Notes: generated by a model from the sequence alone, not told the origin. 64,000 nucleotides of DNA from Bryobacteraceae bacterium (GCA_025928545.1 JAICJH010000025.1:482-64481), one strand, 5' to 3'. Shown: positions 1 through 64,000, counted from the first letter of the stretch. Made by a program: numbers and translations.

Positions 1-2
1 GC

Positions 3-1904
3 CTGTTCCGCGGATTGGCAGCGCCGGCGTCTATCTTCGCTGCATTCTACTATTTCCTTCTGATCGCCTTCCCTGTCAGCGTCTATCTGGGTGCGCGGCT
101 GTTAGGGCTTTCACCTCCTGCCGCGGGGCTCGCTTCCCTCCTTGTCTTCGCTCCCGCTTCCGCCGGTTTGCTCAGCGGCTACGATCTCGGATATGCATCT
201 GTCGTCTGGCGCGGCATCGGTCTCTACACCCAGTTATTCGCGCTCCACTTTCTGGTGCTATCCCTCGGCGTCACCGTGCGCGCCCTCGATGAAGGGAAGC
301 GTTACCAGCGCGTACTCGCCGGCATACTTTTGGCATTGACGCTGCTGTCGCACATTGTTTTCGGCTACGCCGCCTTCGTTTGCGCAGCTGTTCTGGCGCT
401 CGCAGGCCCTGCGGGACGCCGCGTGCAACGGCTCATCCGCCTGGGCACAATCGCGCTTCCGGCGCTGCTCCTCCTTGCCTGGTTCATCGTCCCTCTGATA
501 CTCGCGAAACAGATTGTGAACCACAGCCGCTGGGAGTTTGCCTGGAAGTGGGATTCTTTTGGCGCGCGCGTCATCCTGACTGAGTTGTTCTCGGGACGCC
601 TGCTCGACGGGGCGCGCCTGCCTTTTCTCACCCTTCTGGTTGCGGCCGGAGCTGTCGCTGCGTTTTTGTCCCGCGCCAACCCACTCGCTCGCCGACTGCT
701 GGTGATGACGATCGCGTGGCTGGCTCTCTTCTTTGGGCGTGAAACATGGGGCGCGCTCACTTTGCTCGCTGGTGTGCCAGCCGATCTGCCCATGCACCGG
801 TTTCAGGCCGTATTCGAGCTGACGGCAATCCTTTTAGCCGCCTATGGTGTAACGCACCTCATCCAATGGGTCGCGGCGCGTGACCGCACGTTCGGAGCGT
901 TGGCTGTGGCGGCTGTTGTGGTTTCGCTTGGACTGATAGGAGACGAACGGGCCGCATTCCTGAATATCAACGAATCCTGGGGGGAGGCAAATCTCGCGGC
1001 ATGGAACAAGGAAGGGCCCGATGCCGAAGCCGCCCTGGCGGATGTGCAAAGGCTTCTGACAACAAGGCCCGGCAGAGCCTCCGCCGGACTGGCAGCGACG
1101 TGGGGAAATGAATTCAAGGTCGGCAACACAGCGTTTTATTCGCTGCTGAGCCGCGCCCATATCGACGAGGCGAGCTTCCTGTTTCATGCCATGTCGAAGA
1201 CATCCGATGTCATGGTCCTGCGGGATGAATACAATTCCGCTCACGATATCGCTTTCGGCATTCGGGCCGTCATCGCTCCGGCAGGCATGCCTGTCCCGCC
1301 TTTTCTTCGGCGTCATTCCATTCATGGCCGGTTCGTCGTCTATGAGTCCTCGCCGGAAGGGTACTTCGGCCTGGTGGATCTCGCCGGCTATTACACTGGC
1401 CCGCCGGAAACTGACTACTACGTAAACACTGCGTGGCTGAAAAGCGCGCTGGTTCCCGCGGGCGTGGCCGTCTCACTCGATTCCAGTCAGCCGGTGGGCC
1501 GTGCAATTAATCCGGGCGAAGAGTTGCCTGCCCCGACTCCTGAGCAATTCAGTTCAAAAGGCCGGGTGGTTTTTGAAACCAAATCGCAGGAAACCTATGA
1601 GGCGATGATCGATGCCAGCCGCCCGGCGTGGGCCTCCATCAAAATCACCTGGAATCCCGATCTCATTGCCACGGTGGATGGAAGGCCCTCACCGCTGCTT
1701 CAGATTACGCCCGGCTTCGGCGCGGTGGCGATTCCGGCGGGGCAACATCGGGTGACCGTCGAATATAAACCTGGTGGACTGAAGCCGCTGCTGTTCCTGT
1801 TCGGCATCGTCGCATTTGGGTCGTTCTGGTATTTCGCGCCCAACCCGCAATTAACGAAGCTGTTTCCGGCGCTACTTCGTTTTAGAACCGTTCTTCTTAA
1901 ATAA
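3..1904 (+). CDS. Large polytopic membrane protein, N-terminus cut by the window edge (possibly GT-C-type; function unassigned)
   Basis: The frame of ORF 15..1904 stays open back to base 3, so the gene starts upstream of the window. The first ~300 aa hold many hydrophobic helices, followed by a ~300 aa soluble part and a terminal TM (LLFLFGIVAFGSFWYF). It lies among GT-C enzymes. Confidence 0.6.
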   Translation: MFRGLAAPASIFAAFYYFLLIAFPVSVYLGARLLGLSPPAAGLASLLVFAPASAGLLSGYDLGYASVVWRGIGLYTQLFALHFLVLSLGVTVRALDEGKRYQRVLAGILLALTLLSHIVFGYAAFVCAAVLALAGPAGRRVQRLIRLGTIALPALLLLAWFIVPLILAKQIVNHSRWEFAWKWDSFGARVILTELFSGRLLDGARLPFLTLLVAAGAVAAFLSRANPLARRLLVMTIAWLALFFGRETWGALTLLAGVPADLPMHRFQAVFELTAILLAAYGVTHLIQWVAARDRTFGALAVAAVVVSLGLIGDERAAFLNINESWGEANLAAWNKEGPDAEAALADVQRLLTTRPGRASAGLAATWGNEFKVGNTAFYSLLSRAHIDEASFLFHAMSKTSDVMVLRDEYNSAHDIAFGIRAVIAPAGMPVPPFLRRHSIHGRFVVYESSPEGYFGLVDLAGYYTGPPETDYYVNTAWLKSALVPAGVAVSLDSSQPVGRAINPGEELPAPTPEQFSSKGRVVFETKSQETYEAMIDASRPAWASIKITWNPDLIATVDGRPSPLLQITPGFGAVAIPAGQHRVTVEYKPGGLKPLLFLFGIVAFGSFWYFAPNPQLTKLFPALLRFRTVLLK

Positions 1905-2621
1905 GGCCCAGTTCAGGTTCCCCTTCGCCAGTTCGAAATCGGGTCGCCCGCGGAGCGCCGCCTGAGCGCTGTCGATAGCTTTGTCCCACATCTCGAGTTT
2001 GATGTAAGCGGCGGAAATGTTGTTGTAAGCCTCAGGCATGTCTGGCTTGATCTTCAGTGCCTTTTCCGCGAGATCGATGCACTGCCGGTAGTCTCCAGCC
2101 TGGTACTTCTGCAATGACTCATCGATCAACGCTTCCGCGGGGCCGTTAGTTGGGGTCGGGGCGGTGCCGTTCGCCGCGGCCTGCTCTCTTAAGATCCACG
2201 CGAGATTCGTCTTTGCCAGAGCCAGATCGGGTTGCAGTCGCAACGCCTCTTTGATATTCGTGAGGGCTTCGTCGTACTTCTTCAACTGAAGGTACGCTAC
2301 CGCGATGTTGTTATAGGCCAGGACGGCGTCCGGCTTCAGCCTGAGCGCTACTTTGGCGGCGTCAACCGAATCCTGATACTTGCCGGCCTGGTATAGCTCC
2401 AGAGAAAGTTGAATCTGCGCATCCGCGCCGCTCAGTGTGGAGGTAAGCCCTGGATTCGCTGCCGCGGGCCGTCTCATTCGTTGAATAATCGGTACGGCCA
2501 GCAGTGCGACAACCGCCGCGACCAGCACCCATTTCCCCACCTGTTTCATCGAAGTTGCCTGATCGCCGGCCATTCGCGGAGCAGTGGAAGGGGTCGATTC
2601 CTCGGGTTCACTCATGTTCAT
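1872..2621 (-). CDS. Membrane-anchored TPR repeat protein
   Basis: ATG at 2621. A single N-terminal TM (WVLVAAVVALLAVPII) is followed by two TPR cassettes (YQAGKYQDSVDAAKVALRLKPD..., YQAGDYRQCIDLAEKALKIKPD...). Clear paralog of 11884..12543. Confidence 0.85.
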   Translation of the reverse strand: MNMSEPEESTPSTAPRMAGDQATSMKQVGKWVLVAAVVALLAVPIIQRMRRPAAANPGLTSTLSGADAQIQLSLELYQAGKYQDSVDAAKVALRLKPDAVLAYNNIAVAYLQLKKYDEALTNIKEALRLQPDLALAKTNLAWILREQAAANGTAPTPTNGPAEALIDESLQKYQAGDYRQCIDLAEKALKIKPDMPEAYNNISAAYIKLEMWDKAIDSAQAALRGRPDFELAKGNLNWALFKKNGSKTK

Positions 2622-2791
2622 ACCTTGCGTGCGTCAATCCGAAATGGTAGCACGAAACCGGCGCTTTCAGAGTCTTTTTGGCTCCTGCCAAATGGCCACA
2701 ATAGCGGGCCTGAAATACTCTCTTCCGGCCATTCTGTTGCTGGCCATACCGGCGTCTTGCGGCGATTCCTCGTGCTTCGGCATCCTGCCCG

Positions 2792-4489
2792 TTAAGGAAC
2801 CCTGAAGACATAAATCGCGTGTCCGACGATCGCGACAGGCTCCTTCTGTTGCAGCCACTGGCCGTCGTGCCGGTTCTCCCGCAGGGCAAGTGATGCGACG
2901 TAATTGGCGCTCACTGCATAGAGCCCCGGACTTGTCCCCCTCAGTAGTTCGTCTGCGCCGATCGGGACACTGTCGATTCCATAGTATTCCGGAAGAAATG
3001 TGCCGTAATATGCCAGCCGAATGCGCTGCCCGGGCGCATTGTGATCCAGCCAGGACTTCAACTCTTTCAGGCCTTGTCCCCAATCGATGTTGGTCTCGTC
3101 CAGCCACGTTTCACCGCAACGGCTGCCGCCATCGAGGCCAATCCAGGAGGGCTTGTCGAACCAGCATGCGCCCTCGTTGAAGTACGCCAGATGGTCGGGA
3201 TAAATCCCCGCCGCAGCCGTTACCAGCCACGCACACAGGAAAATCCCCAGCGCCTTGCTTCGCCGGGATCGGCTCCCAAGCATGTACATGATTCCGGCGC
3301 CGCCAAAAACGTGCAGACACGTGATCGACGGGATGATGTACCTGACGCCCAGGTCTTTGGCGAAGAGTGTATAAGCTGCCAGGATTGCTGCCGCCGGCAC
3401 CAGCAGGAAAATTCCTGCCAGCCGGGCTGTTTTTTCCTTCCACGGCCACACCGAAACGCCGATCACGGCCGCTGCCATCGCTGCTATCGGCTCTTTGAGA
3501 AGATATGCCACCACGAAGTAGGAATAGAAGCGATGCGCCAGTTCGCCCATCATGAAGAACCAATGGAAGTCCGCGCTGTCCAGCATGTGCATGCCGTCGA
3601 CATATTGCCGGAGCAGACTGGAGGGAACGAGATAGATATATTCCAGCGTCAGGATCGCTGCAGCACACATACCCGCCCAGGCCAGACCATAACGGATCGG
3701 CCGCGAACTCCGCCACCATGCCGCGGCCTCCCCAGGGCGTGCGGCGGACTTCGGTTGCCACATCGCTGCTGCGGCCAGCAGCACGGCGCTCACGGGCAGC
3801 AGAATCACGCCCGTGTATTTCGATCCCAACGCCCCGCCCAGCGCCAACCCGCAGAAGACCATCCGCTTCAGCCCGGGACGCTGCAAGTAGCTCCACAGCG
3901 CCAGCAGAAACAACATGGTGAAGACAGCCAGACCGGCGTCTGTTGTCACCAGGTAAGAATGGGCGATTATGTTCGGGTCGAAGCTGTAGAGAAAAGCTGC
4001 GCCAACGCCGCCGGCGTTGCCGGACATGGCCCGCCCCAGAACGAACATGACGAAGACAAGGCCGGTACTGAGCAGGATCATCGGCAGCCGCGCCCAGAAC
4101 ATGACTCTGTCCGGTCCGTTAGTACCGACGATACTGACTCCTTCCGCATACTGCATGGGTATAGCGGTTTGGGAGGTCATCGGAGTACTGCCGACGATTG
4201 TGTTCGCTCGCGGCGTTGACGGCCAGTGAATCCCGGCGGCACTGACAAACAATCCGCTGATCTCCCGGATCAAAGGCGCCTGATCCTCTACCCGGTAAAC
4301 CCGGCCGGTCTCCACAGTCGCCAGACCCACGCCGATATGGAAAGGCTCATCCCACGTCGGGCTTTTATTCAGGCTTCCGTAAAAACTCTGCGCAAAGAAA
4401 AGAGCCGCCAGAATACTCACCGAAACCCACGGGCGATTGCCCGCAGTTGTGGCTTCGAGCTGCGATAGCAGCGCCCGTCTGAAGCTCAT
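2792..4489 (-). CDS. GT-C fold glycosyltransferase, family 39 / ArnT-PMT-like (polyprenyl-phosphate-sugar dependent)
   Basis: ATG at 4489. More than 10 TM helices. An acidic dyad sits in the first extracytoplasmic loop after TM1 (SPTWDEPFH), and the overall architecture is that of ArnT/PMT_2 proteins. Confidence 0.85.
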   Translation of the reverse strand: MSFRRALLSQLEATTAGNRPWVSVSILAALFFAQSFYGSLNKSPTWDEPFHIGVGLATVETGRVYRVEDQAPLIREISGLFVSAAGIHWPSTPRANTIVGSTPMTSQTAIPMQYAEGVSIVGTNGPDRVMFWARLPMILLSTGLVFVMFVLGRAMSGNAGGVGAAFLYSFDPNIIAHSYLVTTDAGLAVFTMLFLLALWSYLQRPGLKRMVFCGLALGGALGSKYTGVILLPVSAVLLAAAAMWQPKSAARPGEAAAWWRSSRPIRYGLAWAGMCAAAILTLEYIYLVPSSLLRQYVDGMHMLDSADFHWFFMMGELAHRFYSYFVVAYLLKEPIAAMAAAVIGVSVWPWKEKTARLAGIFLLVPAAAILAAYTLFAKDLGVRYIIPSITCLHVFGGAGIMYMLGSRSRRSKALGIFLCAWLVTAAAGIYPDHLAYFNEGACWFDKPSWIGLDGGSRCGETWLDETNIDWGQGLKELKSWLDHNAPGQRIRLAYYGTFLPEYYGIDSVPIGADELLRGTSPGLYAVSANYVASLALRENRHDGQWLQQKEPVAIVGHAIYVFRVP

Positions 4490-4547
4490 TGGTTCCCGCA
4501 GTCTAGCACAGGATCGCCAGGCCGGCGTCTCATTTTCGCGTTGTCCG

Positions 4548-6143
4548 TCACGCGGGTTTCGTGCGTTCCCCGGTATAGCGGCGCGTTGCGATGGCGGCCG
4601 GCGTAGCTTCGCGTATCAGTCGGCGAAGACGTACGCAGCACAACGTCAGCAGTCCGGCCAGCGGCGCGAATACGATGAAAAACCTACCGGCGCCCTGAGT
4701 GCGGAAGACGTTCAGCAGCCAGAAGTCCACCCGGCTGTCCCAGGCCAGCAGAGCTCTCATATGCGCGGGAATCTGGGACGCGCTGGCTTTATACAGGAAG
4801 CCGTCGGCTATGTACAGAAACCCTTCGGAAGCCGGCCAGTGATCGTAACCTTCGTGGTAGTAAACGTAAGAAACATTCACGAAAATATGAAGAGCCGACA
4901 CTAGAAGACTTACCGCAAGCAGAGGTGTCAGCCAGATTCGGCGCTCCCGCCGCATCGTCTGAATCCAACCGCCGAGCGGAAGCAGGAGAAGAGGTAGAGT
5001 CGCGGCAAGATATCGGGGACCGAAGGACCATTGGCCGTGCCATGGATACGCCTTGGAAAACACCAACAGGTAAGTCACCGACATAACGAGAATCGCCGTT
5101 GTCTCCGCACGGTTCTCACGCTGGAATCGGCTGAACCACCAGGGCGCCAGAATCAGCATCGGTGAAAACAGGAAAACGCTTTCGCCAGGGGTATACAGGA
5201 ATCCGTAGAGTCCCACCGTCCATGGCGTATTCAGAGGATTAATATGCGCGTAGCTGCCTTCGAAGCTGAACTCCCCCAGCTTCCAGTAGTTGACGGCGCA
5301 AACCGTCAGGAACCCGGCGACGCCCCAGCCGATGAATGGCAATGTCTCGCGTATGACTTCTGCCGTCTGCTTTCCCCTGCGCTGCCAGGCGTTCCAAACC
5401 AGATAGAGTGCAAGCGTGGGCAGGAAAACCACGGTGGAGGGTCGCACCAGCAGCATGATGCAGACGCTCGCGCCGGCCAGCAGGCGCGAGCGGGACGAAG
5501 GTGTCAATCGGTCCTCGTGCAATTGATAGAAAGCCCATAAAGGGAATAACCCTTCGGCAATGTGCTGCAGATAGCCCGTCGTGAATCCCGCCAGGTGGCT
5601 GGCGATGCCAAGTATCGCAGTCGCCGGGAGTGCCCACGCCGGTTTTGCCCCCAGCCGGCAGCTAAAAGAAAAGAACACAGCCATCAGGGCAGCGCCGGCG
5701 AACGCGTTGAACAGATTGACAAAAAAAATCTCGATCTGTCCGCTCCAGTATTTACCTGGCTGCCCGATCGTTTGTCCCGCGAAAGTATCGACCCAGGATT
5801 GAGCTCCGATCGCGTTCAGTCCAACATGCACTGCGCGGCCGAGTTCATAGAGCGGCACCGACAGCACCGACTGTCCGGCTCCGTAGGGAGCGTACGTTCT
5901 CCCGTCTCGTCCCGTGACCGTGTTGGTGAAAACCGGCGCGACCGCCAGGTTGCCCCGCTCTGCGAGCGATTCAGTCTGTTGGTAAACTTCGATCTCGTCT
6001 GTGGTCCAGAAGTGCCCCCGGGTCACCCCGATGTAGAACACGAGAAAGGAGAGGAAGACCCAGACTTGCAGTGACGCATGGACGACTCCCGCAATGCGGC
6101 TGGGTAACGGTGCCAAAGCCGATGTTTGCCGTTGCGGGCTCAT
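4548..6143 (-). CDS. GT-C fold membrane glycosyltransferase (ArnT/PMT-like)
   Basis: ATG at 6143 with GGAG upstream. Polytopic. The first loop after TM1 has HFWTTDEIEVY (acidic dyad). Same strand as the GT39 gene, 58 nt upstream of it. Confidence 0.75.
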   Translation of the reverse strand: MSPQRQTSALAPLPSRIAGVVHASLQVWVFLSFLVFYIGVTRGHFWTTDEIEVYQQTESLAERGNLAVAPVFTNTVTGRDGRTYAPYGAGQSVLSVPLYELGRAVHVGLNAIGAQSWVDTFAGQTIGQPGKYWSGQIEIFFVNLFNAFAGAALMAVFFSFSCRLGAKPAWALPATAILGIASHLAGFTTGYLQHIAEGLFPLWAFYQLHEDRLTPSSRSRLLAGASVCIMLLVRPSTVVFLPTLALYLVWNAWQRRGKQTAEVIRETLPFIGWGVAGFLTVCAVNYWKLGEFSFEGSYAHINPLNTPWTVGLYGFLYTPGESVFLFSPMLILAPWWFSRFQRENRAETTAILVMSVTYLLVFSKAYPWHGQWSFGPRYLAATLPLLLLPLGGWIQTMRRERRIWLTPLLAVSLLVSALHIFVNVSYVYYHEGYDHWPASEGFLYIADGFLYKASASQIPAHMRALLAWDSRVDFWLLNVFRTQGAGRFFIVFAPLAGLLTLCCVRLRRLIREATPAAIATRRYTGERTKPA

Positions 6144-6297
6144 CCCCGCATCTCCGCGGGAATGGGAATACGCCAGGGATCGGGGTAGCTGAGTTGCAGC
6201 AGAGTCTCGCCGTCCTGAGTCTTCAGTGCCTGCTGTTCCAATTCATCCACCGGTCCAATTCTTTCATGTCCTCAGGTGCCCGCGACGCATAGCAGCA

Positions 6298-8967
6298 TCA
6301 GGTGCGATTGCGGTAAAGATCCGGCCGGATCACTTCCCGCATCGCATCGGGCGTCGGCAGTATCCCGAGGAATTCTTCAATTCGCGGCAACCACGCCTCG
6401 GGGTTCCGTACCAGTTCCGGGTAATCCACCACCAGTACTTCGAAGCCCTTCGCTGCTCTCAACCCGTGCAGAATCGAATTCCGGTGATTGGACATCATCT
6501 CGGCGAGTTTCGTGTGGTCGGCCTCTGGTTCGTTTTCGCCTCGATTGCGGATCATCCTCGCTTGCGACGCAACCACCTCGGCTACCGGACGGTCCATAAA
6601 AATCACGCGATACCGGTTGCCGGCCGGCAGTGAAGGCAGCAGCATGGAAATGACTTTGATCGCCTTACCCCTGGCTTCGCGCAGAATCGACGGCTCACTG
6701 GCTACCCGCTTGATGGCTTCCCATTCGTAGTAGCCTTCAGGATTATCCGCGTCGGCCACGCGTTGCCCATCCGTCATTGCAGGCAAGCCGCCGGCTTCCA
6801 GCATTCGCATCATCAGCGAAGTCCCGCTCCGCGGCAAGCCGGACACTATCACGAATTCAAGCCCCGCTTCTGCCTGAGAATCGTCCGCTGACGGTACGGC
6901 CACAGCCTCCAGGCGGGTTTCGGGCGCTGCGGCGGCGCGGTCCCGCTCGCGCTGCCGGGCCGATTCGCGGATTGCCTCCATCCGTCGTAACTCCCGTCCC
7001 CGCTGCCGCAGAAAGTCCTTCGCGGCATCCGCGTGCATTCTTCCTTTCGGGGTATCGCCCAGCAGGGAAGCGAGCATTCGATGCGAGATTCGCAGCGGTG
7101 GCTGAAACGAGAGTGAAGTCTCGAATGCCTGGATCGCGCGCTCCCGCCTGTCCAGTCTTGTAAGCGCCACGCCCAACAGAAAATGCGATTGCGGCAGGTC
7201 GTGACGGCAACCGATGGAGGCCAGTGCGCATTGAGCCGCTTCCTCGAATCTGCCCTGGCGCAGATAGACACGCGCCAGACCCTGGTGCGCCAGCGCGCTG
7301 CCCGGATCCCGCTCCAGCGTTCGCTCAAACGCGCGCTCCGCATCCTGCCACCGGCGCAACTTCAGGTAAGCCAGGCCGATGTGGTTCGAAAGGTCCGGTG
7401 GGCCGTTTCCCGCTCCTTCTGCGGCCAGAAAGCTTTCCAGGCTTTCGCGGAAATGCCGCTGTTCAAAAGCGATCCTGCCCAGCAGATAACGCATTGCAGG
7501 CGCGTCGGGGCGTCGTTGCAGCGCTTGTTCAACTGCTTTACGAGCCTGCTCCACCAGGCCCAGCCGCAACTGGCAATCTGCCAGCGCGAGCGAGAAGTCA
7601 CCCCGCTCGGGCGCCTCCGCGTGCAGTTCCTCCAGCAGCGGCAACGCCTCGGCGAACCGCCATGTGCTGGTGAAGACGCGCACCAGATTCCATTTGATTT
7701 CCCGCCGGCAATTCGCGGCAGCTTCCGCGTCGCTCGCCGGCTGGGCTTCTATATAGCCGAGCGCCACAAACTGTTCGATCAGCCGGTCTGCATCTTCCAG
7801 CGGCAAATGATAGCCCGCCGGATGCATCCCACTCTCACCCTCCACCTCATCCCAGCTTCGAATGCGCGCCATAGTGGGCATCTGCTCGAATGCTTCCACC
7901 AGGATCCTGCCCGGCATGTCCTCTCCCGCCGGAAGACCGAATAACGATAGGAGAGTGGGCGCAACGTCCAACAGACTCACTCCATAGATTCTTTCGTCTT
8001 TCCTGATCCCGGCTCCAGCCATCGCGAACATCCCGAGTGCCCTGTGCTGTTCCGCGGGTCCGGTCGGGACCCGTGGGATGCGCGATGGACGCAGATGATC
8101 GCTGTGGAAACCATGATCCGAAACGATCATCACCGTTGTTTCAGGTCCCGCCAGTTGCAGCAAACGTCCCAGAAAAAGATCCATCAGCCGATAGCCGCCG
8201 TTCACCACATCGTGATACAGGTCGAAATCCTTCTGATCTATCCATTCCAGCTTTGGCGCGTGGTAATTCATGAAGCCGTGGCTGAAATGGTCGATCCCGA
8301 TGTAGTACGCCGCCATGAAATCCCACTCGCTGTTCTCCATCAGCCACGTGGCCGCGGCGTGCGTTGTGAAACATTCGGCCAGCGTGGTTGCGAGCATTCC
8401 AATCGGGTTTGGCTTCGAGAAATCCACCTCGTCGAGGCGCGGAACGAAAAGCCGGAGGATCTCCTCATCTATGTCATGAGGTGCAAGGCGTAGTTCGGCG
8501 AGTTCCGCAGATGCGGCTTCCGGGTGCACTGTTCCGGCAGCCATCGGCCAGGCTTCGCCGGGGCGACCGAATCCTCTGGCAAATGCGTCGGAGACGCACG
8601 CTCCGCGAATAGGTTCGGCCGGGTGCCCTCCGAACCATCCGGCCACATTGCTCCTCAGACCCTTCTGCGAGAGGATATTCCAGATAGCTTTCGTCCGGCG
8701 TGACGTGCTGGAAATGGGACGAATCCGTCCCGTTTCCGCGTCGACTTCGGTGAAACCCAGGATGCCGTGTTGATCTGCGCGTTTGCCAGTGGCGACTGAG
8801 TTCCAAAGCAGGGGAGAAAGAACCGGCTCAAGCGTAATCATGTCGGCAATAGTGCCGCGCTCCACCAGTCCCGCAAAAACAGGCATTTCTCCCCGTTCTA
8901 TTAATGGATTCAGTACCTTCCAGTCGGCGGCGTCCCAGCCGATGAGCAGCACTTTTTTATTTTCCAT
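6298..8967 (-). CDS. Three-domain fusion: alkaline-phosphatase-superfamily phosphodiesterase/nucleotide pyrophosphatase + TPR + sulfotransferase
   Basis: N-terminal part: LLIGWDAADWKVLNPLIERGEMP ... MIVSDHGFHSD (type I phosphodiesterase / AlkP-like). Middle part: TPR repeats (aa ~450-680). C-terminal part: VIVSGLPRSGTSLMMRMLEAGG (PAPS-binding P-loop of sulfotransferases). Start is uncertain: ATG 8967 is preferred, TTG 9024 is the ORF-track start. Confidence 0.8.
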   Translation of the reverse strand: MENKKVLLIGWDAADWKVLNPLIERGEMPVFAGLVERGTIADMITLEPVLSPLLWNSVATGKRADQHGILGFTEVDAETGRIRPISSTSRRTKAIWNILSQKGLRSNVAGWFGGHPAEPIRGACVSDAFARGFGRPGEAWPMAAGTVHPEAASAELAELRLAPHDIDEEILRLFVPRLDEVDFSKPNPIGMLATTLAECFTTHAAATWLMENSEWDFMAAYYIGIDHFSHGFMNYHAPKLEWIDQKDFDLYHDVVNGGYRLMDLFLGRLLQLAGPETTVMIVSDHGFHSDHLRPSRIPRVPTGPAEQHRALGMFAMAGAGIRKDERIYGVSLLDVAPTLLSLFGLPAGEDMPGRILVEAFEQMPTMARIRSWDEVEGESGMHPAGYHLPLEDADRLIEQFVALGYIEAQPASDAEAAANCRREIKWNLVRVFTSTWRFAEALPLLEELHAEAPERGDFSLALADCQLRLGLVEQARKAVEQALQRRPDAPAMRYLLGRIAFEQRHFRESLESFLAAEGAGNGPPDLSNHIGLAYLKLRRWQDAERAFERTLERDPGSALAHQGLARVYLRQGRFEEAAQCALASIGCRHDLPQSHFLLGVALTRLDRRERAIQAFETSLSFQPPLRISHRMLASLLGDTPKGRMHADAAKDFLRQRGRELRRMEAIRESARQRERDRAAAAPETRLEAVAVPSADDSQAEAGLEFVIVSGLPRSGTSLMMRMLEAGGLPAMTDGQRVADADNPEGYYEWEAIKRVASEPSILREARGKAIKVISMLLPSLPAGNRYRVIFMDRPVAEVVASQARMIRNRGENEPEADHTKLAEMMSNHRNSILHGLRAAKGFEVLVVDYPELVRNPEAWLPRIEEFLGILPTPDAMREVIRPDLYRNRT

Positions 8968-9122
8968 GGGATCCGACGAAAGGCTGGCCGTAAGTACTGG
9001 AACTCCATCCCGGGGACCAACCAAACGTACCGTCTTTATTCTTTCTTGGGTGTATTATACTGGACCAAGGCGTAACCAAATAGTATCGAAAAGACCAATA
9101 GAGACAGCGCCTGGAGGAAGAT

Positions 9123-10748
9123 TTGATCAGTATTAGAGCTATCGGCGCGACCGCGCTTCTTCTGTGTGTTCAGGCATCTGCCTTTGCACAGACTTCCGTT
9201 ACTACTTATCATAACGATCTGGCGCGTACCGGAGTCAATAGTCAGGAGACCGTCCTCAATACGTCGAATGTTCACTCCGGTTCTTTCGGCAAAGTGTATT
9301 CCTGGCCGGTGGATGGCCAAGTGTTCGCCCAACCGCTCTATCTGCCATCGGTGACCATCCCGGGTCAGGGCGTTCATAACGTTGTCTACATCGTGACGAT
9401 GAACAACACCGTCTATGCTTTCGATGCCGATTCCAGTTCGTCAACTCCGCTTTGGAGTGCCAGCATGGGCGCTTCGGTTCCCTGTTTATATTTTGAACCG
9501 GCTGTCGGCTACTGCAACTACGGCATCATCGGCCCGATTGGAATCTATTCCACGCCCGTGATCGACACAACCCGCGGCGCCATATACGTCGTTTCCGAGA
9601 CCTATTCGCCTTTGCAGACCGGGGTCACGACTTTTAAGCTTCATGCTCTCGACTACACTACCGGCAAAGAAAAGGCGGGCAGCCCCGTCGCGATTACCGG
9701 GCAGGTGCCAGGTAACGGCGTCGGCAGTGTCGGCGGAGTTCTCACTTTCTCTCCGTTCCTGCACTGGCAACACACCGGGTTGGCCCTCGTGAACGGCAAC
9801 ATTTACTTCGGCTTTTCCTCGCGTGGCGATTCCGGCCAATTCCACGGCTGGCTCTTCGGCTATGACAGCCTTACCCTTCGCCGGACCGTGATTAAGTGTG
9901 TTTCCCCCAACGGGTACGGGAATGGAATCTGGCAGGGTGGCGCGGCGTTTTCGGCTGACGCCAGCGGAAACGTTTACGTCCAGACTGGAAATGGCGGTTT
10001 CAACGCCTCCACTACAGGTGGCACGGAGTACGGCGAAGCAGTCCTCAAGATGAACGCTCTTTCCGGTATGGCCATCACGAGTTACTTCGTACCCTCCGAT
10101 CAGGGGCTGCTCGACCATCTCGACTACGATGTCGCGGCAGGCGGCACTATTGTCCTGCCCGGTTCGGTTACACTCACGGCCCCCATGATTGTGGCCGGTG
10201 GCAAGGATGGACGTGTTTTCCTGCTGAACTCCGCGAACCTGGGTGGCTACAACATCAATGACTCCGTGGTGCAGGAGTTCTTCGCTCTCACCGATTCGAA
10301 CCCCGAACAGGGCAGCGCCCACTACGGCGGAAACGTGTTCTATAACAACAATCTTTACTTCTGGGGCTCGGGCGATGTCCTTAAGCAATTTGCCTTCAGC
10401 GGCTCCTCTTTCTCGCTCGCGCACACCGGCGCGCTTCAGACTACAGCTTATGAGCAGAGCGCCCCTTCCATGTCGCTTTCCTCCAACGGTCTCACTGCCG
10501 GCTCCGCGATTCTGTGGACCGCCCTTACGCAAAACTACAGCGATGGCCAGACGTACTGGCCGGGCGAACTGATTGCCTATGATGCCTCCAATGTCGGTAA
10601 CCAGCTTTGGAACTCGGGAACCTCCACTTCAGGCGCCGACTACGCGGGCGCGTGGTCCAAGTTCACTCCCCCGACAATCGCGAATGGCAAGGTTTACCTT
10701 GCGACCCTGAATGGCGTCATCAATGTTTATGGACTTCGTGCTCAATGA
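9123..10748 (+). CDS. Secreted PQQ-like beta-propeller repeat protein
   Basis: TTG start preceded by GGAGGA (9113-9118). Signal peptide ALLLCVQASAFAQ. The N-terminal motif TYHNDLARTGVN...VDGQVFAQPLY is typical of PQQ-like propeller proteins of Acidobacteria/Planctomycetes. Confidence 0.8.
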   Translation: MISIRAIGATALLLCVQASAFAQTSVTTYHNDLARTGVNSQETVLNTSNVHSGSFGKVYSWPVDGQVFAQPLYLPSVTIPGQGVHNVVYIVTMNNTVYAFDADSSSSTPLWSASMGASVPCLYFEPAVGYCNYGIIGPIGIYSTPVIDTTRGAIYVVSETYSPLQTGVTTFKLHALDYTTGKEKAGSPVAITGQVPGNGVGSVGGVLTFSPFLHWQHTGLALVNGNIYFGFSSRGDSGQFHGWLFGYDSLTLRRTVIKCVSPNGYGNGIWQGGAAFSADASGNVYVQTGNGGFNASTTGGTEYGEAVLKMNALSGMAITSYFVPSDQGLLDHLDYDVAAGGTIVLPGSVTLTAPMIVAGGKDGRVFLLNSANLGGYNINDSVVQEFFALTDSNPEQGSAHYGGNVFYNNNLYFWGSGDVLKQFAFSGSSFSLAHTGALQTTAYEQSAPSMSLSSNGLTAGSAILWTALTQNYSDGQTYWPGELIAYDASNVGNQLWNSGTSTSGADYAGAWSKFTPPTIANGKVYLATLNGVINVYGLRAQ

Positions 10749-10774
10749 TCACGAAGCCAACCGGAGGATATAAC

Positions 10775-11470
10775 GTGAAGCAAAACAGGAAAAAGAGCCT
10801 TGAGGCCAGACTCGCCGCTTACGGTTCCATGTCGCTCGCTCTCGCCGCCATTGGCATGCCCGCCACGGCGAGCGCAAGCCTGATCACCACGAATGACATC
10901 ACGACGACGCTGAGCACGCCGGTCTACTTCGACCTCTACAACGGCACCTTCGCCTTGGGAGGAACTGGTGGACTGGATGACTTTGAGCTGGTCACTCGCC
11001 AGGCGAGCTCCGCGATCCATGCCTATCTGTTCGCCAAAGGCACGCAATTCAATGCCAGTTCGCTGAATGGAAATAAATTCGCTGTCACAGGATCGTCGTC
11101 GTTCGGTTCCGTTGCCAAACTCGCGCCCGGCGTTTCGGTAGTCGGACCGACTCTGAATTTTGCGACGCAGTTCGGTACTCTCGCCAGCAATCTCCAATCG
11201 CCGGCGACACCTTTCGGGCAATGGAACGGTCTGCCTGCCAGTGGAGACGTCGGGCTATCGATCGTCCGCAGCGGTAACACCTACTATGGGTGGGCAAACA
11301 TTGTGGTCAATTCCGACTACACCGTCACTCTCAAGGCGTTTGGCTTCAATGAGACGCCGGATGCATCGCAGTTGGCGGGAGACGCCACTCCGGAGCCGTC
11401 ATCGATCGTGTTGCTCGCTCTCGGTGCGGCGGGCATCGCTGCCTATCGCCGCAAGAAGGTTGCTTCGTAG
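10775..11470 (+). CDS. PEP-CTERM sorting-domain protein (exosortase substrate)
   Basis: The C-terminus TPEPSSIVLLALGAAGIAAYRRKKVAS has the PEP motif, a TM and a basic tail. Signal peptide LALAAIGMPATASA. GTG 10775 sits 6 nt after GGAGGA (10763-10768). An alternative in-frame ATG at 10745 overlaps the upstream stop codon. Confidence 0.85.
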   Translation: MKQNRKKSLEARLAAYGSMSLALAAIGMPATASASLITTNDITTTLSTPVYFDLYNGTFALGGTGGLDDFELVTRQASSAIHAYLFAKGTQFNASSLNGNKFAVTGSSSFGSVAKLAPGVSVVGPTLNFATQFGTLASNLQSPATPFGQWNGLPASGDVGLSIVRSGNTYYGWANIVVNSDYTVTLKAFGFNETPDASQLAGDATPEPSSIVLLALGAAGIAAYRRKKVAS

Positions 11471-11489
11471 CTTAGGACCCCCGCTTACC

Positions 11490-11885
11490 GAACCGGGCAC
11501 GTAAGCAACCCGTTCCCAGCCAGGTATCGCGAATATCGCCCGCTTGAGCGCCGCACTATGCCGAGCCGCGCGTGAGCCCGCGGCTCCCGAATAGGTATCG
11601 CGAATACTGCGCCTGTCGTCCACTTGACCACCGCACATGCCGATGCCGAGCCGAGCGTGTGAGCACGCGGTCCCGATTAGGGTCGCGAATGTCGCACGCC
11701 TATCGTCCACTTGACCACCGAAGTTGATAATCGGAACTAAAAACACTATGAACGTGCCGAGCCGCGCGCGTAAGCACGCCGCCACGTCCCTTCGGAACAT
11801 CGGAGCCACTGCCCGTGCGTTCAAGTGCTTTCCACGGAGCGGCTTCCAATTAGGTATCGGGCCTGTCGTCCGCCTGACCGACGCT
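11490..11885. repeat. Tandem degenerate ~85-nt hairpin-containing intergenic repeat (3 clear copies plus one divergent)
   Basis: TGCCGAGCCG occurs at 11559, 11644 and 11755. AGGTATCGCGAATA occurs at 11522 and 11593 (variants at 11679 and 11852). CCTGTCGTCCACTTGACCACCG occurs at 11612, 11699 and 11862 (variants). Each unit begins with a GC hairpin (for example GAGCCGCG-CGTGAGCC-CGCGGCTC). It lies between convergent gene ends. Confidence 0.8.
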
Positions 11886-12543
11886 ACTTCTTCGCGGTTG
11901 ACGCCTCGCCCTTACTTTTCAGCGCCCAGGTGAGATTGTTCTGTGCAAGTTGATAGTCGGGCTGAATCTCAAGCGCCTTGAGCGCATTCTGAATCGCTTT
12001 GTCCCACATTCCCAGCTTTGTATAGCTGACGGAAATGTTGTTGTACGCCGCCGCCATTTTCGGGTCCAGTTTCAGGGCCTGCTCAGCTGCGACGATTGCC
12101 TGTTGGTAATTTGCGGCCTGGTATTGATCCAATGACTGCTGCAGATAAAAATCCGCAGTGCCGGGTTTGAGCGGTGCGGGCGGCGGCGCGTCCGCCTTCT
12201 GTTTCTCACGGAGAATCCAGGCCAGATTGTTCTTCGCCAGTTCGTAATCCGGCTGAACGCGGATCGCCTCCCGGGCGTTGCGAATGGCTTCGTCGTAATT
12301 CTTCAATTGAAGATTTGCGACTGCAAGATTGTTGTACGCCGGGGCATAGTCGGCCTTCAGCTTCAGCGATTCCTGAGCCGCTGCGATCGACTCCTGATAC
12401 TGCCCGCCTTGATACAGTTGCAATGATCGGCTCAGTTGCACATCGGCGGGGCTGGGTTCCGCGGACGAACCATGGCCGACCTGACGAATGACTGCATACC
12501 CGAGGGCAGCCACCACTACTAAAGCCAAAATCCACTTCCACAT
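11884..12543 (-). CDS. Membrane-anchored TPR repeat protein (paralog of 1872..2621)
   Basis: Preferred start is ATG 12543 (MWKWILALVVVAALGY), preceded by GGAGGG. The ORF-track start 12681 adds an implausible 46 aa. Same two-cassette TPR layout, including the NNLAWILREK linker. Confidence 0.85.
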   Translation of the reverse strand: MWKWILALVVVAALGYAVIRQVGHGSSAEPSPADVQLSRSLQLYQGGQYQESIAAAQESLKLKADYAPAYNNLAVANLQLKNYDEAIRNAREAIRVQPDYELAKNNLAWILREKQKADAPPPAPLKPGTADFYLQQSLDQYQAANYQQAIVAAEQALKLDPKMAAAYNNISVSYTKLGMWDKAIQNALKALEIQPDYQLAQNNLTWALKSKGEASTAKK

Positions 12544-12655
12544 CCGCCCTCCGGTTTTTTCGGGTTCACCGAATGTGGGAAGCTTTACATCGGGATGTTG
12601 CGTTGAATCAGATATCACAAAAATCCTCCGGTATAATGACAATCGGAGTTCGATT

Positions 12656-12842
12656 CCGGGCTTTCGAAAGCCCGGCCGCATGATTCACCTCGAAAAGGGG
12701 CTTCGAAACACGCGGTACTCCGTATTAGATAATACCACATTTCAGGACCCGTTTTGCCTCGGCAAAACTACTGAGTTTTGAGTGTCCGGACCTGAAAAAC
12801 CGGAGGCCCAGGCCTCGCCGCGCTGACCTCCGTTTTGTTATT
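12656..12842 (+). other. Highly structured intergenic segment (three strong hairpins, the last terminator-like); possible small RNA or 5' leader
   Basis: Perfect 20-nt palindrome CCGGGCTTTCGAAAGCCCGG (12656-12675). GTTTTGCC-TC-GGCAAAAC (12751-12768). CGGAGG...CCTCCG (12801-12832) followed by TTTTGTTATT. A TATAAT sits at 12632-12637. Confidence 0.3.
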
Positions 12843-12921
12843 CGGGGTATACTGACCGAACGAGCCTGGATGCTTTGCCCGGGGAGTCGGAGAACACCGC
12901 AGTGAACCGGAAAGACGCAGC

Positions 12922-13581
12922 ATGAATAGCAGCACGATACGACAGTCCAGAGAGTTGATGGCCCGCCTTACGGATCAGGACCAGGAAAGAAACATTTACG
13001 TCCATCCGAATCCGCTGGCTCGCGATATTTTTTGGCAAAGGCTGGAGATTCTTTCTGCCGGACTCCGCAAGACCACAACGGGTAACGAAAAGATTATCGA
13101 CTTCGGGGGCGGTAGCGGAGCTTATCTAAAGGGTCTGTGCGCTCAGTTTTCTCAGGTCGATGTCATCGACCTTGACCCCGACGACGCAATCTCTCTCGCG
13201 AAACATCACAACCTTCCGAATTGCCGGATCCATAAGGGCGACATCACGGTGTGGACTCCGGAGAGTCCTGTCGATCTCGTTGTGGCGACCGATGTCCTCG
13301 AACACTTCAGGGATCTCGATGTACCGATCGGGATCATCCGGTCATGGCTGAAACCCAATGGACTTCTGGCGATTTCCGTCCCAACGGAGAACTGGATCTA
13401 CCTTCTCGGTCGAGCGCTTGTCAGAAAGACGAAACCAGCGGACCACTATCACGCGGGCGAGGATATACTCCGCAAACTGCTTCAGCAAGGCTTCAGTGTG
13501 GAATGGAAAGCACACGCGCCCCAATATGCCGGGTTGCCGATTTCGCTCTTTCGGCTGGCCGTTCTCCGAAAAGTAAAGTAA
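12922..13581 (+). CDS. Class I SAM-dependent methyltransferase
   Basis: Motif I IIDFGGGSGAYLKG and post-I VDVIDLD, plus VVATDVLEHF (Methyltransf_11/23-like). Confidence 0.85.
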   Translation: MNSSTIRQSRELMARLTDQDQERNIYVHPNPLARDIFWQRLEILSAGLRKTTTGNEKIIDFGGGSGAYLKGLCAQFSQVDVIDLDPDDAISLAKHHNLPNCRIHKGDITVWTPESPVDLVVATDVLEHFRDLDVPIGIIRSWLKPNGLLAISVPTENWIYLLGRALVRKTKPADHYHAGEDILRKLLQQGFSVEWKAHAPQYAGLPISLFRLAVLRKVK

Positions 13582-13793
13582 GCCGGATTGAATCCAAACC
13601 ACTTACCGACCGCCAAAATAAACGCCGCGCGTTATAAATTCGTGTCGCTCACCACCTGCACCGAAATCGTTTAAGGTACAGTACTCAACGTGGTGTTTTG
13701 TGCCTCCCGATACGCTATACTAACTTGAACCGTACGGCCTGCGTTGTCGTTCCACGCGCCAACCTTGGTTCTCGCTGGTTTCATGAGGAAAAT

Positions 13794-14543
13794 TTGAAGG
13801 TCTCCATCATCATTCCGGTCTACAACGAGTTCCGCACCTTCCCTCAGGTCCTGGAAAGAGTGCGCAAGGCTACTCTCCCGCCCGGGTGCACGAAGGAAAT
13901 CGTGGTCGTTGACGATGGTTCTACAGATGGAACCACCGGCTTGCTTGCCTCCTACCGCGGCGATCCCATGGAACAACCCATCGTTGTTCACCACTCGGTT
14001 TTGAATTTCGGTAAAGGAACTGCCGTCCGCATCGGAATTGCAAAAGCGACCGGCGACGTCGTGCTCGTTCAGGATGGCGATCTGGAATATGACCCCGACG
14101 ACTACGCAGCTATCGTGCAGCCGTTCCTCGATGGGAAAGCGGATGTTGTTTATGGCTCGCGGTTTTTAGGTAAGCCGATGGGCATGATGAAACTGAACTG
14201 GCTGGCCAACAGAATTCTCACTATTTCGGCCAACATTCTTTACGGTGCGGATCTCACGGATGAGGCGACCGCATACAAGGCCTTTCGAACGGCAGTCGTT
14301 CGAGGGATCAAGCTCGAAAGCCGCGGCTTCGAGTTCTGTCCGGAAGTGACAGCCAAAGTTCGCCGCATGGGATATCGCATTCACGAAGTACCCGTCAGCT
14401 ACAACGCGCGTGGAATAGCCGATGGGAAAAAGATCCGGGCAAGCGACGGCTTTGAAGCCTTATGGACACTGATCCGTTATCGCTTCACCCCAATGCGGCG
14501 GATTCAGGTCCTCCAGCGCATGGCTGTGCCGCAGCACGCCTGA
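13794..14543 (+). CDS. GT2 glycosyltransferase, Dpm1/polyprenyl-phosphate-sugar synthase-like
   Basis: KVSIIIPVYNE ... VVVDDGSTDGT ... VQDGDLEYDP (DxD). Soluble, ~250 aa. TTG 13794 after GAGGA is preferred. The ORF-track start 13698 (TTG) adds 32 aa. Confidence 0.8.
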   Translation: MKVSIIIPVYNEFRTFPQVLERVRKATLPPGCTKEIVVVDDGSTDGTTGLLASYRGDPMEQPIVVHHSVLNFGKGTAVRIGIAKATGDVVLVQDGDLEYDPDDYAAIVQPFLDGKADVVYGSRFLGKPMGMMKLNWLANRILTISANILYGADLTDEATAYKAFRTAVVRGIKLESRGFEFCPEVTAKVRRMGYRIHEVPVSYNARGIADGKKIRASDGFEALWTLIRYRFTPMRRIQVLQRMAVPQHA

Positions 14544-14557
14544 ACCTTGCATTGCGT

Positions 14558-16573
14558 TCACTGTTTTTGATCGATCTTCACGTTTCCCGTTTTATGCGTT
14601 CTTGCCCACGCCAGATTGTTGCGCGCGCGCTCATTGCCTGGATCCAGGCTGACGGCCTTCTCACCGGCGGCGATTGCATTGTCCCAATCGGAGACTGCGT
14701 TGTACGCCGCCGTGATATTGTTCCAGGCTACCGCATAATCGGGCCTCAGTTTTAGGGCCTCCTGGGAAGCGGCGATGGATTCCCGATATTTCCCGGCCTG
14801 AAACAACGCCAGCGACTCATTCACAAACGCCTCCGGAGTTGCCGCACTCGGCGTTCGAGCCGGGGCACTCTCGGCGCCCTTCCTCAGCCACGAATCGGCC
14901 ACGGAATCCGAAGGGAAGCGAAGACGTGTTTCCGTTGCGAGTTCACGCAGGCTGGCCGAGTCTCCCTGATTGGCGTAAACCTGCATGAGCAAATCCCTCG
15001 CATCCACATCGTCGGGGTTTCCGGCGATGGCAAGCTTCAGGTAGGTAATCGCCTCCACCGTTCGTCCCGTCTGATTGAGCCAGCGCCCGTAATAGAATCT
15101 CCCGCGCGCATCGGACGGCACCAGTTCCAGCGCCCGCAGGAAGTGGCGCTCGGCCTCCGCACTCCGATTTAGCCCGCCGTTGGCGATTCCCAGATTAATC
15201 TCAAGCGGGTAGTAGGCCGGGTCGAACACGGCCGCTCGCTCGAAATAGTCCAGCGCGATCCGGTATCTCCCCAGAGCCATTTGGCTCAGGCCGTAATTCA
15301 TGAGGCCGCGGCCGTTGGCCGGGCTTTTGATCGTCACGTCGTGCCAAAGCGATTCCGGCGTGTGCCAGACTTCGTTTCGTGCGTGCGCCCCATAGGCCGC
15401 GCCCGCCAGCACCACGGCGCAGACTCCCGCCACCACCGCGCGCGGTGGCGAAAGTCGATAGATCCACAATGCCAGTGCCCAACATACGCCGCAGGCCAGA
15501 CCCACGAATGGAAAGAACAGACGGTGATCGTTTTCAATTTCCGCGAGGGCAATCCAGGAAGTTGGCAGATTGGCTGCGAGAAACCAGAACAGGCCGAAGG
15601 CGATTGGACGGAATTCCCGGCGTTTGCGGCACCAAACGATTGCCGCGGCTATCAATAGAATGAAAACGAAGCCCCCGGCTACCCTTGGGTCGGTGAACGT
15701 TGTGTACGGCTGCCGGTCGGTGTCCGCACTCAGGTCGAGCGGCAGAAAGAAGCGCCGAAAATAACTGAACAGCACAGCGGGCTGAGAAATGCGGTAGCTG
15801 AAGTTGGAGCCGCCGGTGTCGAGCGTGCTCGCATTCATCGTCAGTACAAAGAAAGCCACGGCGCCCGTGGCGATAAATGCGGGCACGCTTTGGAGGATCG
15901 CCTGCTTGAGGTTCTCTTCCTCGAACAGCCAGATCCACGCCAGCAGAAGTACCGGAAAAATCGCCGCCGGCTGCTTGGCAAAAATTCCAGCCACCACCGG
16001 CGCAAGATACAAACCATACTTCCGCTTCTCCGGGGCCCAGATGTAGATCAGCAGCCCGGCGACCACCGCGAGCGTCGAGTACAGATCGGCCCGCTGCATG
16101 ATGTAGTTGATCGTCTCCGCCATCGCGGGATGAAGTCCGTACAACGCCGTCGCGAATAGAGCTGTCCAGACGTTGCGCGGATCCGGCAGGGCTGCGTCGA
16201 AAATTTTTCGAAACAGCAGCAGCATCACCCCGAGTTGCACAAGGTACCAGAAAAAGGTCGTGACGTGGAAAGCGACCGGGTTCAGCCCCTTCCCCAGCCA
16301 GTAATCGATCGCAAAAGTTACGGAGAGGAGCGGCCGGTACATTTGGTTGCCGGCAATGGCGTCATTGGTGCGGGCGTCTTTAAAAAACAGCGGAATATTG
16401 CTCAGATCCCGAATATAGGCGTTCTGCTGAATTGCGTAGAAGTCGTCGAACTGAAAGGAATTGCGGAAGTGATTGGAATACGTCAGCGTTACGCAGGCGC
16501 ACAGGATCAGGAATGCCAGGACAATCTCTCGCCGCGACGGTCGTTTCGGTGATCTGGGCCCGGAGGGTTTCAT
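14558..16573 (-). CDS. TMTC-like GT-C glycosyltransferase with C-terminal TPR array (DUF1736-type)
   Basis: After TM1 comes NSFQFDDFYAIQQN (the acidic DD loop seen in TMTC/PMT-type enzymes). About 11 TM helices are followed by ~300 aa of TPR. The last cassette matches the free-standing TPR paralogs. ATG 16573 is preferred (alternative 16621). The ORF-track N-terminal 114 aa are Arg-rich and run into argS. Confidence 0.8.
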   Translation of the reverse strand: MKPSGPRSPKRPSRREIVLAFLILCACVTLTYSNHFRNSFQFDDFYAIQQNAYIRDLSNIPLFFKDARTNDAIAGNQMYRPLLSVTFAIDYWLGKGLNPVAFHVTTFFWYLVQLGVMLLLFRKIFDAALPDPRNVWTALFATALYGLHPAMAETINYIMQRADLYSTLAVVAGLLIYIWAPEKRKYGLYLAPVVAGIFAKQPAAIFPVLLLAWIWLFEEENLKQAILQSVPAFIATGAVAFFVLTMNASTLDTGGSNFSYRISQPAVLFSYFRRFFLPLDLSADTDRQPYTTFTDPRVAGGFVFILLIAAAIVWCRKRREFRPIAFGLFWFLAANLPTSWIALAEIENDHRLFFPFVGLACGVCWALALWIYRLSPPRAVVAGVCAVVLAGAAYGAHARNEVWHTPESLWHDVTIKSPANGRGLMNYGLSQMALGRYRIALDYFERAAVFDPAYYPLEINLGIANGGLNRSAEAERHFLRALELVPSDARGRFYYGRWLNQTGRTVEAITYLKLAIAGNPDDVDARDLLMQVYANQGDSASLRELATETRLRFPSDSVADSWLRKGAESAPARTPSAATPEAFVNESLALFQAGKYRESIAASQEALKLRPDYAVAWNNITAAYNAVSDWDNAIAAGEKAVSLDPGNERARNNLAWARTHKTGNVKIDQKQ

Positions 16574-16904
16574 GCGGGGGGTGCGAAAACCAGTATTGCC
16601 TATTTTCAGCTTTATTCCCATTAGAATCAACACAAGTGTCTTTGAGCCATAAAACCGGCGTGCATACTGTAGGCATATGAAGAGAGTATTTCGCCATTTC
16701 GCCGGATCCCTCCCCCGCGGCCGAAAAAAATGCCGGTGCCGAGCGAACCCGCCAGGTACAACAAAACAAAGACTCGGCCTGTTTGGGAAAGCCATTTTTG
16801 GCCTCCCAGGACCCATTTTCAGGCCCGCCGAAACCGACGCACCCCAAAGCGGCCGCACCGCTCCGCCCTTCGGCACCCTGCCGCTGCTGGAGAGCTGACC
16901 CGCC

Positions 16905-18899
16905 ATGCCTCTCACACCCCGCTATACTCAAGTTTCCGTGTTCCTACAGCTAGAAAAACAAATCCAGGCCGCTTTCCGCGACGCCCTCAGCATCCGCTTC
17001 GGCATCGATTCCGAGATCGTCCTCGAACAGCCCAAACAGGCCTCTTTCGGCGAACTTGCCGTTCCCGTCGCCTTCCAACTCGCCCGCTCCCTTAAGCAGC
17101 CGCCCAAAAAAATCGCTACCGACCTCCTGGAGGCTGTGGGCGATATTCCCGGCGTCGCCGCCATGGAAGTGGCGGGCAATGGCTACATCAATCTGCGCCT
17201 CGACCGCGGCGCACTCGCTGCCAGCCTTCTGAAGCCGTCCGATGCCGCTGCCTCCCTGCCGTCCGACAAGACGATCGTCGAACACACCAACATCAATCCC
17301 AACAAGGCCGCCCACATCGGCCACCTGCGCAACGCGGTCCTTGGCGACACTTTCGTCCGCATGCTCCGCGCCTGCGGCAATCGGGTCGAAGTCCAGAACT
17401 ACATCGACAACACGGGAGTCCAGGTTGCCGACGTGGTCGCGGGTTTTCATTTTCTCGAATTGAAGACGCCGAAAGAAGTGGCGGCCCTCATCGCTCAGCC
17501 GCGCTTCGATTACCTCTGCTGGGACCTATACGCGCGCACCTCGCAGCATTACAAGGATCATCCCGAAGCCCTCGCCTGGCGCGCCGAAGTGCTTCATGGC
17601 GTCGAAGCCGGCGCCGGTGAACTATCGGAACTAGGTCATCTGGTAGCCGACGCCATCGTCAACCTCCATCTCGCGACGATGCTCCGCCTCAACGTCCAGT
17701 ACGACGTCCTGCCGCGCGAAAGCGAGATCCTCCACCTCAAGTTCTGGGCGTCGGCGTTTGAACTCCTCAAGGAACGCCGCGCGATTTACTTCGAAGAAGA
17801 AGGCAAGAACAAGGGCTGTTGGGTGATGCCGCCCTCCGCTTTCCGTGGCGCCGACGAGGCCAACGAAGACAGCAAGGTCATCGTCCGCTCCAATGGCACC
17901 GTCACCTACGTCGGCAAGGACATCGCCTACCAGCTCTGGAAATTCGGCCTCCTCGGCAAGGACTTCCATTACCGCGAGCTCGTCGAATACGCCGATGGCA
18001 AGAAGGTCTGGGTATCTACGGACCAGGCCCAGAACGCTCCGGATACACCGGAATTCGGCCGCGCCCGGACGGTTTACAACGTCATCGATACCCGCCAGTC
18101 GTATCTGCAGGACGTGGTGGTCGCAGGCCTCCGCGCGCTCGGTTTCGAAAAGCAGGCCGATCAGTCGATTCACTTCTCGTACGAGATGGTCGCGCTCTCA
18201 CCGCGCTGCTGCGCCGATCTTGGCATTGAGCTGTCCGAAGAGGATGCGAAGCGTCCCTACGTGGAAGTGTCCGGCCGCAAGGGCCTCGGCGTTAAAGCCG
18301 ATGACCTGATGGACAAACTGGTCGAGACTGCCATGCGTGAAGTTGCTTCCCGCCACCCGGAGGACAACGAAGCTGCTCAGTTGGCCGTCGCAACCGAGAT
18401 TGCCATGGGGGCGTTGCGTTACTTCCTGCTCAAGTTCACCCGGAACACCGTGATCGCGTTCGATTTCCAGGAAGCCCTCAGCTTTGAAGGCGAAACCGGC
18501 CCTTACGCGCAGTACGCCGCCGTGCGCGCCCGCAACATTTTCCGCAAGCTCGAAGATCGCGGCGAGGCTCTCCCGGACTTCTCATCCGTACTCACGCCCG
18601 CCGCCATGGACCGCCAACTCAAAGGCGAGGCGAACGACGAGCTCTGGCAAATCTTAATAGCCGCCGCAAAAGTCGATTCCGTCGTAGCCCGCGCGGTCAC
18701 AGCCGGAGAGCCGGCCCATGTCGCGAAATACGTCTTCCAGCTGGCTCAGACATTCAATCTCTTCTACCATCAGTTTCCCGTGTTGGCGGAGCCCGACCAT
18801 GAGCGCAAGGCCTTCCTGCTTTGGATGACGGAGTATCTCGCGCTTCAGCTGGAACGTACTTTATCGGTGCTGGGGATCGCTGTCCCGGCTTACATGTAG
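16905..18899 (+). CDS. argS: Arginine--tRNA ligase
   Basis: Class I HIGH motif NPNKAAHIGHLRN, the N-terminal Arg-tRNA-synthetase add-on domain, a C-terminal DALR-type anticodon domain, and a ...AYM end. Confidence 0.97.
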   Translation: MPLTPRYTQVSVFLQLEKQIQAAFRDALSIRFGIDSEIVLEQPKQASFGELAVPVAFQLARSLKQPPKKIATDLLEAVGDIPGVAAMEVAGNGYINLRLDRGALAASLLKPSDAAASLPSDKTIVEHTNINPNKAAHIGHLRNAVLGDTFVRMLRACGNRVEVQNYIDNTGVQVADVVAGFHFLELKTPKEVAALIAQPRFDYLCWDLYARTSQHYKDHPEALAWRAEVLHGVEAGAGELSELGHLVADAIVNLHLATMLRLNVQYDVLPRESEILHLKFWASAFELLKERRAIYFEEEGKNKGCWVMPPSAFRGADEANEDSKVIVRSNGTVTYVGKDIAYQLWKFGLLGKDFHYRELVEYADGKKVWVSTDQAQNAPDTPEFGRARTVYNVIDTRQSYLQDVVVAGLRALGFEKQADQSIHFSYEMVALSPRCCADLGIELSEEDAKRPYVEVSGRKGLGVKADDLMDKLVETAMREVASRHPEDNEAAQLAVATEIAMGALRYFLLKFTRNTVIAFDFQEALSFEGETGPYAQYAAVRARNIFRKLEDRGEALPDFSSVLTPAAMDRQLKGEANDELWQILIAAAKVDSVVARAVTAGEPAHVAKYVFQLAQTFNLFYHQFPVLAEPDHERKAFLLWMTEYLALQLERTLSVLGIAVPAYM

Positions 18900-18907
18900 G
18901 ACAGACT

Positions 18908-19672
18908 ATGCTCTTAGCGCTCGACGCAGGCAACACCAACATCACGATCGGTATCTTCCACGGCCCGGTGCTGGCCGATCACCGTCGCCTGCGCACGGTT
19001 CGCGAACAGACTTCCGACGAGTGGGGCATTCTCCTGCTCAACCTGCTTCGTTACGCCGGTCTCGATCCCGCCGCCATCGATGGCATTATCATTTCTTCCG
19101 TTGTTCCGCCCCTGAACTCGGCGCTGGCGGAAATGTCCCGCCGCTACTTCCGCACCGAGGCGATGTTTGTGACGGCGCAGACCAACACCGGTCTGACGAT
19201 CCGTTATGAAAACCCTTCGGAAGTAGGCGCCGACCGTCTCGTGAACGGCGTCGCCGCCTTCCACAAGTACGGCGGCCCCTGCGTTGTAATCGACCTCGGC
19301 ACCGCGATTACCTTCGACGCCATTTCTGCCGATGCCGAGTATCTCGGCGGCATCATCGCCGCGGGAGTCGGAATCTCGGCGGACGCTCTTTTCAGCCGCA
19401 CCGCCCGGCTGCCGCTGGTGGACTTCCGCAAACCGAAGAACCTCATCGGGACCAATACGGTCGCCAGCATGCAGGCCGGACTCTACTACGGGGCTATAGG
19501 CGCCATCGACGGCATGATCGAGCGCCTCATCGCCGAACTCGGGCCGGGTACGAAGACGGTCGCCACCGGAGGTCAGGCCGAACTCATCGCCGGAGAGTCG
19601 CGCTTCATCACCAACGTGGATGAGAACCTCACTCTGGAAGGGCTGCGCCTCATCTGGGATCGGACGCGGTGA
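18908..19672 (+). CDS. coaX: Type III pantothenate kinase
   Basis: MLLALDAGNTNITIGIF ... VIDLGTAITFD ... GTNTVASMQAGL. ATG 18908 lies 9 nt after the argS stop. The ORF-track start 18821 overlaps argS. Confidence 0.95.
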   Translation: MLLALDAGNTNITIGIFHGPVLADHRRLRTVREQTSDEWGILLLNLLRYAGLDPAAIDGIIISSVVPPLNSALAEMSRRYFRTEAMFVTAQTNTGLTIRYENPSEVGADRLVNGVAAFHKYGGPCVVIDLGTAITFDAISADAEYLGGIIAAGVGISADALFSRTARLPLVDFRKPKNLIGTNTVASMQAGLYYGAIGAIDGMIERLIAELGPGTKTVATGGQAELIAGESRFITNVDENLTLEGLRLIWDRTR

Positions 19673-20355
19673 GCGAGAAGGCCTGGTCGAGTTACTTCAA
19701 CTATTTCACCGAAGTTGAAGAGCACTTCCAGCGAGCCCGCGGGACCAGCCTGTTTTTGCTCTCGCCTCTGGATTGGGCGCTGATCGAATCCTGGAAGAAC
19801 TCCAACATTCCGCTCGAAGCGGTCCTCCGGGGTATCGATATCGCCTTTGAGAAATGGCGCGCGAAGCGGTCGCGTGTCCAGATGGTCAACTCTCTGGCCT
19901 TCTGTGCCCAGCCGGTCATGCTCGAAGCTCAGCGGATGGCCGATGCCGGCACCGACCGCCGCCAGGAGCCGGAAGCCCAGCCATTTCCGACTGACGACCT
20001 GCGCAGGTTTATCGAAGGCAATGTCACTGCGATTCGGTCCCGCGGCGTCGCCGAGTTTGAACCGGTAGCCGCGTCGCTGGAACAGATTGCATCGGACCTG
20101 GCCGAATTCGCGAAAGACCCGGAGAAGCTCGAACAGATGCTGACGATCCTGGAGCAAAAGCTGATCGCGCTGGCGCGCAGCCGTCAATCAGATGAACAGG
20201 CCCTCGAGATCCGGATTGGCCTGGATTCGCAGCTCCGCCCCTACAGGAGCAAGATGACGGCCCCCCAGATCGCTATGCTGGAAGCACAGTTTCTCGAACG
20301 AGCGCTGCTGGAAAGCGCCGGATTGCCGCGGCTAAGCCTTTTTTACATGAGTTGA
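19669..20355 (+). CDS. Hypothetical protein (conserved-looking, helical, acidic)
   Basis: The GTG start overlaps the coaX stop (GTGA). Codon usage matches the neighbours. No family recognised by eye. Confidence 0.7.
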   Translation: MSEKAWSSYFNYFTEVEEHFQRARGTSLFLLSPLDWALIESWKNSNIPLEAVLRGIDIAFEKWRAKRSRVQMVNSLAFCAQPVMLEAQRMADAGTDRRQEPEAQPFPTDDLRRFIEGNVTAIRSRGVAEFEPVAASLEQIASDLAEFAKDPEKLEQMLTILEQKLIALARSRQSDEQALEIRIGLDSQLRPYRSKMTAPQIAMLEAQFLERALLESAGLPRLSLFYMS

Positions 20356-20538
20356 TTAGTACGTTTCAAAACTCGAATTATGTCGGTATGTATGCTATTG
20401 TTATTACAGGTTGTTATCTTCCTGTAACCGTTTGGTGGATCCAGCGTCTAACAAAGTGCTGGTGTAGGAAGTTTTTTCAACCGCCAGTTTTTGCCGAAAG
20501 GTATCGCGCATCCGAATAGGTTGTAGCGATCCAGCCAG

Positions 20539-20618
20539 CAGGTGCACTCCTCCGAGCGCCTGAGGGCTTTTGGTGAGGCGGCAGGCACCTTCCTCCGAGT
20601 GCCTGCCGTTTTTTTTTT
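20539..20618 (+). ncRNA. Candidate small RNA core: two hairpins whose 10-nt loops share UCCUCCGA (anti-Shine-Dalgarno-like); the second hairpin is an intrinsic terminator
   Basis: Hairpin 1: 20539-20562, 7-bp stem, loop ACTCCTCCGA. Hairpin 2: 20579-20608, 10-bp GC stem, loop CTTCCTCCGA, then T10. The 5' end is unknown. It could instead be the 3' UTR of the 19669 gene. Confidence 0.35.
20579..20618 (+). terminator. Rho-independent terminator
   Basis: CGGCAGGCAC / GTGCCTGCCG 10-bp stem followed by ten T residues (20609-20618). Confidence 0.85.
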
Positions 20619-20725
20619 GCCAGTCGGTAAGCTTTCAGCCTGCAAACCATCGATAATCTTGCGCCCGCCCCCGATTCTGCCTCACACTGACCTCAGTTGT
20701 TCTCATACTTTTGTTTGCATCACAG

Positions 20726-20758
20726 GCGGCCTCGTTTCGAAAGAGCGAGGCCGCTTTT
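20726..20758 (+). terminator. Second terminator-like hairpin, 20 nt upstream of the next gene
   Basis: GCGGCCTCG / CGAGGCCGC 9-bp stem, 11-nt loop, then TTTT. Confidence 0.5.
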
Positions 20759-20778
20759 GAAGTAGTAGGCTGGGAGTA

Positions 20779-21357
20779 GTGGACAACACCACCCCTCCGC
20801 ACATTCATCGGCCAGGCCTTCCCGTTTACGCGCTCGGAGGACTCCAGGCGGGCATCGTTGGAGTGGCCTGGATGTTCGTCTGTTTCATTGTCGCGGCACT
20901 CTGGAGCGGAGGCGGCATCTGGTCGGTGCCCAACCTTTTCGCAACGGTTTTCTACGGCGAGAACGCATGGCAGAACGAGTTTTTCCACTCCACATGGGCG
21001 GGGATCGCGCTGTTGGTCGTGATTTACGGCCTGATTGGAATTGTTTGGGGATGCATCTGGAAGCTGCACCGCGTTCCCCTGCTGTCGTTCTTTGGCACGC
21101 TGACAGGTCTGGCAACATACTTCTTCTTCTTCCACTTCATCTGGGCCCACACCTACCCGTTTATTCCGCTGTACGCGCCGCTTCGGGAGTTGCAGGTCGC
21201 GCACATTCTTTGGGGCGCGGCATTGGCGAAGTCGCCCGCCTACTCGGCCCGCATCGCGCGGGCGATCGCGCCTGTCTATACCCCGCCTGACAGCGGCGGC
21301 CCCGCTCCTCCAACTCAGGACGCAGCGGAGATTGTCAGCGGAGAACTGATCCAGTAA
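20779..21357 (+). CDS. Hypothetical integral membrane protein (about 5 TM)
   Basis: GTG start after GGGAG. Hydrophobic helices (IVGVAWMFVCFIVAALW, IALLVVIYGLIGIVWGCIW, LTGLATYFFFFHFIW). The long antisense ORF 20635..21819 is rejected. Confidence 0.7.
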   Translation: MDNTTPPHIHRPGLPVYALGGLQAGIVGVAWMFVCFIVAALWSGGGIWSVPNLFATVFYGENAWQNEFFHSTWAGIALLVVIYGLIGIVWGCIWKLHRVPLLSFFGTLTGLATYFFFFHFIWAHTYPFIPLYAPLRELQVAHILWGAALAKSPAYSARIARAIAPVYTPPDSGGPAPPTQDAAEIVSGELIQ

Positions 21358-21653
21358 AGCGGCCGATCGCGAAGCAGCTCTCTGCTGAAGGCTTTTGAAC
21401 TTTGCTCGAGCACGCAGGTCCGATTGCCGCTCCTGCCGGTCACCGTCACTCTGCCGCCTGTGGACTTCGTGACCCGATACGCTGTCCGGGCTCCGCCATG
21501 GATCGCCGCCGCCTCCAGAGACAACGGCGATTCCATGACGAAATGCAGCCCACCATCCGGACGGATCAGCAGCGCGAAGTCGTTCGGCTCCGCATTGCCG
21601 TCGGACCGGGCAACGTCGAAAAGTTCCTGGGCGTTCTCGAGAAAGGCGTCCAC
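21315..21653 (-). CDS. Hypothetical 112-aa protein, last gene of the CHAT/ECF operon
   Basis: Lies 30 nt downstream of the anti-sigma gene on the same strand. Balanced composition. Its 3' end overlaps the convergent membrane-protein gene by 43 nt. Confidence 0.55.
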   Translation of the reverse strand: MDAFLENAQELFDVARSDGNAEPNDFALLIRPDGGLHFVMESPLSLEAAAIHGGARTAYRVTKSTGGRVTVTGRSGNRTCVLEQSSKAFSRELLRDRPLYWISSPLTISAAS

Positions 21654-21683
21654 AGTGGAGCTTATCGGCGCGGAGGTGGGAGT

Positions 21684-22268
21684 TTAGAGGGTGACGCGGA
21701 AGCCGTACTCGTGGAGCAGCTTTCCCGCTCCGTCGTAGAGGCGAACGAAGTACGTGCCGGGCGCCAGTTCCCGGGCAATCTTCGCTTCGGGCGAGGTGGC
21801 ATTGAGCGGGCCGCTCCACATGGATCCTCCGGCTGAATCGACCACTTCCAGGCGAAGCGAGGTTTCATGCGGCGCATCCGTCAGGCTGATATCCGTTTCC
21901 CTGGACTGACGCACCGATGGCGTCTCGCCGCGGATTGCCGTGAGATGCACGGAGGCGATTGGCCCCAAATTGTGCGGGGAATGGGTGTACAAGATCAAGG
22001 CCAGGGCCAACGAGGCAAAGACCGCAGCCGCCGCGAAGGACCATCGCGGCAGGGCTGGCCACAGCCGGAAACTGCGCGCCGGGGGCTCGGTGGAAATGGC
22101 TTCGCGCATCGCCAATGAGAACGCCTCTATTTCATCCAGCCGCTCCTGACAAGCGACGCAGATGAGAAGGTGTTCTTCGACGGCTGCCGTACTCTGCTCC
22201 GGCAGACGACCGAGAGCATAGAGTTCGAGTTGGTCGTCGGATTGGTGTGGACCCGCCAAAATCGACAT
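21684..22268 (-). CDS. Zinc-binding (ZAS, zf-HC2) single-pass anti-sigma factor
   Basis: HxxxCxxC motif EEHLLICVACQERL, a TM (WSFAAAAVFASLALALILY) and a ~100 aa extracytoplasmic tail. ATG 22268 is preferred. GTG 22307 (2 nt after the sigma stop) is possible. Confidence 0.8.
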   Translation of the reverse strand: MSILAGPHQSDDQLELYALGRLPEQSTAAVEEHLLICVACQERLDEIEAFSLAMREAISTEPPARSFRLWPALPRWSFAAAAVFASLALALILYTHSPHNLGPIASVHLTAIRGETPSVRQSRETDISLTDAPHETSLRLEVVDSAGGSMWSGPLNATSPEAKIARELAPGTYFVRLYDGAGKLLHEYGFRVTL

Positions 22269-22309
22269 CGTTAAAACAATAGTGGCAGGCGTCCGAAAAC
22301 TTCTCACAT

Positions 22310-22969
22310 TTATTTATTTCGGCGTGCTTCGTCGGCCAACCTCTTGCCAAGTTTTCCGAATCTGGCTTTCGCTCGCGACTTCAACAGACGGAATTGGTTG
22401 TAGCTGAGGCCCATCTCCTGGCAAATGCGTTCCTGGGGTTGTTCCAAAAGGTAAAACCTGTGCAGAATCTCGCGATCGCGCCGGGATACACCGTGGAACA
22501 CCCGGCGGGCGATTTCCGCGCGCTGGCGGGAGAGCAGATTCTGCTCCGGGTTGTTTTTCCAGTCGGAGACGGAGAAAACGGAGTCCTCGAACTCCACGGT
22601 AGTACGGCGCCGGACCACAGCTTCCTCGATGCTGGCCGCGATATGGCGTCGCACGATGGTGCGGACGTAGCCCATGAGGCGAGCGGGATCGCGGAGTTCA
22701 CCCGAGCGGATCGCTTCCGTAACCACGACAAAGCAATCGTGTACGCGGTCGTCAAGATCTTCCATACCGAGCGACCGGAGCAGCAAATACCGGATGCCGC
22801 GTGTGAACACTGTGTACAACTCCGTCATTGCGAGGGGATCGCCCGCCCGGATGCGGTCGACCGTGCCGGGCCAGTCCGGGATATCAAAGGCAGGGTCGGC
22901 AACGCCCGCCAGTTGCGGAGAGTCTTGCTCTTCCATAACTCTTTCAGGAGAATCGGGGTCCGTGATCAC
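22310..22969 (-). CDS. ECF-type RNA polymerase sigma-70 family factor
   Basis: Region 2 (LYTVFTRGIRYLLLRSL...DDRVHDCFVVV) and region 4 HTH (REILHRFYLLEQPQERICQEMGLSYNQFRLLKSRA). GTG 22969 is preceded by GAGGAG. ATG 22936 is an alternative. Confidence 0.9.
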   Translation of the reverse strand: MITDPDSPERVMEEQDSPQLAGVADPAFDIPDWPGTVDRIRAGDPLAMTELYTVFTRGIRYLLLRSLGMEDLDDRVHDCFVVVTEAIRSGELRDPARLMGYVRTIVRRHIAASIEEAVVRRRTTVEFEDSVFSVSDWKNNPEQNLLSRQRAEIARRVFHGVSRRDREILHRFYLLEQPQERICQEMGLSYNQFRLLKSRAKARFGKLGKRLADEARRNK

Positions 22970-22988
22970 TTCTGAAGATCTCCTCGCA

Positions 22989-25397
22989 TCAGATTCGACT
23001 CAGCAGGAAGTATCCCGCCCAAACCAACGGCCGGCTATCTCGCCCGGAATGCAGCGCGGCTAACTGAGCTTCCCGGAGGGCGGCGGCCGGGTTTCCATGA
23101 GCAGACCCACGGAGGGCGCGATAGAAATCGACCATGACCGTCTGCGCGGGTTCATCCGGAATATTCCAGCGGGTGGAAATTACCGCATTTGCGCCCGCCC
23201 CGATCCAGGCTCTGGTTAAACCCATCAGGCCCGATGCCGGGAGCGCGTTGCCTTGCCCGGAGTGACAGCCATTCATTACCACCAGCGCCCCATTCAGGCG
23301 TCGTGCGGCGATGTCCTGAGGCCCCATCAGCCCAATGGCGCCGTTGGCGTCGAGGGCCAACGCAAGCAACCCGGAACCGAATTGACCGGGAGCGCGAACC
23401 ACATGAGTTGCGAAATGGATGGCGGCGGGCGAAGAGGACAGGGCGGATTCGACAGCGCCGATATTTGCCGCTGCGCCGGTCAGCACCTGCCTGGAGCCGG
23501 AGTTCCATTCGAGTGAGCACGCAGCCAGTTCAACGGCTGTATTCGGCAGGCGCGGAAGGGTGATGGCTTTGTTTTGCGCAGCCCCCCGGGAACCGCGGTA
23601 GCGTGGATCCGCCTCGTTGAACACCGGGTCTCCAATACCGACGAACGAGCCACCCGAGGCGACAACGCCTCGTTTCAGCAGGAGTGCACCGGGAATCGTC
23701 TGCAATGCGGCATTCTCAATGAGAAAACGAGATTGGCCGTCGTTATTTGCAACGGGAAGGGCTGCGAACGGCAACTCATGAAGGGGACCATCCGGTTCGA
23801 GGAGCCAATGTTTATGGGCCAAAGCCGCAGCAGGAACTTTTCCGAAGAGACTTTGCCAGAGACACTTTCCCGCAGGCGTGGAATCGCGGCCGTCCTGGAG
23901 GGCGCGGTTGAAAGTCTGGACTTCACGGTCGAGCTGCGCGCGGTCCGGCAAAGAGAAGACGCGCATTTGCCGGTTATCGACCACCCATAGCCAGGAGCCG
24001 GTATCGGTGATGGAAAAGCTGAAGAGGACCGTATCGGAGTCCAGTGTTTTTTCAACATGCCTCGAAGGCTGGTTATTGTCCGGGCTGGAGCGTGCCGCGG
24101 CACCGGCGGCAGCCTCTTCCAGTTGCAGGCGCATTTCCAGATCCACTGCTTCAGTTGCCGCCGGGCTATGCTCTGCCGGCGACGCCTGCGCAAGCAGAGA
24201 ACGCTCCACCGCCTGAAACCTGGCGAGCAATTCCCAATAGTCGGCGGGCAATCTGGAGCGCCAGTCGCTGGTTTCCGGCACCGTTGCGCGAAGGCTCCAG
24301 AGGCGGTCCTGCTCGGCGGCATCGAAAGTTTCCGCCAGAAGAACGCGATTGCGGCTTTGGACTGCAAGACGGTTTCCGGCGTCCACCAAACCGTCGAAGA
24401 TCTGGCTGACGCGGTTCTCCAGCGCGATTCGATCCTGGTCGGCGGGAACGATATCGGCGCGCATAACTGTGGCGAGACGTCGCGCTTCGCGAAAATCACG
24501 GAGCGCAGCGTTCGTGTGGCCTGACTCAAGGCGGATTCTGGCACGATCCAGGTAAACCATCCAGCGAGGGGTGAAGGTTTCATGAGCGTCAAGCGCGTCC
24601 TGAAGCAGGTATTCGGCCCGGGCGTAGTCTCCCTGCTTTGCCCTCAGCCTGGCGAGGCCGGTCAGGGCACTGGTGGCTGCCTTCAGTCGATGGGTTCTGG
24701 TCAACCGCAGCGATTCGTTGAGGGCCGGTTCCGCGTCGGCATACCGGCCGGCGTCGATGTACTTGTGGCCCAGTCCAGCCCAGCTTCTGGCGGCGGTATC
24801 CAGGTCACCGGTTTCCACCAGCAACCCAAGCGACTGTCGGTACAACGGTTCCGCCTCCGGCAGCCTGCCCAGGGTGGCGAGAGCCTGTGCTTCCTGATAA
24901 AGAAGCTTTGCGCGCGTGCCGGCGTGTGCATGCCCGGCAGGTCCTGCGAGGGCCTCGCGGGCCAGACGAAGCGCCTGGTCGGGCACTCCCATCTGGAGAT
25001 AGACCCCGGTCAGATTGTTGAGCGCATAAATGAGAGGCACCATTTCGCCGGAACGTTGCGCGACGAGACGAGCGCGGGTCAGATCGGTCAGGGCCGGGCC
25101 GTATTGCATGAGGAGGACGGAGGCAAAACCGGCATTGCTCCAGTTCATGGCTTCATCGCGCTGGAGACCGGCGAGGAAGGCGCCGGATGCGGCGGCCCGA
25201 TATGCTTCCCTCGCATCCAGATACCGACCGGCCGAAAACGCGGCCATGCCGAGCGTGTGCAGGCGCTTAATTTCGGAAAGCGACGGTTTGCCGGCCAGAG
25301 ATGAAGGATTCGCCGGATTTCGCAGGGAACCTGCCAGCGAGAGCGCCAGCAGAGTTGACCCAGTGACGGCGCCGAACAACACGAGTTTTTTCGGCAC
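22989..25397 (-). CDS. Secreted or anchored TPR + CHAT (caspase-like) protease
   Basis: N-terminal signal/anchor MPKKLVLFGAVTGSTLLALSLAG. A long TPR-like helical repeat region. The C-terminal CHAT domain has His (AIHFATHV) and Cys (LVVMNGCHSGQG). GTG start after AGAGG. Confidence 0.9.
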   Translation of the reverse strand: MPKKLVLFGAVTGSTLLALSLAGSLRNPANPSSLAGKPSLSEIKRLHTLGMAAFSAGRYLDAREAYRAAASGAFLAGLQRDEAMNWSNAGFASVLLMQYGPALTDLTRARLVAQRSGEMVPLIYALNNLTGVYLQMGVPDQALRLAREALAGPAGHAHAGTRAKLLYQEAQALATLGRLPEAEPLYRQSLGLLVETGDLDTAARSWAGLGHKYIDAGRYADAEPALNESLRLTRTHRLKAATSALTGLARLRAKQGDYARAEYLLQDALDAHETFTPRWMVYLDRARIRLESGHTNAALRDFREARRLATVMRADIVPADQDRIALENRVSQIFDGLVDAGNRLAVQSRNRVLLAETFDAAEQDRLWSLRATVPETSDWRSRLPADYWELLARFQAVERSLLAQASPAEHSPAATEAVDLEMRLQLEEAAAGAAARSSPDNNQPSRHVEKTLDSDTVLFSFSITDTGSWLWVVDNRQMRVFSLPDRAQLDREVQTFNRALQDGRDSTPAGKCLWQSLFGKVPAAALAHKHWLLEPDGPLHELPFAALPVANNDGQSRFLIENAALQTIPGALLLKRGVVASGGSFVGIGDPVFNEADPRYRGSRGAAQNKAITLPRLPNTAVELAACSLEWNSGSRQVLTGAAANIGAVESALSSSPAAIHFATHVVRAPGQFGSGLLALALDANGAIGLMGPQDIAARRLNGALVVMNGCHSGQGNALPASGLMGLTRAWIGAGANAVISTRWNIPDEPAQTVMVDFYRALRGSAHGNPAAALREAQLAALHSGRDSRPLVWAGYFLLSRI

Positions 25398-25414
25398 CAG
25401 AGCCTCTGGAAGAC

Positions 25415-25451
25415 CGGTGGTAGTCCAGCCAAAAGGCCGGGACTACCACCG
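25415..25451 (-). promoter_or_regulatory. Strong 12-bp hairpin in the leader just upstream of the CHAT gene start
   Basis: CGGTGGTAGTCC (25415-25426) pairs with GGACTACCACCG (25440-25451). A second small hairpin CCAGAG/CTCTGG covers the AGAGG ribosome-binding site. Confidence 0.5.
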
Positions 25452-25557
25452 ATTCTAGCAGAGAATGGGTATTAAAAAGCACATTTCTAAAAAGAATGGC
25501 TGTACCCAACCGGATGGGTCCGGTTATTTTGCGGAGATGCGTTCTGTTAACGCATTA

Positions 25558-25626
25558 TCAGAGGCCCAGAAGGGTGAAGATGTCGCCGACGCCGCCTGTG
25601 GGGTCGGGATCGCTTTTTACAGTCAT
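25558..25626 (-). CDS. Micro-ORF, 22 aa (MTVKSDPDPTGGVGDIFTLLGL), upstream of the CHAT operon
   Basis: A near-consensus SD GGAAGGAGA ends 5 nt before the ATG (25626). Double stop TGATAA. GC3 is about 70%, like real genes. Hairpins follow at 25537-25555 and 25508-25525. It falls below the ORF-track length cutoff. Confidence 0.45.
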   Translation of the reverse strand: MTVKSDPDPTGGVGDIFTLLGL

Positions 25627-25846
25627 AGGTTCTCCTTCCGCTATCCGTAGTCAAACCGGATCGCAATTCCACTGTGCACTATGGAATTCGAGCTGGATAG
25701 TTAACTTGTTGAATCCATTAAGAAAGAAAGTTGTGACTGAGAAATTGGCTTCGATTGGACTTCGCAAAACCCTATTTGTTTCAACAAACTGCTTTCGCGG
25801 CACCTGTGTTTTGTGTTAAGGTTTCAGTTCCACGCTGTTTTCAGCT

Positions 25847-26287
25847 ATGGCATCCGACACCGGTTCAAGCGGAATTCTCGATCAGAACTACCCATCTACT
25901 CTGGAAAGTGTGGACGTGGTTGAGGCAGATATCCTGAAAGCCGCTGTTGGGGCAGGCTTTGGTGAAGATGAACAGCACGAAATCGGGATGGCGGTGCGTG
26001 AATGCATGGTCAACGCTGTGGTGCATGGGAACCGCTATAACAAGAACAAGCACGTTCACGTAAAGGTGACGAAGTCCGCGGAGGACTTCGAAATTCGGAT
26101 TACGGATCAGGGAGAAGGGTTCGAAACGGAACGCGTGCCGGATCCGCTGGACGAGTCGAATATCCTGCGCCACTCTGGCCGGGGCTTATTCTTAATGGGG
26201 GCCTTTATGGACGATGTAAAGGTCGAGAAAGCTTCTCCTTCGGGAACGGAAGTGACTTTACGCAAGAAAGTTGTGCGCCCGCAATGA
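25847..26287 (+). CDS. RsbW/SpoIIAB-like anti-sigma serine kinase (HATPase_c_2)
   Basis: N-box ECMVNAVVHGN, G1 ITDQGEGF, G2 GRGLFLMGAFMD. 146 aa. Confidence 0.85.
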   Translation: MASDTGSSGILDQNYPSTLESVDVVEADILKAAVGAGFGEDEQHEIGMAVRECMVNAVVHGNRYNKNKHVHVKVTKSAEDFEIRITDQGEGFETERVPDPLDESNILRHSGRGLFLMGAFMDDVKVEKASPSGTEVTLRKKVVRPQ

Positions 26288-26440
26288 CGGAGTATCCTGG
26301 GCTTATGGCGGCTGCTTTATGGCTGCGCCGCGACGGGATTAAGTCCGTGAGGGCGGCGCGATGGGATTGAACTGCCGAAAGGCGGCCTGGAATTTTGACC
26401 GCGGCGCGGTCGAAGCAAATCATGTGAGGAGAAAAGAGTA

Positions 26441-26785
26441 GTGAGCGCTAAACTGAATACCCGCGAAGTAGGTGACGTAACAGTAGTCGATGTTTCCGGC
26501 CGAATCACACTCGGCGAAGGGTCAAGCGCCATGCGCGACACTCTGCGCGAGCTGGTGGCTGCCGGTAAGAAGAAGGTCCTGCTGAATCTGAGCGATGTCA
26601 GTTACATTGACAGTTCCGGCATCGGCGAACTTGTATCGGGGTTTACAACGGTCGCAAATGCGGGCGGAACCCTGAAACTGCTCGGGCTGACGAAGCGCGT
26701 GAAAGATCTGCTGCAGATCACCAAGCTTTATACGGTGTTCGATGTGCACGAAGAAGAAGCGCACGCAGTTCGCAGTTTCGCCTGA
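26441..26785 (+). CDS. STAS-domain anti-sigma-factor antagonist (RsbV/SpoIIAA-like)
   Basis: VLLNLSDVSYIDSSGIGELV (phosphorylatable Ser context DSSG). 114 aa. GTG after GAGGAG. Confidence 0.88.
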   Translation: MSAKLNTREVGDVTVVDVSGRITLGEGSSAMRDTLRELVAAGKKKVLLNLSDVSYIDSSGIGELVSGFTTVANAGGTLKLLGLTKRVKDLLQITKLYTVFDVHEEEAHAVRSFA

Positions 26786-26813
26786 GCACCTGAAATTTTT
26801 GTAAGGATCTGAA

Positions 26814-26848
26814 GCCGGGTTCGCTGCTTGCGGGCCCGGCATTTTGTA
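26814..26848 (+). terminator. Terminator-like hairpin after the STAS gene
   Basis: GCCGGGTTCGC / GCGGGCCCGGC (11 bp including two G-U pairs), then ATTTTGTATT. Confidence 0.55.
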
Positions 26849-26977
26849 TTGGCGCCTGGGTGGTGGGGAAACGACAGAATGGCCGCCGATTCACGCCGAT
26901 GCACGCCGATCAGGCTGTGCCCGATGAACCGTAACCATTTCACGTCTTTCGACGAAGTCTCTGAAAAGGGGTAATGT

Positions 26978-27514
26978 GTGACCCCTTCCCCGGAGATATT
27001 AATGGCCAGGTACCAGCAAGGCGACGCCGCGGCTGCGGGGATGCTGGTGGACGCGCTGAGTCCGCCGATCTTCCGGTTTTTTCTGGGTCAGGTGCGCAGC
27101 CGGGAACTGGCTGACGATCTGCTTCAGGATTTCTGGCTGCGGATTCATACCGCGCGCCACACGTATCGCGCTCCCGAGCCGGTGCTGCCGTGGATGTATG
27201 CGATTGCCCGTCGCGTCCGCATCGACCAGTACCGCAAGTCCCGGAACCGCTCCGGCCGCGAACTCCAGATGGAAAAGCTTCCCGAAGTGGCGGCGCAGGA
27301 AGCCAGTGAAGCAGGCAACGTGGATTTCGAGACGCTGCTCGCCGCTCTGCCTGAAAGTCAGCGGGAAGTGATTGTCATGTTGAAAGTCTCCGGGCTTAGC
27401 GTGGAAGAAGTCGCGAGAGCTACGGGAAGCTCAGCCGGTTCGGTTAAGCAGAAGGCACATCGCGCGTACGAAAAGCTGCGCACGTTGTTGACGGGGGCCG
27501 GGCATGCAGTTTGA
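26978..27514 (+). CDS. ECF-type sigma-70 family factor
   Basis: Region 2 DDLLQDFWLRIHTARHTY ... PWMYAIARRVRIDQYRK. Region 4 REVIVMLKVSGLSVEEVARATGSSAGSVKQKAHRA. Start is GTG 26978 or ATG 27002. Confidence 0.9.
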   Translation: MTPSPEILMARYQQGDAAAAGMLVDALSPPIFRFFLGQVRSRELADDLLQDFWLRIHTARHTYRAPEPVLPWMYAIARRVRIDQYRKSRNRSGRELQMEKLPEVAAQEASEAGNVDFETLLAALPESQREVIVMLKVSGLSVEEVARATGSSAGSVKQKAHRAYEKLRTLLTGAGHAV

Positions 27515-28184
27515 AGTTCCGGAGCGGATTGCCGGCGCTACTCCCGATTCAGCCAGCGTGACCCGGGCTCGTGAAAGGCTCGCGAAATCAGCCGCCCCGG
27601 TGCGGGCATTGCCGTCCGACCTGATGCTGATGCTGACTCTCGCAGGTGTTCTTGATGTGCTGGCGGTGCTTCTTGCCATCCCGGTCGGGTTTGCGGGTCT
27701 GTCGAAAATGACTGCCATGCAGGTTTTGGTGGAGTTTTCCCTGCTCTCACTGTTGGCACTGGTTCTGGCCGGTGTTGCGGTCGCGCAGATGATTCCGGGT
27801 TCGCGGCGGGTTATTTCTCCGCCAGCGGGCGCGCTGATGGCCTGCCTGCTGCTGAGCACTACCGCGGCGCTGCTTTTTCCGGATTTCGCGACGCAGAATT
27901 TCGTGGAACGCGGGATCCCCTGTTTACGCCTCGGCATGATTTGCGCGCTGCCAGGTTCGCTCTGCATTTGGGGGATGATGCGGCGAGGTCTGGTAGTGAA
28001 CTCTTTGCAGGCAGCGACTGCCGGAGGAGCTTTGGCCGGGCTCATGGGCATCGGCGTCCTTGCCCTGCATTGCCCGATCTTCAATGCTGCGCATATTATT
28101 GTCTGGCACGTGGCGGTGCTTGCCGTAACAGCCGCGACCGGTGCTGTTCTCGCACTGGGGCTTTCATACGCCGAGTTGCCATAA
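27504..28184 (+). CDS. Six-TM putative anti-sigma factor, NrsF/DUF1109-like
   Basis: Overlaps the sigma gene stop by 11 nt. About 6 TM helices. Conserved-looking Cys and His (IPCLRLGMICALPGSLC, LALHCPIFNAAHIIVWH), as in DUF1109 proteins paired with ECF sigmas. Confidence 0.6.
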   Translation: MQFEVPERIAGATPDSASVTRARERLAKSAAPVRALPSDLMLMLTLAGVLDVLAVLLAIPVGFAGLSKMTAMQVLVEFSLLSLLALVLAGVAVAQMIPGSRRVISPPAGALMACLLLSTTAALLFPDFATQNFVERGIPCLRLGMICALPGSLCIWGMMRRGLVVNSLQAATAGGALAGLMGIGVLALHCPIFNAAHIIVWHVAVLAVTAATGAVLALGLSYAELP

Positions 28185-28216
28185 GCTCAGGACGAGCCGG
28201 GTGAGAAACTAAACCT

Positions 28217-28819
28217 GTGGCCGTCGATAAGCTCTTGGGAGGTATTTCGCGTTTTCAGAAGCACGTTTACCCAAGACATCAGGACCTTTTCGAGAGGCTG
28301 GCGCTGGGACAGCGACCCGACGCGCTTTTTATTACCTGTGCCGATTCGCGCATCGATCCCTGCCTGCTGACGCAGACGAAACCGGGCGAATTATTCATTT
28401 GCCGCGTGATCGGTAATGTAGTGCCGCCGTATCCGGATGCGATTGGGGGCGTGTCCGCAACGATCGAGTATGCGGTGGGGGTGCTGGAGGTTCCGACTGT
28501 CATCGTTTGCGGCCATACGGATTGCGGTGTGATGAAGGGGGCGCTGAATCCCGATGCGCTGACGGATTATCCGAATGTCACCAACTGGCTTCGCTACACC
28601 GATGTCGCCCAACGCACCGCCGAGCCCACTGCCGAGTTTCTGCTGGAACTGACGGAACACAACGTCGTTGCGCAATTGCGGAATCTGCGAACGCATCCGG
28701 CGGTTGCCGCGCGCCTCAGGAATGGCGATCTGGCGATGTATGGCTGGGTTTATCACATCGGGTCGGGGACAGTTACGGCGTATGACGAGGAGAGCAAGAC
28801 GTTCCTGGCGCCGTCTTAG
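28217..28819 (+). CDS. Beta-class carbonic anhydrase
   Basis: Zinc ligand motifs ITCADSRIDP and VCGHTDCGVMKG. Confidence 0.92.
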   Translation: MAVDKLLGGISRFQKHVYPRHQDLFERLALGQRPDALFITCADSRIDPCLLTQTKPGELFICRVIGNVVPPYPDAIGGVSATIEYAVGVLEVPTVIVCGHTDCGVMKGALNPDALTDYPNVTNWLRYTDVAQRTAEPTAEFLLELTEHNVVAQLRNLRTHPAVAARLRNGDLAMYGWVYHIGSGTVTAYDEESKTFLAPS

Positions 28820-28855
28820 CTGGTTATTGCCCGAACAAACTCCCGATAATAAGGG

Positions 28856-28879
28856 GCGCGGTCAGCGTCCTGGCCGCGC
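28856..28879. terminator. Hairpin between convergent genes (possible bidirectional terminator)
   Basis: GCGCGGTC / GGCCGCGC 8-bp stem (one G-U pair), 8-nt loop. No clear U-tract. Confidence 0.35.
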
Positions 28880-28881
28880 GA

Positions 28882-31800
28882 TCACGCGTTCACAGGTTCC
28901 AGAGTTGCGGCTGGCTGCAGCTTTTCCATATACAGATAGATTGCGGGCGTGATGTAGAGGGTCAGAAACTGCGAGACGACCAGGCCCCCGACGACTGCCA
29001 GGCCAAGGGGTTGACGGGCATCGCCACCTTCACCGTAGCCGAGGGCGATCGGCAGCGTCCCGGCCAGCGCGGCTACCGTCGTCATCATGATGGGACGGAA
29101 GCGCATCAGGCAGCCCTTGAAAATTGCGTCGTGCGGGTTGGTTCCGTGACGCCGTTCCTCAATGGCAAAGTCGATCATCATAATCGCGTTCTTCTTCACT
29201 ACTCCGAACAGCATGATGAGGCCGACGAACGCGTAGAGGTCGAGTTCGCGGTGGAACAGTTTCAGCGTCAGCAGGGCGCCGAAGACCGCGGCGGGCAGGC
29301 CGGAGAGAATCGTGATCGGGTGGATGAAGCTTTCGTACAAAATGCCCAAAACGATATAAATGATCAGTACCGCTACAATCAGCAGCACGGTGAGGTTGCG
29401 GAACGATTCCTCAAACTCCTTCACGGTGCCCTGGAAACTGGGCGTGACCGAAAGCGGCATGCCGATCTTTCGGATGGCCGCATTCACATCTGTCGACGCC
29501 TGTCCGAGCGGGTAGCCCGGCGTCAGGTTGAAGGAAACGGTAGTGGCGGGAAGCTGCCCGAAGTGATTCACGCTCAGCGGACCCACGGTGCGCTTCATGC
29601 TCACCAGCGAATCGATCGGAATCAGCGCTCCCTGCGAGGAACGCACGTACAGCCTGTGCAGGGCGTCCGGCGATCGCTTATAGCGCGGATCGAGTTCGAG
29701 GATCACCTGATATTCATTGGCAGGCTGATAAATCAATGAAACCCGGCGATCGCCGAAGGAGCTTTGCAGCGCATCCTGAATTTGCTGCGGCGTGACACCC
29801 AGCGAGAGCGCGCGGTCGCGATCGATTTCCAACGTTTCCTGCGGACTGGCAATCTGCAGATCGCTCGTCACATCCACAAAGCCGGGGAGTGCGGTCATGG
29901 CCTGCACCAGTTTTGGCGTCCACGTGTAGAGCTGGCTGAGGTCCGGGCTTTGCAGTGTTAACTGATACGCGCTCGCAGTGAATTGGCCGCTGACCGTGAC
30001 CGGCGGCGGATTTTGGGGAAAGGCCAGAATGCCGGGCACCATGAAGAATTTGCCGCGCAATCCGGCGATGGTTTGATCCACCGACAATGCACGTTGCGCG
30101 CGAGGCTTCATCAGCGCGAAGAACCCGCCCTGATTACCACCCATCAGGAAGACGCCTACATCCTGAACGTTCGGATCGTGCCGCGCGATTTCGCTGATCG
30201 CCACTTCATGACGAGCCATGGATTCGTATGAGACATCCTGCCCCGCCATCGTAAAGGCGAAAAAGAAACCGCTGTCCTGGCTGGGGATAAAGCCGGTCGG
30301 CATCTGTTCGAACAGAAAGAAGGTTCCGGCCAGCAGGAGCACAGCGACGCCAACGGTGGCGAGACGGAAACGAAGTGCCATGCGCAGCGTGCGTTCATAG
30401 GCGCTGGTCATCATGTTGAAGCCGCGCTCGAACAGGTTGAACAGCCAGCCGTGGCGCTGGGTGTGATCCATGTGCAGGAAACGGCTTCCCAGCATCGGGG
30501 TGAGGGTCAGCGAAACCAGGCCCGAGATCAGAATCGCCAGAGCGATCGTGACCGAGAACTCGTGCAGCAGCCGACCGACGATTCCGCCCATAAACAGCAC
30601 CGGGATGAACACGGCCACCAGTGAAATCGTCATCGAGATGATAGTGAAGCCGATCTCCTTCGAGGCGAGCACGGCCGCGCGCATGCGGGTTTCGCCCATT
30701 TCCATGTGGCGCACGATGTTTTCGAGCATGACGATGGCGTCATCGACCACGAAGCCCACCGACAGGGTCAGCGCCATGAGAGAGAGGTTGTTCAGACTGT
30801 AGCCCAGCAGATACATGGCGCCGAAGGTCCCGACAATCGATAACGGCACGGCTACGCCTGGAATGATGGTTGCCGAAACATTTCGCAGGAAGACGAAAAT
30901 CACCATGATCACGAGGCCGATGGTCAGCGCGAGGGTGAATTTCACGTCGCCGATTTGCCGCCCGATCTGGCCCGAGGCGTCGTATGCTGTCACCAGCTTC
31001 ACCGCGGGCGGGAGGTTACGCTGCAGGTCGGGCATCAGATCGCGGATTCGCCCGGCCACATCCATCGTGTTCGTGCCGGGCTGTTTTTGAATCGCGAGCA
31101 TAATGCCGCGCGTGCCATCGAACCAGGCCGCGGACTTGTTGTTCTCCACGTCGTCGATGGCGTTGCCGATCTGATCGAGCCGTACCGGCACGCCGGCGCG
31201 GTAACTCACAATCAGGGGACGGTAGGCGGCTGCATCCAGCAGTTGTCCGTTGGATTTGAGGGTGAAGGCCTGGTTCGCGCCCTCGACCCGGCCGGCGGGC
31301 AAATTCGTGTTGCCCTGGGCAATTGCCTGTTGCACCTCGTTGATGCCGACGCCGTATGCAGCCATCTTTTCCGGATCCATCTGGACGCGGACAGCATATT
31401 TCTGCGCACCGTAGACCTGCACGCGGGAGACTCCGGCGAGGGTGGAAATGCGGCGCGCAAGAAGAGTTTCGGCAAATTCGTCGATCGTGTAAAACGGCAA
31501 CGTGGTTGAGGTGAGGGCGAGATAGACGATGGGCTGTTCCGCCGGATTCACCTTCTGATAAGACGGGGGGCTCGGCATCCCGGGCGGCAACTGACCGCCG
31601 GCGCGCGCAATAGCCGCCTGAATATCCTGGGCGGCATCGTCGATCTTGCGGCTCAGATCGAACTGAACCGTGACGGAAGTCGAACCCTGGGTGTTCGCCG
31701 AACTCATCTGCTTCACGCCGGCGATGGTGGAGAATTCGCGTTCGAGCGGGGTGGCCACAGCCGAGGCCATCGTTTCCGGATCGGCGCCGGGCAGGCCCGC

Positions 31801-31944
31801 GCCCACCTGGATGGTAGGGTAATCGACGCTGGGAAGCGCGGCCACGGGCAGCGAGCGATAGCCGAGAACGCCGCCGAGCAGTACGGCCATTGCGGCAAGC
31901 GTCGTCATGACCGGCCGTTCGATGAAAGGGCGGGAAATATTCAT
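28882..31944 (-). CDS. RND efflux transporter permease (AcrB/HAE1-like)
   Basis: MNISRPFIERPVMTTLAAMAVLL start, 12-TM RND architecture, about 1020 aa. ATG 31944 is preferred over the ORF-track start. Confidence 0.95.
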   Translation of the reverse strand: MNISRPFIERPVMTTLAAMAVLLGGVLGYRSLPVAALPSVDYPTIQVGAGLPGADPETMASAVATPLEREFSTIAGVKQMSSANTQGSTSVTVQFDLSRKIDDAAQDIQAAIARAGGQLPPGMPSPPSYQKVNPAEQPIVYLALTSTTLPFYTIDEFAETLLARRISTLAGVSRVQVYGAQKYAVRVQMDPEKMAAYGVGINEVQQAIAQGNTNLPAGRVEGANQAFTLKSNGQLLDAAAYRPLIVSYRAGVPVRLDQIGNAIDDVENNKSAAWFDGTRGIMLAIQKQPGTNTMDVAGRIRDLMPDLQRNLPPAVKLVTAYDASGQIGRQIGDVKFTLALTIGLVIMVIFVFLRNVSATIIPGVAVPLSIVGTFGAMYLLGYSLNNLSLMALTLSVGFVVDDAIVMLENIVRHMEMGETRMRAAVLASKEIGFTIISMTISLVAVFIPVLFMGGIVGRLLHEFSVTIALAILISGLVSLTLTPMLGSRFLHMDHTQRHGWLFNLFERGFNMMTSAYERTLRMALRFRLATVGVAVLLLAGTFFLFEQMPTGFIPSQDSGFFFAFTMAGQDVSYESMARHEVAISEIARHDPNVQDVGVFLMGGNQGGFFALMKPRAQRALSVDQTIAGLRGKFFMVPGILAFPQNPPPVTVSGQFTASAYQLTLQSPDLSQLYTWTPKLVQAMTALPGFVDVTSDLQIASPQETLEIDRDRALSLGVTPQQIQDALQSSFGDRRVSLIYQPANEYQVILELDPRYKRSPDALHRLYVRSSQGALIPIDSLVSMKRTVGPLSVNHFGQLPATTVSFNLTPGYPLGQASTDVNAAIRKIGMPLSVTPSFQGTVKEFEESFRNLTVLLIVAVLIIYIVLGILYESFIHPITILSGLPAAVFGALLTLKLFHRELDLYAFVGLIMLFGVVKKNAIMMIDFAIEERRHGTNPHDAIFKGCLMRFRPIMMTTVAALAGTLPIALGYGEGGDARQPLGLAVVGGLVVSQFLTLYITPAIYLYMEKLQPAATLEPVNA

Positions 31945-31957
31945 GGCGTTGGTTCCG

Positions 31958-33223
31958 TTATTTCTGTCCGCTCGCGCCGGCGGGAGCATTTCCACCAGCG
32001 CCCTGCGTCACCATGACGCGCGCGCCGGGCGCCAGCATCATCTGTCCATCGGTTACCACGATTTCGCCGGGCTGGACGCCGCTCTCAATAATGGCCCGAT
32101 GTTCGAGAGTTCGCGAAACGGACACATTGCGGGCGTCCACGGTCTGATCGGCTTTTACGACATAGACGAAAGTGCCCTTCTGGCCGTTTTGCACCGCCTC
32201 GGCGGGAACCACGGTGGCGCGGCTGTTCGGGTCGAGCATCAGCTTGACGTCCACGAACTGGCCCGGCCACCACTGGCGTTTTGGATTCACCACGGTCGCT
32301 TTCAGATGAATGGTGCCGGTCTGCGTGTCCACAGTGTTATCGATCACCGCCAGTGAGCCGGTTGCTTTTAAAGTGGCGCCGTCGCGGGATTCAATTTCCA
32401 CGGGCAGTTTCCGCGCATTGTTCTCGCGCTGAATAGTGGCCAGATAGCGCTCGGGAGCGTTGAAATTCACGAACAGGGGATCGATGCGATTAATGACGAC
32501 AAGCGCCACATCGTTGACTTTCACCAGATTTCCGGGATGGACGAGCAGATTACCGGTCCGGCCCGCTACAGGCGCTTTAATTTCGCAATACGTGATATCA
32601 AGCTGCGCGCGTGCGACTGCCGCCTGATCCACTTTGAGGGCGGCACGCGATGTTTCGACAGCGGCTTCATCGGCCTGCACGGAGGCCGCGGCAGTTTCCG
32701 AGGCGGTTGCGTACTGTAGCCGCTGTTGTTCAGAAACGAGCTTTTCATTGGCGAGGGCGGTGAAGCGTTTGGCATCCGCGTCGGCCGCCCTGGCCTGAGC
32801 GGCGTCTTTCCGGGCGGCAGCCTGGGCCTGGGAGATCTGCGCCTGGTCGCGTTCCAGCGCAGCCTGGGCCTGGCGCAGGGCATCTTCGTAGGGCCGCTTG
32901 TCGATCTCAAACAGCAATTGGCCCTCGGTCACATCCTGGCCTTCGGTGAATTTAACGGTTTCGATCTGTCCGGCAACCTGCGATTTGATTTCCACTCGCG
33001 AAGACGCCTCAAGAGTGCCGACGACATCCACTTCAAGCGGAGCTGGTTCGAGGGTCGCGACAGCGGTGGTTACCGGCATGGGCGGCATCCCGCCTCCTCC
33101 GCGGCCCGCTGCCGCAGCGGCCGGCTGTTCCGTCTTGCCGGTACAGGAGGACAGAAAAATGGCGGCAGCGACAAAGCATGCCGCAGGCATGGTGTGGGAC
33201 AACTGATAGATTTTCGATTTCAC
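31958..33223 (-). CDS. RND efflux periplasmic adaptor (membrane fusion protein, lipoprotein)
   Basis: Lipobox FLSSC, coiled-coil hairpin (QAQAAARKDAAQARAADADAKR), barrel-sandwich and beta-barrel motifs. Its stop is 13 nt before the pump start. Confidence 0.93.
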   Translation of the reverse strand: MKSKIYQLSHTMPAACFVAAAIFLSSCTGKTEQPAAAAAGRGGGGMPPMPVTTAVATLEPAPLEVDVVGTLEASSRVEIKSQVAGQIETVKFTEGQDVTEGQLLFEIDKRPYEDALRQAQAALERDQAQISQAQAAARKDAAQARAADADAKRFTALANEKLVSEQQRLQYATASETAAASVQADEAAVETSRAALKVDQAAVARAQLDITYCEIKAPVAGRTGNLLVHPGNLVKVNDVALVVINRIDPLFVNFNAPERYLATIQRENNARKLPVEIESRDGATLKATGSLAVIDNTVDTQTGTIHLKATVVNPKRQWWPGQFVDVKLMLDPNSRATVVPAEAVQNGQKGTFVYVVKADQTVDARNVSVSRTLEHRAIIESGVQPGEIVVTDGQMMLAPGARVMVTQGAGGNAPAGASGQK

Positions 33224-33342
33224 GGACGTGTGGATGAATGCAATCCCTGAGATTCAGTTTAGCGCCGGGCCAGGGATTTCGGACCGGAGCTAAACGCGGG
33301 TTCCGGAATTCATGGGCGCGATCTCATATACAATACGTTGTT

Positions 33343-34269
33343 ATGAACCGTGCCGCTATCGCCCTCATTTCCACGATTTTCGCGCCATTGCTTTGCAATG
33401 CCGCGAGCCCGTTTGCGGGGCGATGGGACTTTACGGTGCCGAGCAGCGCCAATTCCAATAATTCTTACTGGCTGGGTGTCACGGATAAAGGCGGTGCTCT
33501 CGAGGTCTGGTTTCAGCCTTCCGGCGGCAATGTGGCGCAGGTGAAAGATTTCAAAGCCGAGGGCACGCACCTCAGTGTGACGGTTACCGCGGCGACGGCT
33601 ACACGGCCAGCGACGGTGTGGGAGCTTGATGCCGCGGGCGGCAAGCTGACAGGCGCCATCAAGACAGGAACGAATTCCATGCCGGTGACCGGCGTTCCGG
33701 CTCCCGAACTCAAACGTGCGGAGCCGAAGATGTGGACTGCTCCGGAGGCGATCTTCAATGGCAAGGATCTGACGGGCTGGCAGCCGATTGGAAACCCCGC
33801 GAACAGCCACTGGATTGTGGCCGATGGTCTGCTCGTTAACGAAGCCAAAGGCGCGAACCTCAAATCGGTGGCGACGTATACGGACTTCAAACTCCACTTC
33901 GAAGTGAATTGCCCCGACGAGTCGAACAGCGGTTTCTACCTTCGAGGCAGATATGAAGTGCAACTGGAATATGCGCCAGCGGGAAGTGAACCGGCCGAGC
34001 GCAGCATGGGTTCCATCTACGGCCGCCTGGCTCCGCCGATGCTGCCGAGGACGCCTGGGCAATGGGAAACTTTCGATGTGATGCTGGTGGGCCGCACGGT
34101 GACGATTTCGCGGAACGGCGTGAAGACAATCGACCATAAGGAAATCGAGGGAATTACAGGCGGTGCGCTGGATGCCAACGAAGGCGAGCCGGGACCGTTT
34201 TATATTCAGGGCGATCACACCGGTGGGTTGAAGTTCCGTAACATCACGGTTTCCGTTCCCCGGAAGTAG
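33343..34269 (+). CDS. DUF1080 (3-keto-disaccharide hydrolase-like) secreted protein
   Basis: Signal peptide MNRAAIALISTIFAPLLCNAA. TDFKLHFEVNCPDESNSGFYLRGRYEVQL and FYIQGDHTGGLKFRNI are typical of DUF1080. Confidence 0.85.
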   Translation: MNRAAIALISTIFAPLLCNAASPFAGRWDFTVPSSANSNNSYWLGVTDKGGALEVWFQPSGGNVAQVKDFKAEGTHLSVTVTAATATRPATVWELDAAGGKLTGAIKTGTNSMPVTGVPAPELKRAEPKMWTAPEAIFNGKDLTGWQPIGNPANSHWIVADGLLVNEAKGANLKSVATYTDFKLHFEVNCPDESNSGFYLRGRYEVQLEYAPAGSEPAERSMGSIYGRLAPPMLPRTPGQWETFDVMLVGRTVTISRNGVKTIDHKEIEGITGGALDANEGEPGPFYIQGDHTGGLKFRNITVSVPRK

Positions 34270-34470
34270 AGATGGTCTGCGGCGATTCGCCGCCAGACTT
34301 AACAGCTGCTTTCTAATCGCAAGGCAGACATTTGACCACTTACGCGCGTGGCTGGTAACTGCCGGGCAGAATTGAATTTTGCGGCTACTCAGATTCACAT
34401 TGAAATTCGCCGGTTGAATTGCTAGAGTGAGGCGGAAGTAATTGGTCGCAGCACGCGGCAGCTTATTCGC

Positions 34471-34689
34471 ATGGGGAACAGTAAGAACAAGGCATCAAGT
34501 CTGACGCTCTGCACCAAGTGCAGCGGCGAAATCTTCCGTTCCACATTTCGCGGTTTCGGTGAGATTCTGATGTCACCGTTCGTGCTGCCGTTCCGATGCT
34601 CGCGGTGCGGCTGGAGGCAGTTCCGATCCAGCTTCTCCCGTGTGCGGGATAAGAGTGAGTTTCGGCGCGCTGCCAACGACAGAGAGTAA
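34471..34689 (+). CDS. Possible small zinc-ribbon protein (72 aa)
   Basis: Two CxxC pairs (CTKCSG ... CSRCGW). GC3 is about 70% despite an AT-richer surrounding. No obvious SD. Confidence 0.4.
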   Translation: MGNSKNKASSLTLCTKCSGEIFRSTFRGFGEILMSPFVLPFRCSRCGWRQFRSSFSRVRDKSEFRRAANDRE

Positions 34690-34819
34690 GTGCCGAGCTA
34701 CGTCTGTCGTTGACGGACGGAAATTAGTCCTGAAACTTACTAAGCACCGTTATTGGAAGACAAAAACAGACGAGAACTTTATAAGTAGACTGGTGCGTCC
34801 GCGTACTATCACAAACTCC

Positions 34820-34849
34820 TTGACCGATGCAACTCTAAATTGTTAGAAT
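34820..34849 (+). promoter_or_regulatory. Sigma-70-like promoter TTGACC-N18-TGtTAGAAT
   Basis: -35 TTGACC at 34820-34825. Extended -10 TGT TAGAAT at 34841-34849. It faces the 104-aa ORF and thiC. Confidence 0.45.
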
Positions 34850-34912
34850 CAGCACATTCTGCCCGTTGGGCCGGGCATTTATGTCAAGCGGCTGAGGAAA
34901 AGGGGAATTCCA

Positions 34913-35227
34913 ATGAAGACAGTATCGCGGGACCGAACATACGTCGATTACACGATCGATCAGGTTGGTGTCCGGGTTCGTAGGAGTATATGCCGGCCGA
35001 TCAGCCTGCACCGGGGCCGCTGGATCGAATACGGCGTCCCCTATTCGATTCCGGTGGATGAAGGCCAGCTGCTTTCGACAAAGACGGGAATCTCAACTCT
35101 GGCATCCAACGTCAGGCGCGTGGAAGAATCCGCCGCCGATTCGGTGGAAGGCGGGGAATTGCGGCGCCTCATTGTGGGCGAGATGGAATTCGATGACGCA
35201 GTTTCCGGCTCTCTGGTTTGCGCATGA
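34913..35227 (+). CDS. Hypothetical 104-aa protein immediately upstream of thiC
   Basis: The ATG is preceded by GAGGAAAAGGGG. GC3 is about 65%. The promoter-like element lies 60 nt upstream. No family recognised. Confidence 0.45.
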   Translation: MKTVSRDRTYVDYTIDQVGVRVRRSICRPISLHRGRWIEYGVPYSIPVDEGQLLSTKTGISTLASNVRRVEESAADSVEGGELRRLIVGEMEFDDAVSGSLVCA

Positions 35228-35250
35228 GGAGTCCACCCGATACCGAGTAG

Positions 35251-36669
<1,419 letters not shown>

Positions 36670-36677
36670 GATCCGGT

Positions 36678-37271
36678 ATGCGGGTTGGCGCCGGAGTTTT
36701 GTTGCTGGCGGGCTCGATGATCCTGACGGCGCAAACGCGCCTGGTTTCCGTTGTTATCGAAACCAGCATGGGCGTTATCGAGGCGGAGATCGATACGGCT
36801 CATGCGCCGATCACCGCGGCGAACTTCCTGAAATATGTGGACGCCGGACGGTATACGGGCGGGCAGTTTCATCGCACAGTCAAGCCGGATAATCAACCGA
36901 ACAATGCGGTGAAGATCGAGGTGATTCAGGGCGGGGCACCCGCGGGGGCTCCGGAATTTCCGGCGATTCCTCTGGAGCGGACGTCGGTGACCGGGCTTCT
37001 TCACCGTGACGGAACGCTGTCGATGGCTCGGGACGGTCCGGATACGGCTACTTCAGATTTCTTCATTTGTCTCGGGGACCAGCCGTCGCTTGATTTCGCG
37101 GGCAAGAGGAATCCGGACGGGCAGGGGTTTGCGGCGTTTGGGCGGGTGGTCAAAGGTATGGATGTGGTGCGGACGATTCAGAGGGCGCCCGCTGAGGAGC
37201 AGAGGCTCAATCCGCCGGTGCGGATACTGCGAATCGTTCGTAAAAAGGAATGCGGCCGTGAGCCGGCTTAG
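36678..37271 (+). CDS. Cyclophilin-type peptidyl-prolyl cis-trans isomerase (secreted)
   Basis: Signal peptide, then APITAANFLKYVDAGRYTGGQFHRTV ... FAAFGRVVKGMDVV. Confidence 0.92.
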   Translation: MRVGAGVLLLAGSMILTAQTRLVSVVIETSMGVIEAEIDTAHAPITAANFLKYVDAGRYTGGQFHRTVKPDNQPNNAVKIEVIQGGAPAGAPEFPAIPLERTSVTGLLHRDGTLSMARDGPDTATSDFFICLGDQPSLDFAGKRNPDGQGFAAFGRVVKGMDVVRTIQRAPAEEQRLNPPVRILRIVRKKECGREPA

Positions 37272-38947
37272 ACCTTTGCGGCGCGAACTAACTCTTCAGC
37301 GTTTCGCAGCGCTTCCGGCGTGAGCAGTTCCCCGCTCAGCATCCGGCCGATTTCTTCTGTGCTGGCGCGGGCATCGAGCTCCGACATCTCGGCAATTGTG
37401 CGGCCGTTGCGCTCGAACTTCCCCACCACATAATGGTGATCGGCGAAGCAGGCGATTTGCGGCAGATGGGTTACACAGATCACCTGATTCTCCGCTGCCA
37501 GGCCTTTGAGGCGGCGGGCGACTCCCTCGGCGGCGCGGCCTCCGATGCCGGTATCGATCTCATCAAAGACCAGGGTGCGCGGAGGAGCAGCGCCTGCGTG
37601 GCCGGCCGGGCCTACAAGGCAGGTCTTCAACGCCAGCGCGATACGCGAGAGTTCTCCGCCGGAAGCAATGCGCTCCATCGGCTTCGGTTCCTCGCCGACG
37701 TTGGCTGAAACGAGAAACTGAACGCGATCCGCGCCAGTTTCGCTCCATTCCGCGGCAGGTTCGACGGTGACGCGAAAAACGGTGCGCTCCATGGCGAGGG
37801 GTTTTAATTCCTGCTCGACGCGCTGGCCCAGTTGCGTCGCGGCGGACTTCCGGCGAGCGGTTAGATCGGCAGCCGCCTTTTCATATTCCGCAGCCATGCG
37901 GGTTTGTTCGCGGCGGAGTTCACCGAGACGTTCGCCGGCGGTTTCGACGTCGCTCAGTTTGCGTGTGACATCGTCCAGGAACGTCAGGATTTCATCCACC
38001 GAAGTTCCGTACTTGCGCTTGAGCTTATCGAGTGCGGCGAGGCGATTTTCGATTTCTTCGAGCCTGGCCGGGTTTGCTTCCATGCGGCCCAGATAATCGC
38101 GGAGGGAGTAGGAAACGTCCTGCATGGCGATCAGGGCGGGCTCCAGGGCCAGTCGAACCGGTTCCATGGTGGCATCGATACGCGCGAGTTCGTCTAATTT
38201 CTTGGCGACTGCGCGGGCGGTTGTCCATGCGGATTCGGGAGCTTCGTAGAGAGCTTCGTAAGCCGCACCCGCGGTTTCCAGCAGCTTGCCCGCATTTTGC
38301 TGGACGCGTCGCTCAGCCTCCAGTTCGGCGTCTTCTCCCGGACGGAGAGACGCTCCTTCGATTTCCTTGCGCTGAAACTGCCAGAGGTCGAGCAGGCGGG
38401 CCTTCTCCTGTTCGGAGCCCTCCAATTGTGCGATTTCGACCGTAGAGCGTTTCCAGGCCGAGAAGAGTTCGCGGACCTTGCCGCGAAGGTCGCGGGTTCG
38501 CCCGAAGGCATCGAGCATGGCAAGCTGCGCGGTGGGTTCGAAGAGCAGTTGCTGATCGTGCTGGCCGTGGATATCGCCGAGATGGGGCGCCAGATCCTTT
38601 AATACCGCAACAGTTGAAGGACGGCTGTTGACGAACACGCGGCTTTTGCCGGTGGAAAGGATTTCGCGCTCAATGAGCAGTTCGCCGTCTTCCGTTTCAA
38701 AACCGGCTGCCGCCAGCACCTTCGCGGCGCGTTCGCCGGCATCGAAAACTCCGGAAACACGGGCGCGCTCCTGGCCGGAGCGAATCATATCGGCAGAGGC
38801 GCGGCCGCCCAGTAACAGGCCCAGAGCGTCAACGACGATGGATTTGCCGCTGCCGGTTTCTCCGGTAAGCAGATTCAGGCCATTGTGAAAGCGCACGCGG
38901 AGGCGGTCGACCACGGCATAATTCTCGACCACCAATTCGTGCAGCAT
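37268..38947 (-). CDS. recN: DNA repair protein RecN
   Basis: MLHELVVENYAVVD ... LTGETGSGKSI (Walker A), a long coiled coil, and the C-terminal FDEIDTGIGG signature. Confidence 0.97.
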   Translation of the reverse strand: MLHELVVENYAVVDRLRVRFHNGLNLLTGETGSGKSIVVDALGLLLGGRASADMIRSGQERARVSGVFDAGERAAKVLAAAGFETEDGELLIEREILSTGKSRVFVNSRPSTVAVLKDLAPHLGDIHGQHDQQLLFEPTAQLAMLDAFGRTRDLRGKVRELFSAWKRSTVEIAQLEGSEQEKARLLDLWQFQRKEIEGASLRPGEDAELEAERRVQQNAGKLLETAGAAYEALYEAPESAWTTARAVAKKLDELARIDATMEPVRLALEPALIAMQDVSYSLRDYLGRMEANPARLEEIENRLAALDKLKRKYGTSVDEILTFLDDVTRKLSDVETAGERLGELRREQTRMAAEYEKAAADLTARRKSAATQLGQRVEQELKPLAMERTVFRVTVEPAAEWSETGADRVQFLVSANVGEEPKPMERIASGGELSRIALALKTCLVGPAGHAGAAPPRTLVFDEIDTGIGGRAAEGVARRLKGLAAENQVICVTHLPQIACFADHHYVVGKFERNGRTIAEMSELDARASTEEIGRMLSGELLTPEALRNAEELVRAAKV

Positions 38948-39119
38948 CCGTTGAAATTATAGGGTATCTCTGGCGCAAGAGTCTCGCGATCTTTGCGCGC
39001 GCGGTCCACAATGGATAAGTGAGGCTCGGGATTTCTGCAATTGTGCAGTGGCAGAATAAGTGCTGAACCACGCTGTTATTGTTGCGTTTGCATGATAGAT
39101 TGGAAGTTTAGGAGACATA

Positions 39120-39803
39120 TTGCAGGGTCCGTTCGCGGCACTGATACTTCAAACAGGCATTTTGGAATTCATCAAGCAGGGCACGGTGTTCACGTTCGCC
39201 GTGCTCGGGGTTCTGGCGTGTTTCTCCGTTATTTCGTTGGCAATCGCACTTTCGAAATGGATGTCATTCGCGGTGGCCGGGCGTCTGGACTCCAAATTCG
39301 TTCGCGCGTTCCGAAAGGCCAGCTCTCTCGATTCCATGGTGACGGCAGCTGAAAGCTTTCGGCCAGCTCCGCTGGTGTCGATTTTCGAGGACGCTTACGC
39401 CGAGGTTTACCGGCAGGGGCGTTCGCCGGGTGGTGTTTCCAACATTCAGGCGATTTCACGCATCCTGCAGGTTGGTGTCAATGAACAGTTGTCGCGTTTT
39501 GAACAGAACCTGAACTGGCTGGCGACGATCGCTTCGGTGTCACCGTTTATCGGGCTTTTCGGCACGGTCATGGGAATCGTGCGGGTTTTTAACAATCTGG
39601 GCGGTGCCGGCAGCACGAGTCTGACGTCAGTCGGCCCCGGCGTTTCCGATGCTCTGGTAGCTACAGGAGTCGGCTTGATTGCCGCCATTCCAGCGGCGAT
39701 TTTTTATAATATTTTCGGTCGCAAGCTCAAAGAGATGGGCGACCGTTTCGATAATTTCTCGCTCGAATTCCTGAATATGGTCGAGCGGCCTGCGGGCGAA
39801 TGA
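39120..39803 (+). CDS. tolQ: Tol-Pal system protein TolQ (MotA/TolQ/ExbB proton channel)
   Basis: TTG after AGGAGA. 3 TM. LATIASVSPFIGLFGTVMGI signature. First gene of the tolQRAB-pal-cpoB cluster. Confidence 0.9.
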   Translation: MQGPFAALILQTGILEFIKQGTVFTFAVLGVLACFSVISLAIALSKWMSFAVAGRLDSKFVRAFRKASSLDSMVTAAESFRPAPLVSIFEDAYAEVYRQGRSPGGVSNIQAISRILQVGVNEQLSRFEQNLNWLATIASVSPFIGLFGTVMGIVRVFNNLGGAGSTSLTSVGPGVSDALVATGVGLIAAIPAAIFYNIFGRKLKEMGDRFDNFSLEFLNMVERPAGE

Positions 39804-39819
39804 GAAGGGGGGCTCTCTC

Positions 39820-40248
39820 ATGGCGTTCAATGTGACGAACGGAATCGGCAGGCGCTCGCGAGGGCTGCCGTCGATGGCGGACATCAACGTCACGCCATTT
39901 GTTGATGTCGTTCTTGTATTGCTCATCATCTTTATCATCACGGCGCACGTCATGGATTATGGGGTCGAAGTGAATGTGCCGAAGACGAAGACTGTGGCAT
40001 CGAGCGACAAGGATTTGCCAGTGGTAACGCTTTCAGCCAAGAGCGAGCTTTCTCTTGGGAATACGCCGGTGAAGCTCGTGGATCTGGTTTCGGCTATCCA
40101 CTCGCGCTTTCCCGGGCAAACGGACGTCTATGTTCGCGCGGATGAAAAAATTCCATACGGTCAGGTGATGCAGGTCAATGCCGAACTGGGTGCGGCGAAG
40201 TTCAATATCAAGCTGGTGACGCAGGCGGACAGCAACGGGCGTCGCTAA
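39820..40248 (+). CDS. tolR: TolR (ExbD/TolR family)
   Basis: INVTPFVDVVLVLLIIFIIT TM with the conserved Asp. 142 aa. Confidence 0.9.
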   Translation: MAFNVTNGIGRRSRGLPSMADINVTPFVDVVLVLLIIFIITAHVMDYGVEVNVPKTKTVASSDKDLPVVTLSAKSELSLGNTPVKLVDLVSAIHSRFPGQTDVYVRADEKIPYGQVMQVNAELGAAKFNIKLVTQADSNGRR

Positions 40249-40260
40249 ACACGCTAAAGC

Positions 40261-41028
40261 ATGTCTCACACAATGCCACAACCGGATCCGCTCGGTAAAT
40301 ACGTTGCCGGATCGCTTGCCCTGCATGCGGCGGTGGCCGGACTGGTATTGCTGTCGGGCTTGTGGAAGTTTTCAGGCAACACGTGGGGGGCGCAGCACGC
40401 ATCTTCGGGATCGGTGGGCGTGACGATGGTGAGTTCGATTCCGATCCCGCGCAGGGAAGCGCCGGAGAATCCGCTGGCCAACGATTCGGAGTCGAACGTT
40501 CCGCAGGCGCCGGCGCCGGTCAAGGCACAGCCGCAGGTGAAGGCTCCGGAACCGAAGGCTATTCCGATTCCGGACAAACTGCGGAAACTTTCGCCCAAAG
40601 AACAATCGCACACTGTTTACCGGCCGCCTGCCCAGCAGTATCGGGCCAATCAGGTTTATTCGCCGGCTCCGCAGGCGATGAGTTCGAAGATGTACGGGAT
40701 ACAGGGAGCGGCCGGCATCGACGTCGGCCCGGCCAGCGTGCTGGGCTTCAAATTCGGCCTGTATGTGGATTTGATGCGGCAGAAAATTTCCAGCAACTGG
40801 AATACGGCCGACGTGCGGGCGGCGGCTTCGCAGCGCGCGGGTGTGACGTTCACGATCGCGCGAAGCGGCGCCATCAGCAATGTGAGACTGACTCATCCCA
40901 GCGGCAGCGTTCCGCTGGATCTTTCGGCGCAGCGGGCTGTGGCCGATGCCAACCCGCTCCCGGCCCTGCCGGCGGATTTCGATAAGAGTGAAGCAACTGT
41001 GGAACTATGGTTTCAGCTGAAACAGTGA
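40261..41028 (+). CDS. TolA/TonB-family energy transducer
   Basis: N-terminal TM, a Pro-rich linker (APAPVKAQPQVKAPEPKAIPIP), and a TonB_C-like C-terminus. Its position between tolR and tolB argues for TolA. Confidence 0.8.
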   Translation: MSHTMPQPDPLGKYVAGSLALHAAVAGLVLLSGLWKFSGNTWGAQHASSGSVGVTMVSSIPIPRREAPENPLANDSESNVPQAPAPVKAQPQVKAPEPKAIPIPDKLRKLSPKEQSHTVYRPPAQQYRANQVYSPAPQAMSSKMYGIQGAAGIDVGPASVLGFKFGLYVDLMRQKISSNWNTADVRAAASQRAGVTFTIARSGAISNVRLTHPSGSVPLDLSAQRAVADANPLPALPADFDKSEATVELWFQLKQ

Positions 41029-41041
41029 TGCGGGAAAGCAA

Positions 41042-42418
41042 ATGAAGAAATCCATTATTATCGGGGCCTCGCTCATTGGCAGCCTGACGGTTGCGCTGCT
41101 GTTCGGGCAGGATATCAAGGTCAACATCGTTGGCGCGGGCGGAAAACCGGCACTGGCAGTTGTCGATTTCCGCGGTGCGGGTGCGGCGCAGGGTTTCATG
41201 GCGGCGTTCAACACAACGCTGATGAACGATTTGCAGGATTCCGCCTTGTTCGATCTGCGGCCGAAAAGCTTCTTTCCGGCGGGTAATCCTCAGCAACCGA
41301 GCGATCTTCGTCCGGAAGACGCCGGCGCCGGCTTTGCGCTGAAGGACTGGTCCGGGGCGCCTGTGAACGCGTCCCATCTGGTGTTTGGTTACACGGCTGT
41401 GGTGAACGGTCTTTTTGTTCTCTACGGGAATGTTTACGACACCCGGCAGGCGGATCCGCAGGCGGCAAAACTCTTCGCGCAGACTTATCCCGACTCGCCG
41501 GATCAGGCCGGAGCTATTCGCGCCGCGCATAAGTTCGCCAGCGATATTATCCAGAAGTTCGGTGGCTCAGGCTCGCTGCTGAACAGCCGTATCTATTTCA
41601 CATCGAATCGCGGTGGATCAGGACCTAACGGAACGGAAATCTGGGTAATGGATTGGGACGGCTCGAATCAGCGGCAGTTGACGTCGCTCAGAGGGCAAAT
41701 TGCATACCTCGCGATTGCGCCCGATGCCTCGCGCCTGGCATTCACGATTTGGCCGGGTTCGGGCGATCCGCGTCCGCGTATCGGCATGGTGAGCGCCGAA
41801 ACGGGCCGAAGTCTGCCGTTCTATAACCAGGCGGCGTCGGTCAACGCGTCGGCAAATTTCACGCCGGATGGCACCAGGATTTTCTATTCCTCGACCGCCA
41901 GTGGCAGCGCGCAGATATACAGCGCCGGGGTGGACGGGCAGGGTTTTACGCGAATTACCGATACGAAGGGCGGTCCCACCGAACCGAAAGTGAATCCGAA
42001 GAATCCCGATTCGCTGTTGTTCTCTCAGGGGTTTCCAATTGAACAGATTTACCGGATGAATTCGGAAGGCGCGGGCATTGAGCGGGTGACGAACGGCGAG
42101 GGTGAGGCTGCGAACCCGGCCTGGAGTCCGGACGGCAAATTCGTGGCGTTTGCCTGGACCCGTGGGTATCAATCGGGCAAATTTAATATCTTTGTGATGG
42201 AAAGTGGTTCGCCACAAAAATTCAATCAGTTGACGCACGGCGAGGGCAACGAGCGCAATGAGAATCCGGTATGGGCGCCGGACGGCAAGCACATTGTTTT
42301 TATGCGGACGCCGAATCGCGGCACGCCGCAGATATTTTCCATGCTTGCGGATGGCACGCAGGTGAAGCAGTTAACAACGCAGGGTAGTAACAAATATCCG
42401 GTGTGGGGAGTGAAATAG
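41042..42418 (+). CDS. tolB: Tol-Pal system beta-propeller protein TolB
   Basis: Signal peptide, TolB N-terminal domain, and PD40 repeats (NPAWSPDGKFVAF, NPVWAPDGKHIVF). Confidence 0.93.
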   Translation: MKKSIIIGASLIGSLTVALLFGQDIKVNIVGAGGKPALAVVDFRGAGAAQGFMAAFNTTLMNDLQDSALFDLRPKSFFPAGNPQQPSDLRPEDAGAGFALKDWSGAPVNASHLVFGYTAVVNGLFVLYGNVYDTRQADPQAAKLFAQTYPDSPDQAGAIRAAHKFASDIIQKFGGSGSLLNSRIYFTSNRGGSGPNGTEIWVMDWDGSNQRQLTSLRGQIAYLAIAPDASRLAFTIWPGSGDPRPRIGMVSAETGRSLPFYNQAASVNASANFTPDGTRIFYSSTASGSAQIYSAGVDGQGFTRITDTKGGPTEPKVNPKNPDSLLFSQGFPIEQIYRMNSEGAGIERVTNGEGEAANPAWSPDGKFVAFAWTRGYQSGKFNIFVMESGSPQKFNQLTHGEGNERNENPVWAPDGKHIVFMRTPNRGTPQIFSMLADGTQVKQLTTQGSNKYPVWGVK

Positions 42419-42421
42419 ATC

Positions 42422-43234
42422 ATGCAGAGTGCTTCGTTTCGAAATCGTTACCTGTTGCTGACTGCTTCGGCTGTGGCGGCACTGGCCCTATTCGCGGCCG
42501 GATGCAAGAAGCCTAGAGTGCTGCCGGGACCTCCTACCCCTCCGATAGCCAATAATTCGACTCCGGCCAATACACCCAACCCTCCCGGACTCCCGACGGC
42601 AACCCTGACCGCTGAACCGAACCGGATCGAGATTGGACAAACGGCGAATCTGAGCTGGACCACGACGAATGCGAATGATGTCTCGATCAGCAACGGTGTC
42701 GGCACGGTCGCAGCCACTGGCAGACAATCGGTGAGTCCGACTGAGACGACAACGTACACATTGACGGCGCTGGGCCCGAATGGCCGGACGACGGCGACCG
42801 CAACGGTAACGATCACATCGCCGCCACCACCGCCGGCTCCCGAACAGAGACGGCCCAACACGATGGGTACGCTCGAATCCCGCGTGCAGAGCGATCTGAA
42901 AGACGCATATTTCGATTACGATGCGGTGAGCATTCGTGAAGACGCGCGGACCGCATTGCTGGCCGATGCGGACGCCCTGAAGCGCATCTTCCAGGATTTC
43001 CCCAACGCGACGATTAACGTGGAAGGCCACTGCGACGAGCGCGGATCGGCTGAATATAACCTTGGCCTGGGCGATCGTCGCGCGTCGGCAGCGCGTGATT
43101 TGCTGGTTCAGTTGGGCGTGCCGGCGGCAAAACTGCGAACCATCAGCTATGGCAAGGAACGTCCGCAATGCACGGAAGCGGACGAGGCCTGCTACCAGAA
43201 GAACCGGCGGGCGCATCTGTCGGCCGGTCAGTAG
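42422..43234 (+). CDS. pal: Peptidoglycan-associated lipoprotein Pal (OmpA family) with an extra N-terminal Thr-rich beta domain
   Basis: Lipobox LFAAGC. OmpA_C core NATINVEGHCDERGSAEYNLGLGDRRASAARDLL. A ~100-aa insert (LSWTTTNANDVSISNGVG...TYTLTALGPNG). Confidence 0.9.
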   Translation: MQSASFRNRYLLLTASAVAALALFAAGCKKPRVLPGPPTPPIANNSTPANTPNPPGLPTATLTAEPNRIEIGQTANLSWTTTNANDVSISNGVGTVAATGRQSVSPTETTTYTLTALGPNGRTTATATVTITSPPPPPAPEQRRPNTMGTLESRVQSDLKDAYFDYDAVSIREDARTALLADADALKRIFQDFPNATINVEGHCDERGSAEYNLGLGDRRASAARDLLVQLGVPAAKLRTISYGKERPQCTEADEACYQKNRRAHLSAGQ

Positions 43235-43273
43235 CCGCGGGACAATAGCAACAGGACATCAGGAGAAAACGAT

Positions 43274-44194
43274 ATGCGCTTCACACGTTACATGCCGTCC
43301 GCGGCTTTAATTGGAACGCTGCTTCTGCCATTCTCCGCTCCGGCGGCGGATAAAGAAATGTTATCTCTGCAGCGCGACGTCGCCGACCTGCAGCAGCAGG
43401 TCTCCAATCTTCAGAAATCTCTGCTCGATCCGCAGACCGGATCGATAGCGGCGCTCCAGAAGATGGTGCAGCAGGAACTCGATACAGCTAACAAGACAAG
43501 CAGCACCGTGAATAGTCTGAGTTCCGGAATGCTTCAGAATCTGCAGGCCGGGCTAAAAGGCTTGAGCGATCAGTTGGCCACTGTGGCTGGCCTTTCCACC
43601 AAGGTCGGCAACGTTTCGGACGATGTTTCGAACCTGCAGGGCACTATGAAGGATCTGCAGGTAACTGTGAACCGGCAGGGACAGATGCTCACCGACATTC
43701 TGAATCAGGTGAAGTTGATCCAGGCTCCGGCCGCTCCTCCGCCTGGATCGGAGGCCGGTGGGGCACCCAGCGCAATCGCTCCGCCGCCATCGGCGACGAA
43801 ACTATTCGGCGACGCTGTGCGCGATCAGGATTCCGGTAACAAGGATCTCGCCCTGCAGGGGTTCAGGGAGTTTCTGCGCCTGTATCCAAACGACCCTAAC
43901 GCCATCCGGGCTCAGTACAATATCGGAAACATTTACTACACCCAGGGGAAGCTCGATGAAGCTGTCAGCGCGCTCGATGCGGCCACTGAACAATATCCGA
44001 AGGACGAAGCCACTACGCCGAGCGCCCTTTACATGAAGGGTCTCGCTCAGATGCAGCAAAAGAAAACGGCTGCTGCCAAAGTGACTTTCCAGGCCGTGAT
44101 TCGCGATTTCCCCCGCAGCCCGGAAGCTGGCCAGGCGCGCACGAAGCTGACATCCCTTGGCGGAGCCGCTCCGGCCCGGAAAGCCCCGCGCTAA
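43274..44194 (+). CDS. cpoB: Tol-Pal system protein CpoB/YbgF
   Basis: Signal peptide, an N-terminal coiled coil (LQRDVADLQQQVSNLQ), and C-terminal TPR (YPNDPNAIRAQYNIGNIYYTQGKLDEA). Confidence 0.88.
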   Translation: MRFTRYMPSAALIGTLLLPFSAPAADKEMLSLQRDVADLQQQVSNLQKSLLDPQTGSIAALQKMVQQELDTANKTSSTVNSLSSGMLQNLQAGLKGLSDQLATVAGLSTKVGNVSDDVSNLQGTMKDLQVTVNRQGQMLTDILNQVKLIQAPAAPPPGSEAGGAPSAIAPPPSATKLFGDAVRDQDSGNKDLALQGFREFLRLYPNDPNAIRAQYNIGNIYYTQGKLDEAVSALDAATEQYPKDEATTPSALYMKGLAQMQQKKTAAAKVTFQAVIRDFPRSPEAGQARTKLTSLGGAAPARKAPR

Positions 44195-44207
44195 GCGCTA
44201 AGCGGCG

Positions 44208-44972
44208 CTAGACCATGTGCATGCCGGCGTCGACAAACATGACGTTGCCGGTGACGCCACGGCCAAGGTCGCTTGCCAGGAACGCAGCCGCATCACCCAC
44301 TTCAGCGGGTTCGGTCAGGCGCTTCATCGGCGCCCATTCTTTCGCGAATTCCATCAGCGACGTCAAATCCTTAACCGCGCGCGCGGAAGCCGTTTTAACC
44401 GCGCCGGCCGAGATCGCATTCACCCGGATATTGCGCGGGCCCAGGTCGGCAGCCAGATAGCGAACGGATGATTCGAGCGCTGCCTTGGCCGTGCCCATCA
44501 CGTTGTAATGGGGCATCACCCGCGTCGCCCCGAGGTATGACAACGTGATGATGGAGCCAAAGTCCGGCATTAGCGGCGTCACCTCGCGGGTCATGGCGAC
44601 CAGCGAATAGGCGCTGATGTTCTGAGCGAGCAGGAAGCCCTCGCGGGACGTTTCGATGAAAGGGTTGCTCAGATCCTCGCGGTTGGCAAAAGCGAGACTG
44701 TGCACCAGGACATTGATCGGGCGATTCAGTTCTTTCAGCCCGGCGCCGAAGCCCTGAATGTCTTCGTCTTTCGCGACATCGAGCGGCAGCATCTTCAGTA
44801 CCGGCATGCCCCCCGTGATCGATTCAATCGTTTCCTTTTGCTTTTCGTTCACATAGGTGAGCACGAGCGATGCGCCCTCTCGGCTGAACGACTGAGCGAT
44901 TGCGTATGCGAGGCTCCACCTGTTTGCGATGCCGGCGATGACCGCCGTCTTACCCTGCAGTATTCCTGACAT
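44208..44972 (-). CDS. fabI: Enoyl-[acyl-carrier-protein] reductase (NADH) FabI
   Basis: LQGKTAVIAGIANRWSLAYAIA ... the SYLGATRVMPHYNVMGTAKAALE catalytic Tyr/Lys context. Confidence 0.95.
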   Translation of the reverse strand: MSGILQGKTAVIAGIANRWSLAYAIAQSFSREGASLVLTYVNEKQKETIESITGGMPVLKMLPLDVAKDEDIQGFGAGLKELNRPINVLVHSLAFANREDLSNPFIETSREGFLLAQNISAYSLVAMTREVTPLMPDFGSIITLSYLGATRVMPHYNVMGTAKAALESSVRYLAADLGPRNIRVNAISAGAVKTASARAVKDLTSLMEFAKEWAPMKRLTEPAEVGDAAAFLASDLGRGVTGNVMFVDAGMHMV

Positions 44973-45065
44973 GAATTATCAGCGTAGCGCAGTGCCTGGC
45001 GGCCTGGCGCGGCGAGGTTCCGTGGATATGCGCGCGCCCCGGTTTTTCCCTTGTATCCGGCGGGT

Positions 45066-45953
45066 CTATTTGATGATCGCGTGAATGCGCAGCCAGTTAG
45101 TCAGGAGCTTCGACCATTCCGAAAGAGCCGGATCTTCCATCGCCAGTCCGACGCCGTGAGGTCCTTTTTCGAAAATGTGCATTTCCGCCGGCACCGCGGC
45201 CTTCCGTAGCGCAAGGTAATAATAAGTCGCATTCTCTGCTGGAACCGTTGTGTCGGCGTTCGTCTGGAAAATAAACGTAGGCGGTGTTTCTTTGGTGACG
45301 GATTGTTCGCCGGAAAGCGACTTCGCCAGTTCGGGATCGGCATTCGGGCCGAGCAGCGCGTTCTTCGAGCCCATGTGGGTCCAGGGTTCCACCAGCGAAA
45401 TTACGGGATAGCCGAGCACGGAAAAGTCGGGACGGCTGCTGACGCGATCGATGGGATCGGCTGCGCTGGCTTGCCCCGCGTCGAAGTGAGTCGATGCGCT
45501 CATGGCGAGATGGCCGCCGGCGGAGAAGCCCAGGATACCGATACGATCAGGCGCGATGCGCCAGGCGGCAGCATTGGCCCGAAGCATCCGAAGCGCCCGC
45601 TGTGCATCGCCGAGTTCAACGGGATGGTGGTATTTCGGCCCGAGCCGGTACTTCAGAACGAAAGCCATGACGCCCTGCGAGTTCATGTAATTGGCGACCT
45701 GCCGCCCTTCATGATTCGCCGCAAGACCGGTGTATCCGCCGCCGGGGCAAATGATAATGGCGGACATCCCCGCCGGAGTCGTGCGCGGCAGATAGACCGT
45801 GATGGTGGGGATATCTTTATCGTCGGTGCCCTGAGCGCCCGGTGCGCCACCCGACCAGAGGGGAATGATCTGACCATCCTGAATTGGCATCGGAGTTGGT
45901 TGTGCAATGGCGGCTACGGCCGCGGTAAGCAAACAAAAGAGCAGTTTCTTCAT
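45066..45953 (-). CDS. Secreted alpha/beta hydrolase (esterase/lipase-like)
   Basis: Signal peptide MKKLLFCLLTAAVAAIAQ. Oxyanion hole ICPGGGY. Nucleophile elbow GFSAGGH. ATG 45953 is preferred. The ORF-track start would overlap xerC. Confidence 0.88.
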   Translation of the reverse strand: MKKLLFCLLTAAVAAIAQPTPMPIQDGQIIPLWSGGAPGAQGTDDKDIPTITVYLPRTTPAGMSAIIICPGGGYTGLAANHEGRQVANYMNSQGVMAFVLKYRLGPKYHHPVELGDAQRALRMLRANAAAWRIAPDRIGILGFSAGGHLAMSASTHFDAGQASAADPIDRVSSRPDFSVLGYPVISLVEPWTHMGSKNALLGPNADPELAKSLSGEQSVTKETPPTFIFQTNADTTVPAENATYYYLALRKAAVPAEMHIFEKGPHGVGLAMEDPALSEWSKLLTNWLRIHAIIK

Positions 45954-46029
45954 TGGATATCGGTGTTCCCTTGAATATTCGGTGTTGCCGATCATATCAA
46001 GTCGCATATGATCGCCCGATCCGCGGAGG

Positions 46030-46932
46030 CTACTCCTTCGCCCTGGGGTGTGCGCTGTCGTAAACACGCATCAGATCCGTCAGTGACACCCGCGTATACT
46101 TCTGAGTCGTCGAAAGCCTGGCATGGCCAAGCAGTTCCTGGATCGATCTCAAATCCGCGCCATCGCTGAGAAGATGAGTTGCGAACGCGTGGCGCAGAGT
46201 GTGTGGATGAATCGAAGAATCTCCCGCGACATACGCGGCATAGAACCGGACGATGTTCCGTCCCCCGCGATCGGTGATACGCTTGCCCCGGTAATTCAGG
46301 AACAGCGCGCGCGAATCGTCTGTCGGGGTTCGCTCCGCCAGATATGCCGAGAGGGCTTCCGCCGCTTTGGAGCCGAAAGGAACCTGCCGTTCCTTTTTCC
46401 CCTTGCCACGCACGCGCATCCAGCGCTCGGTCTGATCTATGTCGTCGAGATTCAGTCCCACAGCCTCACTGATGCGCAGCCCGCAACCGTAAAGGATCTC
46501 GAAGAGCAGCCGATCCCGTTTTGGATACGGCCGATCCAGATCATTCAGCAGAATGCCATCCACCAGTGCGTTTGTCGTTTCGGCGTTGGGCACCTCGGGA
46601 AGTGTTTTCGGCATTTTGGGCAGGCGCAGCAGGCGGGCAGGATCCGCGGAAATGCGGCGCTCGCGCGAAAGGAAACGGAACAAGCCGCGCAGCGATGCCA
46701 TTTTGCGGCGTATCGTCGCCGGCTTTTGTTCCCGCTCGTAAAGATGCGCCAGCCATTCCCGCAGCATCAGCAAATCGAATTCGGCGGGCGCGGGAGGCTC
46801 GCCCTCGTCGGGCGAAAAATAGGCAGTGAACTCCTCCAGGTCCGCCCGGTAATTGCGCAGCGTGTGCGGCGACTCGTTGCGGCGCCCGAGCGACTCCAGG
46901 TAATCCTCAACAGCACTACGAATTTGCGACAT
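46030..46932 (-). CDS. xerC: Tyrosine recombinase XerC/XerD family (chromosome dimer resolution)
   Basis: SPHTLRNYRADLEEF N-terminal SAM-like domain. The catalytic residues are R..HxxR..Y (HPHTLRHAFATHLL ... LGHARLSTTQKYT). ATG 46932 overlaps the trmFO end by 17 nt. Confidence 0.9.
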   Translation of the reverse strand: MSQIRSAVEDYLESLGRRNESPHTLRNYRADLEEFTAYFSPDEGEPPAPAEFDLLMLREWLAHLYEREQKPATIRRKMASLRGLFRFLSRERRISADPARLLRLPKMPKTLPEVPNAETTNALVDGILLNDLDRPYPKRDRLLFEILYGCGLRISEAVGLNLDDIDQTERWMRVRGKGKKERQVPFGSKAAEALSAYLAERTPTDDSRALFLNYRGKRITDRGGRNIVRFYAAYVAGDSSIHPHTLRHAFATHLLSDGADLRSIQELLGHARLSTTQKYTRVSLTDLMRVYDSAHPRAKE

Positions 46933-48268
46933 ACTCCCCGGCCTGCCATTCCGTGAACTTCGTGGCCGCGATTTCGCAGACTGCGATCTGCCGCTCCCGC
47001 CTGTCGCGCGACGGGTTTTCGAGAGGCGGAAACAAGTCGAACGCAATGTTGGCTGGCTGGTAATGTTTGGGGTCGGCGTGGGAGATGTAGTGGAGGAGCG
47101 AACCGATCGCAGTCTCTCGCGGAAAGGCGCGCAGCTGTTCTCCTTTCATTTGCGCGGCAGCCATGATACCCGCCGCCAGGCCGGTCGCAATCGATTCCAC
47201 ATACCCTTCCACACCCGAAATCTGGCCCGCGAAAAACACCTTCGGATTCTCGCGCAGTTGCAGAGTATCGTTCAACAGCGCCGGCGCATTGATGTAGGTG
47301 TTGCGGTGGATTTGTCCATATCGCAGGAATTCGGCATGTTCCAGGCCGGGAATCAGCCGCATGATGCGCTTTTGTTCCGCGAAACGCAGATGGTTCTGGA
47401 AGCCCACCAGGTTATAGCTGTCGGCACGCAGGTTCTCCTGGCGCAATTGAACTGCCGCCCACGGCCGTCGACCCGTTCGCGGATCGGTCAGTCCCATCGG
47501 CTTCATGGGCCCGAAGCGCAGCGTGTCGCGCCCGCGGCGGGCGATCTCTTCGATCGGGAGACAGGCTTCGAAATAAGGGACATCGTCGGGTATGTGCGAT
47601 TCCACCGCCTGTGCGGCAGTCAATTCATCCACGAAGCGTTCGTATTCGGCCTTATTGAACGGGCAATTCAGGTAGTCCCCGGTACCATCGAGCGATTTGT
47701 CGTAGCGCGAGGCCGAGAAGGCAATCGAGCGATCAATCGTGTGAGCATCCACAATCGGACTGATGCTGTCGTAAAAGAAAAGCCGTGCTGAGCCTGTCAA
47801 CTGCCCGATCTTGCCTGCCAGACTATGGCTGGTCAGCGGGCCGGTGGCGATAATCGTGGTGCGGGCCGCGTCGATGTCCGTTATTTCCTCACGCCGGATC
47901 TCGATTCGGGGATGCGATTCGATCGCCGCAGTCACACCCTCGGCAAACACATCGCGATCCACGGTCAACGCCTGACCACCGGGAACGCGGGCTCGTGCGG
48001 CAACACGCAGTAGCAGAGAATCGAGGCGGCGGAGTTCTTCCTTCAGCAGCCAGGATGCGGAGGGGTGCTGATCGCTCTTTAGTGAATTGCTGCAGACGAG
48101 TTCGGCAAGGCGATCGGTCTGGTGGGCATCCGTGGTTCGAACCGGGCGCATCTCGTACAGCACCACGTCAATGCCGCGTTCGGCAAGTTGCCATGCCGCT
48201 TCGCTGCCCGCGAGGCCGCCTCCGGCAATGAGGACGCCTGCGGAACGCGAATAAGCCCCTGGATGCAA
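46916..48268 (-). CDS. trmFO: Methylenetetrahydrofolate--tRNA-(uracil54-C5)-methyltransferase TrmFO
   Basis: VLIAGGGLAGSEAAWQLAERG FAD fold, LVCSNSLK. TTG start. Confidence 0.95.
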   Translation of the reverse strand: MHPGAYSRSAGVLIAGGGLAGSEAAWQLAERGIDVVLYEMRPVRTTDAHQTDRLAELVCSNSLKSDQHPSASWLLKEELRRLDSLLLRVAARARVPGGQALTVDRDVFAEGVTAAIESHPRIEIRREEITDIDAARTTIIATGPLTSHSLAGKIGQLTGSARLFFYDSISPIVDAHTIDRSIAFSASRYDKSLDGTGDYLNCPFNKAEYERFVDELTAAQAVESHIPDDVPYFEACLPIEEIARRGRDTLRFGPMKPMGLTDPRTGRRPWAAVQLRQENLRADSYNLVGFQNHLRFAEQKRIMRLIPGLEHAEFLRYGQIHRNTYINAPALLNDTLQLRENPKVFFAGQISGVEGYVESIATGLAAGIMAAAQMKGEQLRAFPRETAIGSLLHYISHADPKHYQPANIAFDLFPPLENPSRDRRERQIAVCEIAATKFTEWQAGEYVANS

Positions 48269-48305
48269 ATTCCATTCTAAGGGCGAGACGCAAATGCGCT
48301 CGCGC

Positions 48306-49160
48306 TTAGTTCCGTGCTCCCGGTTTGATCTTCGGTCCCGGCGGTCCGCTGATCAGCTTATAAATCTCGCGCTTGGAAAGCCCGCGTTCCCTGGCTACGG
48401 TCTTCATCGCTTCCATGCGATCCACTCCGGCTCCGATCAACGCGTCGATCATGACTTCAATCGGGACTTCGGCGGCTGCCGGTTCCAGAGCCTTGCCGAT
48501 CAGCACGACGAATTCTCCGCGAATCAGGTCGCGTGAGGCCAGCGAGGCACTGATTTCCGCCGCCGTCCCCCGCAGCACTTCCTCGTAGAGTTTCGTCAGT
48601 TCTCTGGCGACAACGATGTTGCGTTTGCCCAATATCGCGCCGATATCTTCCAGCGTCTCCAGAATTCGATGCGGCGCTTCATAAAAGATCAGCGTCGCCG
48701 TCTCATCGGCCAGAGATTCGAGCAGGTGTCTGCGTTGTCCCTGCTTTGCCGGAAGAAAACCCGCGAAGTGGAACTGGTCGGTTGGCAGGCCGGATACCAC
48801 CAGAGCCGCCAGCAGCGCCGAAGGACCAGGCACCGGCTCGATGCGAATGCCGGCTTCGGCGGCCGCATGCACCACCCGATAACCTGGATCGGACAGCAGC
48901 GGCGTCCCGGCGTCGGACACCAGCGCGCCGTTTTCACCCTGTTCGATGCGGGCGATCAGTTCGGCGGCCCGTTCCGTCTCGTTGTGTTCGTGGTAGCTGA
49001 TGGCGCGGGTCGCAATGCCGTAGTAATCCAGCAGCCGCCGCGTTGTTCGGGTATCCTCACACGCAATCCAGTCGGCTTCCTTCAGAATGCGGACGGCCCG
49101 GTAGGTGATGTCTTCCAGATTTCCGATTGGAGTAGAAACCACATAGAGGCGGCCGGACAT
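48306..49160 (-). CDS. rsmI: 16S rRNA (cytidine1402-2'-O)-methyltransferase RsmI
   Basis: LYVVSTPIGNLEDITYRAVRILKEADWIACEDTRTT (tetrapyrrole-methylase fold). Confidence 0.95.
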   Translation of the reverse strand: MSGRLYVVSTPIGNLEDITYRAVRILKEADWIACEDTRTTRRLLDYYGIATRAISYHEHNETERAAELIARIEQGENGALVSDAGTPLLSDPGYRVVHAAAEAGIRIEPVPGPSALLAALVVSGLPTDQFHFAGFLPAKQGQRRHLLESLADETATLIFYEAPHRILETLEDIGAILGKRNIVVARELTKLYEEVLRGTAAEISASLASRDLIRGEFVVLIGKALEPAAAEVPIEVMIDALIGAGVDRMEAMKTVARERGLSKREIYKLISGPPGPKIKPGARN

Positions 49161-49243
49161 ACCCCGAGTATAGTGATCCGGTCAGCGCGGCACGTGGTGC
49201 ATGCGAGACGTGGTTCCATGCGGCGCGCGCGGCATCCTGCCAA

Positions 49244-49930
49244 TCAAGTCAGGGGAGCCGGGCTGACCATTGCCGCCCCGCGCGCGGCAGGAGACAGCCG
49301 CGGTGTCACTGTCGTAGCCGGACGAGCGGGCGACGCCGGCATCTGTTCGAGCGCGCCGCAACGCGCCAGCTCAAAGCGGTTGCGCACATCGAGCTTATGA
49401 AACAAGCGAAACAAGTAGATCTTGACGGTGCCTTCCGTGATCCCCATCTCGACCGCAATCTGCTTATTGCGCAAACCCTGGCGCAAAAGCGTCACTATTT
49501 CCCGTTCGCGCGGAGTCAGCGAGACGCGGCGCCGCGCCGGTGCGGACTCGCGCGTGGCCGCGAAGCCAATCTGCATCTCGCCCCCCGCCACCCGCCTTAA
49601 AGAATCGGCCAGGTGTTCGGCGGACGAAGAACGCTCCACAATCCCACGCACCCCGAATTCCAGCGCGCGGAAAACAGTGTCGAGTGGCATGGATTCTGCC
49701 CAAAGCACCACCGGGCAGCCAGGCAACCGGCCACTGACCTCCGTGAGATCCCCGAAGTTGAGCCCCGCCGTGAGATCCATCAGCACCAGGTCGGGCCGTG
49801 CGGCGGAATGCGTATCGCCCGGCAAAGCCGAGGTATCGCTGACAGCCACATCAAAACCCCGACTTCCGAGTACTTCCTGAAATCCACCCAGCAGGACTGG
49901 CTGATCGCTGACTAAAAGAACTTTTGACAC
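49244..49930 (-). CDS. LuxR/NarL-type response regulator (receiver + HTH) with a Pro/Ala-rich C-terminal tail
   Basis: Receiver with DLVLMDL. LuxR HTH LTPREREIVTLLRQGLRNKQIAVEMGITEGTVKIYLFRLFHKL. GTG 49930 after GGAGG. Confidence 0.88.
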   Translation of the reverse strand: MSKVLLVSDQPVLLGGFQEVLGSRGFDVAVSDTSALPGDTHSAARPDLVLMDLTAGLNFGDLTEVSGRLPGCPVVLWAESMPLDTVFRALEFGVRGIVERSSSAEHLADSLRRVAGGEMQIGFAATRESAPARRRVSLTPREREIVTLLRQGLRNKQIAVEMGITEGTVKIYLFRLFHKLDVRNRFELARCGALEQMPASPARPATTVTPRLSPAARGAAMVSPAPLT

Positions 49931-50039
49931 GTAATGCCTCCGGTATAAATGCGGCTATCCAAATAAATCTCTGGTGGACCGGCGACTCACGCAAACAAGA
50001 ACGTGGTCTGGCAGAACATCGCACAGACCCAGGCTAATG

Positions 50040-50987
50040 TCAGACGTCTGAAGCCGATCCGCCCGCCGCCGCACCCGGCCGGGATAAATTGCTCTTTGCC
50101 GCTTCTGTTGAGCGGCTTGGTGTCGTCTTGCCGTCTGCCGGGGCAGCGGATTGTTGCTTTGTTGCCGGCGCCGGAGTTCGGCGCGTTCGAAATTCGTACT
50201 TCTCAATCGTCATCGCCGCAACGCCTTTGATGTTGCGCACAATGCGGCCTTCGGCGACCAGTTTCAGCGGGATCTGGTTTTCCAGACGCGCCGGCCAATC
50301 CACCGATACCTGTATCAACTGCCCCGGTTCCAGATTTTCATCGGCCCGGAACAAGACACCCTTGCTGCTGATGTTCAGCGTCTCACTGGAGCCCTGGCCG
50401 GAAATAAACGGCTTCTCCAGCGTCTGATAGCTCACCGAGAGATGGCAATCGAACCTTGCGTTCGTGCGCCGCTCCGCCTCTTTACCCGCCGCCGCCTGAG
50501 CTTCGCCCCGCTTCAGCGCGCCAAGCACAGATCTGCGGAAATTCGCCGGGTCAAGATCCTCATAGCAGAAGAAATCGTGCGCGCCTTTGCGAACCGCTGT
50601 GACCGCGGTGTCGCGATCCTCGGCGCTGCACAGAAGAATAACCGGAACGGCAGGCGCATGCTGCTGCAAGTGCCGCAGCGTTGCCAGGCCCTGGCCGTCC
50701 GGCAGGTAAAGCTCGGACAGCACCAGATCGAACGACTTGTCCTGGAGTGAGCGCAAGCCATCGAACAATGCGTCCACCCGGGTGCAGTCGACCTTGATCG
50801 TTTGGTCGTCATGCAAAAGTTGTTCCAGCTTATCGGCTCTGGCAGCATCGGCGCTGATAAACAATACGGAGTATTCGGTCATTGTACGAGACTTCATACC
50901 AGCATAACCCCGTGGGCGCGCTCCTGGCGATGCCAGTTTTGCGGCATTTCGGATCATGCTGCCGGCCTGGGTCGACGGACCGCTCAC
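50040..50987 (-). CDS. Receiver (Glu at the phospho-acceptor position) + PilZ domain protein
   Basis: REC: DLVLSELYLPDGQG aligns with CheY ..VISDWNMPNMDG, giving Asp to Glu. PilZ: RRTNARFDCHL ... LNISSKGVLF (RxxxR ... [DN]xSxxG). GTG 50987 overlaps the upstream stop (GTGA) and sits 5 nt after AAGGAGG. Confidence 0.85.
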   Translation of the reverse strand: MSGPSTQAGSMIRNAAKLASPGARPRGYAGMKSRTMTEYSVLFISADAARADKLEQLLHDDQTIKVDCTRVDALFDGLRSLQDKSFDLVLSELYLPDGQGLATLRHLQQHAPAVPVILLCSAEDRDTAVTAVRKGAHDFFCYEDLDPANFRRSVLGALKRGEAQAAAGKEAERRTNARFDCHLSVSYQTLEKPFISGQGSSETLNISSKGVLFRADENLEPGQLIQVSVDWPARLENQIPLKLVAEGRIVRNIKGVAAMTIEKYEFRTRRTPAPATKQQSAAPADGKTTPSRSTEAAKSNLSRPGAAAGGSASDV

Positions 50988-52222
50988 GCTGCCCTCCTTG
51001 TCGGCCCGGCGCTCTCGTCTTTCATAAGGCGGTCTGCCAGCTTTACAATTGCTTTTCCAAACGCCGATTCGGCGGCGAAATTCAGGTGATCTTTTTGTCC
51101 GCCGGATAATAAACCGGTGCGATCCGTCGGAATTACCGCAAAGATCCGCATTTCGAACATCTGTTCAATGCTCTCGATCCAGAAATCTCTCGGTGTGTTG
51201 TCGCTCATATTGAGAATGAGGCGAAGCCGCCCTCTGTCGAAACCACGGCCGGTGAGTGTCTGGAGAATGTAACGCGTCTGGTAAAGCGCCAGCACGTCCG
51301 GCGCGGCCACCACCATCAGATCGTCCACATGCTGCAGAAACGACCACGTGCCCGGATTCAGGTGGCGTCCAAGGTCGAGCAACACCAGGTGATAACTGCG
51401 CGTCAGGTGACGAAACAGGCTTTCGATTCTCCAGGGTTCCGGCAGATTCGGAATGCCGGCTTCCGGGCCGGCCATAATATCGACCGACGGCGTGAGTGGA
51501 ATAAAAAATTCGGACCAGTTGGACGAACTGAGCTTACGGACAGATTCGAAAGTCTCGCCCGCCCGGCGTCCGGGTTTCAAATGACAAATTCGATGCACGG
51601 CGGGCGATTGGTAATCCATGTCCGCGACCAGAATCCTCTTGGTGGGATCGGCATGGCTGAGCGCCAGCGCGACATGGCAAGCCAACGTAGTGGCGCCGCA
51701 CCCCCCTTTGGCCGAGACAATGCCGATGATTCGGCCCTGTGATGTCTCCGAGTGTCGCGCGGATTGCAGTCGCGCTCCCACACGTTCCAGAACGCCGAAG
51801 ATGGACGGGCTCATGGGCATACTCAGGAATTCGGCGGCGCCCGCGCGGAGCGCGCCAATCATGTGTTCCGGATCCGCGGTCGTGTGGACGGCCGCCACCA
51901 GCGGCACTCCGGCCCGCTGCACGGAACTCATCCACTCCCTGGCCTGCAAGGTGGTTGCGCCCAACTCAACGAAAAGGAGATCGGGACGGTCGCGCTCAAT
52001 CAACGCCAGTATGTCGCTGGGAGGCGCCGACGCCTGAATCTGAAAAACGCAAGCGGCCCGGACTTCGCCCAGAGCGGCAGCGATTTCAGCCGACATATCC
52101 GGATCCTGCACCACGAGCCCCGCGCGCCACGGCCACGTGGCCTGGCGGGAAGTTTCGAAGCGGCTGGTGTCTAATGGCATGTTCAGCGTGTCGACTTCTT
52201 GATTCCACCGAGTCCGTGCCAT
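50984..52222 (-). CDS. TadZ/CpaE-like ParA/MinD-family ATPase with an atypical receiver domain
   Basis: CpaE-type deviant Walker A IVSAKGGCGATTLA (no GKT lysine). N-terminal pseudo-receiver (DLLFVELGAT). ATG 52222 after GAGGAA. Confidence 0.8.
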   Translation of the reverse strand: MARTRWNQEVDTLNMPLDTSRFETSRQATWPWRAGLVVQDPDMSAEIAAALGEVRAACVFQIQASAPPSDILALIERDRPDLLFVELGATTLQAREWMSSVQRAGVPLVAAVHTTADPEHMIGALRAGAAEFLSMPMSPSIFGVLERVGARLQSARHSETSQGRIIGIVSAKGGCGATTLACHVALALSHADPTKRILVADMDYQSPAVHRICHLKPGRRAGETFESVRKLSSSNWSEFFIPLTPSVDIMAGPEAGIPNLPEPWRIESLFRHLTRSYHLVLLDLGRHLNPGTWSFLQHVDDLMVVAAPDVLALYQTRYILQTLTGRGFDRGRLRLILNMSDNTPRDFWIESIEQMFEMRIFAVIPTDRTGLLSGGQKDHLNFAAESAFGKAIVKLADRLMKDESAGPTRRAA

Positions 52223-52376
52223 TGCTTCCTCGCGGTCGCGGCCTGGCAGGCGAAATGTAAGAGCGAAGGCAACTAGACCAGTAGTACCATCAACTCGCTT
52301 CGTGGAACAGACTGTCTTTGGGCTATATAACTAACGGCAACTGCCGCGCCCTGATCGGCTTACGAAGTTCCGCTGC

Positions 52377-52796
52377 CTATTGAACTGTGGCGTTTGTTAC
52401 GTTAGCGGGGGCCATGATTTCGCTCCAGGAATCGAGGAGCGGCCGGTCGCCTTCGAGAAAGTCATATTCGCGCAGCTTTTCGGGCGTCTCCCAGACGATT
52501 GATTCGAAAATCTGGTTGGCAATCTCCCCACGCCAGTCCGCCACCCGGAAGAACACAAGCAGGATCGCAGCCTTTCCGGGGTAGCTATATTCATAGCGCG
52601 TGATTTCAATGGCTGCGCCCGAATCGATGCCAAGTTCCTCCCGAAGCTCCCGTGCAAGCGCTTCGGCGGGAGTTTCGCCAGCCTCAACTTTGCCCCCCGG
52701 GAACTCCCATTTCAGAGCGTGAGGCTGGTCGGCGCGCCGCTGGCAAATCAGGATGGTTCCATCGCGCTCGAGTATCCCTGCTACCACTGTTGTCAT
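52377..52796 (-). CDS. NUDIX hydrolase, MutT-like (8-oxo-dGTP/(d)CTP diphosphatase type)
   Basis: Nudix box WEFPGGKVEAGETPAEALARELREELGI. Confidence 0.9.
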   Translation of the reverse strand: MTTVVAGILERDGTILICQRRADQPHALKWEFPGGKVEAGETPAEALARELREELGIDSGAAIEITRYEYSYPGKAAILLVFFRVADWRGEIANQIFESIVWETPEKLREYDFLEGDRPLLDSWSEIMAPANVTNATVQ

Positions 52797-52843
52797 AGAT
52801 TGGTCGCCATTTTGCGGTACACCGGCTCGATGACAGTTTACAC

Positions 52844-53206
52844 TTGTGTTTTACCTTGAGTCCCGAACTGATTGACCACTTTCGCAATCCCCGCAACGTC
52901 GGTGAATTAGCCGCGCCGGCCGTCACGGTGGAAGTCTCGAATCCGGTTTGCGGGGACATCCTGCGTTTCTCCGTGCGTATGGACTCCGGACGGGTGGCCG
53001 AAACCGGCTACAAAGTTCGCGGCTGCGCGGCCTCCATTGCCGCCGGCTCCGCTCTGACCGTCCTCGCCGCAGGCAGGGACCGCGCCGGTCTCGGGGAGAT
53101 TACCCGTGAAACCGTGGAAGCTGCCGTCGGCGGCCTGTCAAATGAATCCAAACATGCGGCGGCGTTGTGCGTGGACGCTGTACGTGCCATCCTGAAGTTG
53201 TGCTGA
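52844..53206 (+). CDS. Fe-S cluster assembly scaffold, IscU/NifU N-terminal-domain-like
   Basis: HFRNPRNVGEL ... NPVCGD ... RGCAASIA ... HAAALCVDA (three Cys ligands). TTG start is uncertain. Confidence 0.85.
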   Translation: MCFTLSPELIDHFRNPRNVGELAAPAVTVEVSNPVCGDILRFSVRMDSGRVAETGYKVRGCAASIAAGSALTVLAAGRDRAGLGEITRETVEAAVGGLSNESKHAAALCVDAVRAILKLC

Positions 53207-53208
53207 GA

Positions 53209-56184
53209 ATGGGCTCGCCGATATCGCGTCAGACGGTACTGATCTGTGCCACCGCGCTGGCCGCGATTCTCGGCAATTCCGTTTTCAGCCATGCCGCTGC
53301 TGCCGACGATGCCGAGCGGCTCGAACAGGCCCGAAACCTGGGCAAGGCGTTTTACGAAAACCCCACCACCTCCGCCGAAGCCGTCGCTGAATTTCGCAAA
53401 GCCCTCGACCTCGCGCCGACATCCGATCGCGAAAAGCTGAACTATGCGCTGGCGTTGCTGCGGGCAGGGAAGACGGATGAAGCGGTGCCGATCCTGCTCG
53501 ATGTGCAAAAGCACGATCCTTCGCTGCCGCACACCTGGTTCAATCTGGGCATGTTTTACAAGAAGCAGGGGGATGATGAGCCGGCGATCGCGCAGTTCCG
53601 ACAATTCGTGAAGCTGGCCCCGAACGAACCCATCGCGCATTACCAGCTGGCCACGCTGCTGAAGCCCGAGAACCCTCAGGAAGCGCTGGCGGAATTTGAA
53701 AAGGCCGAGAAACTGAACCCAGCGTTGGCTGCGGTTCATTATCAGTTGTACGGTCTTGACCGCGTGACCGGTAAAACGGCGGAAGGCGAGAAGGAGCGGC
53801 AGCTTTTTCAGGATCTGAAAAAAGAGCAGGAAGCCGCGGGCGCCACCGAAGACGTCGATTGGTGTCCATATGCGGAGATTTACGACCCGCCGCGCCCCGC
53901 CGCGGTTAGTTCGGTCGCGGGAACTCCGGCCTACGACGACGTTCCCCTCGAAGGCCAGGTGGATGCGAAATCCGCCGGGATGGCGCTGATAGATTCCACG
54001 GGCAAAGGACAGACCGATCTGCTGGTGTGGTCGGCCAGCGGCGTGGAGCTATACCTTCAGGGCTCGAAACGTGCAGCTGAGACGGGCTTGAATGGGCTGA
54101 AGGGGGTCGTTTCCATCGCGCCTGGCGATTTCGATAATGACGGACTCATGGACCTTTGCGTCCTCACGGCCGCCGGTCCTGCGATTTACCGCAACGCCGG
54201 GGGCAAGTTCGTCAATTCGGCGGCGGCGCTCCCGCAGCGCCGTTTCGAGCGTGCCGTCTGGCTCGATTACGATCACGACTACGATCTCGATCTGGTTCTG
54301 CTCGGAGATCAGCCGGCTCTGATCCGCAATCAGGGTGAAGCCGGTTTTACGGATCGCACCAACGACTTTCCCTTTGTTGCAGCCCAGCCCGCCGCACATC
54401 CGGTGGATGCCTGGAAATTGCGCGTAGATCCCGATTCTAAAGCCTTCGATCTGGCTGTGATCTACGCAAATCACGCTCCGGTGCTTTATCGCGATCGTTT
54501 GGGTGGCCACTATGAGGCAACCGCTTTCGCTGGTGCGGCTCGCGATCTCACGAGCATCGATGCCGATTTCGACGCCGACGGAAAGATCGATCGTGCGCGT
54601 GTCGCGCAGGATGGCGCTGTGCACTGGATGCGCAATACCGGTAACTCGCAACAGCATTGGATTCGCGTGCAGCTCACCGGCGTGAAGAGTCCGAAACTGG
54701 CTCAGGACGCCCAGGTAGAGATCAAGGCCGGGCTCGTTTACCGCAGGCAGGCCTACGAAGGCGTACCGCTGACCTTCGACACCGGCTCCTGGGACACTGT
54801 CGACACGGTGCGGATTACCTGGCCGAACGGGCTGATTCAGAATGAGACCCGACAGGCCGCCGGCAAGACTTACAAATACGAAGAAGCCCAGCGGCTATCC
54901 GGTTCGTGCCCGATGATCTGGACGTGGAACGGCGCCGGCTTCGAATTCATTACCGACGTGCTCGGCGTTGCGCCTCTGGGCGCGTCTGATGGCGATGGAT
55001 CTTACTTCCCCGTGGATCACGATGAATTTGTCTCCATCCCCGGGCGCGCCCTGAAGCCTGTCAACGGCTACTACGATGTCCGCATCACCGAAGAACTGAG
55101 TGAAGTTTCGTATCTGGATCAAATCCGGCTGTTCGCAGTCGATCATCCGGCGGGCACGGAAATCTATACGAATGAAAAGTTCAAAGCGCCCCCCTATCAG
55201 GAGGAGCGTTTGTTCGGTGTAAAGCACCGCATCTATCCGGCTTCTGCGCGGCAGTTCTCTTCGCAGGGCAAGCCTGTCGATGTCCTGCCGATGATTTTGA
55301 AAACAGATCGGAAGTATCCGGACCAGTTTGCGCGCAAAGAATCGGGTGTCGCCGAAACGCATAGCCTGGAACTGGATTTCGCCGGCGCAGCCAAATCCGG
55401 CCGTGGTGTTCTGCTGCTGCACGGCTGGGTGGATTGGCCGGATGGCAGCACATTCCGCGCGGCATCCCAGGAAAGCAAGGCGGGGCTGACGTTGCCGTAC
55501 CTTCAGATGCAGGATGAGGCTGGCAAGTGGCAGACGGTCAATCCGGATATGGGGATGCCGGCGGGCAAGCCAAAAACAATTGCCGTGGATCTGAAATTCC
55601 TCTCGGCCAGCCGTAAGCTGCGCATTGTGACGAACCTCTGCGTCTATTGGGATGAAATTTTTCTGAGCGAAGACGCCGAGGCGCCCGTTATCCACCAACG
55701 CGAAGCTTCTCTCGCCTCTGCCGGTCTGCGTTTTCGCGGTTTCTCGCAATCCAGAATCGATCCCGACCGCAAACAGCCGGATACGTATATGTACGCCAAC
55801 GTTTCGCCGTCGTCCTTCTGGAATCCGACGACTGGTCTGTACACCCGATACGGGGACGTTCGCGAACTGGCGCAAGACGTTGATGACAGGCTGATCTTGA
55901 TGGGTTCCGGCGACGAACTGGCGCTGCGGTTTCGTGCCGATGCATTTCCGGAATTACCCGCGGGCTGGACACGCGATTATCTCCTCAAGGTTGACGGCTG
56001 GGCCAAGGATCGCGATCCCAACACCGCCTATTCCACAACTGTGGAGCCGTTGCCCTTCCATGCCATGAGCGTCTATCCATATCCGAACGCGGAGCGATTC
56101 CCCGATGATCCGGCACACGAAAAGTATCGGCGAGACTACAACACCAGGCCGGCACTGAAGTTGATCCGCCCGCTGGGGCTCTGA
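53209..56184 (+). CDS. Secreted TPR + FG-GAP/VCBS + ASPIC/UnbV protein (CRTAC1-like) with a large C-terminal extension
   Basis: The ATG lies 3 nt after the upstream stop. Signal peptide. TPR region. [16 protein letters not shown] motifs. ASPIC motif [11 protein letters not shown]...[11 protein letters not shown]. Confidence 0.88.
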
Positions 56185-56200
56185 CATACTTGAGCGCAGC

Positions 56201-58693
56201 ATGTCGCGCTATACCCGCAGAGATTTCGTGGCGGGAGTTTCAGCCACTCTGGTTACTGCCGGAACTGCTGGTGCTCAACCAGCCAGCGTCAATCCGGACA
56301 ATGCCCTGACGCTCTGGTACAAACAGCCAGCCGAAAAATGGACGGATGCGCTTCCGCTCGGCAACGGTCGGCTGGGCGCGATGGTCTTCGGCGGTGTCTC
56401 TGAGGAGCGCCTGCAACTGAATGACGATACGTTGTGGTCCGGCTCGGGTCCGCTCGAATGGAACAACCCCAGCGCGAAACAGCACCTTCCCGTTGTACGG
56501 CGTCTGGTCCTCGAAGCCAAAGACTATGTGGCGGCCGATAACGAATGCAAGAAGATGCAGGGACCGTTCAATCAGTCCTATCAGACGCTGGGGAATTTGA
56601 GGTTGGCGGTGGAACATCCGGACCCGGTCACCGAATACCGCCGCGACCTGAACCTCGATAACGCGGTCGCGGGAATTTCCTATCGTGCAGGCGGCGCTCG
56701 CTATACCCGCGAAGTCTTCGCCTCGGCTCCGGATCAGGTGATTGTGGTGCGGCTCGAAACCGATAATCCGGCGGGCCTGACCCTGTCATTGTCGATGGAT
56801 TGTCCGGTCAAATCGCAATCGCACGCCGACAGGATCGGAGTGCTGCGGCTGACCGGCAAAGCGGCAGCGCACGTCGACCCCAACGGACACTCCAGCGCTC
56901 ATCCGATCGTGTACGACCCCGCCGAAGGTAAAGGCATGCGTTTCGAGGCTCGCGTCGAAATCGTCAACGAGGGTGGCAGCCAGCGCGCCGACGGCAGTCG
57001 AATTCGCATCGAACGAGCGAAAACGGTGACGCTGTTTGTCGCCGCGAAGACCGGCTTCCGCGGCTTCGACCGACCCCCGGACCTTCGTGCCGCGGAAATA
57101 GCCGACGCATGCTCCAGACAAACGGCTGGCGCCCGCAACAAAGGTTACGCGGCCTTGCGCGCAGCCCACATCGCGGATTACCAGAAGCTGTTTCGGCGCG
57201 TGACACTGACGCTTCCCCGCACGCCATCAAAAACTCCAGGACTCGATACCGCGGAGCGACTTGCAGCTTTTCCCACCTCGCAGGATCCCGACCTGACGGC
57301 GCTCTATTTTCAGTACGGGCGTTATCTTCTGATTGCCAGCTCACGCCCGGGTTCGCAGCCGGCCAACCTCCAGGGCATCTGGAATGAACTGGTGCAGCCA
57401 CCCTGGAGTTCCAACTGGACGGCCAACATCAACACCGAAATGAACTATTGGCCGGCGGAAACCTGCAACCTCGCGGAATGTCATGAGCCTCTGTTCGGAA
57501 TGGTTCAGGATCTTAGCCATAACGGAGCCAAAACGGCGGCGGTGAACTATGGCTGTAAGGGCTGGGTTTCGCACCACAACGTGGATCTCTGGCGGCAATC
57601 CGCACCGGTGGGCGACTTCGGGACCGGGTCCCCCACATGGGCCAACTGGTGCATGAGTGGCCCCTGGTTCTGCTCGCATCTTTGGGAGCATTACTCGTTT
57701 GGCGGCGACACGAACTTCCTGCGAACCACCGCATATCCGGTCATGAAAGGCGCTGCGGAATTTTGCCTGGATTGGCTCATCGAAGATCATGCCGGCCATC
57801 TCACGACGTGCCCGTCCGAATCGACGGAAAACAATTTCGGCACGCCGGACGGCAAGACCGCGATGACCAGCGCCGGTTGCACCATGGACATTGCGCTGAT
57901 CCGCGAACTCTTCTCGAATTGCGTGGAAGCCTGCCGAATTCTTCAGATCGATACCGAGTTTGCCGCGAAACTCAAAGCCGCGTATGAACGGCTGCTTCCC
58001 TGGCAAATCGGAAGTCACGGGCAACTCCAGGAATGGAGTCTCGATTTCGACGAAAAGACACCGGGTCAGCGGCACATGTCGCACATGTATCCTCTGTTTC
58101 CCGGCAGCGAATTTACCTCGCGGCGTAACCGGAATTTCTGGCAGGCATCCCGTGTTTCGCTTGATCGCCGCGTGGCCGCCGGCGGCGCCTACACCGGCTG
58201 GAGCCGGGCATGGGCCATAAATTTCGCCGCTCGCCTGCTGGATGGCGAACAGGCAGGGGAAATGGTGTCGATGCTCCTGCAACACAGCACCGGGCCGAAT
58301 CTGTTCGATACGCATCCTTCCGGCAATTCTTCCATCTTCCAGATCGACGGCAATTTTGGCGGAACGGCAGCCATCGCGGAGATGTTGTTACAAAGCCATG
58401 ACGGCGGTATCGACTTTCTGCCGGCTTTGCCTGCCGCCTGGAGCGACGGCAGCGTGCGCGGTCTGCGTGCGCGCGGCGGCCTGACCGTGGATATCCGCTG
58501 GGCCTCGCGAAAACCGGTCGAGGCAATCCTCCAGGCGGCTCTGGCCGGGGAACATGTGCTCCGCGCGCCGAAGGGCGCAAAATTGGGCCTCATCCGGGAG
58601 GGGATCTTCGTTCAGACGACAGATCAGGCGACCGACGGCCAAAGACTGCGCGTACAGGCAGGCAAGGTTTATCGCGTTAGCTTTGAGCCTTAG
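56201..58693 (+). CDS. Glycoside hydrolase family 95 (alpha-L-fucosidase-like), Tat-exported
   Basis: Tat-type signal [22 protein letters not shown]95 N-terminal motif [28 protein letters not shown]...LNDDTLWSG. Confidence 0.92.
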
Positions 58694-58790
58694 CCTTTGC
58701 GGAATCGCGGAAAGAACGAGCGGGCCGTAAAAATCTGGAGCTAATCCGGAACTTTTTATCTATAATCAATCTGAGGTAAATGGAATCCCA

Positions 58791-59225
58791 ATGGAAGAAC
58801 AGAGCTACGCGAAGCACGCCCGGTACGTACCGCTTTTTCACTATACGCTCGTACCAATTGCTGTCCTGACCCTGTTAACGTCGGTTTACAACCTCGTCCG
58901 CGCCCTCGGTAACGGTTCCGGGAGATTGACTGCCGGGCTGATTACCGCCCTCTCCTTTGCGATGGTATTAGTCGCATGGTTCAGCCGGTTCTTCGCTCTC
59001 AAAGCCCAGGACCGGGCCATCCGCGTGGAGGAAAATCTCCGCCATTTCGCCATGACCGGTAAGCTTCTCGATAAACGTCTGTCGGTATCGCAGATCATCG
59101 GTCTGCGCTTCGCCTCCGACGCCGAGTTTCCCGCCCTCGCACAGCGCGCCGCAGATGAAAACCTGTCGCTCGATAGCATCAAAAAGTCAGTCAGGAACTG
59201 GAAGGCCGATACCGACAGGATGTAG
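58791..59225 (+). CDS. Hypothetical small membrane protein (2 TM)
   Basis: HARYVPLFHYTLVPIAVLTLL and LITALSFAMVLVAWF helices. A TATAAT-like box sits at 58761-58766. Confidence 0.7.
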   Translation: MEEQSYAKHARYVPLFHYTLVPIAVLTLLTSVYNLVRALGNGSGRLTAGLITALSFAMVLVAWFSRFFALKAQDRAIRVEENLRHFAMTGKLLDKRLSVSQIIGLRFASDAEFPALAQRAADENLSLDSIKKSVRNWKADTDRM

Positions 59226-59280
59226 CCAGAACGCGGGCCGGAACTGTCCAACCCGGTCCTTCGCTATAATTCTCGAAAGT

Positions 59281-61311
59281 ATGACTAGCCGCCCGATGCG
59301 CGAAAGGCGGAGACGGGTGGTTATGTCTCCGCGTCTTGCACTAACCCTCGCCACGGCCGTGTCGTGCCTTGCGCAGAATCAGCAGCCGGATCCTCAGGAC
59401 AGCCTGAAGCGGCTCAGTCTGGAACAACTCGGGAACATCGCAGTCACTTCGGTTTCGAAATCACCGGTCTCTGTTGCCCGTACCGCCGCGGCCGTGTATG
59501 TGATCACCGGGTTGGATATCGCGCGTGCGGGTGTCACCACTCTTCCGGAGGCGCTGCGTCTGGCCCCGGGAGTGGATGTTGCGCAGATCGATTCGGTCAA
59601 GTGGGCGGTTGGAATCCGGGGTTTTCAGGGCCGCCTGTCGCGCGCGGTTCTGGTGCTGATTGACGGCCGCAACGTCTACAGTCCTCTCTTTCACGGCGTT
59701 TACTGGGAAGTCCAGGACACGTTGATACAGGATATCGATCGCATCGAAGTCATTCGCGGTCCCGGCGGTACCATCTGGGGACCGGATGCGGTGGACGGCG
59801 TCATCAACATTATTACGAAGGATTCGAAGGATACCCGAGGTGCTCTCGTTTCCGGCGGGGGAGGCAACGTAGCCCAGGGCTTTCTCGCAGGACGTTATGG
59901 CGGTGGCAATGACAGGAACTTCAGCTACCGTGTTTACGCCAAAGGTTCCACCACCGGCCCCCAATACCACTTCGACGACCAGCAGTTTGACGATAACCGG
60001 CGCGTGCAGGGCGGGTTTCGCGCGGATTGGGATATTACTGGCCACGACAGCGTGACGATTCAGGGTGACGCATACGCCGGGGCCGCGGGCGAAAGCATCA
60101 GGGTGAATTCTCTCTCCGCGCCCTCATCGACGATCGTTAACGAGAATGCCGAACTCTCCGGCTTCAACTTCCTGGGGCGGTGGAAGCATATTCTCAGCGG
60201 TGGTTCCGATCTTCAGGTCCAGATGTATTTCGATCACGTGATCCGGCGCCAGGTAAATCAGGCCGAGTATCGCGATACTTATGACGTCGATCTGGTTCAC
60301 CACATCGCGCTCGGAAAACGTCACGATTTCATCTGGGGCCTGGGCGCCCGCCTCAGTCCCGCCTATCTTCCGGCGGTCATTCCCGCTTACGTCTTCACTC
60401 CCGACAATCGGACCGATCAACTCTACAGCGCCTTCGCGCAGGATGAAATTGCGCTTGTGCCGGAGCAATTGTCGTTTACCTTCGGCGCCAAGATTTTTCA
60501 CAGTTCGTTCTCGGATGTGAACGTCGAACCGAGCGCCAGGCTGCTTTGGACGCCCTCGACGCATCAGTCCGTCTGGGGAGCCGTTACGCGGGCGGTGCGT
60601 ACTCCCTCGGATAACGAAGATACCCTTCAATCCGTTGCGTTACGCTCCCACTCTCCTCTGTCGTTCAACTTGACGATGGGCGACGGCGTCTTTACCTCTG
60701 AGACGGACATCAGTTATGAAGTCGGTTACAGACAACTCATCATCCCGAGTTTTTCACTGGACCTTGCTACCTTCTACAACAACTACGATCACCTCCTGAG
60801 CCAGGAACCCGGGGCTCCATACCAGGCTGTCGCGAACGGACAGTCTTACACGGTTCACCCGTTTGTCAACCGGAATGGCCTGAAGGGCACAACAAAGGGC
60901 TTCGAACTGGCGCCGAGCTGGAAGCCCGTTTCCTGGTGGAAACTCCAGGGTTCCTATTCCTACCTGGATATGGGCCTGCGAAACCGGTCGGGCAGTACCG
61001 ATACGACGAGCGTCACTTCGCAGGACGCTTCCAGTCCGCGGCATCAGTTCGGATTTCAGTCTTTTCTCGATTTGCCCGGGCGCGTGACATTCAGCCAGAT
61101 GCTTCGCTCCGTCAGTGTTCTGAGCGTGCTTGACGTTCCTCGCTATGAAACTGCGGATATGCGGCTTTCATGGCAGGGAATCCCCCATCTCGAATTCGCG
61201 GTTACCGCGCAAAACCTGTTCCAGCCGCACCATGTGGAATATGCCGGCGATCCGGGCGGACTCGTCGCAATCAGGCGCAGTGTCTTCGCTGCGGTCACGT
61301 GGAGAAAATGA
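59281..61311 (+). CDS. TonB-dependent receptor (plug + beta-barrel)
   Basis: Plug: VTSVSKSPVSVARTAAAVYVITGLDIARAGVTTLPEALRLAPGVDV ... IEVIRGPGGTIWG. About 670 aa. Start is 59281 or 59323. Confidence 0.9.
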   Translation: MTSRPMRERRRRVVMSPRLALTLATAVSCLAQNQQPDPQDSLKRLSLEQLGNIAVTSVSKSPVSVARTAAAVYVITGLDIARAGVTTLPEALRLAPGVDVAQIDSVKWAVGIRGFQGRLSRAVLVLIDGRNVYSPLFHGVYWEVQDTLIQDIDRIEVIRGPGGTIWGPDAVDGVINIITKDSKDTRGALVSGGGGNVAQGFLAGRYGGGNDRNFSYRVYAKGSTTGPQYHFDDQQFDDNRRVQGGFRADWDITGHDSVTIQGDAYAGAAGESIRVNSLSAPSSTIVNENAELSGFNFLGRWKHILSGGSDLQVQMYFDHVIRRQVNQAEYRDTYDVDLVHHIALGKRHDFIWGLGARLSPAYLPAVIPAYVFTPDNRTDQLYSAFAQDEIALVPEQLSFTFGAKIFHSSFSDVNVEPSARLLWTPSTHQSVWGAVTRAVRTPSDNEDTLQSVALRSHSPLSFNLTMGDGVFTSETDISYEVGYRQLIIPSFSLDLATFYNNYDHLLSQEPGAPYQAVANGQSYTVHPFVNRNGLKGTTKGFELAPSWKPVSWWKLQGSYSYLDMGLRNRSGSTDTTSVTSQDASSPRHQFGFQSFLDLPGRVTFSQMLRSVSVLSVLDVPRYETADMRLSWQGIPHLEFAVTAQNLFQPHHVEYAGDPGGLVAIRRSVFAAVTWRK

Positions 61312-61946
61312 CCGTGCGCTTCCGACTCCCGATCGGCATCGGGCTCGGGAACAGCGTCGGGACAATCCTGCCCGGCGGTCTGATTCCGCGTCAAAGGTAT
61401 TTACGGCGCGCGGTGGCAGCTCTGCTTTTGGTTGCCGTCTTCCCCCTGGCGGCGCAACGTCCGCAGCCTGTGGAATACACCGAGTATCAGGTGAAGGCCC
61501 AATACCTGTCGAACTTCGGTAGGTTCGTGAAGAAATGGGCCAATCGCCCGGCGCCGTCTCCGGAGGAGGCGTTCGACCTTTGTGTTTTGGGAACAGATCC
61601 ATTCGGGCCGGCTCTCGACGCGGCCGTAAAAGGCGAAAATATCAACGGAGCGCCGGTCACGGCGAAGCGGATTACCCGCGTGCAGGACGCGCTGGCGTGC
61701 CGCGTGCTCTACATCGGTTCGTCCGAGTCGAACCAACTGAGCGCCGTCCTGGGTACGCTCGGAACAGCTCCGGTTCTCACTGTTGCCGATCTTCCCGATT
61801 TCCTGAAACGCGGAGGCATGATCCAGTTTGTCCTCGACGGAAATAAAGTGAAATTTGAGATCAATGATGCCGCGGCGCAGAGGGCCGGCCTCAATCTCAG
61901 TTCGGAACTGCTCAAGGTCGCCCGCGCCGTCAGGAGAGCGCCATGA
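61308..61946 (+). CDS. YfiR-family (DUF4154) periplasmic protein
   Basis: The ATG overlaps the receptor stop (ATGA) after GGAGAA. YQVKAQYLSNFGRFVKW ... VLYIGSSE ... VLTVADLPDFLKRGGMIQFVLDGNKVKFEIN is typical of DUF4154. Confidence 0.88.
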   Translation: MTVRFRLPIGIGLGNSVGTILPGGLIPRQRYLRRAVAALLLVAVFPLAAQRPQPVEYTEYQVKAQYLSNFGRFVKKWANRPAPSPEEAFDLCVLGTDPFGPALDAAVKGENINGAPVTAKRITRVQDALACRVLYIGSSESNQLSAVLGTLGTAPVLTVADLPDFLKRGGMIQFVLDGNKVKFEINDAAAQRAGLNLSSELLKVARAVRRAP

Positions 61947-64000
61947 AACTCAACATCGGCCAGTATTCCATCCGGAAACAGCTCACCTGGATGAATCTTC
62001 TGGTCAGCGGCGCCACGCTGTTGATTGCTTCATCCGCCTTCGTGGCCTATGAGTTGGCCACACTGCGGCTTTCCATGGTGCAGAACCTGTCGATTGAGGC
62101 GCAGATCGTGGGCGCCAACTGCGCGTCCGCCGTGGTGTTTGGCGATCCGGACTCCGCCCGTAATACTCTCTCGGCCCTCGACGCCGCTCCGCATATCGTA
62201 TCGGTCACTATCTACGATCCCGCCGGTTTGTCGTTCGTCTCATATTCCCGCGGAACGGGCGAAACGCCGGAGAATCCGCTTACCCTGTCGCAGGGAAAAA
62301 GCGAAACTTATCAATTCACCGGCAATTCGCTGGAACTCGTTCGAGCCATCCTGTTTCAGGGCAAGCTCATTGGCACCGTCCATATTCGTTCCGACCTTCG
62401 TGAAATATCCGATATGCTGCGGCGCTACGCGGGCATCGTCGCGATTATTCTGTTGATCTCGCTGCCTGCCGCGCTGCTGTTTTCGGCCATTTTCCAGAGG
62501 GCGACCGCGCGCCCGATTATGCAACTGGCCGATGTTGCCAGAATCGTTTCGCGCGAGAAGAAGTACTGGGTTCGCGTGCCCCCCAGCGGCAGCCAGGACG
62601 AGATCGCGGTGCTGATCGAAGCTTTCAACGAAATGTTGGCGGAGATTCAGAATCGCGATGCTGCCCTGCAGCAGGCCCATGAACGCCTCAACCTGGCGCT
62701 GAAATCTTCCGGCGTGGGCACCTGGAGTTGGGGCGTCAACGACAGCATGATTGTCTGGGACGATTTCATGTACCCGCTGTTCGGTCTTGTTAACGATGCA
62801 ACCCCGCGCAATTATGAGGATTTCGTCAACCTGGTACATCCGAAAGACCGGGACCGTGTGAGCCGCACTGCCGCCGATGCCGTTCGCCGGGATGCGGCGT
62901 TTGACATTGAATTTCGCGCGATCTGGCCCGACGAAAGTGTTCACACCCTCAGCGCCCGCGGCAAGATTTTTCGCGACGAGAACAACATTCCCATACGTCT
63001 GACCGGCGTTTGCTGGGATGTCACCGAACGCAAGCGCACCGAAGAGGAAAGGCAGAAGTTCGTATCTCTGGTCGAACAGACCGATGATTTTATTGGCATG
63101 GTCGGGCTCGATGGCGACATCATGTTCCTGAATCGCGCGGGATGCAGACTGGTCGGGCTCGAAGCGCGAAAAGCCGTCGGCACGCCTTTCGCGGACCTGC
63201 ATCCGGAAGACGCATGGTCCAGTCTGAGCGGTGAAATCCTGCCCTCCATTATTCGCGGTGGCGGCAACTGGGTGGGTGAGGCGCGCCTTCACCATCTCGC
63301 CACGCGCCAGCCGATCGACGTGCTCATGAATATCTTTCCGGTCAACGATCCGGAAACCGGTCACCTGCTTTGCTTCGCCGCCATCATGCGCGACGTGACC
63401 GAAAGGAAGCGCCTCGAAGAGCAGCTCCTTCAGGCGCAGAAACTGGACAGCATTGGCCAGCTTGCCGGTGGCGTCGCCCATGATTTCAATAATCTGCTCA
63501 CCATTATTTCCGGCTACTCCGAACTGATTCTGGGTCGCTGCGATCCGGACGATCCGGTCTGTGAGCCGGTCGAACAAATCTCTCGCGCGGCGGCGCGCGC
63601 AGCTGCCCTGACGCGCCAGTTGCTGGCCTTTGGCAGCCGTCAGGCCAGCGAGCAAAGAGATATCCAGCTCAACGACGTAGTCGGCAACGTGGAGAAAATG
63701 CTACGCAGGCTGATCGGTGCCGATGTGGAACTGGCACTGTCGCTTGAACCCGATGCCGGAACCCTGCGCGCCGATCCCGGCCAGATCGAGCAGGTCATCG
63801 TCAATCTCGTCATCAACGCGCGCGACGCCATGCCCGGCGGTGGCAAGTTGCTGATAGAAACCGCCGGAATATACATCGACGAGGAATCGGCGCACTCCCG
63901 CCTGGCCGTAAGTCCGGGCGACTATGTGATGCTCGCGGTCAGCGATACCGGCACCGGGATGACGCCCGAAGTGAAGTCGCGCATCTTCGAACCGTTTTTT
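61943..64000 (+). CDS. Sensor histidine kinase: periplasmic YfiN/CHASE8-like sensor, HAMP, 2 PAS, HisKA, HATPase_c (3' end outside the window)
   Basis: The ATG overlaps the yfiR stop (ATGA). The frame is open to base 64000 and is not in the ORF track because there is no stop. H-box GGVAHDFNNLL, N-box VNLVINARDAM, G1 VSDTGTGM. Confidence 0.9.
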   Translation, partial: MKLNIGQYSIRKQLTWMNLLVSGATLLIASSAFVAYELATLRLSMVQNLSIEAQIVGANCASAVVFGDPDSARNTLSALDAAPHIVSVTIYDPAGLSFVSYSRGTGETPENPLTLSQGKSETYQFTGNSLELVRAILFQGKLIGTVHIRSDLREISDMLRRYAGIVAIILLISLPAALLFSAIFQRATARPIMQLADVARIVSREKKYWVRVPPSGSQDEIAVLIEAFNEMLAEIQNRDAALQQAHERLNLALKSSGVGTWSWGVNDSMIVWDDFMYPLFGLVNDATPRNYEDFVNLVHPKDRDRVSRTAADAVRRDAAFDIEFRAIWPDESVHTLSARGKIFRDENNIPIRLTGVCWDVTERKRTEEERQKFVSLVEQTDDFIGMVGLDGDIMFLNRAGCRLVGLEARKAVGTPFADLHPEDAWSSLSGEILPSIIRGGGNWVGEARLHHLATRQPIDVLMNIFPVNDPETGHLLCFAAIMRDVTERKRLEEQLLQAQKLDSIGQLAGGVAHDFNNLLTIISGYSELILGRCDPDDPVCEPVEQISRAAARAAALTRQLLAFGSRQASEQRDIQLNDVVGNVEKMLRRLIGADVELALSLEPDAGTLRADPGQIEQVIVNLVINARDAMPGGGKLLIETAGIYIDEESAHSRLAVSPGDYVMLAVSDTGTGMTPEVKSRIFEPFF

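Follow-up and report, generated by a model that had tools for sequence, protein, structure and literature searches.

Proteolysis of the single-pass anti-sigma factor RseA controls sigma-E in Escherichia coli, with DegS acting as the site-1 and RseP as the site-2 protease. The DdvA protein of Myxococcus xanthus joins a zinc anti-sigma factor to a periplasmic TPR-CHAT region, and its CHAT domain was put forward in 2018 and again in 2024 as the site-1 protease that frees the ECF sigma factor DdvS, which is still a proposal (PMC6061681; PMC11506125). When DdvA is deprived of its TPR-CHAT region it becomes a substrate of RseP, whilst catalytic mutants of DdvA showed no phenotype in the absence of signal (PMC11506125). 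The Craspase of type III-E CRISPR systems pairs Cas7-11 with Csx29, a TPR-CHAT protein whose cleavage of Csx30 sets CASP-sigma free (PMC10028731), and SAVED-CHAT/PCaspase and CalpL/CalpT/CalpS of type III-B CRISPR are protease-controlled sigma/anti-sigma modules (bioRxiv 10.1101/2023.06.23.546230). CHAT is not mentioned in the main text of the ECF reclassification paper (PMC7826278).

We analyzed a locus from a Bryobacteraceae bacterium within a window of 64 kb (the whole stretch of DNA under study). An earlier note on this DNA had described five closely packed minus-strand ORFs, and all five were present at the coordinates it gave in the ORF list and translations of the window, as were the three motifs it quoted (AIHFATHV, NGCHSGQG and HLLICVAC). 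On the minus strand these are a micro-ORF of 22 aa (25558–25626; MTVKSDPDPTGGVGDIFTLLGL), the gene for an 802-aa TPR-CHAT protein with a GTG start (22989–25397), a divergent ECF-type sigma gene (22310–22969; 219 aa from GTG), the gene of a class I zinc (ZAS) anti-sigma (21684–22307; 207 aa from GTG) and a gene for a 112-aa protein (21315–21653). The anti-sigma has a likely ATG start at 22268, giving 194 aa, and this is the form carried by the public record (P0121). Gaps are short throughout: 19 nt from CHAT to sigma, 2 nt (GTG start) or 41 nt (ATG at 22268) from sigma to anti-sigma, and 30 nt from anti-sigma to the 112-aa ORF.

The earlier note had suggested surveying relatives for this adjacency. 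The order TPR-CHAT, ECF-like sigma, zinc anti-sigma, on one strand and with small gaps, was kept in approximately 48 of 55 related loci, from distinct Bryobacterales/Terriglobia species. CHAT identity fell to 29% among the loci keeping this order, sigma identity between loci was 47–84% with the gene always directly 3' of CHAT, and a ZAS anti-sigma lay directly 3' of the sigma gene in 44–45 loci. Genes flanking the module differed from locus to locus and were not conserved. One locus (L011) had the micro-ORF and CHAT with no adjoining sigma or anti-sigma. The gene arrangement is far beyond chance, recurring in about 48 independent genomes, and the micropeptide gene with its structured leader, the TPR-CHAT protein, the divergent ECF-type sigma and the single-pass zinc anti-sigma are four co-oriented parts co-inherited across Bryobacterales. 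The 112-aa protein matched no Pfam or NCBIfam family and was found by tblastn (60–65% identity) only in loci L001, L002, L004 and L029; judged by this distribution it is a lineage-specific addition, limited to the four closest relatives.

The TPR-CHAT protein comprises a hydrophobic signal/anchor (residues ~5–24), a TPR region (~40–310), a helical linker and a CHAT domain (509–798) with the dyad H665/C711. Residues 509–798 matched Pfam CHAT (PF12770) at E = 2e-47 (162.5 bits, cutoff 24), covering positions 3–286 of the 289 in the profile, and several TPR families matched residues ~120–310 in the domain search. More than 278 homologues were found, each of ~800 aa. Alignments of 28 and 47 CHAT sequences showed H661, H665 and C711 to be invariant. 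Searched against the PDB, the full-length profile was swamped by TPR matches and became informative once trimmed to the CHAT domain. The trimmed profile had DdvA as its sole significant match (8rot_B residues 827–978, E = 1.5e-6), pairing H665/C711 with the catalytic H862/C907 of the Myxococcus protein, and did not match Csx29 by sequence. An intact catalytic dyad, as the earlier note had supposed from the motifs, is therefore borne out by the PF12770 match, by invariance in 47 of 47 homologues and by alignment with the DdvA dyad. This invariance implies that catalysis is under selection, proteolysis here being predicted from sequence.

Foldseek returned full-length-type matches of the TPR-CHAT protein to Csx29 (8eey_B, E = 2.4e-7, 712 columns), DdvA and separase. 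Of the two, DdvA is a closer analogue than Craspase, since by sequence the profile of the CHAT domain finds DdvA but not Csx29. DdvA forms a dimeric, arrow-shaped assembly whose active site is incomplete, without three helices; our AF2 model of the CHAT protein was poor in the catalytic core (pLDDT below 50 for residues 663–749). An N-terminal hydrophobic segment was present in 95 of 108 CHAT homologues, with no further transmembrane segment, and from this hydrophobicity the protein is predicted to be exported or anchored at the periplasmic face. Lipoprotein status was considered and not adopted: a Cys lies near the end of the hydrophobic segment in some distant homologues, few of them with a canonical lipobox.

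The sigma protein scored 41.1 bits against TIGR02937, just below the cutoff of 42.9, and matched Sigma70_r4_2 at E = 1e-3; among its orthologues Sigma70_r4_2 was found in 45/45 and Sigma70_r2 in 9/45 (E < 0.01). The conserved core begins near residue 25, and ECF sigmas of the PDB gave weak matches to the sigma profile. By these profile matches the protein appears to be a divergent ECF-like factor. In metagenomes, a search with the sigma profile found over 7,500 clusters (90% identity), and among the 120 matches listed in the sigma search there were only near-identical Bryobacterales sequences.

The anti-sigma matched zf-HC2 with 25.2 bits (cutoff 22.2) and carries the zinc motif H-x24-H-x3-C-x2-C, with the ligands H8, H33, C37 and C40 (P0121 numbering) invariant or nearly so in two alignments (A3 and A4). 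Its profile had weak matches to ChrR, RslA and DdvA, the ChrR and RslA-type domains being the best, and its N-terminus matched DdvA weakly (E = 0.04). On these sequence features it is of the class I ZAS type, with zinc and sigma binding predicted. An AF2 model built from an alignment of database homologues (pLDDT 87) has three helices at residues 11–60 in a cytoplasmic zinc domain, followed by one transmembrane helix, an 8-residue linker and a periplasmic Ig-like beta-sandwich of ~90 aa, for which Foldseek found generic Ig-like folds only. The ZAS-type anti-sigma with one transmembrane segment and an extracytoplasmic tail that had been described earlier is thus recovered by zf-HC2 and the model, the tail measuring ~90 aa. 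An Arg-Gly pair (R113-G114) in the first juxtamembrane loop is invariant, and SVHLTAIRG is among the most conserved 9-mers of the protein. Family members are ~190–230 aa long, and no CHAT fusion was seen among the best 150 matches in a library of 1.84 billion representatives. Taken together, the CHAT hydrophobic segment (95/108 homologues) and the AF2 topology of the anti-sigma predict that protease and anti-sigma tail lie on the same side of the membrane, in agreement with the compartment given in the earlier note.

Upstream of CHAT, the micro-ORF product MTVKSDPDPTGGVGDIFTLLGL is one of a conserved family of micropeptides of the form M-x(0-4)-[DEG][DEG]-P-hydrophobic run-G-x-F/L. Upstream DNA was available for 50 related loci, and most of them have a homologous ORF of 13–25 aa that ends 125–270 nt before CHAT begins; E was below 0.01 for about 30 of these, and weaker-scoring distant variants shared the pattern. 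There was no Pfam or NCBIfam match. Entropy at core codon positions 1, 2 and 3 was 0.86, 0.61 and 1.26, a coding-type substitution pattern suggesting that the micro-ORF encodes a peptide. The same stretch can form a hairpin (CCGAT...ATCGG; CCGAC...GTCGG in the window). A hairpin alone was not accepted as the explanation, since variation is greatest at third codon positions and Ile codons show synonymous changes; coding and hairpin constraints may coexist.

The leader around the micro-ORF is rich in stems, all given here on the minus strand. Hairpin H0 (25643–25661; ATCCG-gtttgacta-CGGAT), read from the sequence, lies just 5' of the micro-ORF Shine-Dalgarno GGAAGGAGA (25631–25639), and similar hairpins with a GGTTnCGGCAA-like loop occur in many loci. 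Starting 2 nt after the micro-ORF stop is H1 (25537–25555; ATGCGTT-AACAG-AACGCAT), for which 96% of cells in the alignment (A6) were paired and 3/6 pairs changed on both sides, with a conserved (A/C)ACAG(A) loop. H2 follows (25509–25524; ACCGGA-ccca-TCCGGT), and CCGG...CCGG stems of this kind were present in nearly all aligned leaders; a terminator scan of the window found a weak terminator-like stem with a T-run 3' of it (25498–25511). H4 (25416–25450; GGTGGTAGTCC...GGACTACCACC) had 87% of cells paired, with 5/8 pairs changing on both sides. Finally, a small hairpin (25397–25409; CCAGA-ggc-TCTGG) encloses the Shine-Dalgarno and touches the CHAT GTG start, and by eye CCAG..CTGG or CCGG..CCGG stands right before the GTG in many loci. 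For the leader, 89.6% of cells were paired, compared with 25–47% in slid controls; 13 of 19 pairs had double changes, and none of 500 shuffles reached the observed values. No Rfam family matched the leader, and the 64-kb window had no Rfam match at gathering score. The micro-ORF and hairpins probably set the expression level of the operon, in a leader-peptide type of control.

Two sets of promoter-like elements were found. Immediately 5' of H4 is the box CTCTGCTAGAAT (25452–25463, minus strand), an extended -10-like sequence (TGnTAGAnT) that occurs once in the 64-kb window; it had an exact match in 13 loci, once each, at the same place and nowhere else within them. We read it as a putative promoter -10 element; on that reading, H4 would form the stem nearest to the 5' end of the CHAT mRNA. 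Further upstream (25709–25738, minus strand) are AGTCACA (25732–25738) and TGGATTCAA (25709–25717). In anchored views of the related loci, (G/T)TCACA or TTGACA sits 14 or ~24 nt 5' of TGTTTTCAA, ~90–110 nt before the micro-ORF, and GTTTTCA-type 7-mers were present in about 20 of 45 upstream regions. These elements form a candidate promoter or operator of the module, which can be read as GTCAC-N16-G(G/T)(A/T)TTC. The exact GTCACA/TGTTTTCAA pattern was found nowhere else in the 64-kb window, and a scan for sigma-70 consensus promoters returned nothing relevant. An assignment of GTCACA and TGTTTTCAA as -35 and -10 was tried and dropped, given the two spacings (14 and ~24 nt).

Compared with DdvA, this locus has the same ingredients: a zinc anti-sigma domain, a single transmembrane segment and a TPR-CHAT region, here predicted to be periplasmic, with a His/Cys dyad, beside an ECF sigma gene. 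The mechanism proposed for DdvA, CHAT at site 1 followed by RseP, is also the one considered here. In DdvA, however, the parts form one polypeptide, whereas here they are divided between two genes with the sigma gene between them: the TPR-CHAT region stands alone as an 802-aa protein that has a predicted N-terminal anchor of its own, and the anti-sigma, likewise a protein in its own right (~200 aa), has a modeled Ig-like periplasmic domain absent from DdvA. Cleavage would take place between proteins and would not be the autoproteolysis envisaged for a dimer. His serves as first zinc ligand here, whilst DdvA is described as CHCC; the candidate promoter is unlike the GTAA-N16-CGT of DdvS; and the conserved micropeptide and structured leader are additional. 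The fused form has been reported only from Myxococcota and one Comamonas, in contrast to the Acidobacteriota here, and no defense island lies near the module.

Craspase shares the TPR-CHAT fold and the principle of sigma release by a protease, but it is cytoplasmic and RNA-guided, whereas the CHAT protein here has a predicted N-terminal export/anchor segment; the inhibitor is a classical ZAS membrane anti-sigma and not Csx30/Csx31; and there was neither a sequence match to Csx29 nor an array in the window. SAVED-CHAT resembles the module in that a CHAT protease tops one cascade, but the SAVED-CHAT and Calp systems are cytoplasmic, activated by cyclic oligoadenylate, associated with CRISPR/CBASS and without a membrane anti-sigma. 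RseA offers the general scheme of a single-pass anti-sigma with a periplasmic domain, an anchored periplasmic site-1 protease with a peptide-binding sensor, and release of an ECF sigma; here, by contrast, the protease is encoded within the operon of the sigma factor and is of a different class, a CHAT cysteine protease (clan CD) carrying TPR repeats in place of a serine protease with PDZ.

The reading we tentatively favor, at slightly less than an even chance, is that the locus encodes a self-contained envelope signaling module that works like the Myxococcus DdvA-DdvS switch split into separate proteins. The TPR-CHAT protein would be exported and stay tethered by its N-terminal hydrophobic segment on the periplasmic face, whilst the zinc domain of the anti-sigma would hold sigma in the cytoplasm and its small Ig-like domain would be exposed in the periplasm. 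The CHAT protease would be switched on by a signal (probably some protein or peptide that the TPR array binds) and would then cut the periplasmic part of the anti-sigma in trans; the juxtamembrane LTA(I/M)R-G loop, which is invariant, is one candidate site, although in the model the conserved R-G at the edge of the beta-sandwich could be purely structural. A site-2 protease and then cytoplasmic proteases would finish the anti-sigma, and the freed sigma would transcribe its regulon, probably including its own operon. That DdvA holds zinc domain, transmembrane segment and TPR-CHAT in one polypeptide beside an ECF sigma supports a functional link between the separate proteins here, and by this analogy CHAT is a plausible site-1 protease. 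A CHAT-driven sigma switch had been suggested in the earlier note as one not described for CHAT proteins outside CRISPR. The conserved module, the intact dyad and the same-side prediction favor such a switch; the claim of novelty falls, since the proposal had already been made for DdvA, which is not a Cas protein (PMC6061681; PMC11506125). The idea of CHAT at site 1 is not new in concept, and what is new is the split architecture in Acidobacteriota.

CHAT comes first in the sigma operon and is its largest gene. A first position fits equally well with an output role, in which the TPR-CHAT protein is made under control of the sigma factor, the anti-sigma senses envelope or redox stress in some other way, and the exported protease processes or degrades periplasmic or foreign proteins. 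The invariant dyad would suit any active protease, the conserved box CTCTGCTAGAAT stands, within the loci, only upstream of CHAT, and with nothing conserved beyond the operon, the regulon may consist mainly of that operon. In DdvA, however, TPR-CHAT and anti-sigma are one molecule, a point in favor of a signaling over an effector role, and the Ig-like tail of ~90 aa has no recognizable sensing domain. We consider an output role unlikely, if worth serious weight beside the split switch.

Nor need a signaling role involve cutting of the anti-sigma. TPR arrays are protein-binding scaffolds and the bulky TPR-CHAT region of DdvA blocks RseP sterically, so the protein could be an RseB-like sensor or co-anti-sigma that shields the tail or exposes it to another site-1 protease, or it could cleave itself or the micropeptide, which is co-conserved and could serve as ligand or pseudo-substrate. 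The dyad invariant in 47/47 nevertheless implies selected catalysis, and the micropeptide has no signal peptide that would take it to the periplasm. We regard this as improbable.

An anti-phage or anti-invader sensor of the kind proposed for DdvA, in which TPR-CHAT would detect a foreign protein and the sigma factor would turn on defense genes elsewhere, has in its favor the homology and architectural analogy to DdvA, itself the controller of a CBASS/CRISPR island. The surroundings of the module point the other way. PADLOC gave no match for the four proteins and so lent this idea no support, no defense genes were conserved beside the module across loci, and a tandem-repeat scan of the 64-kb window found no array-like repeats, in line with the lack of a CRISPR array reported before. 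No Cas7-11 (gRAMP) was present among the neighboring ORFs examined, which were housekeeping genes or other sigma regulators. Some DdvA-like pairs also lie away from defense genes, and we give a defense function only a slim chance. Least probable of all, in our estimate, is that the cytoplasmic zinc domain is the true input, as an RsrA-like thiol/redox switch to which a merely co-transcribed CHAT is unrelated: the H-x3-C-x2-C motif and the upstream His are conserved and ChrR and RslA-type domains head the profile matches, but CHAT is strictly inherited together with the pair across about 48 species, at identities as low as 29%, which would be difficult to explain if there were no functional link, and to our knowledge most anti-sigmas with a ZAS motif are not redox sensors.

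A periplasmic, caspase-like CHAT as site-1 protease for an ECF sigma has been an open proposal since 2018, and in DdvA protease and substrate are one polypeptide. Here they are separate small genes, so that direct trans-cleavage assays and clean genetics become possible for the split switch. The module is also abundant, judging by the more than 7,500 metagenomic sigma clusters, and it belongs to Bryobacterales-type Acidobacteriota among the 120 matches listed; these bacteria form a group that is dominant in soil and little understood. The micropeptide and structured leader are new, unannotated elements, both of which standard annotation would miss. They might be integral to the switch, which we think rather doubtful, with the micropeptide acting either (a) as a partner of TPR-CHAT or the anti-sigma, in the form of a membrane-embedded ligand or a securin-like pseudo-substrate gating the protease, or (b) through its translation, as read out by the covarying hairpins to tune expression of the operon. 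Either of these, if true, would establish a new, peptide-gated class of ECF sigma switch together with a new family of RNA leaders in abundant soil Acidobacteriota.

On the minus strand of the window, the ORF list and translations returned the five ORFs of the earlier note where it had placed them, together with its motifs AIHFATHV, NGCHSGQG and HLLICVAC. A 22-codon micro-ORF (25558-25626) is followed by genes for an 802-aa TPR-CHAT protein (22989-25397), an ECF-type sigma factor (22310-22969, 219 aa, after a 19-nt gap), a zinc anti-sigma (21684-22307, 207 aa) and, 30 nt further on, a 112-aa protein (21315-21653). In the public record the anti-sigma begins at an ATG at 22268 and has 194 aa (P0121). 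Profile searches upheld the predicted functions: the CHAT domain (PF12770, E = 2e-47) covers residues 509-798, C-terminal to the TPR array; the zf-HC2 zinc anti-sigma motif scored 25.2 bits (cutoff 22.2); and the sigma matched Sigma70_r4_2 (E = 1e-3) and TIGR02937, the latter at 41.1 bits, slightly below its cutoff of 42.9. Sigma70_r4_2 was matched by 45/45 sigma orthologues and Sigma70_r2 by 9/45; judged by these profiles, the sigma is a divergent ECF-type factor. The 112-aa protein had no family match in Pfam or NCBIfam, and its gene is confined to the four closest relatives. Convergent with it, and slightly overlapping, is a plus-strand gene for a 192-aa multi-TM membrane protein (20779-21357; 52-60% identity in the same four relatives), and a 394-aa minus-strand ORF (20635-21819) is by appearance a shadow frame.

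Other sigma regulators are clustered on the plus strand, divergent from the micro-ORF (25847-28184). Motifs read by eye mark an RsbW-like kinase/anti-sigma (25847-26287) and, at 26441-26785, a STAS anti-anti-sigma that keeps 96-98% identity among the closest relatives. Beyond them come a second ECF sigma, of canonical type (26978-27514), and, at 27504-28184, an anti-sigma of NrsF type. The RsbW-like and STAS genes adjoin the module in the three or four closest relatives only. The window also carries a second large TPR protein (14558-16915, minus strand, 785 aa), with TPRs at residues 537-773 and no Pfam match in its N-terminal 530 residues, and a tandem repeat unrelated to the module (11558-11720; 87 nt, 1.9 copies, 82% matches).

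Homologues of the CHAT protein, ~800 aa long and more than 278 in number, carry no database name beyond 'CHAT domain-containing protein'. Scanning one genome per species gave 55 true loci, all 55 in metagenome-assembled genomes of Bryobacterales/Terriglobia (Acidobacteriota). The adjacency suspected from the window was widely kept: the sigma adjoins CHAT in ~48 of the 55 loci and the anti-sigma comes next in 44-45, with the same-strand order CHAT, sigma, anti-sigma wherever downstream DNA exists, save at one locus (L011). This order holds even at CHAT identities of 29-35%. When flanking ORFs were clustered, the module genes alone were common to the loci while neighbors varied between genomes; the parts of the module are co-inherited. 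The sigma profile drew more than 7,500 clusters at 90% identity, and the anti-sigma profile 213 representatives at 50% identity (E <= 1e-30). At the exception (L011:7836-12010), the only locus with a micro-ORF and TPR-CHAT gene but without an adjacent sigma or anti-sigma, CHAT is followed by a convergent gene for a secreted esterase-like protein of ~500 aa; the sigma/anti-sigma pair may have been lost or relocated here, or CHAT may work without it.

The catalytic His and Cys, which had looked intact by eye, are so in alignments: 28 full-length homologues and 47 CHAT domains, some of the latter only 34-40% identical, all keep H665 and C711, as well as H661. Searched against solved structures, a CHAT-domain-only profile had one significant match, Myxococcus xanthus DdvA (8rot_B, E = 1.5e-6), in which H665 and C711 align with the catalytic dyad H862 and C907; separases came next, weakly (E ~0.13). 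The CHAT protein is by this alignment a DdvA homologue with an intact dyad. Its AF2 model is good in the TPR part and poor in the catalytic core (pLDDT <50 at residues 663-749); with this model Foldseek gave full-length-type matches to Csx29 (E = 2.4e-7, 712 columns), DdvA (E = 1.3e-5, 793 columns), Craspase and separase.

At the CHAT N-terminus, a basic stretch precedes a hydrophobic segment of ~15-17 residues (consensus AIIGSTLxALSLxGS) in 95/108 full-length homologues, and no further TM-like segment was found in the 108. Because this segment is conserved about as strongly as the mature protein, we favor its staying in place as a membrane anchor over its removal as a signal peptide. A lipoprotein was also considered, as a Cys ends the segment in some distant homologues, yet few of them match a canonical lipobox. 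In the anti-sigma model (pLDDT 87), three helices form the zinc domain (residues 11-60); a TM helix (75-95) and an 8-residue linker lead to an Ig-like beta-sandwich (104-193), for which Foldseek returned generic folds only. From the CHAT segment and this topology, the protease and the anti-sigma tail are predicted to share the periplasmic side, in agreement with the earlier note. The juxtamembrane motif S-(V/L)-x-L-T-A-(I/M)-R-G ranks with the best-conserved 9-mers in the full anti-sigma, with invariant R113 and G114 in the first loop of the modelled sandwich. As some clan CD proteases, e.g. separase, cleave after Arg (PMC11506125), this conserved loop is a candidate CHAT cut site, although the cause of its conservation could be purely structural. 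Thirteen stretches of the giant protein P0459 (2522 aa) match the Ig-like domain (profile positions 136-182), so the small beta-sandwich also serves elsewhere as a repeat module.

An ORF of 13-25 codons ends 125-270 nt before the CHAT start in most of the 50 loci with upstream DNA, typically with an ATG and an upstream purine-rich Shine-Dalgarno-like stretch (in the window GGAAGGAGA). About 30 score E<0.01 against the peptide profile, with the pattern M-x(0-4)-[D/E/G][D/E/G]-P-(I/V)x4-G-x-(F/L)... (for example MGDDPIIIIGSFLGL), and distant loci hold weaker-scoring variants of the same pattern (MGFGPVVIIIPDLF); no Pfam or NCBIfam family matched. Entropy was 0.86, 0.61 and 1.26 at codon positions 1, 2 and 3; as third positions vary most and Ile codons change synonymously between loci, the comparison supports translation and indicates that the micro-ORF is not noise. 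Its conserved D-P-I-I-I-I-G codons (GAT CCG ATC ATC ATC ATC GG; window 25570-25612, minus strand) can also pair as a short stem-loop, CCGAT...ATCGG at most loci and, compensated, CCGAC...GTCGG in the window; selection may therefore act on the micro-ORF through both its peptide and its RNA fold.

The leader between micro-ORF and CHAT is conserved and structured. Hairpin H1 begins 2 nt past the stop codon (conserved loop ACAGA), followed by H2 (CCGG stem), H3, a conserved box CTCTGnTAGAcT and the long stem H4; a small helix encloses the CHAT Shine-Dalgarno sequence and touches the GTG start. For H1, H3 and H4 together, 89.6% of cells were paired vs 25-47% with partners slid, and 13/19 pairs changed on both sides, values reached by 0/500 shuffles. 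The box occurs once per locus at a constant place (13 loci with an exact match) and once in the 64-kb window; with its resemblance to an extended -10 element, it may be part of a promoter. A (G/T)TCACA hexamer and a TGTTTTCAA box are conserved farther upstream. No Rfam family matched the leader. In the window, H3 is replaced by an insertion (25498-25511, minus strand) carrying a weak terminator-like stem, GGTTG-ggta-CAGCC, then ATTCTTTTTA, which hints at attenuation between micro-ORF and CHAT in this lineage.

In DdvA, encoded beside the ECF sigma DdvS, a zinc anti-sigma is joined through a single TM helix to a periplasmic TPR-CHAT (PMC11506125). Its CHAT domain was suggested in 2018 to mediate anti-sigma inactivation (PMC6061681) and proposed in 2024 as a site-1 protease whose autoproteolysis, in trans between the partners of a dimer, would precede the cut by RseP (PMC11506125); as dyad mutants had no phenotype in the absence of signal, that role is still a proposal (PMC11506125). 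Protease-released sigma factors inside CRISPR include Craspase/Csx30, CalpL/CalpT/CalpS and SAVED-CHAT/PCaspase (bioRxiv 10.1101/2023.06.23.546230). Given DdvA, the earlier note's view that such a switch was undescribed for CHAT proteins outside CRISPR is not supported as stated. Its reading that CHAT frees the sigma is partly supported, by co-inheritance, the dyad and homology to DdvA. The module shares with DdvA the zinc anti-sigma, the TM helix, a TPR-CHAT with dyad, here predicted to be periplasmic, and an adjacent ECF-type sigma; DdvA, however, is a single polypeptide, whereas here CHAT and anti-sigma are separate genes, the anti-sigma family being ~200 aa throughout among the matches listed. 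Lacking the single-polypeptide feature, the locus reads best, on sequence grounds, as an Acidobacterial variant of the DdvA-DdvS kind in split form. The DdvA authors reported the fused architecture in Myxococcota and one Comamonas only (PMC11506125). Full-text literature searches turned up no account of a periplasmic TPR-CHAT with its own gene beside an ECF/anti-sigma pair, and the main text of the paper that reclassified ECF sigmas makes no mention of CHAT (PMC7826278).

The best-supported reading, held tentatively at somewhat under even odds, is a four-part envelope switch. The tethered TPR-CHAT would sense a protein or peptide signal and cleave the periplasmic part of the anti-sigma in trans; intramembrane and then cytoplasmic proteolysis would set the sigma free, with micro-ORF and leader determining the level of operon expression. 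Here we infer CHAT export, anti-sigma cleavage, the cut site, the downstream proteases and sigma autoregulation. The main rival, that CHAT is an output of the sigma and not its trigger, has perhaps a quarter of the weight. It is unlikely that CHAT is a non-cleaving sensor or co-anti-sigma, and slightly less likely that the module is a phage-sensing defence, as proposed for DdvA. Neither the neighbors examined, nor a PADLOC search of the four proteins of the locus, nor a CRISPR-array scan of the window gave support for defence. A purely cytoplasmic zinc/redox input is the least probable.

The concept is published, but separate CHAT and anti-sigma genes, abundant as they are in soil Acidobacteriota, and a micropeptide and leader missing from annotation make the question of the CHAT mechanism directly testable.
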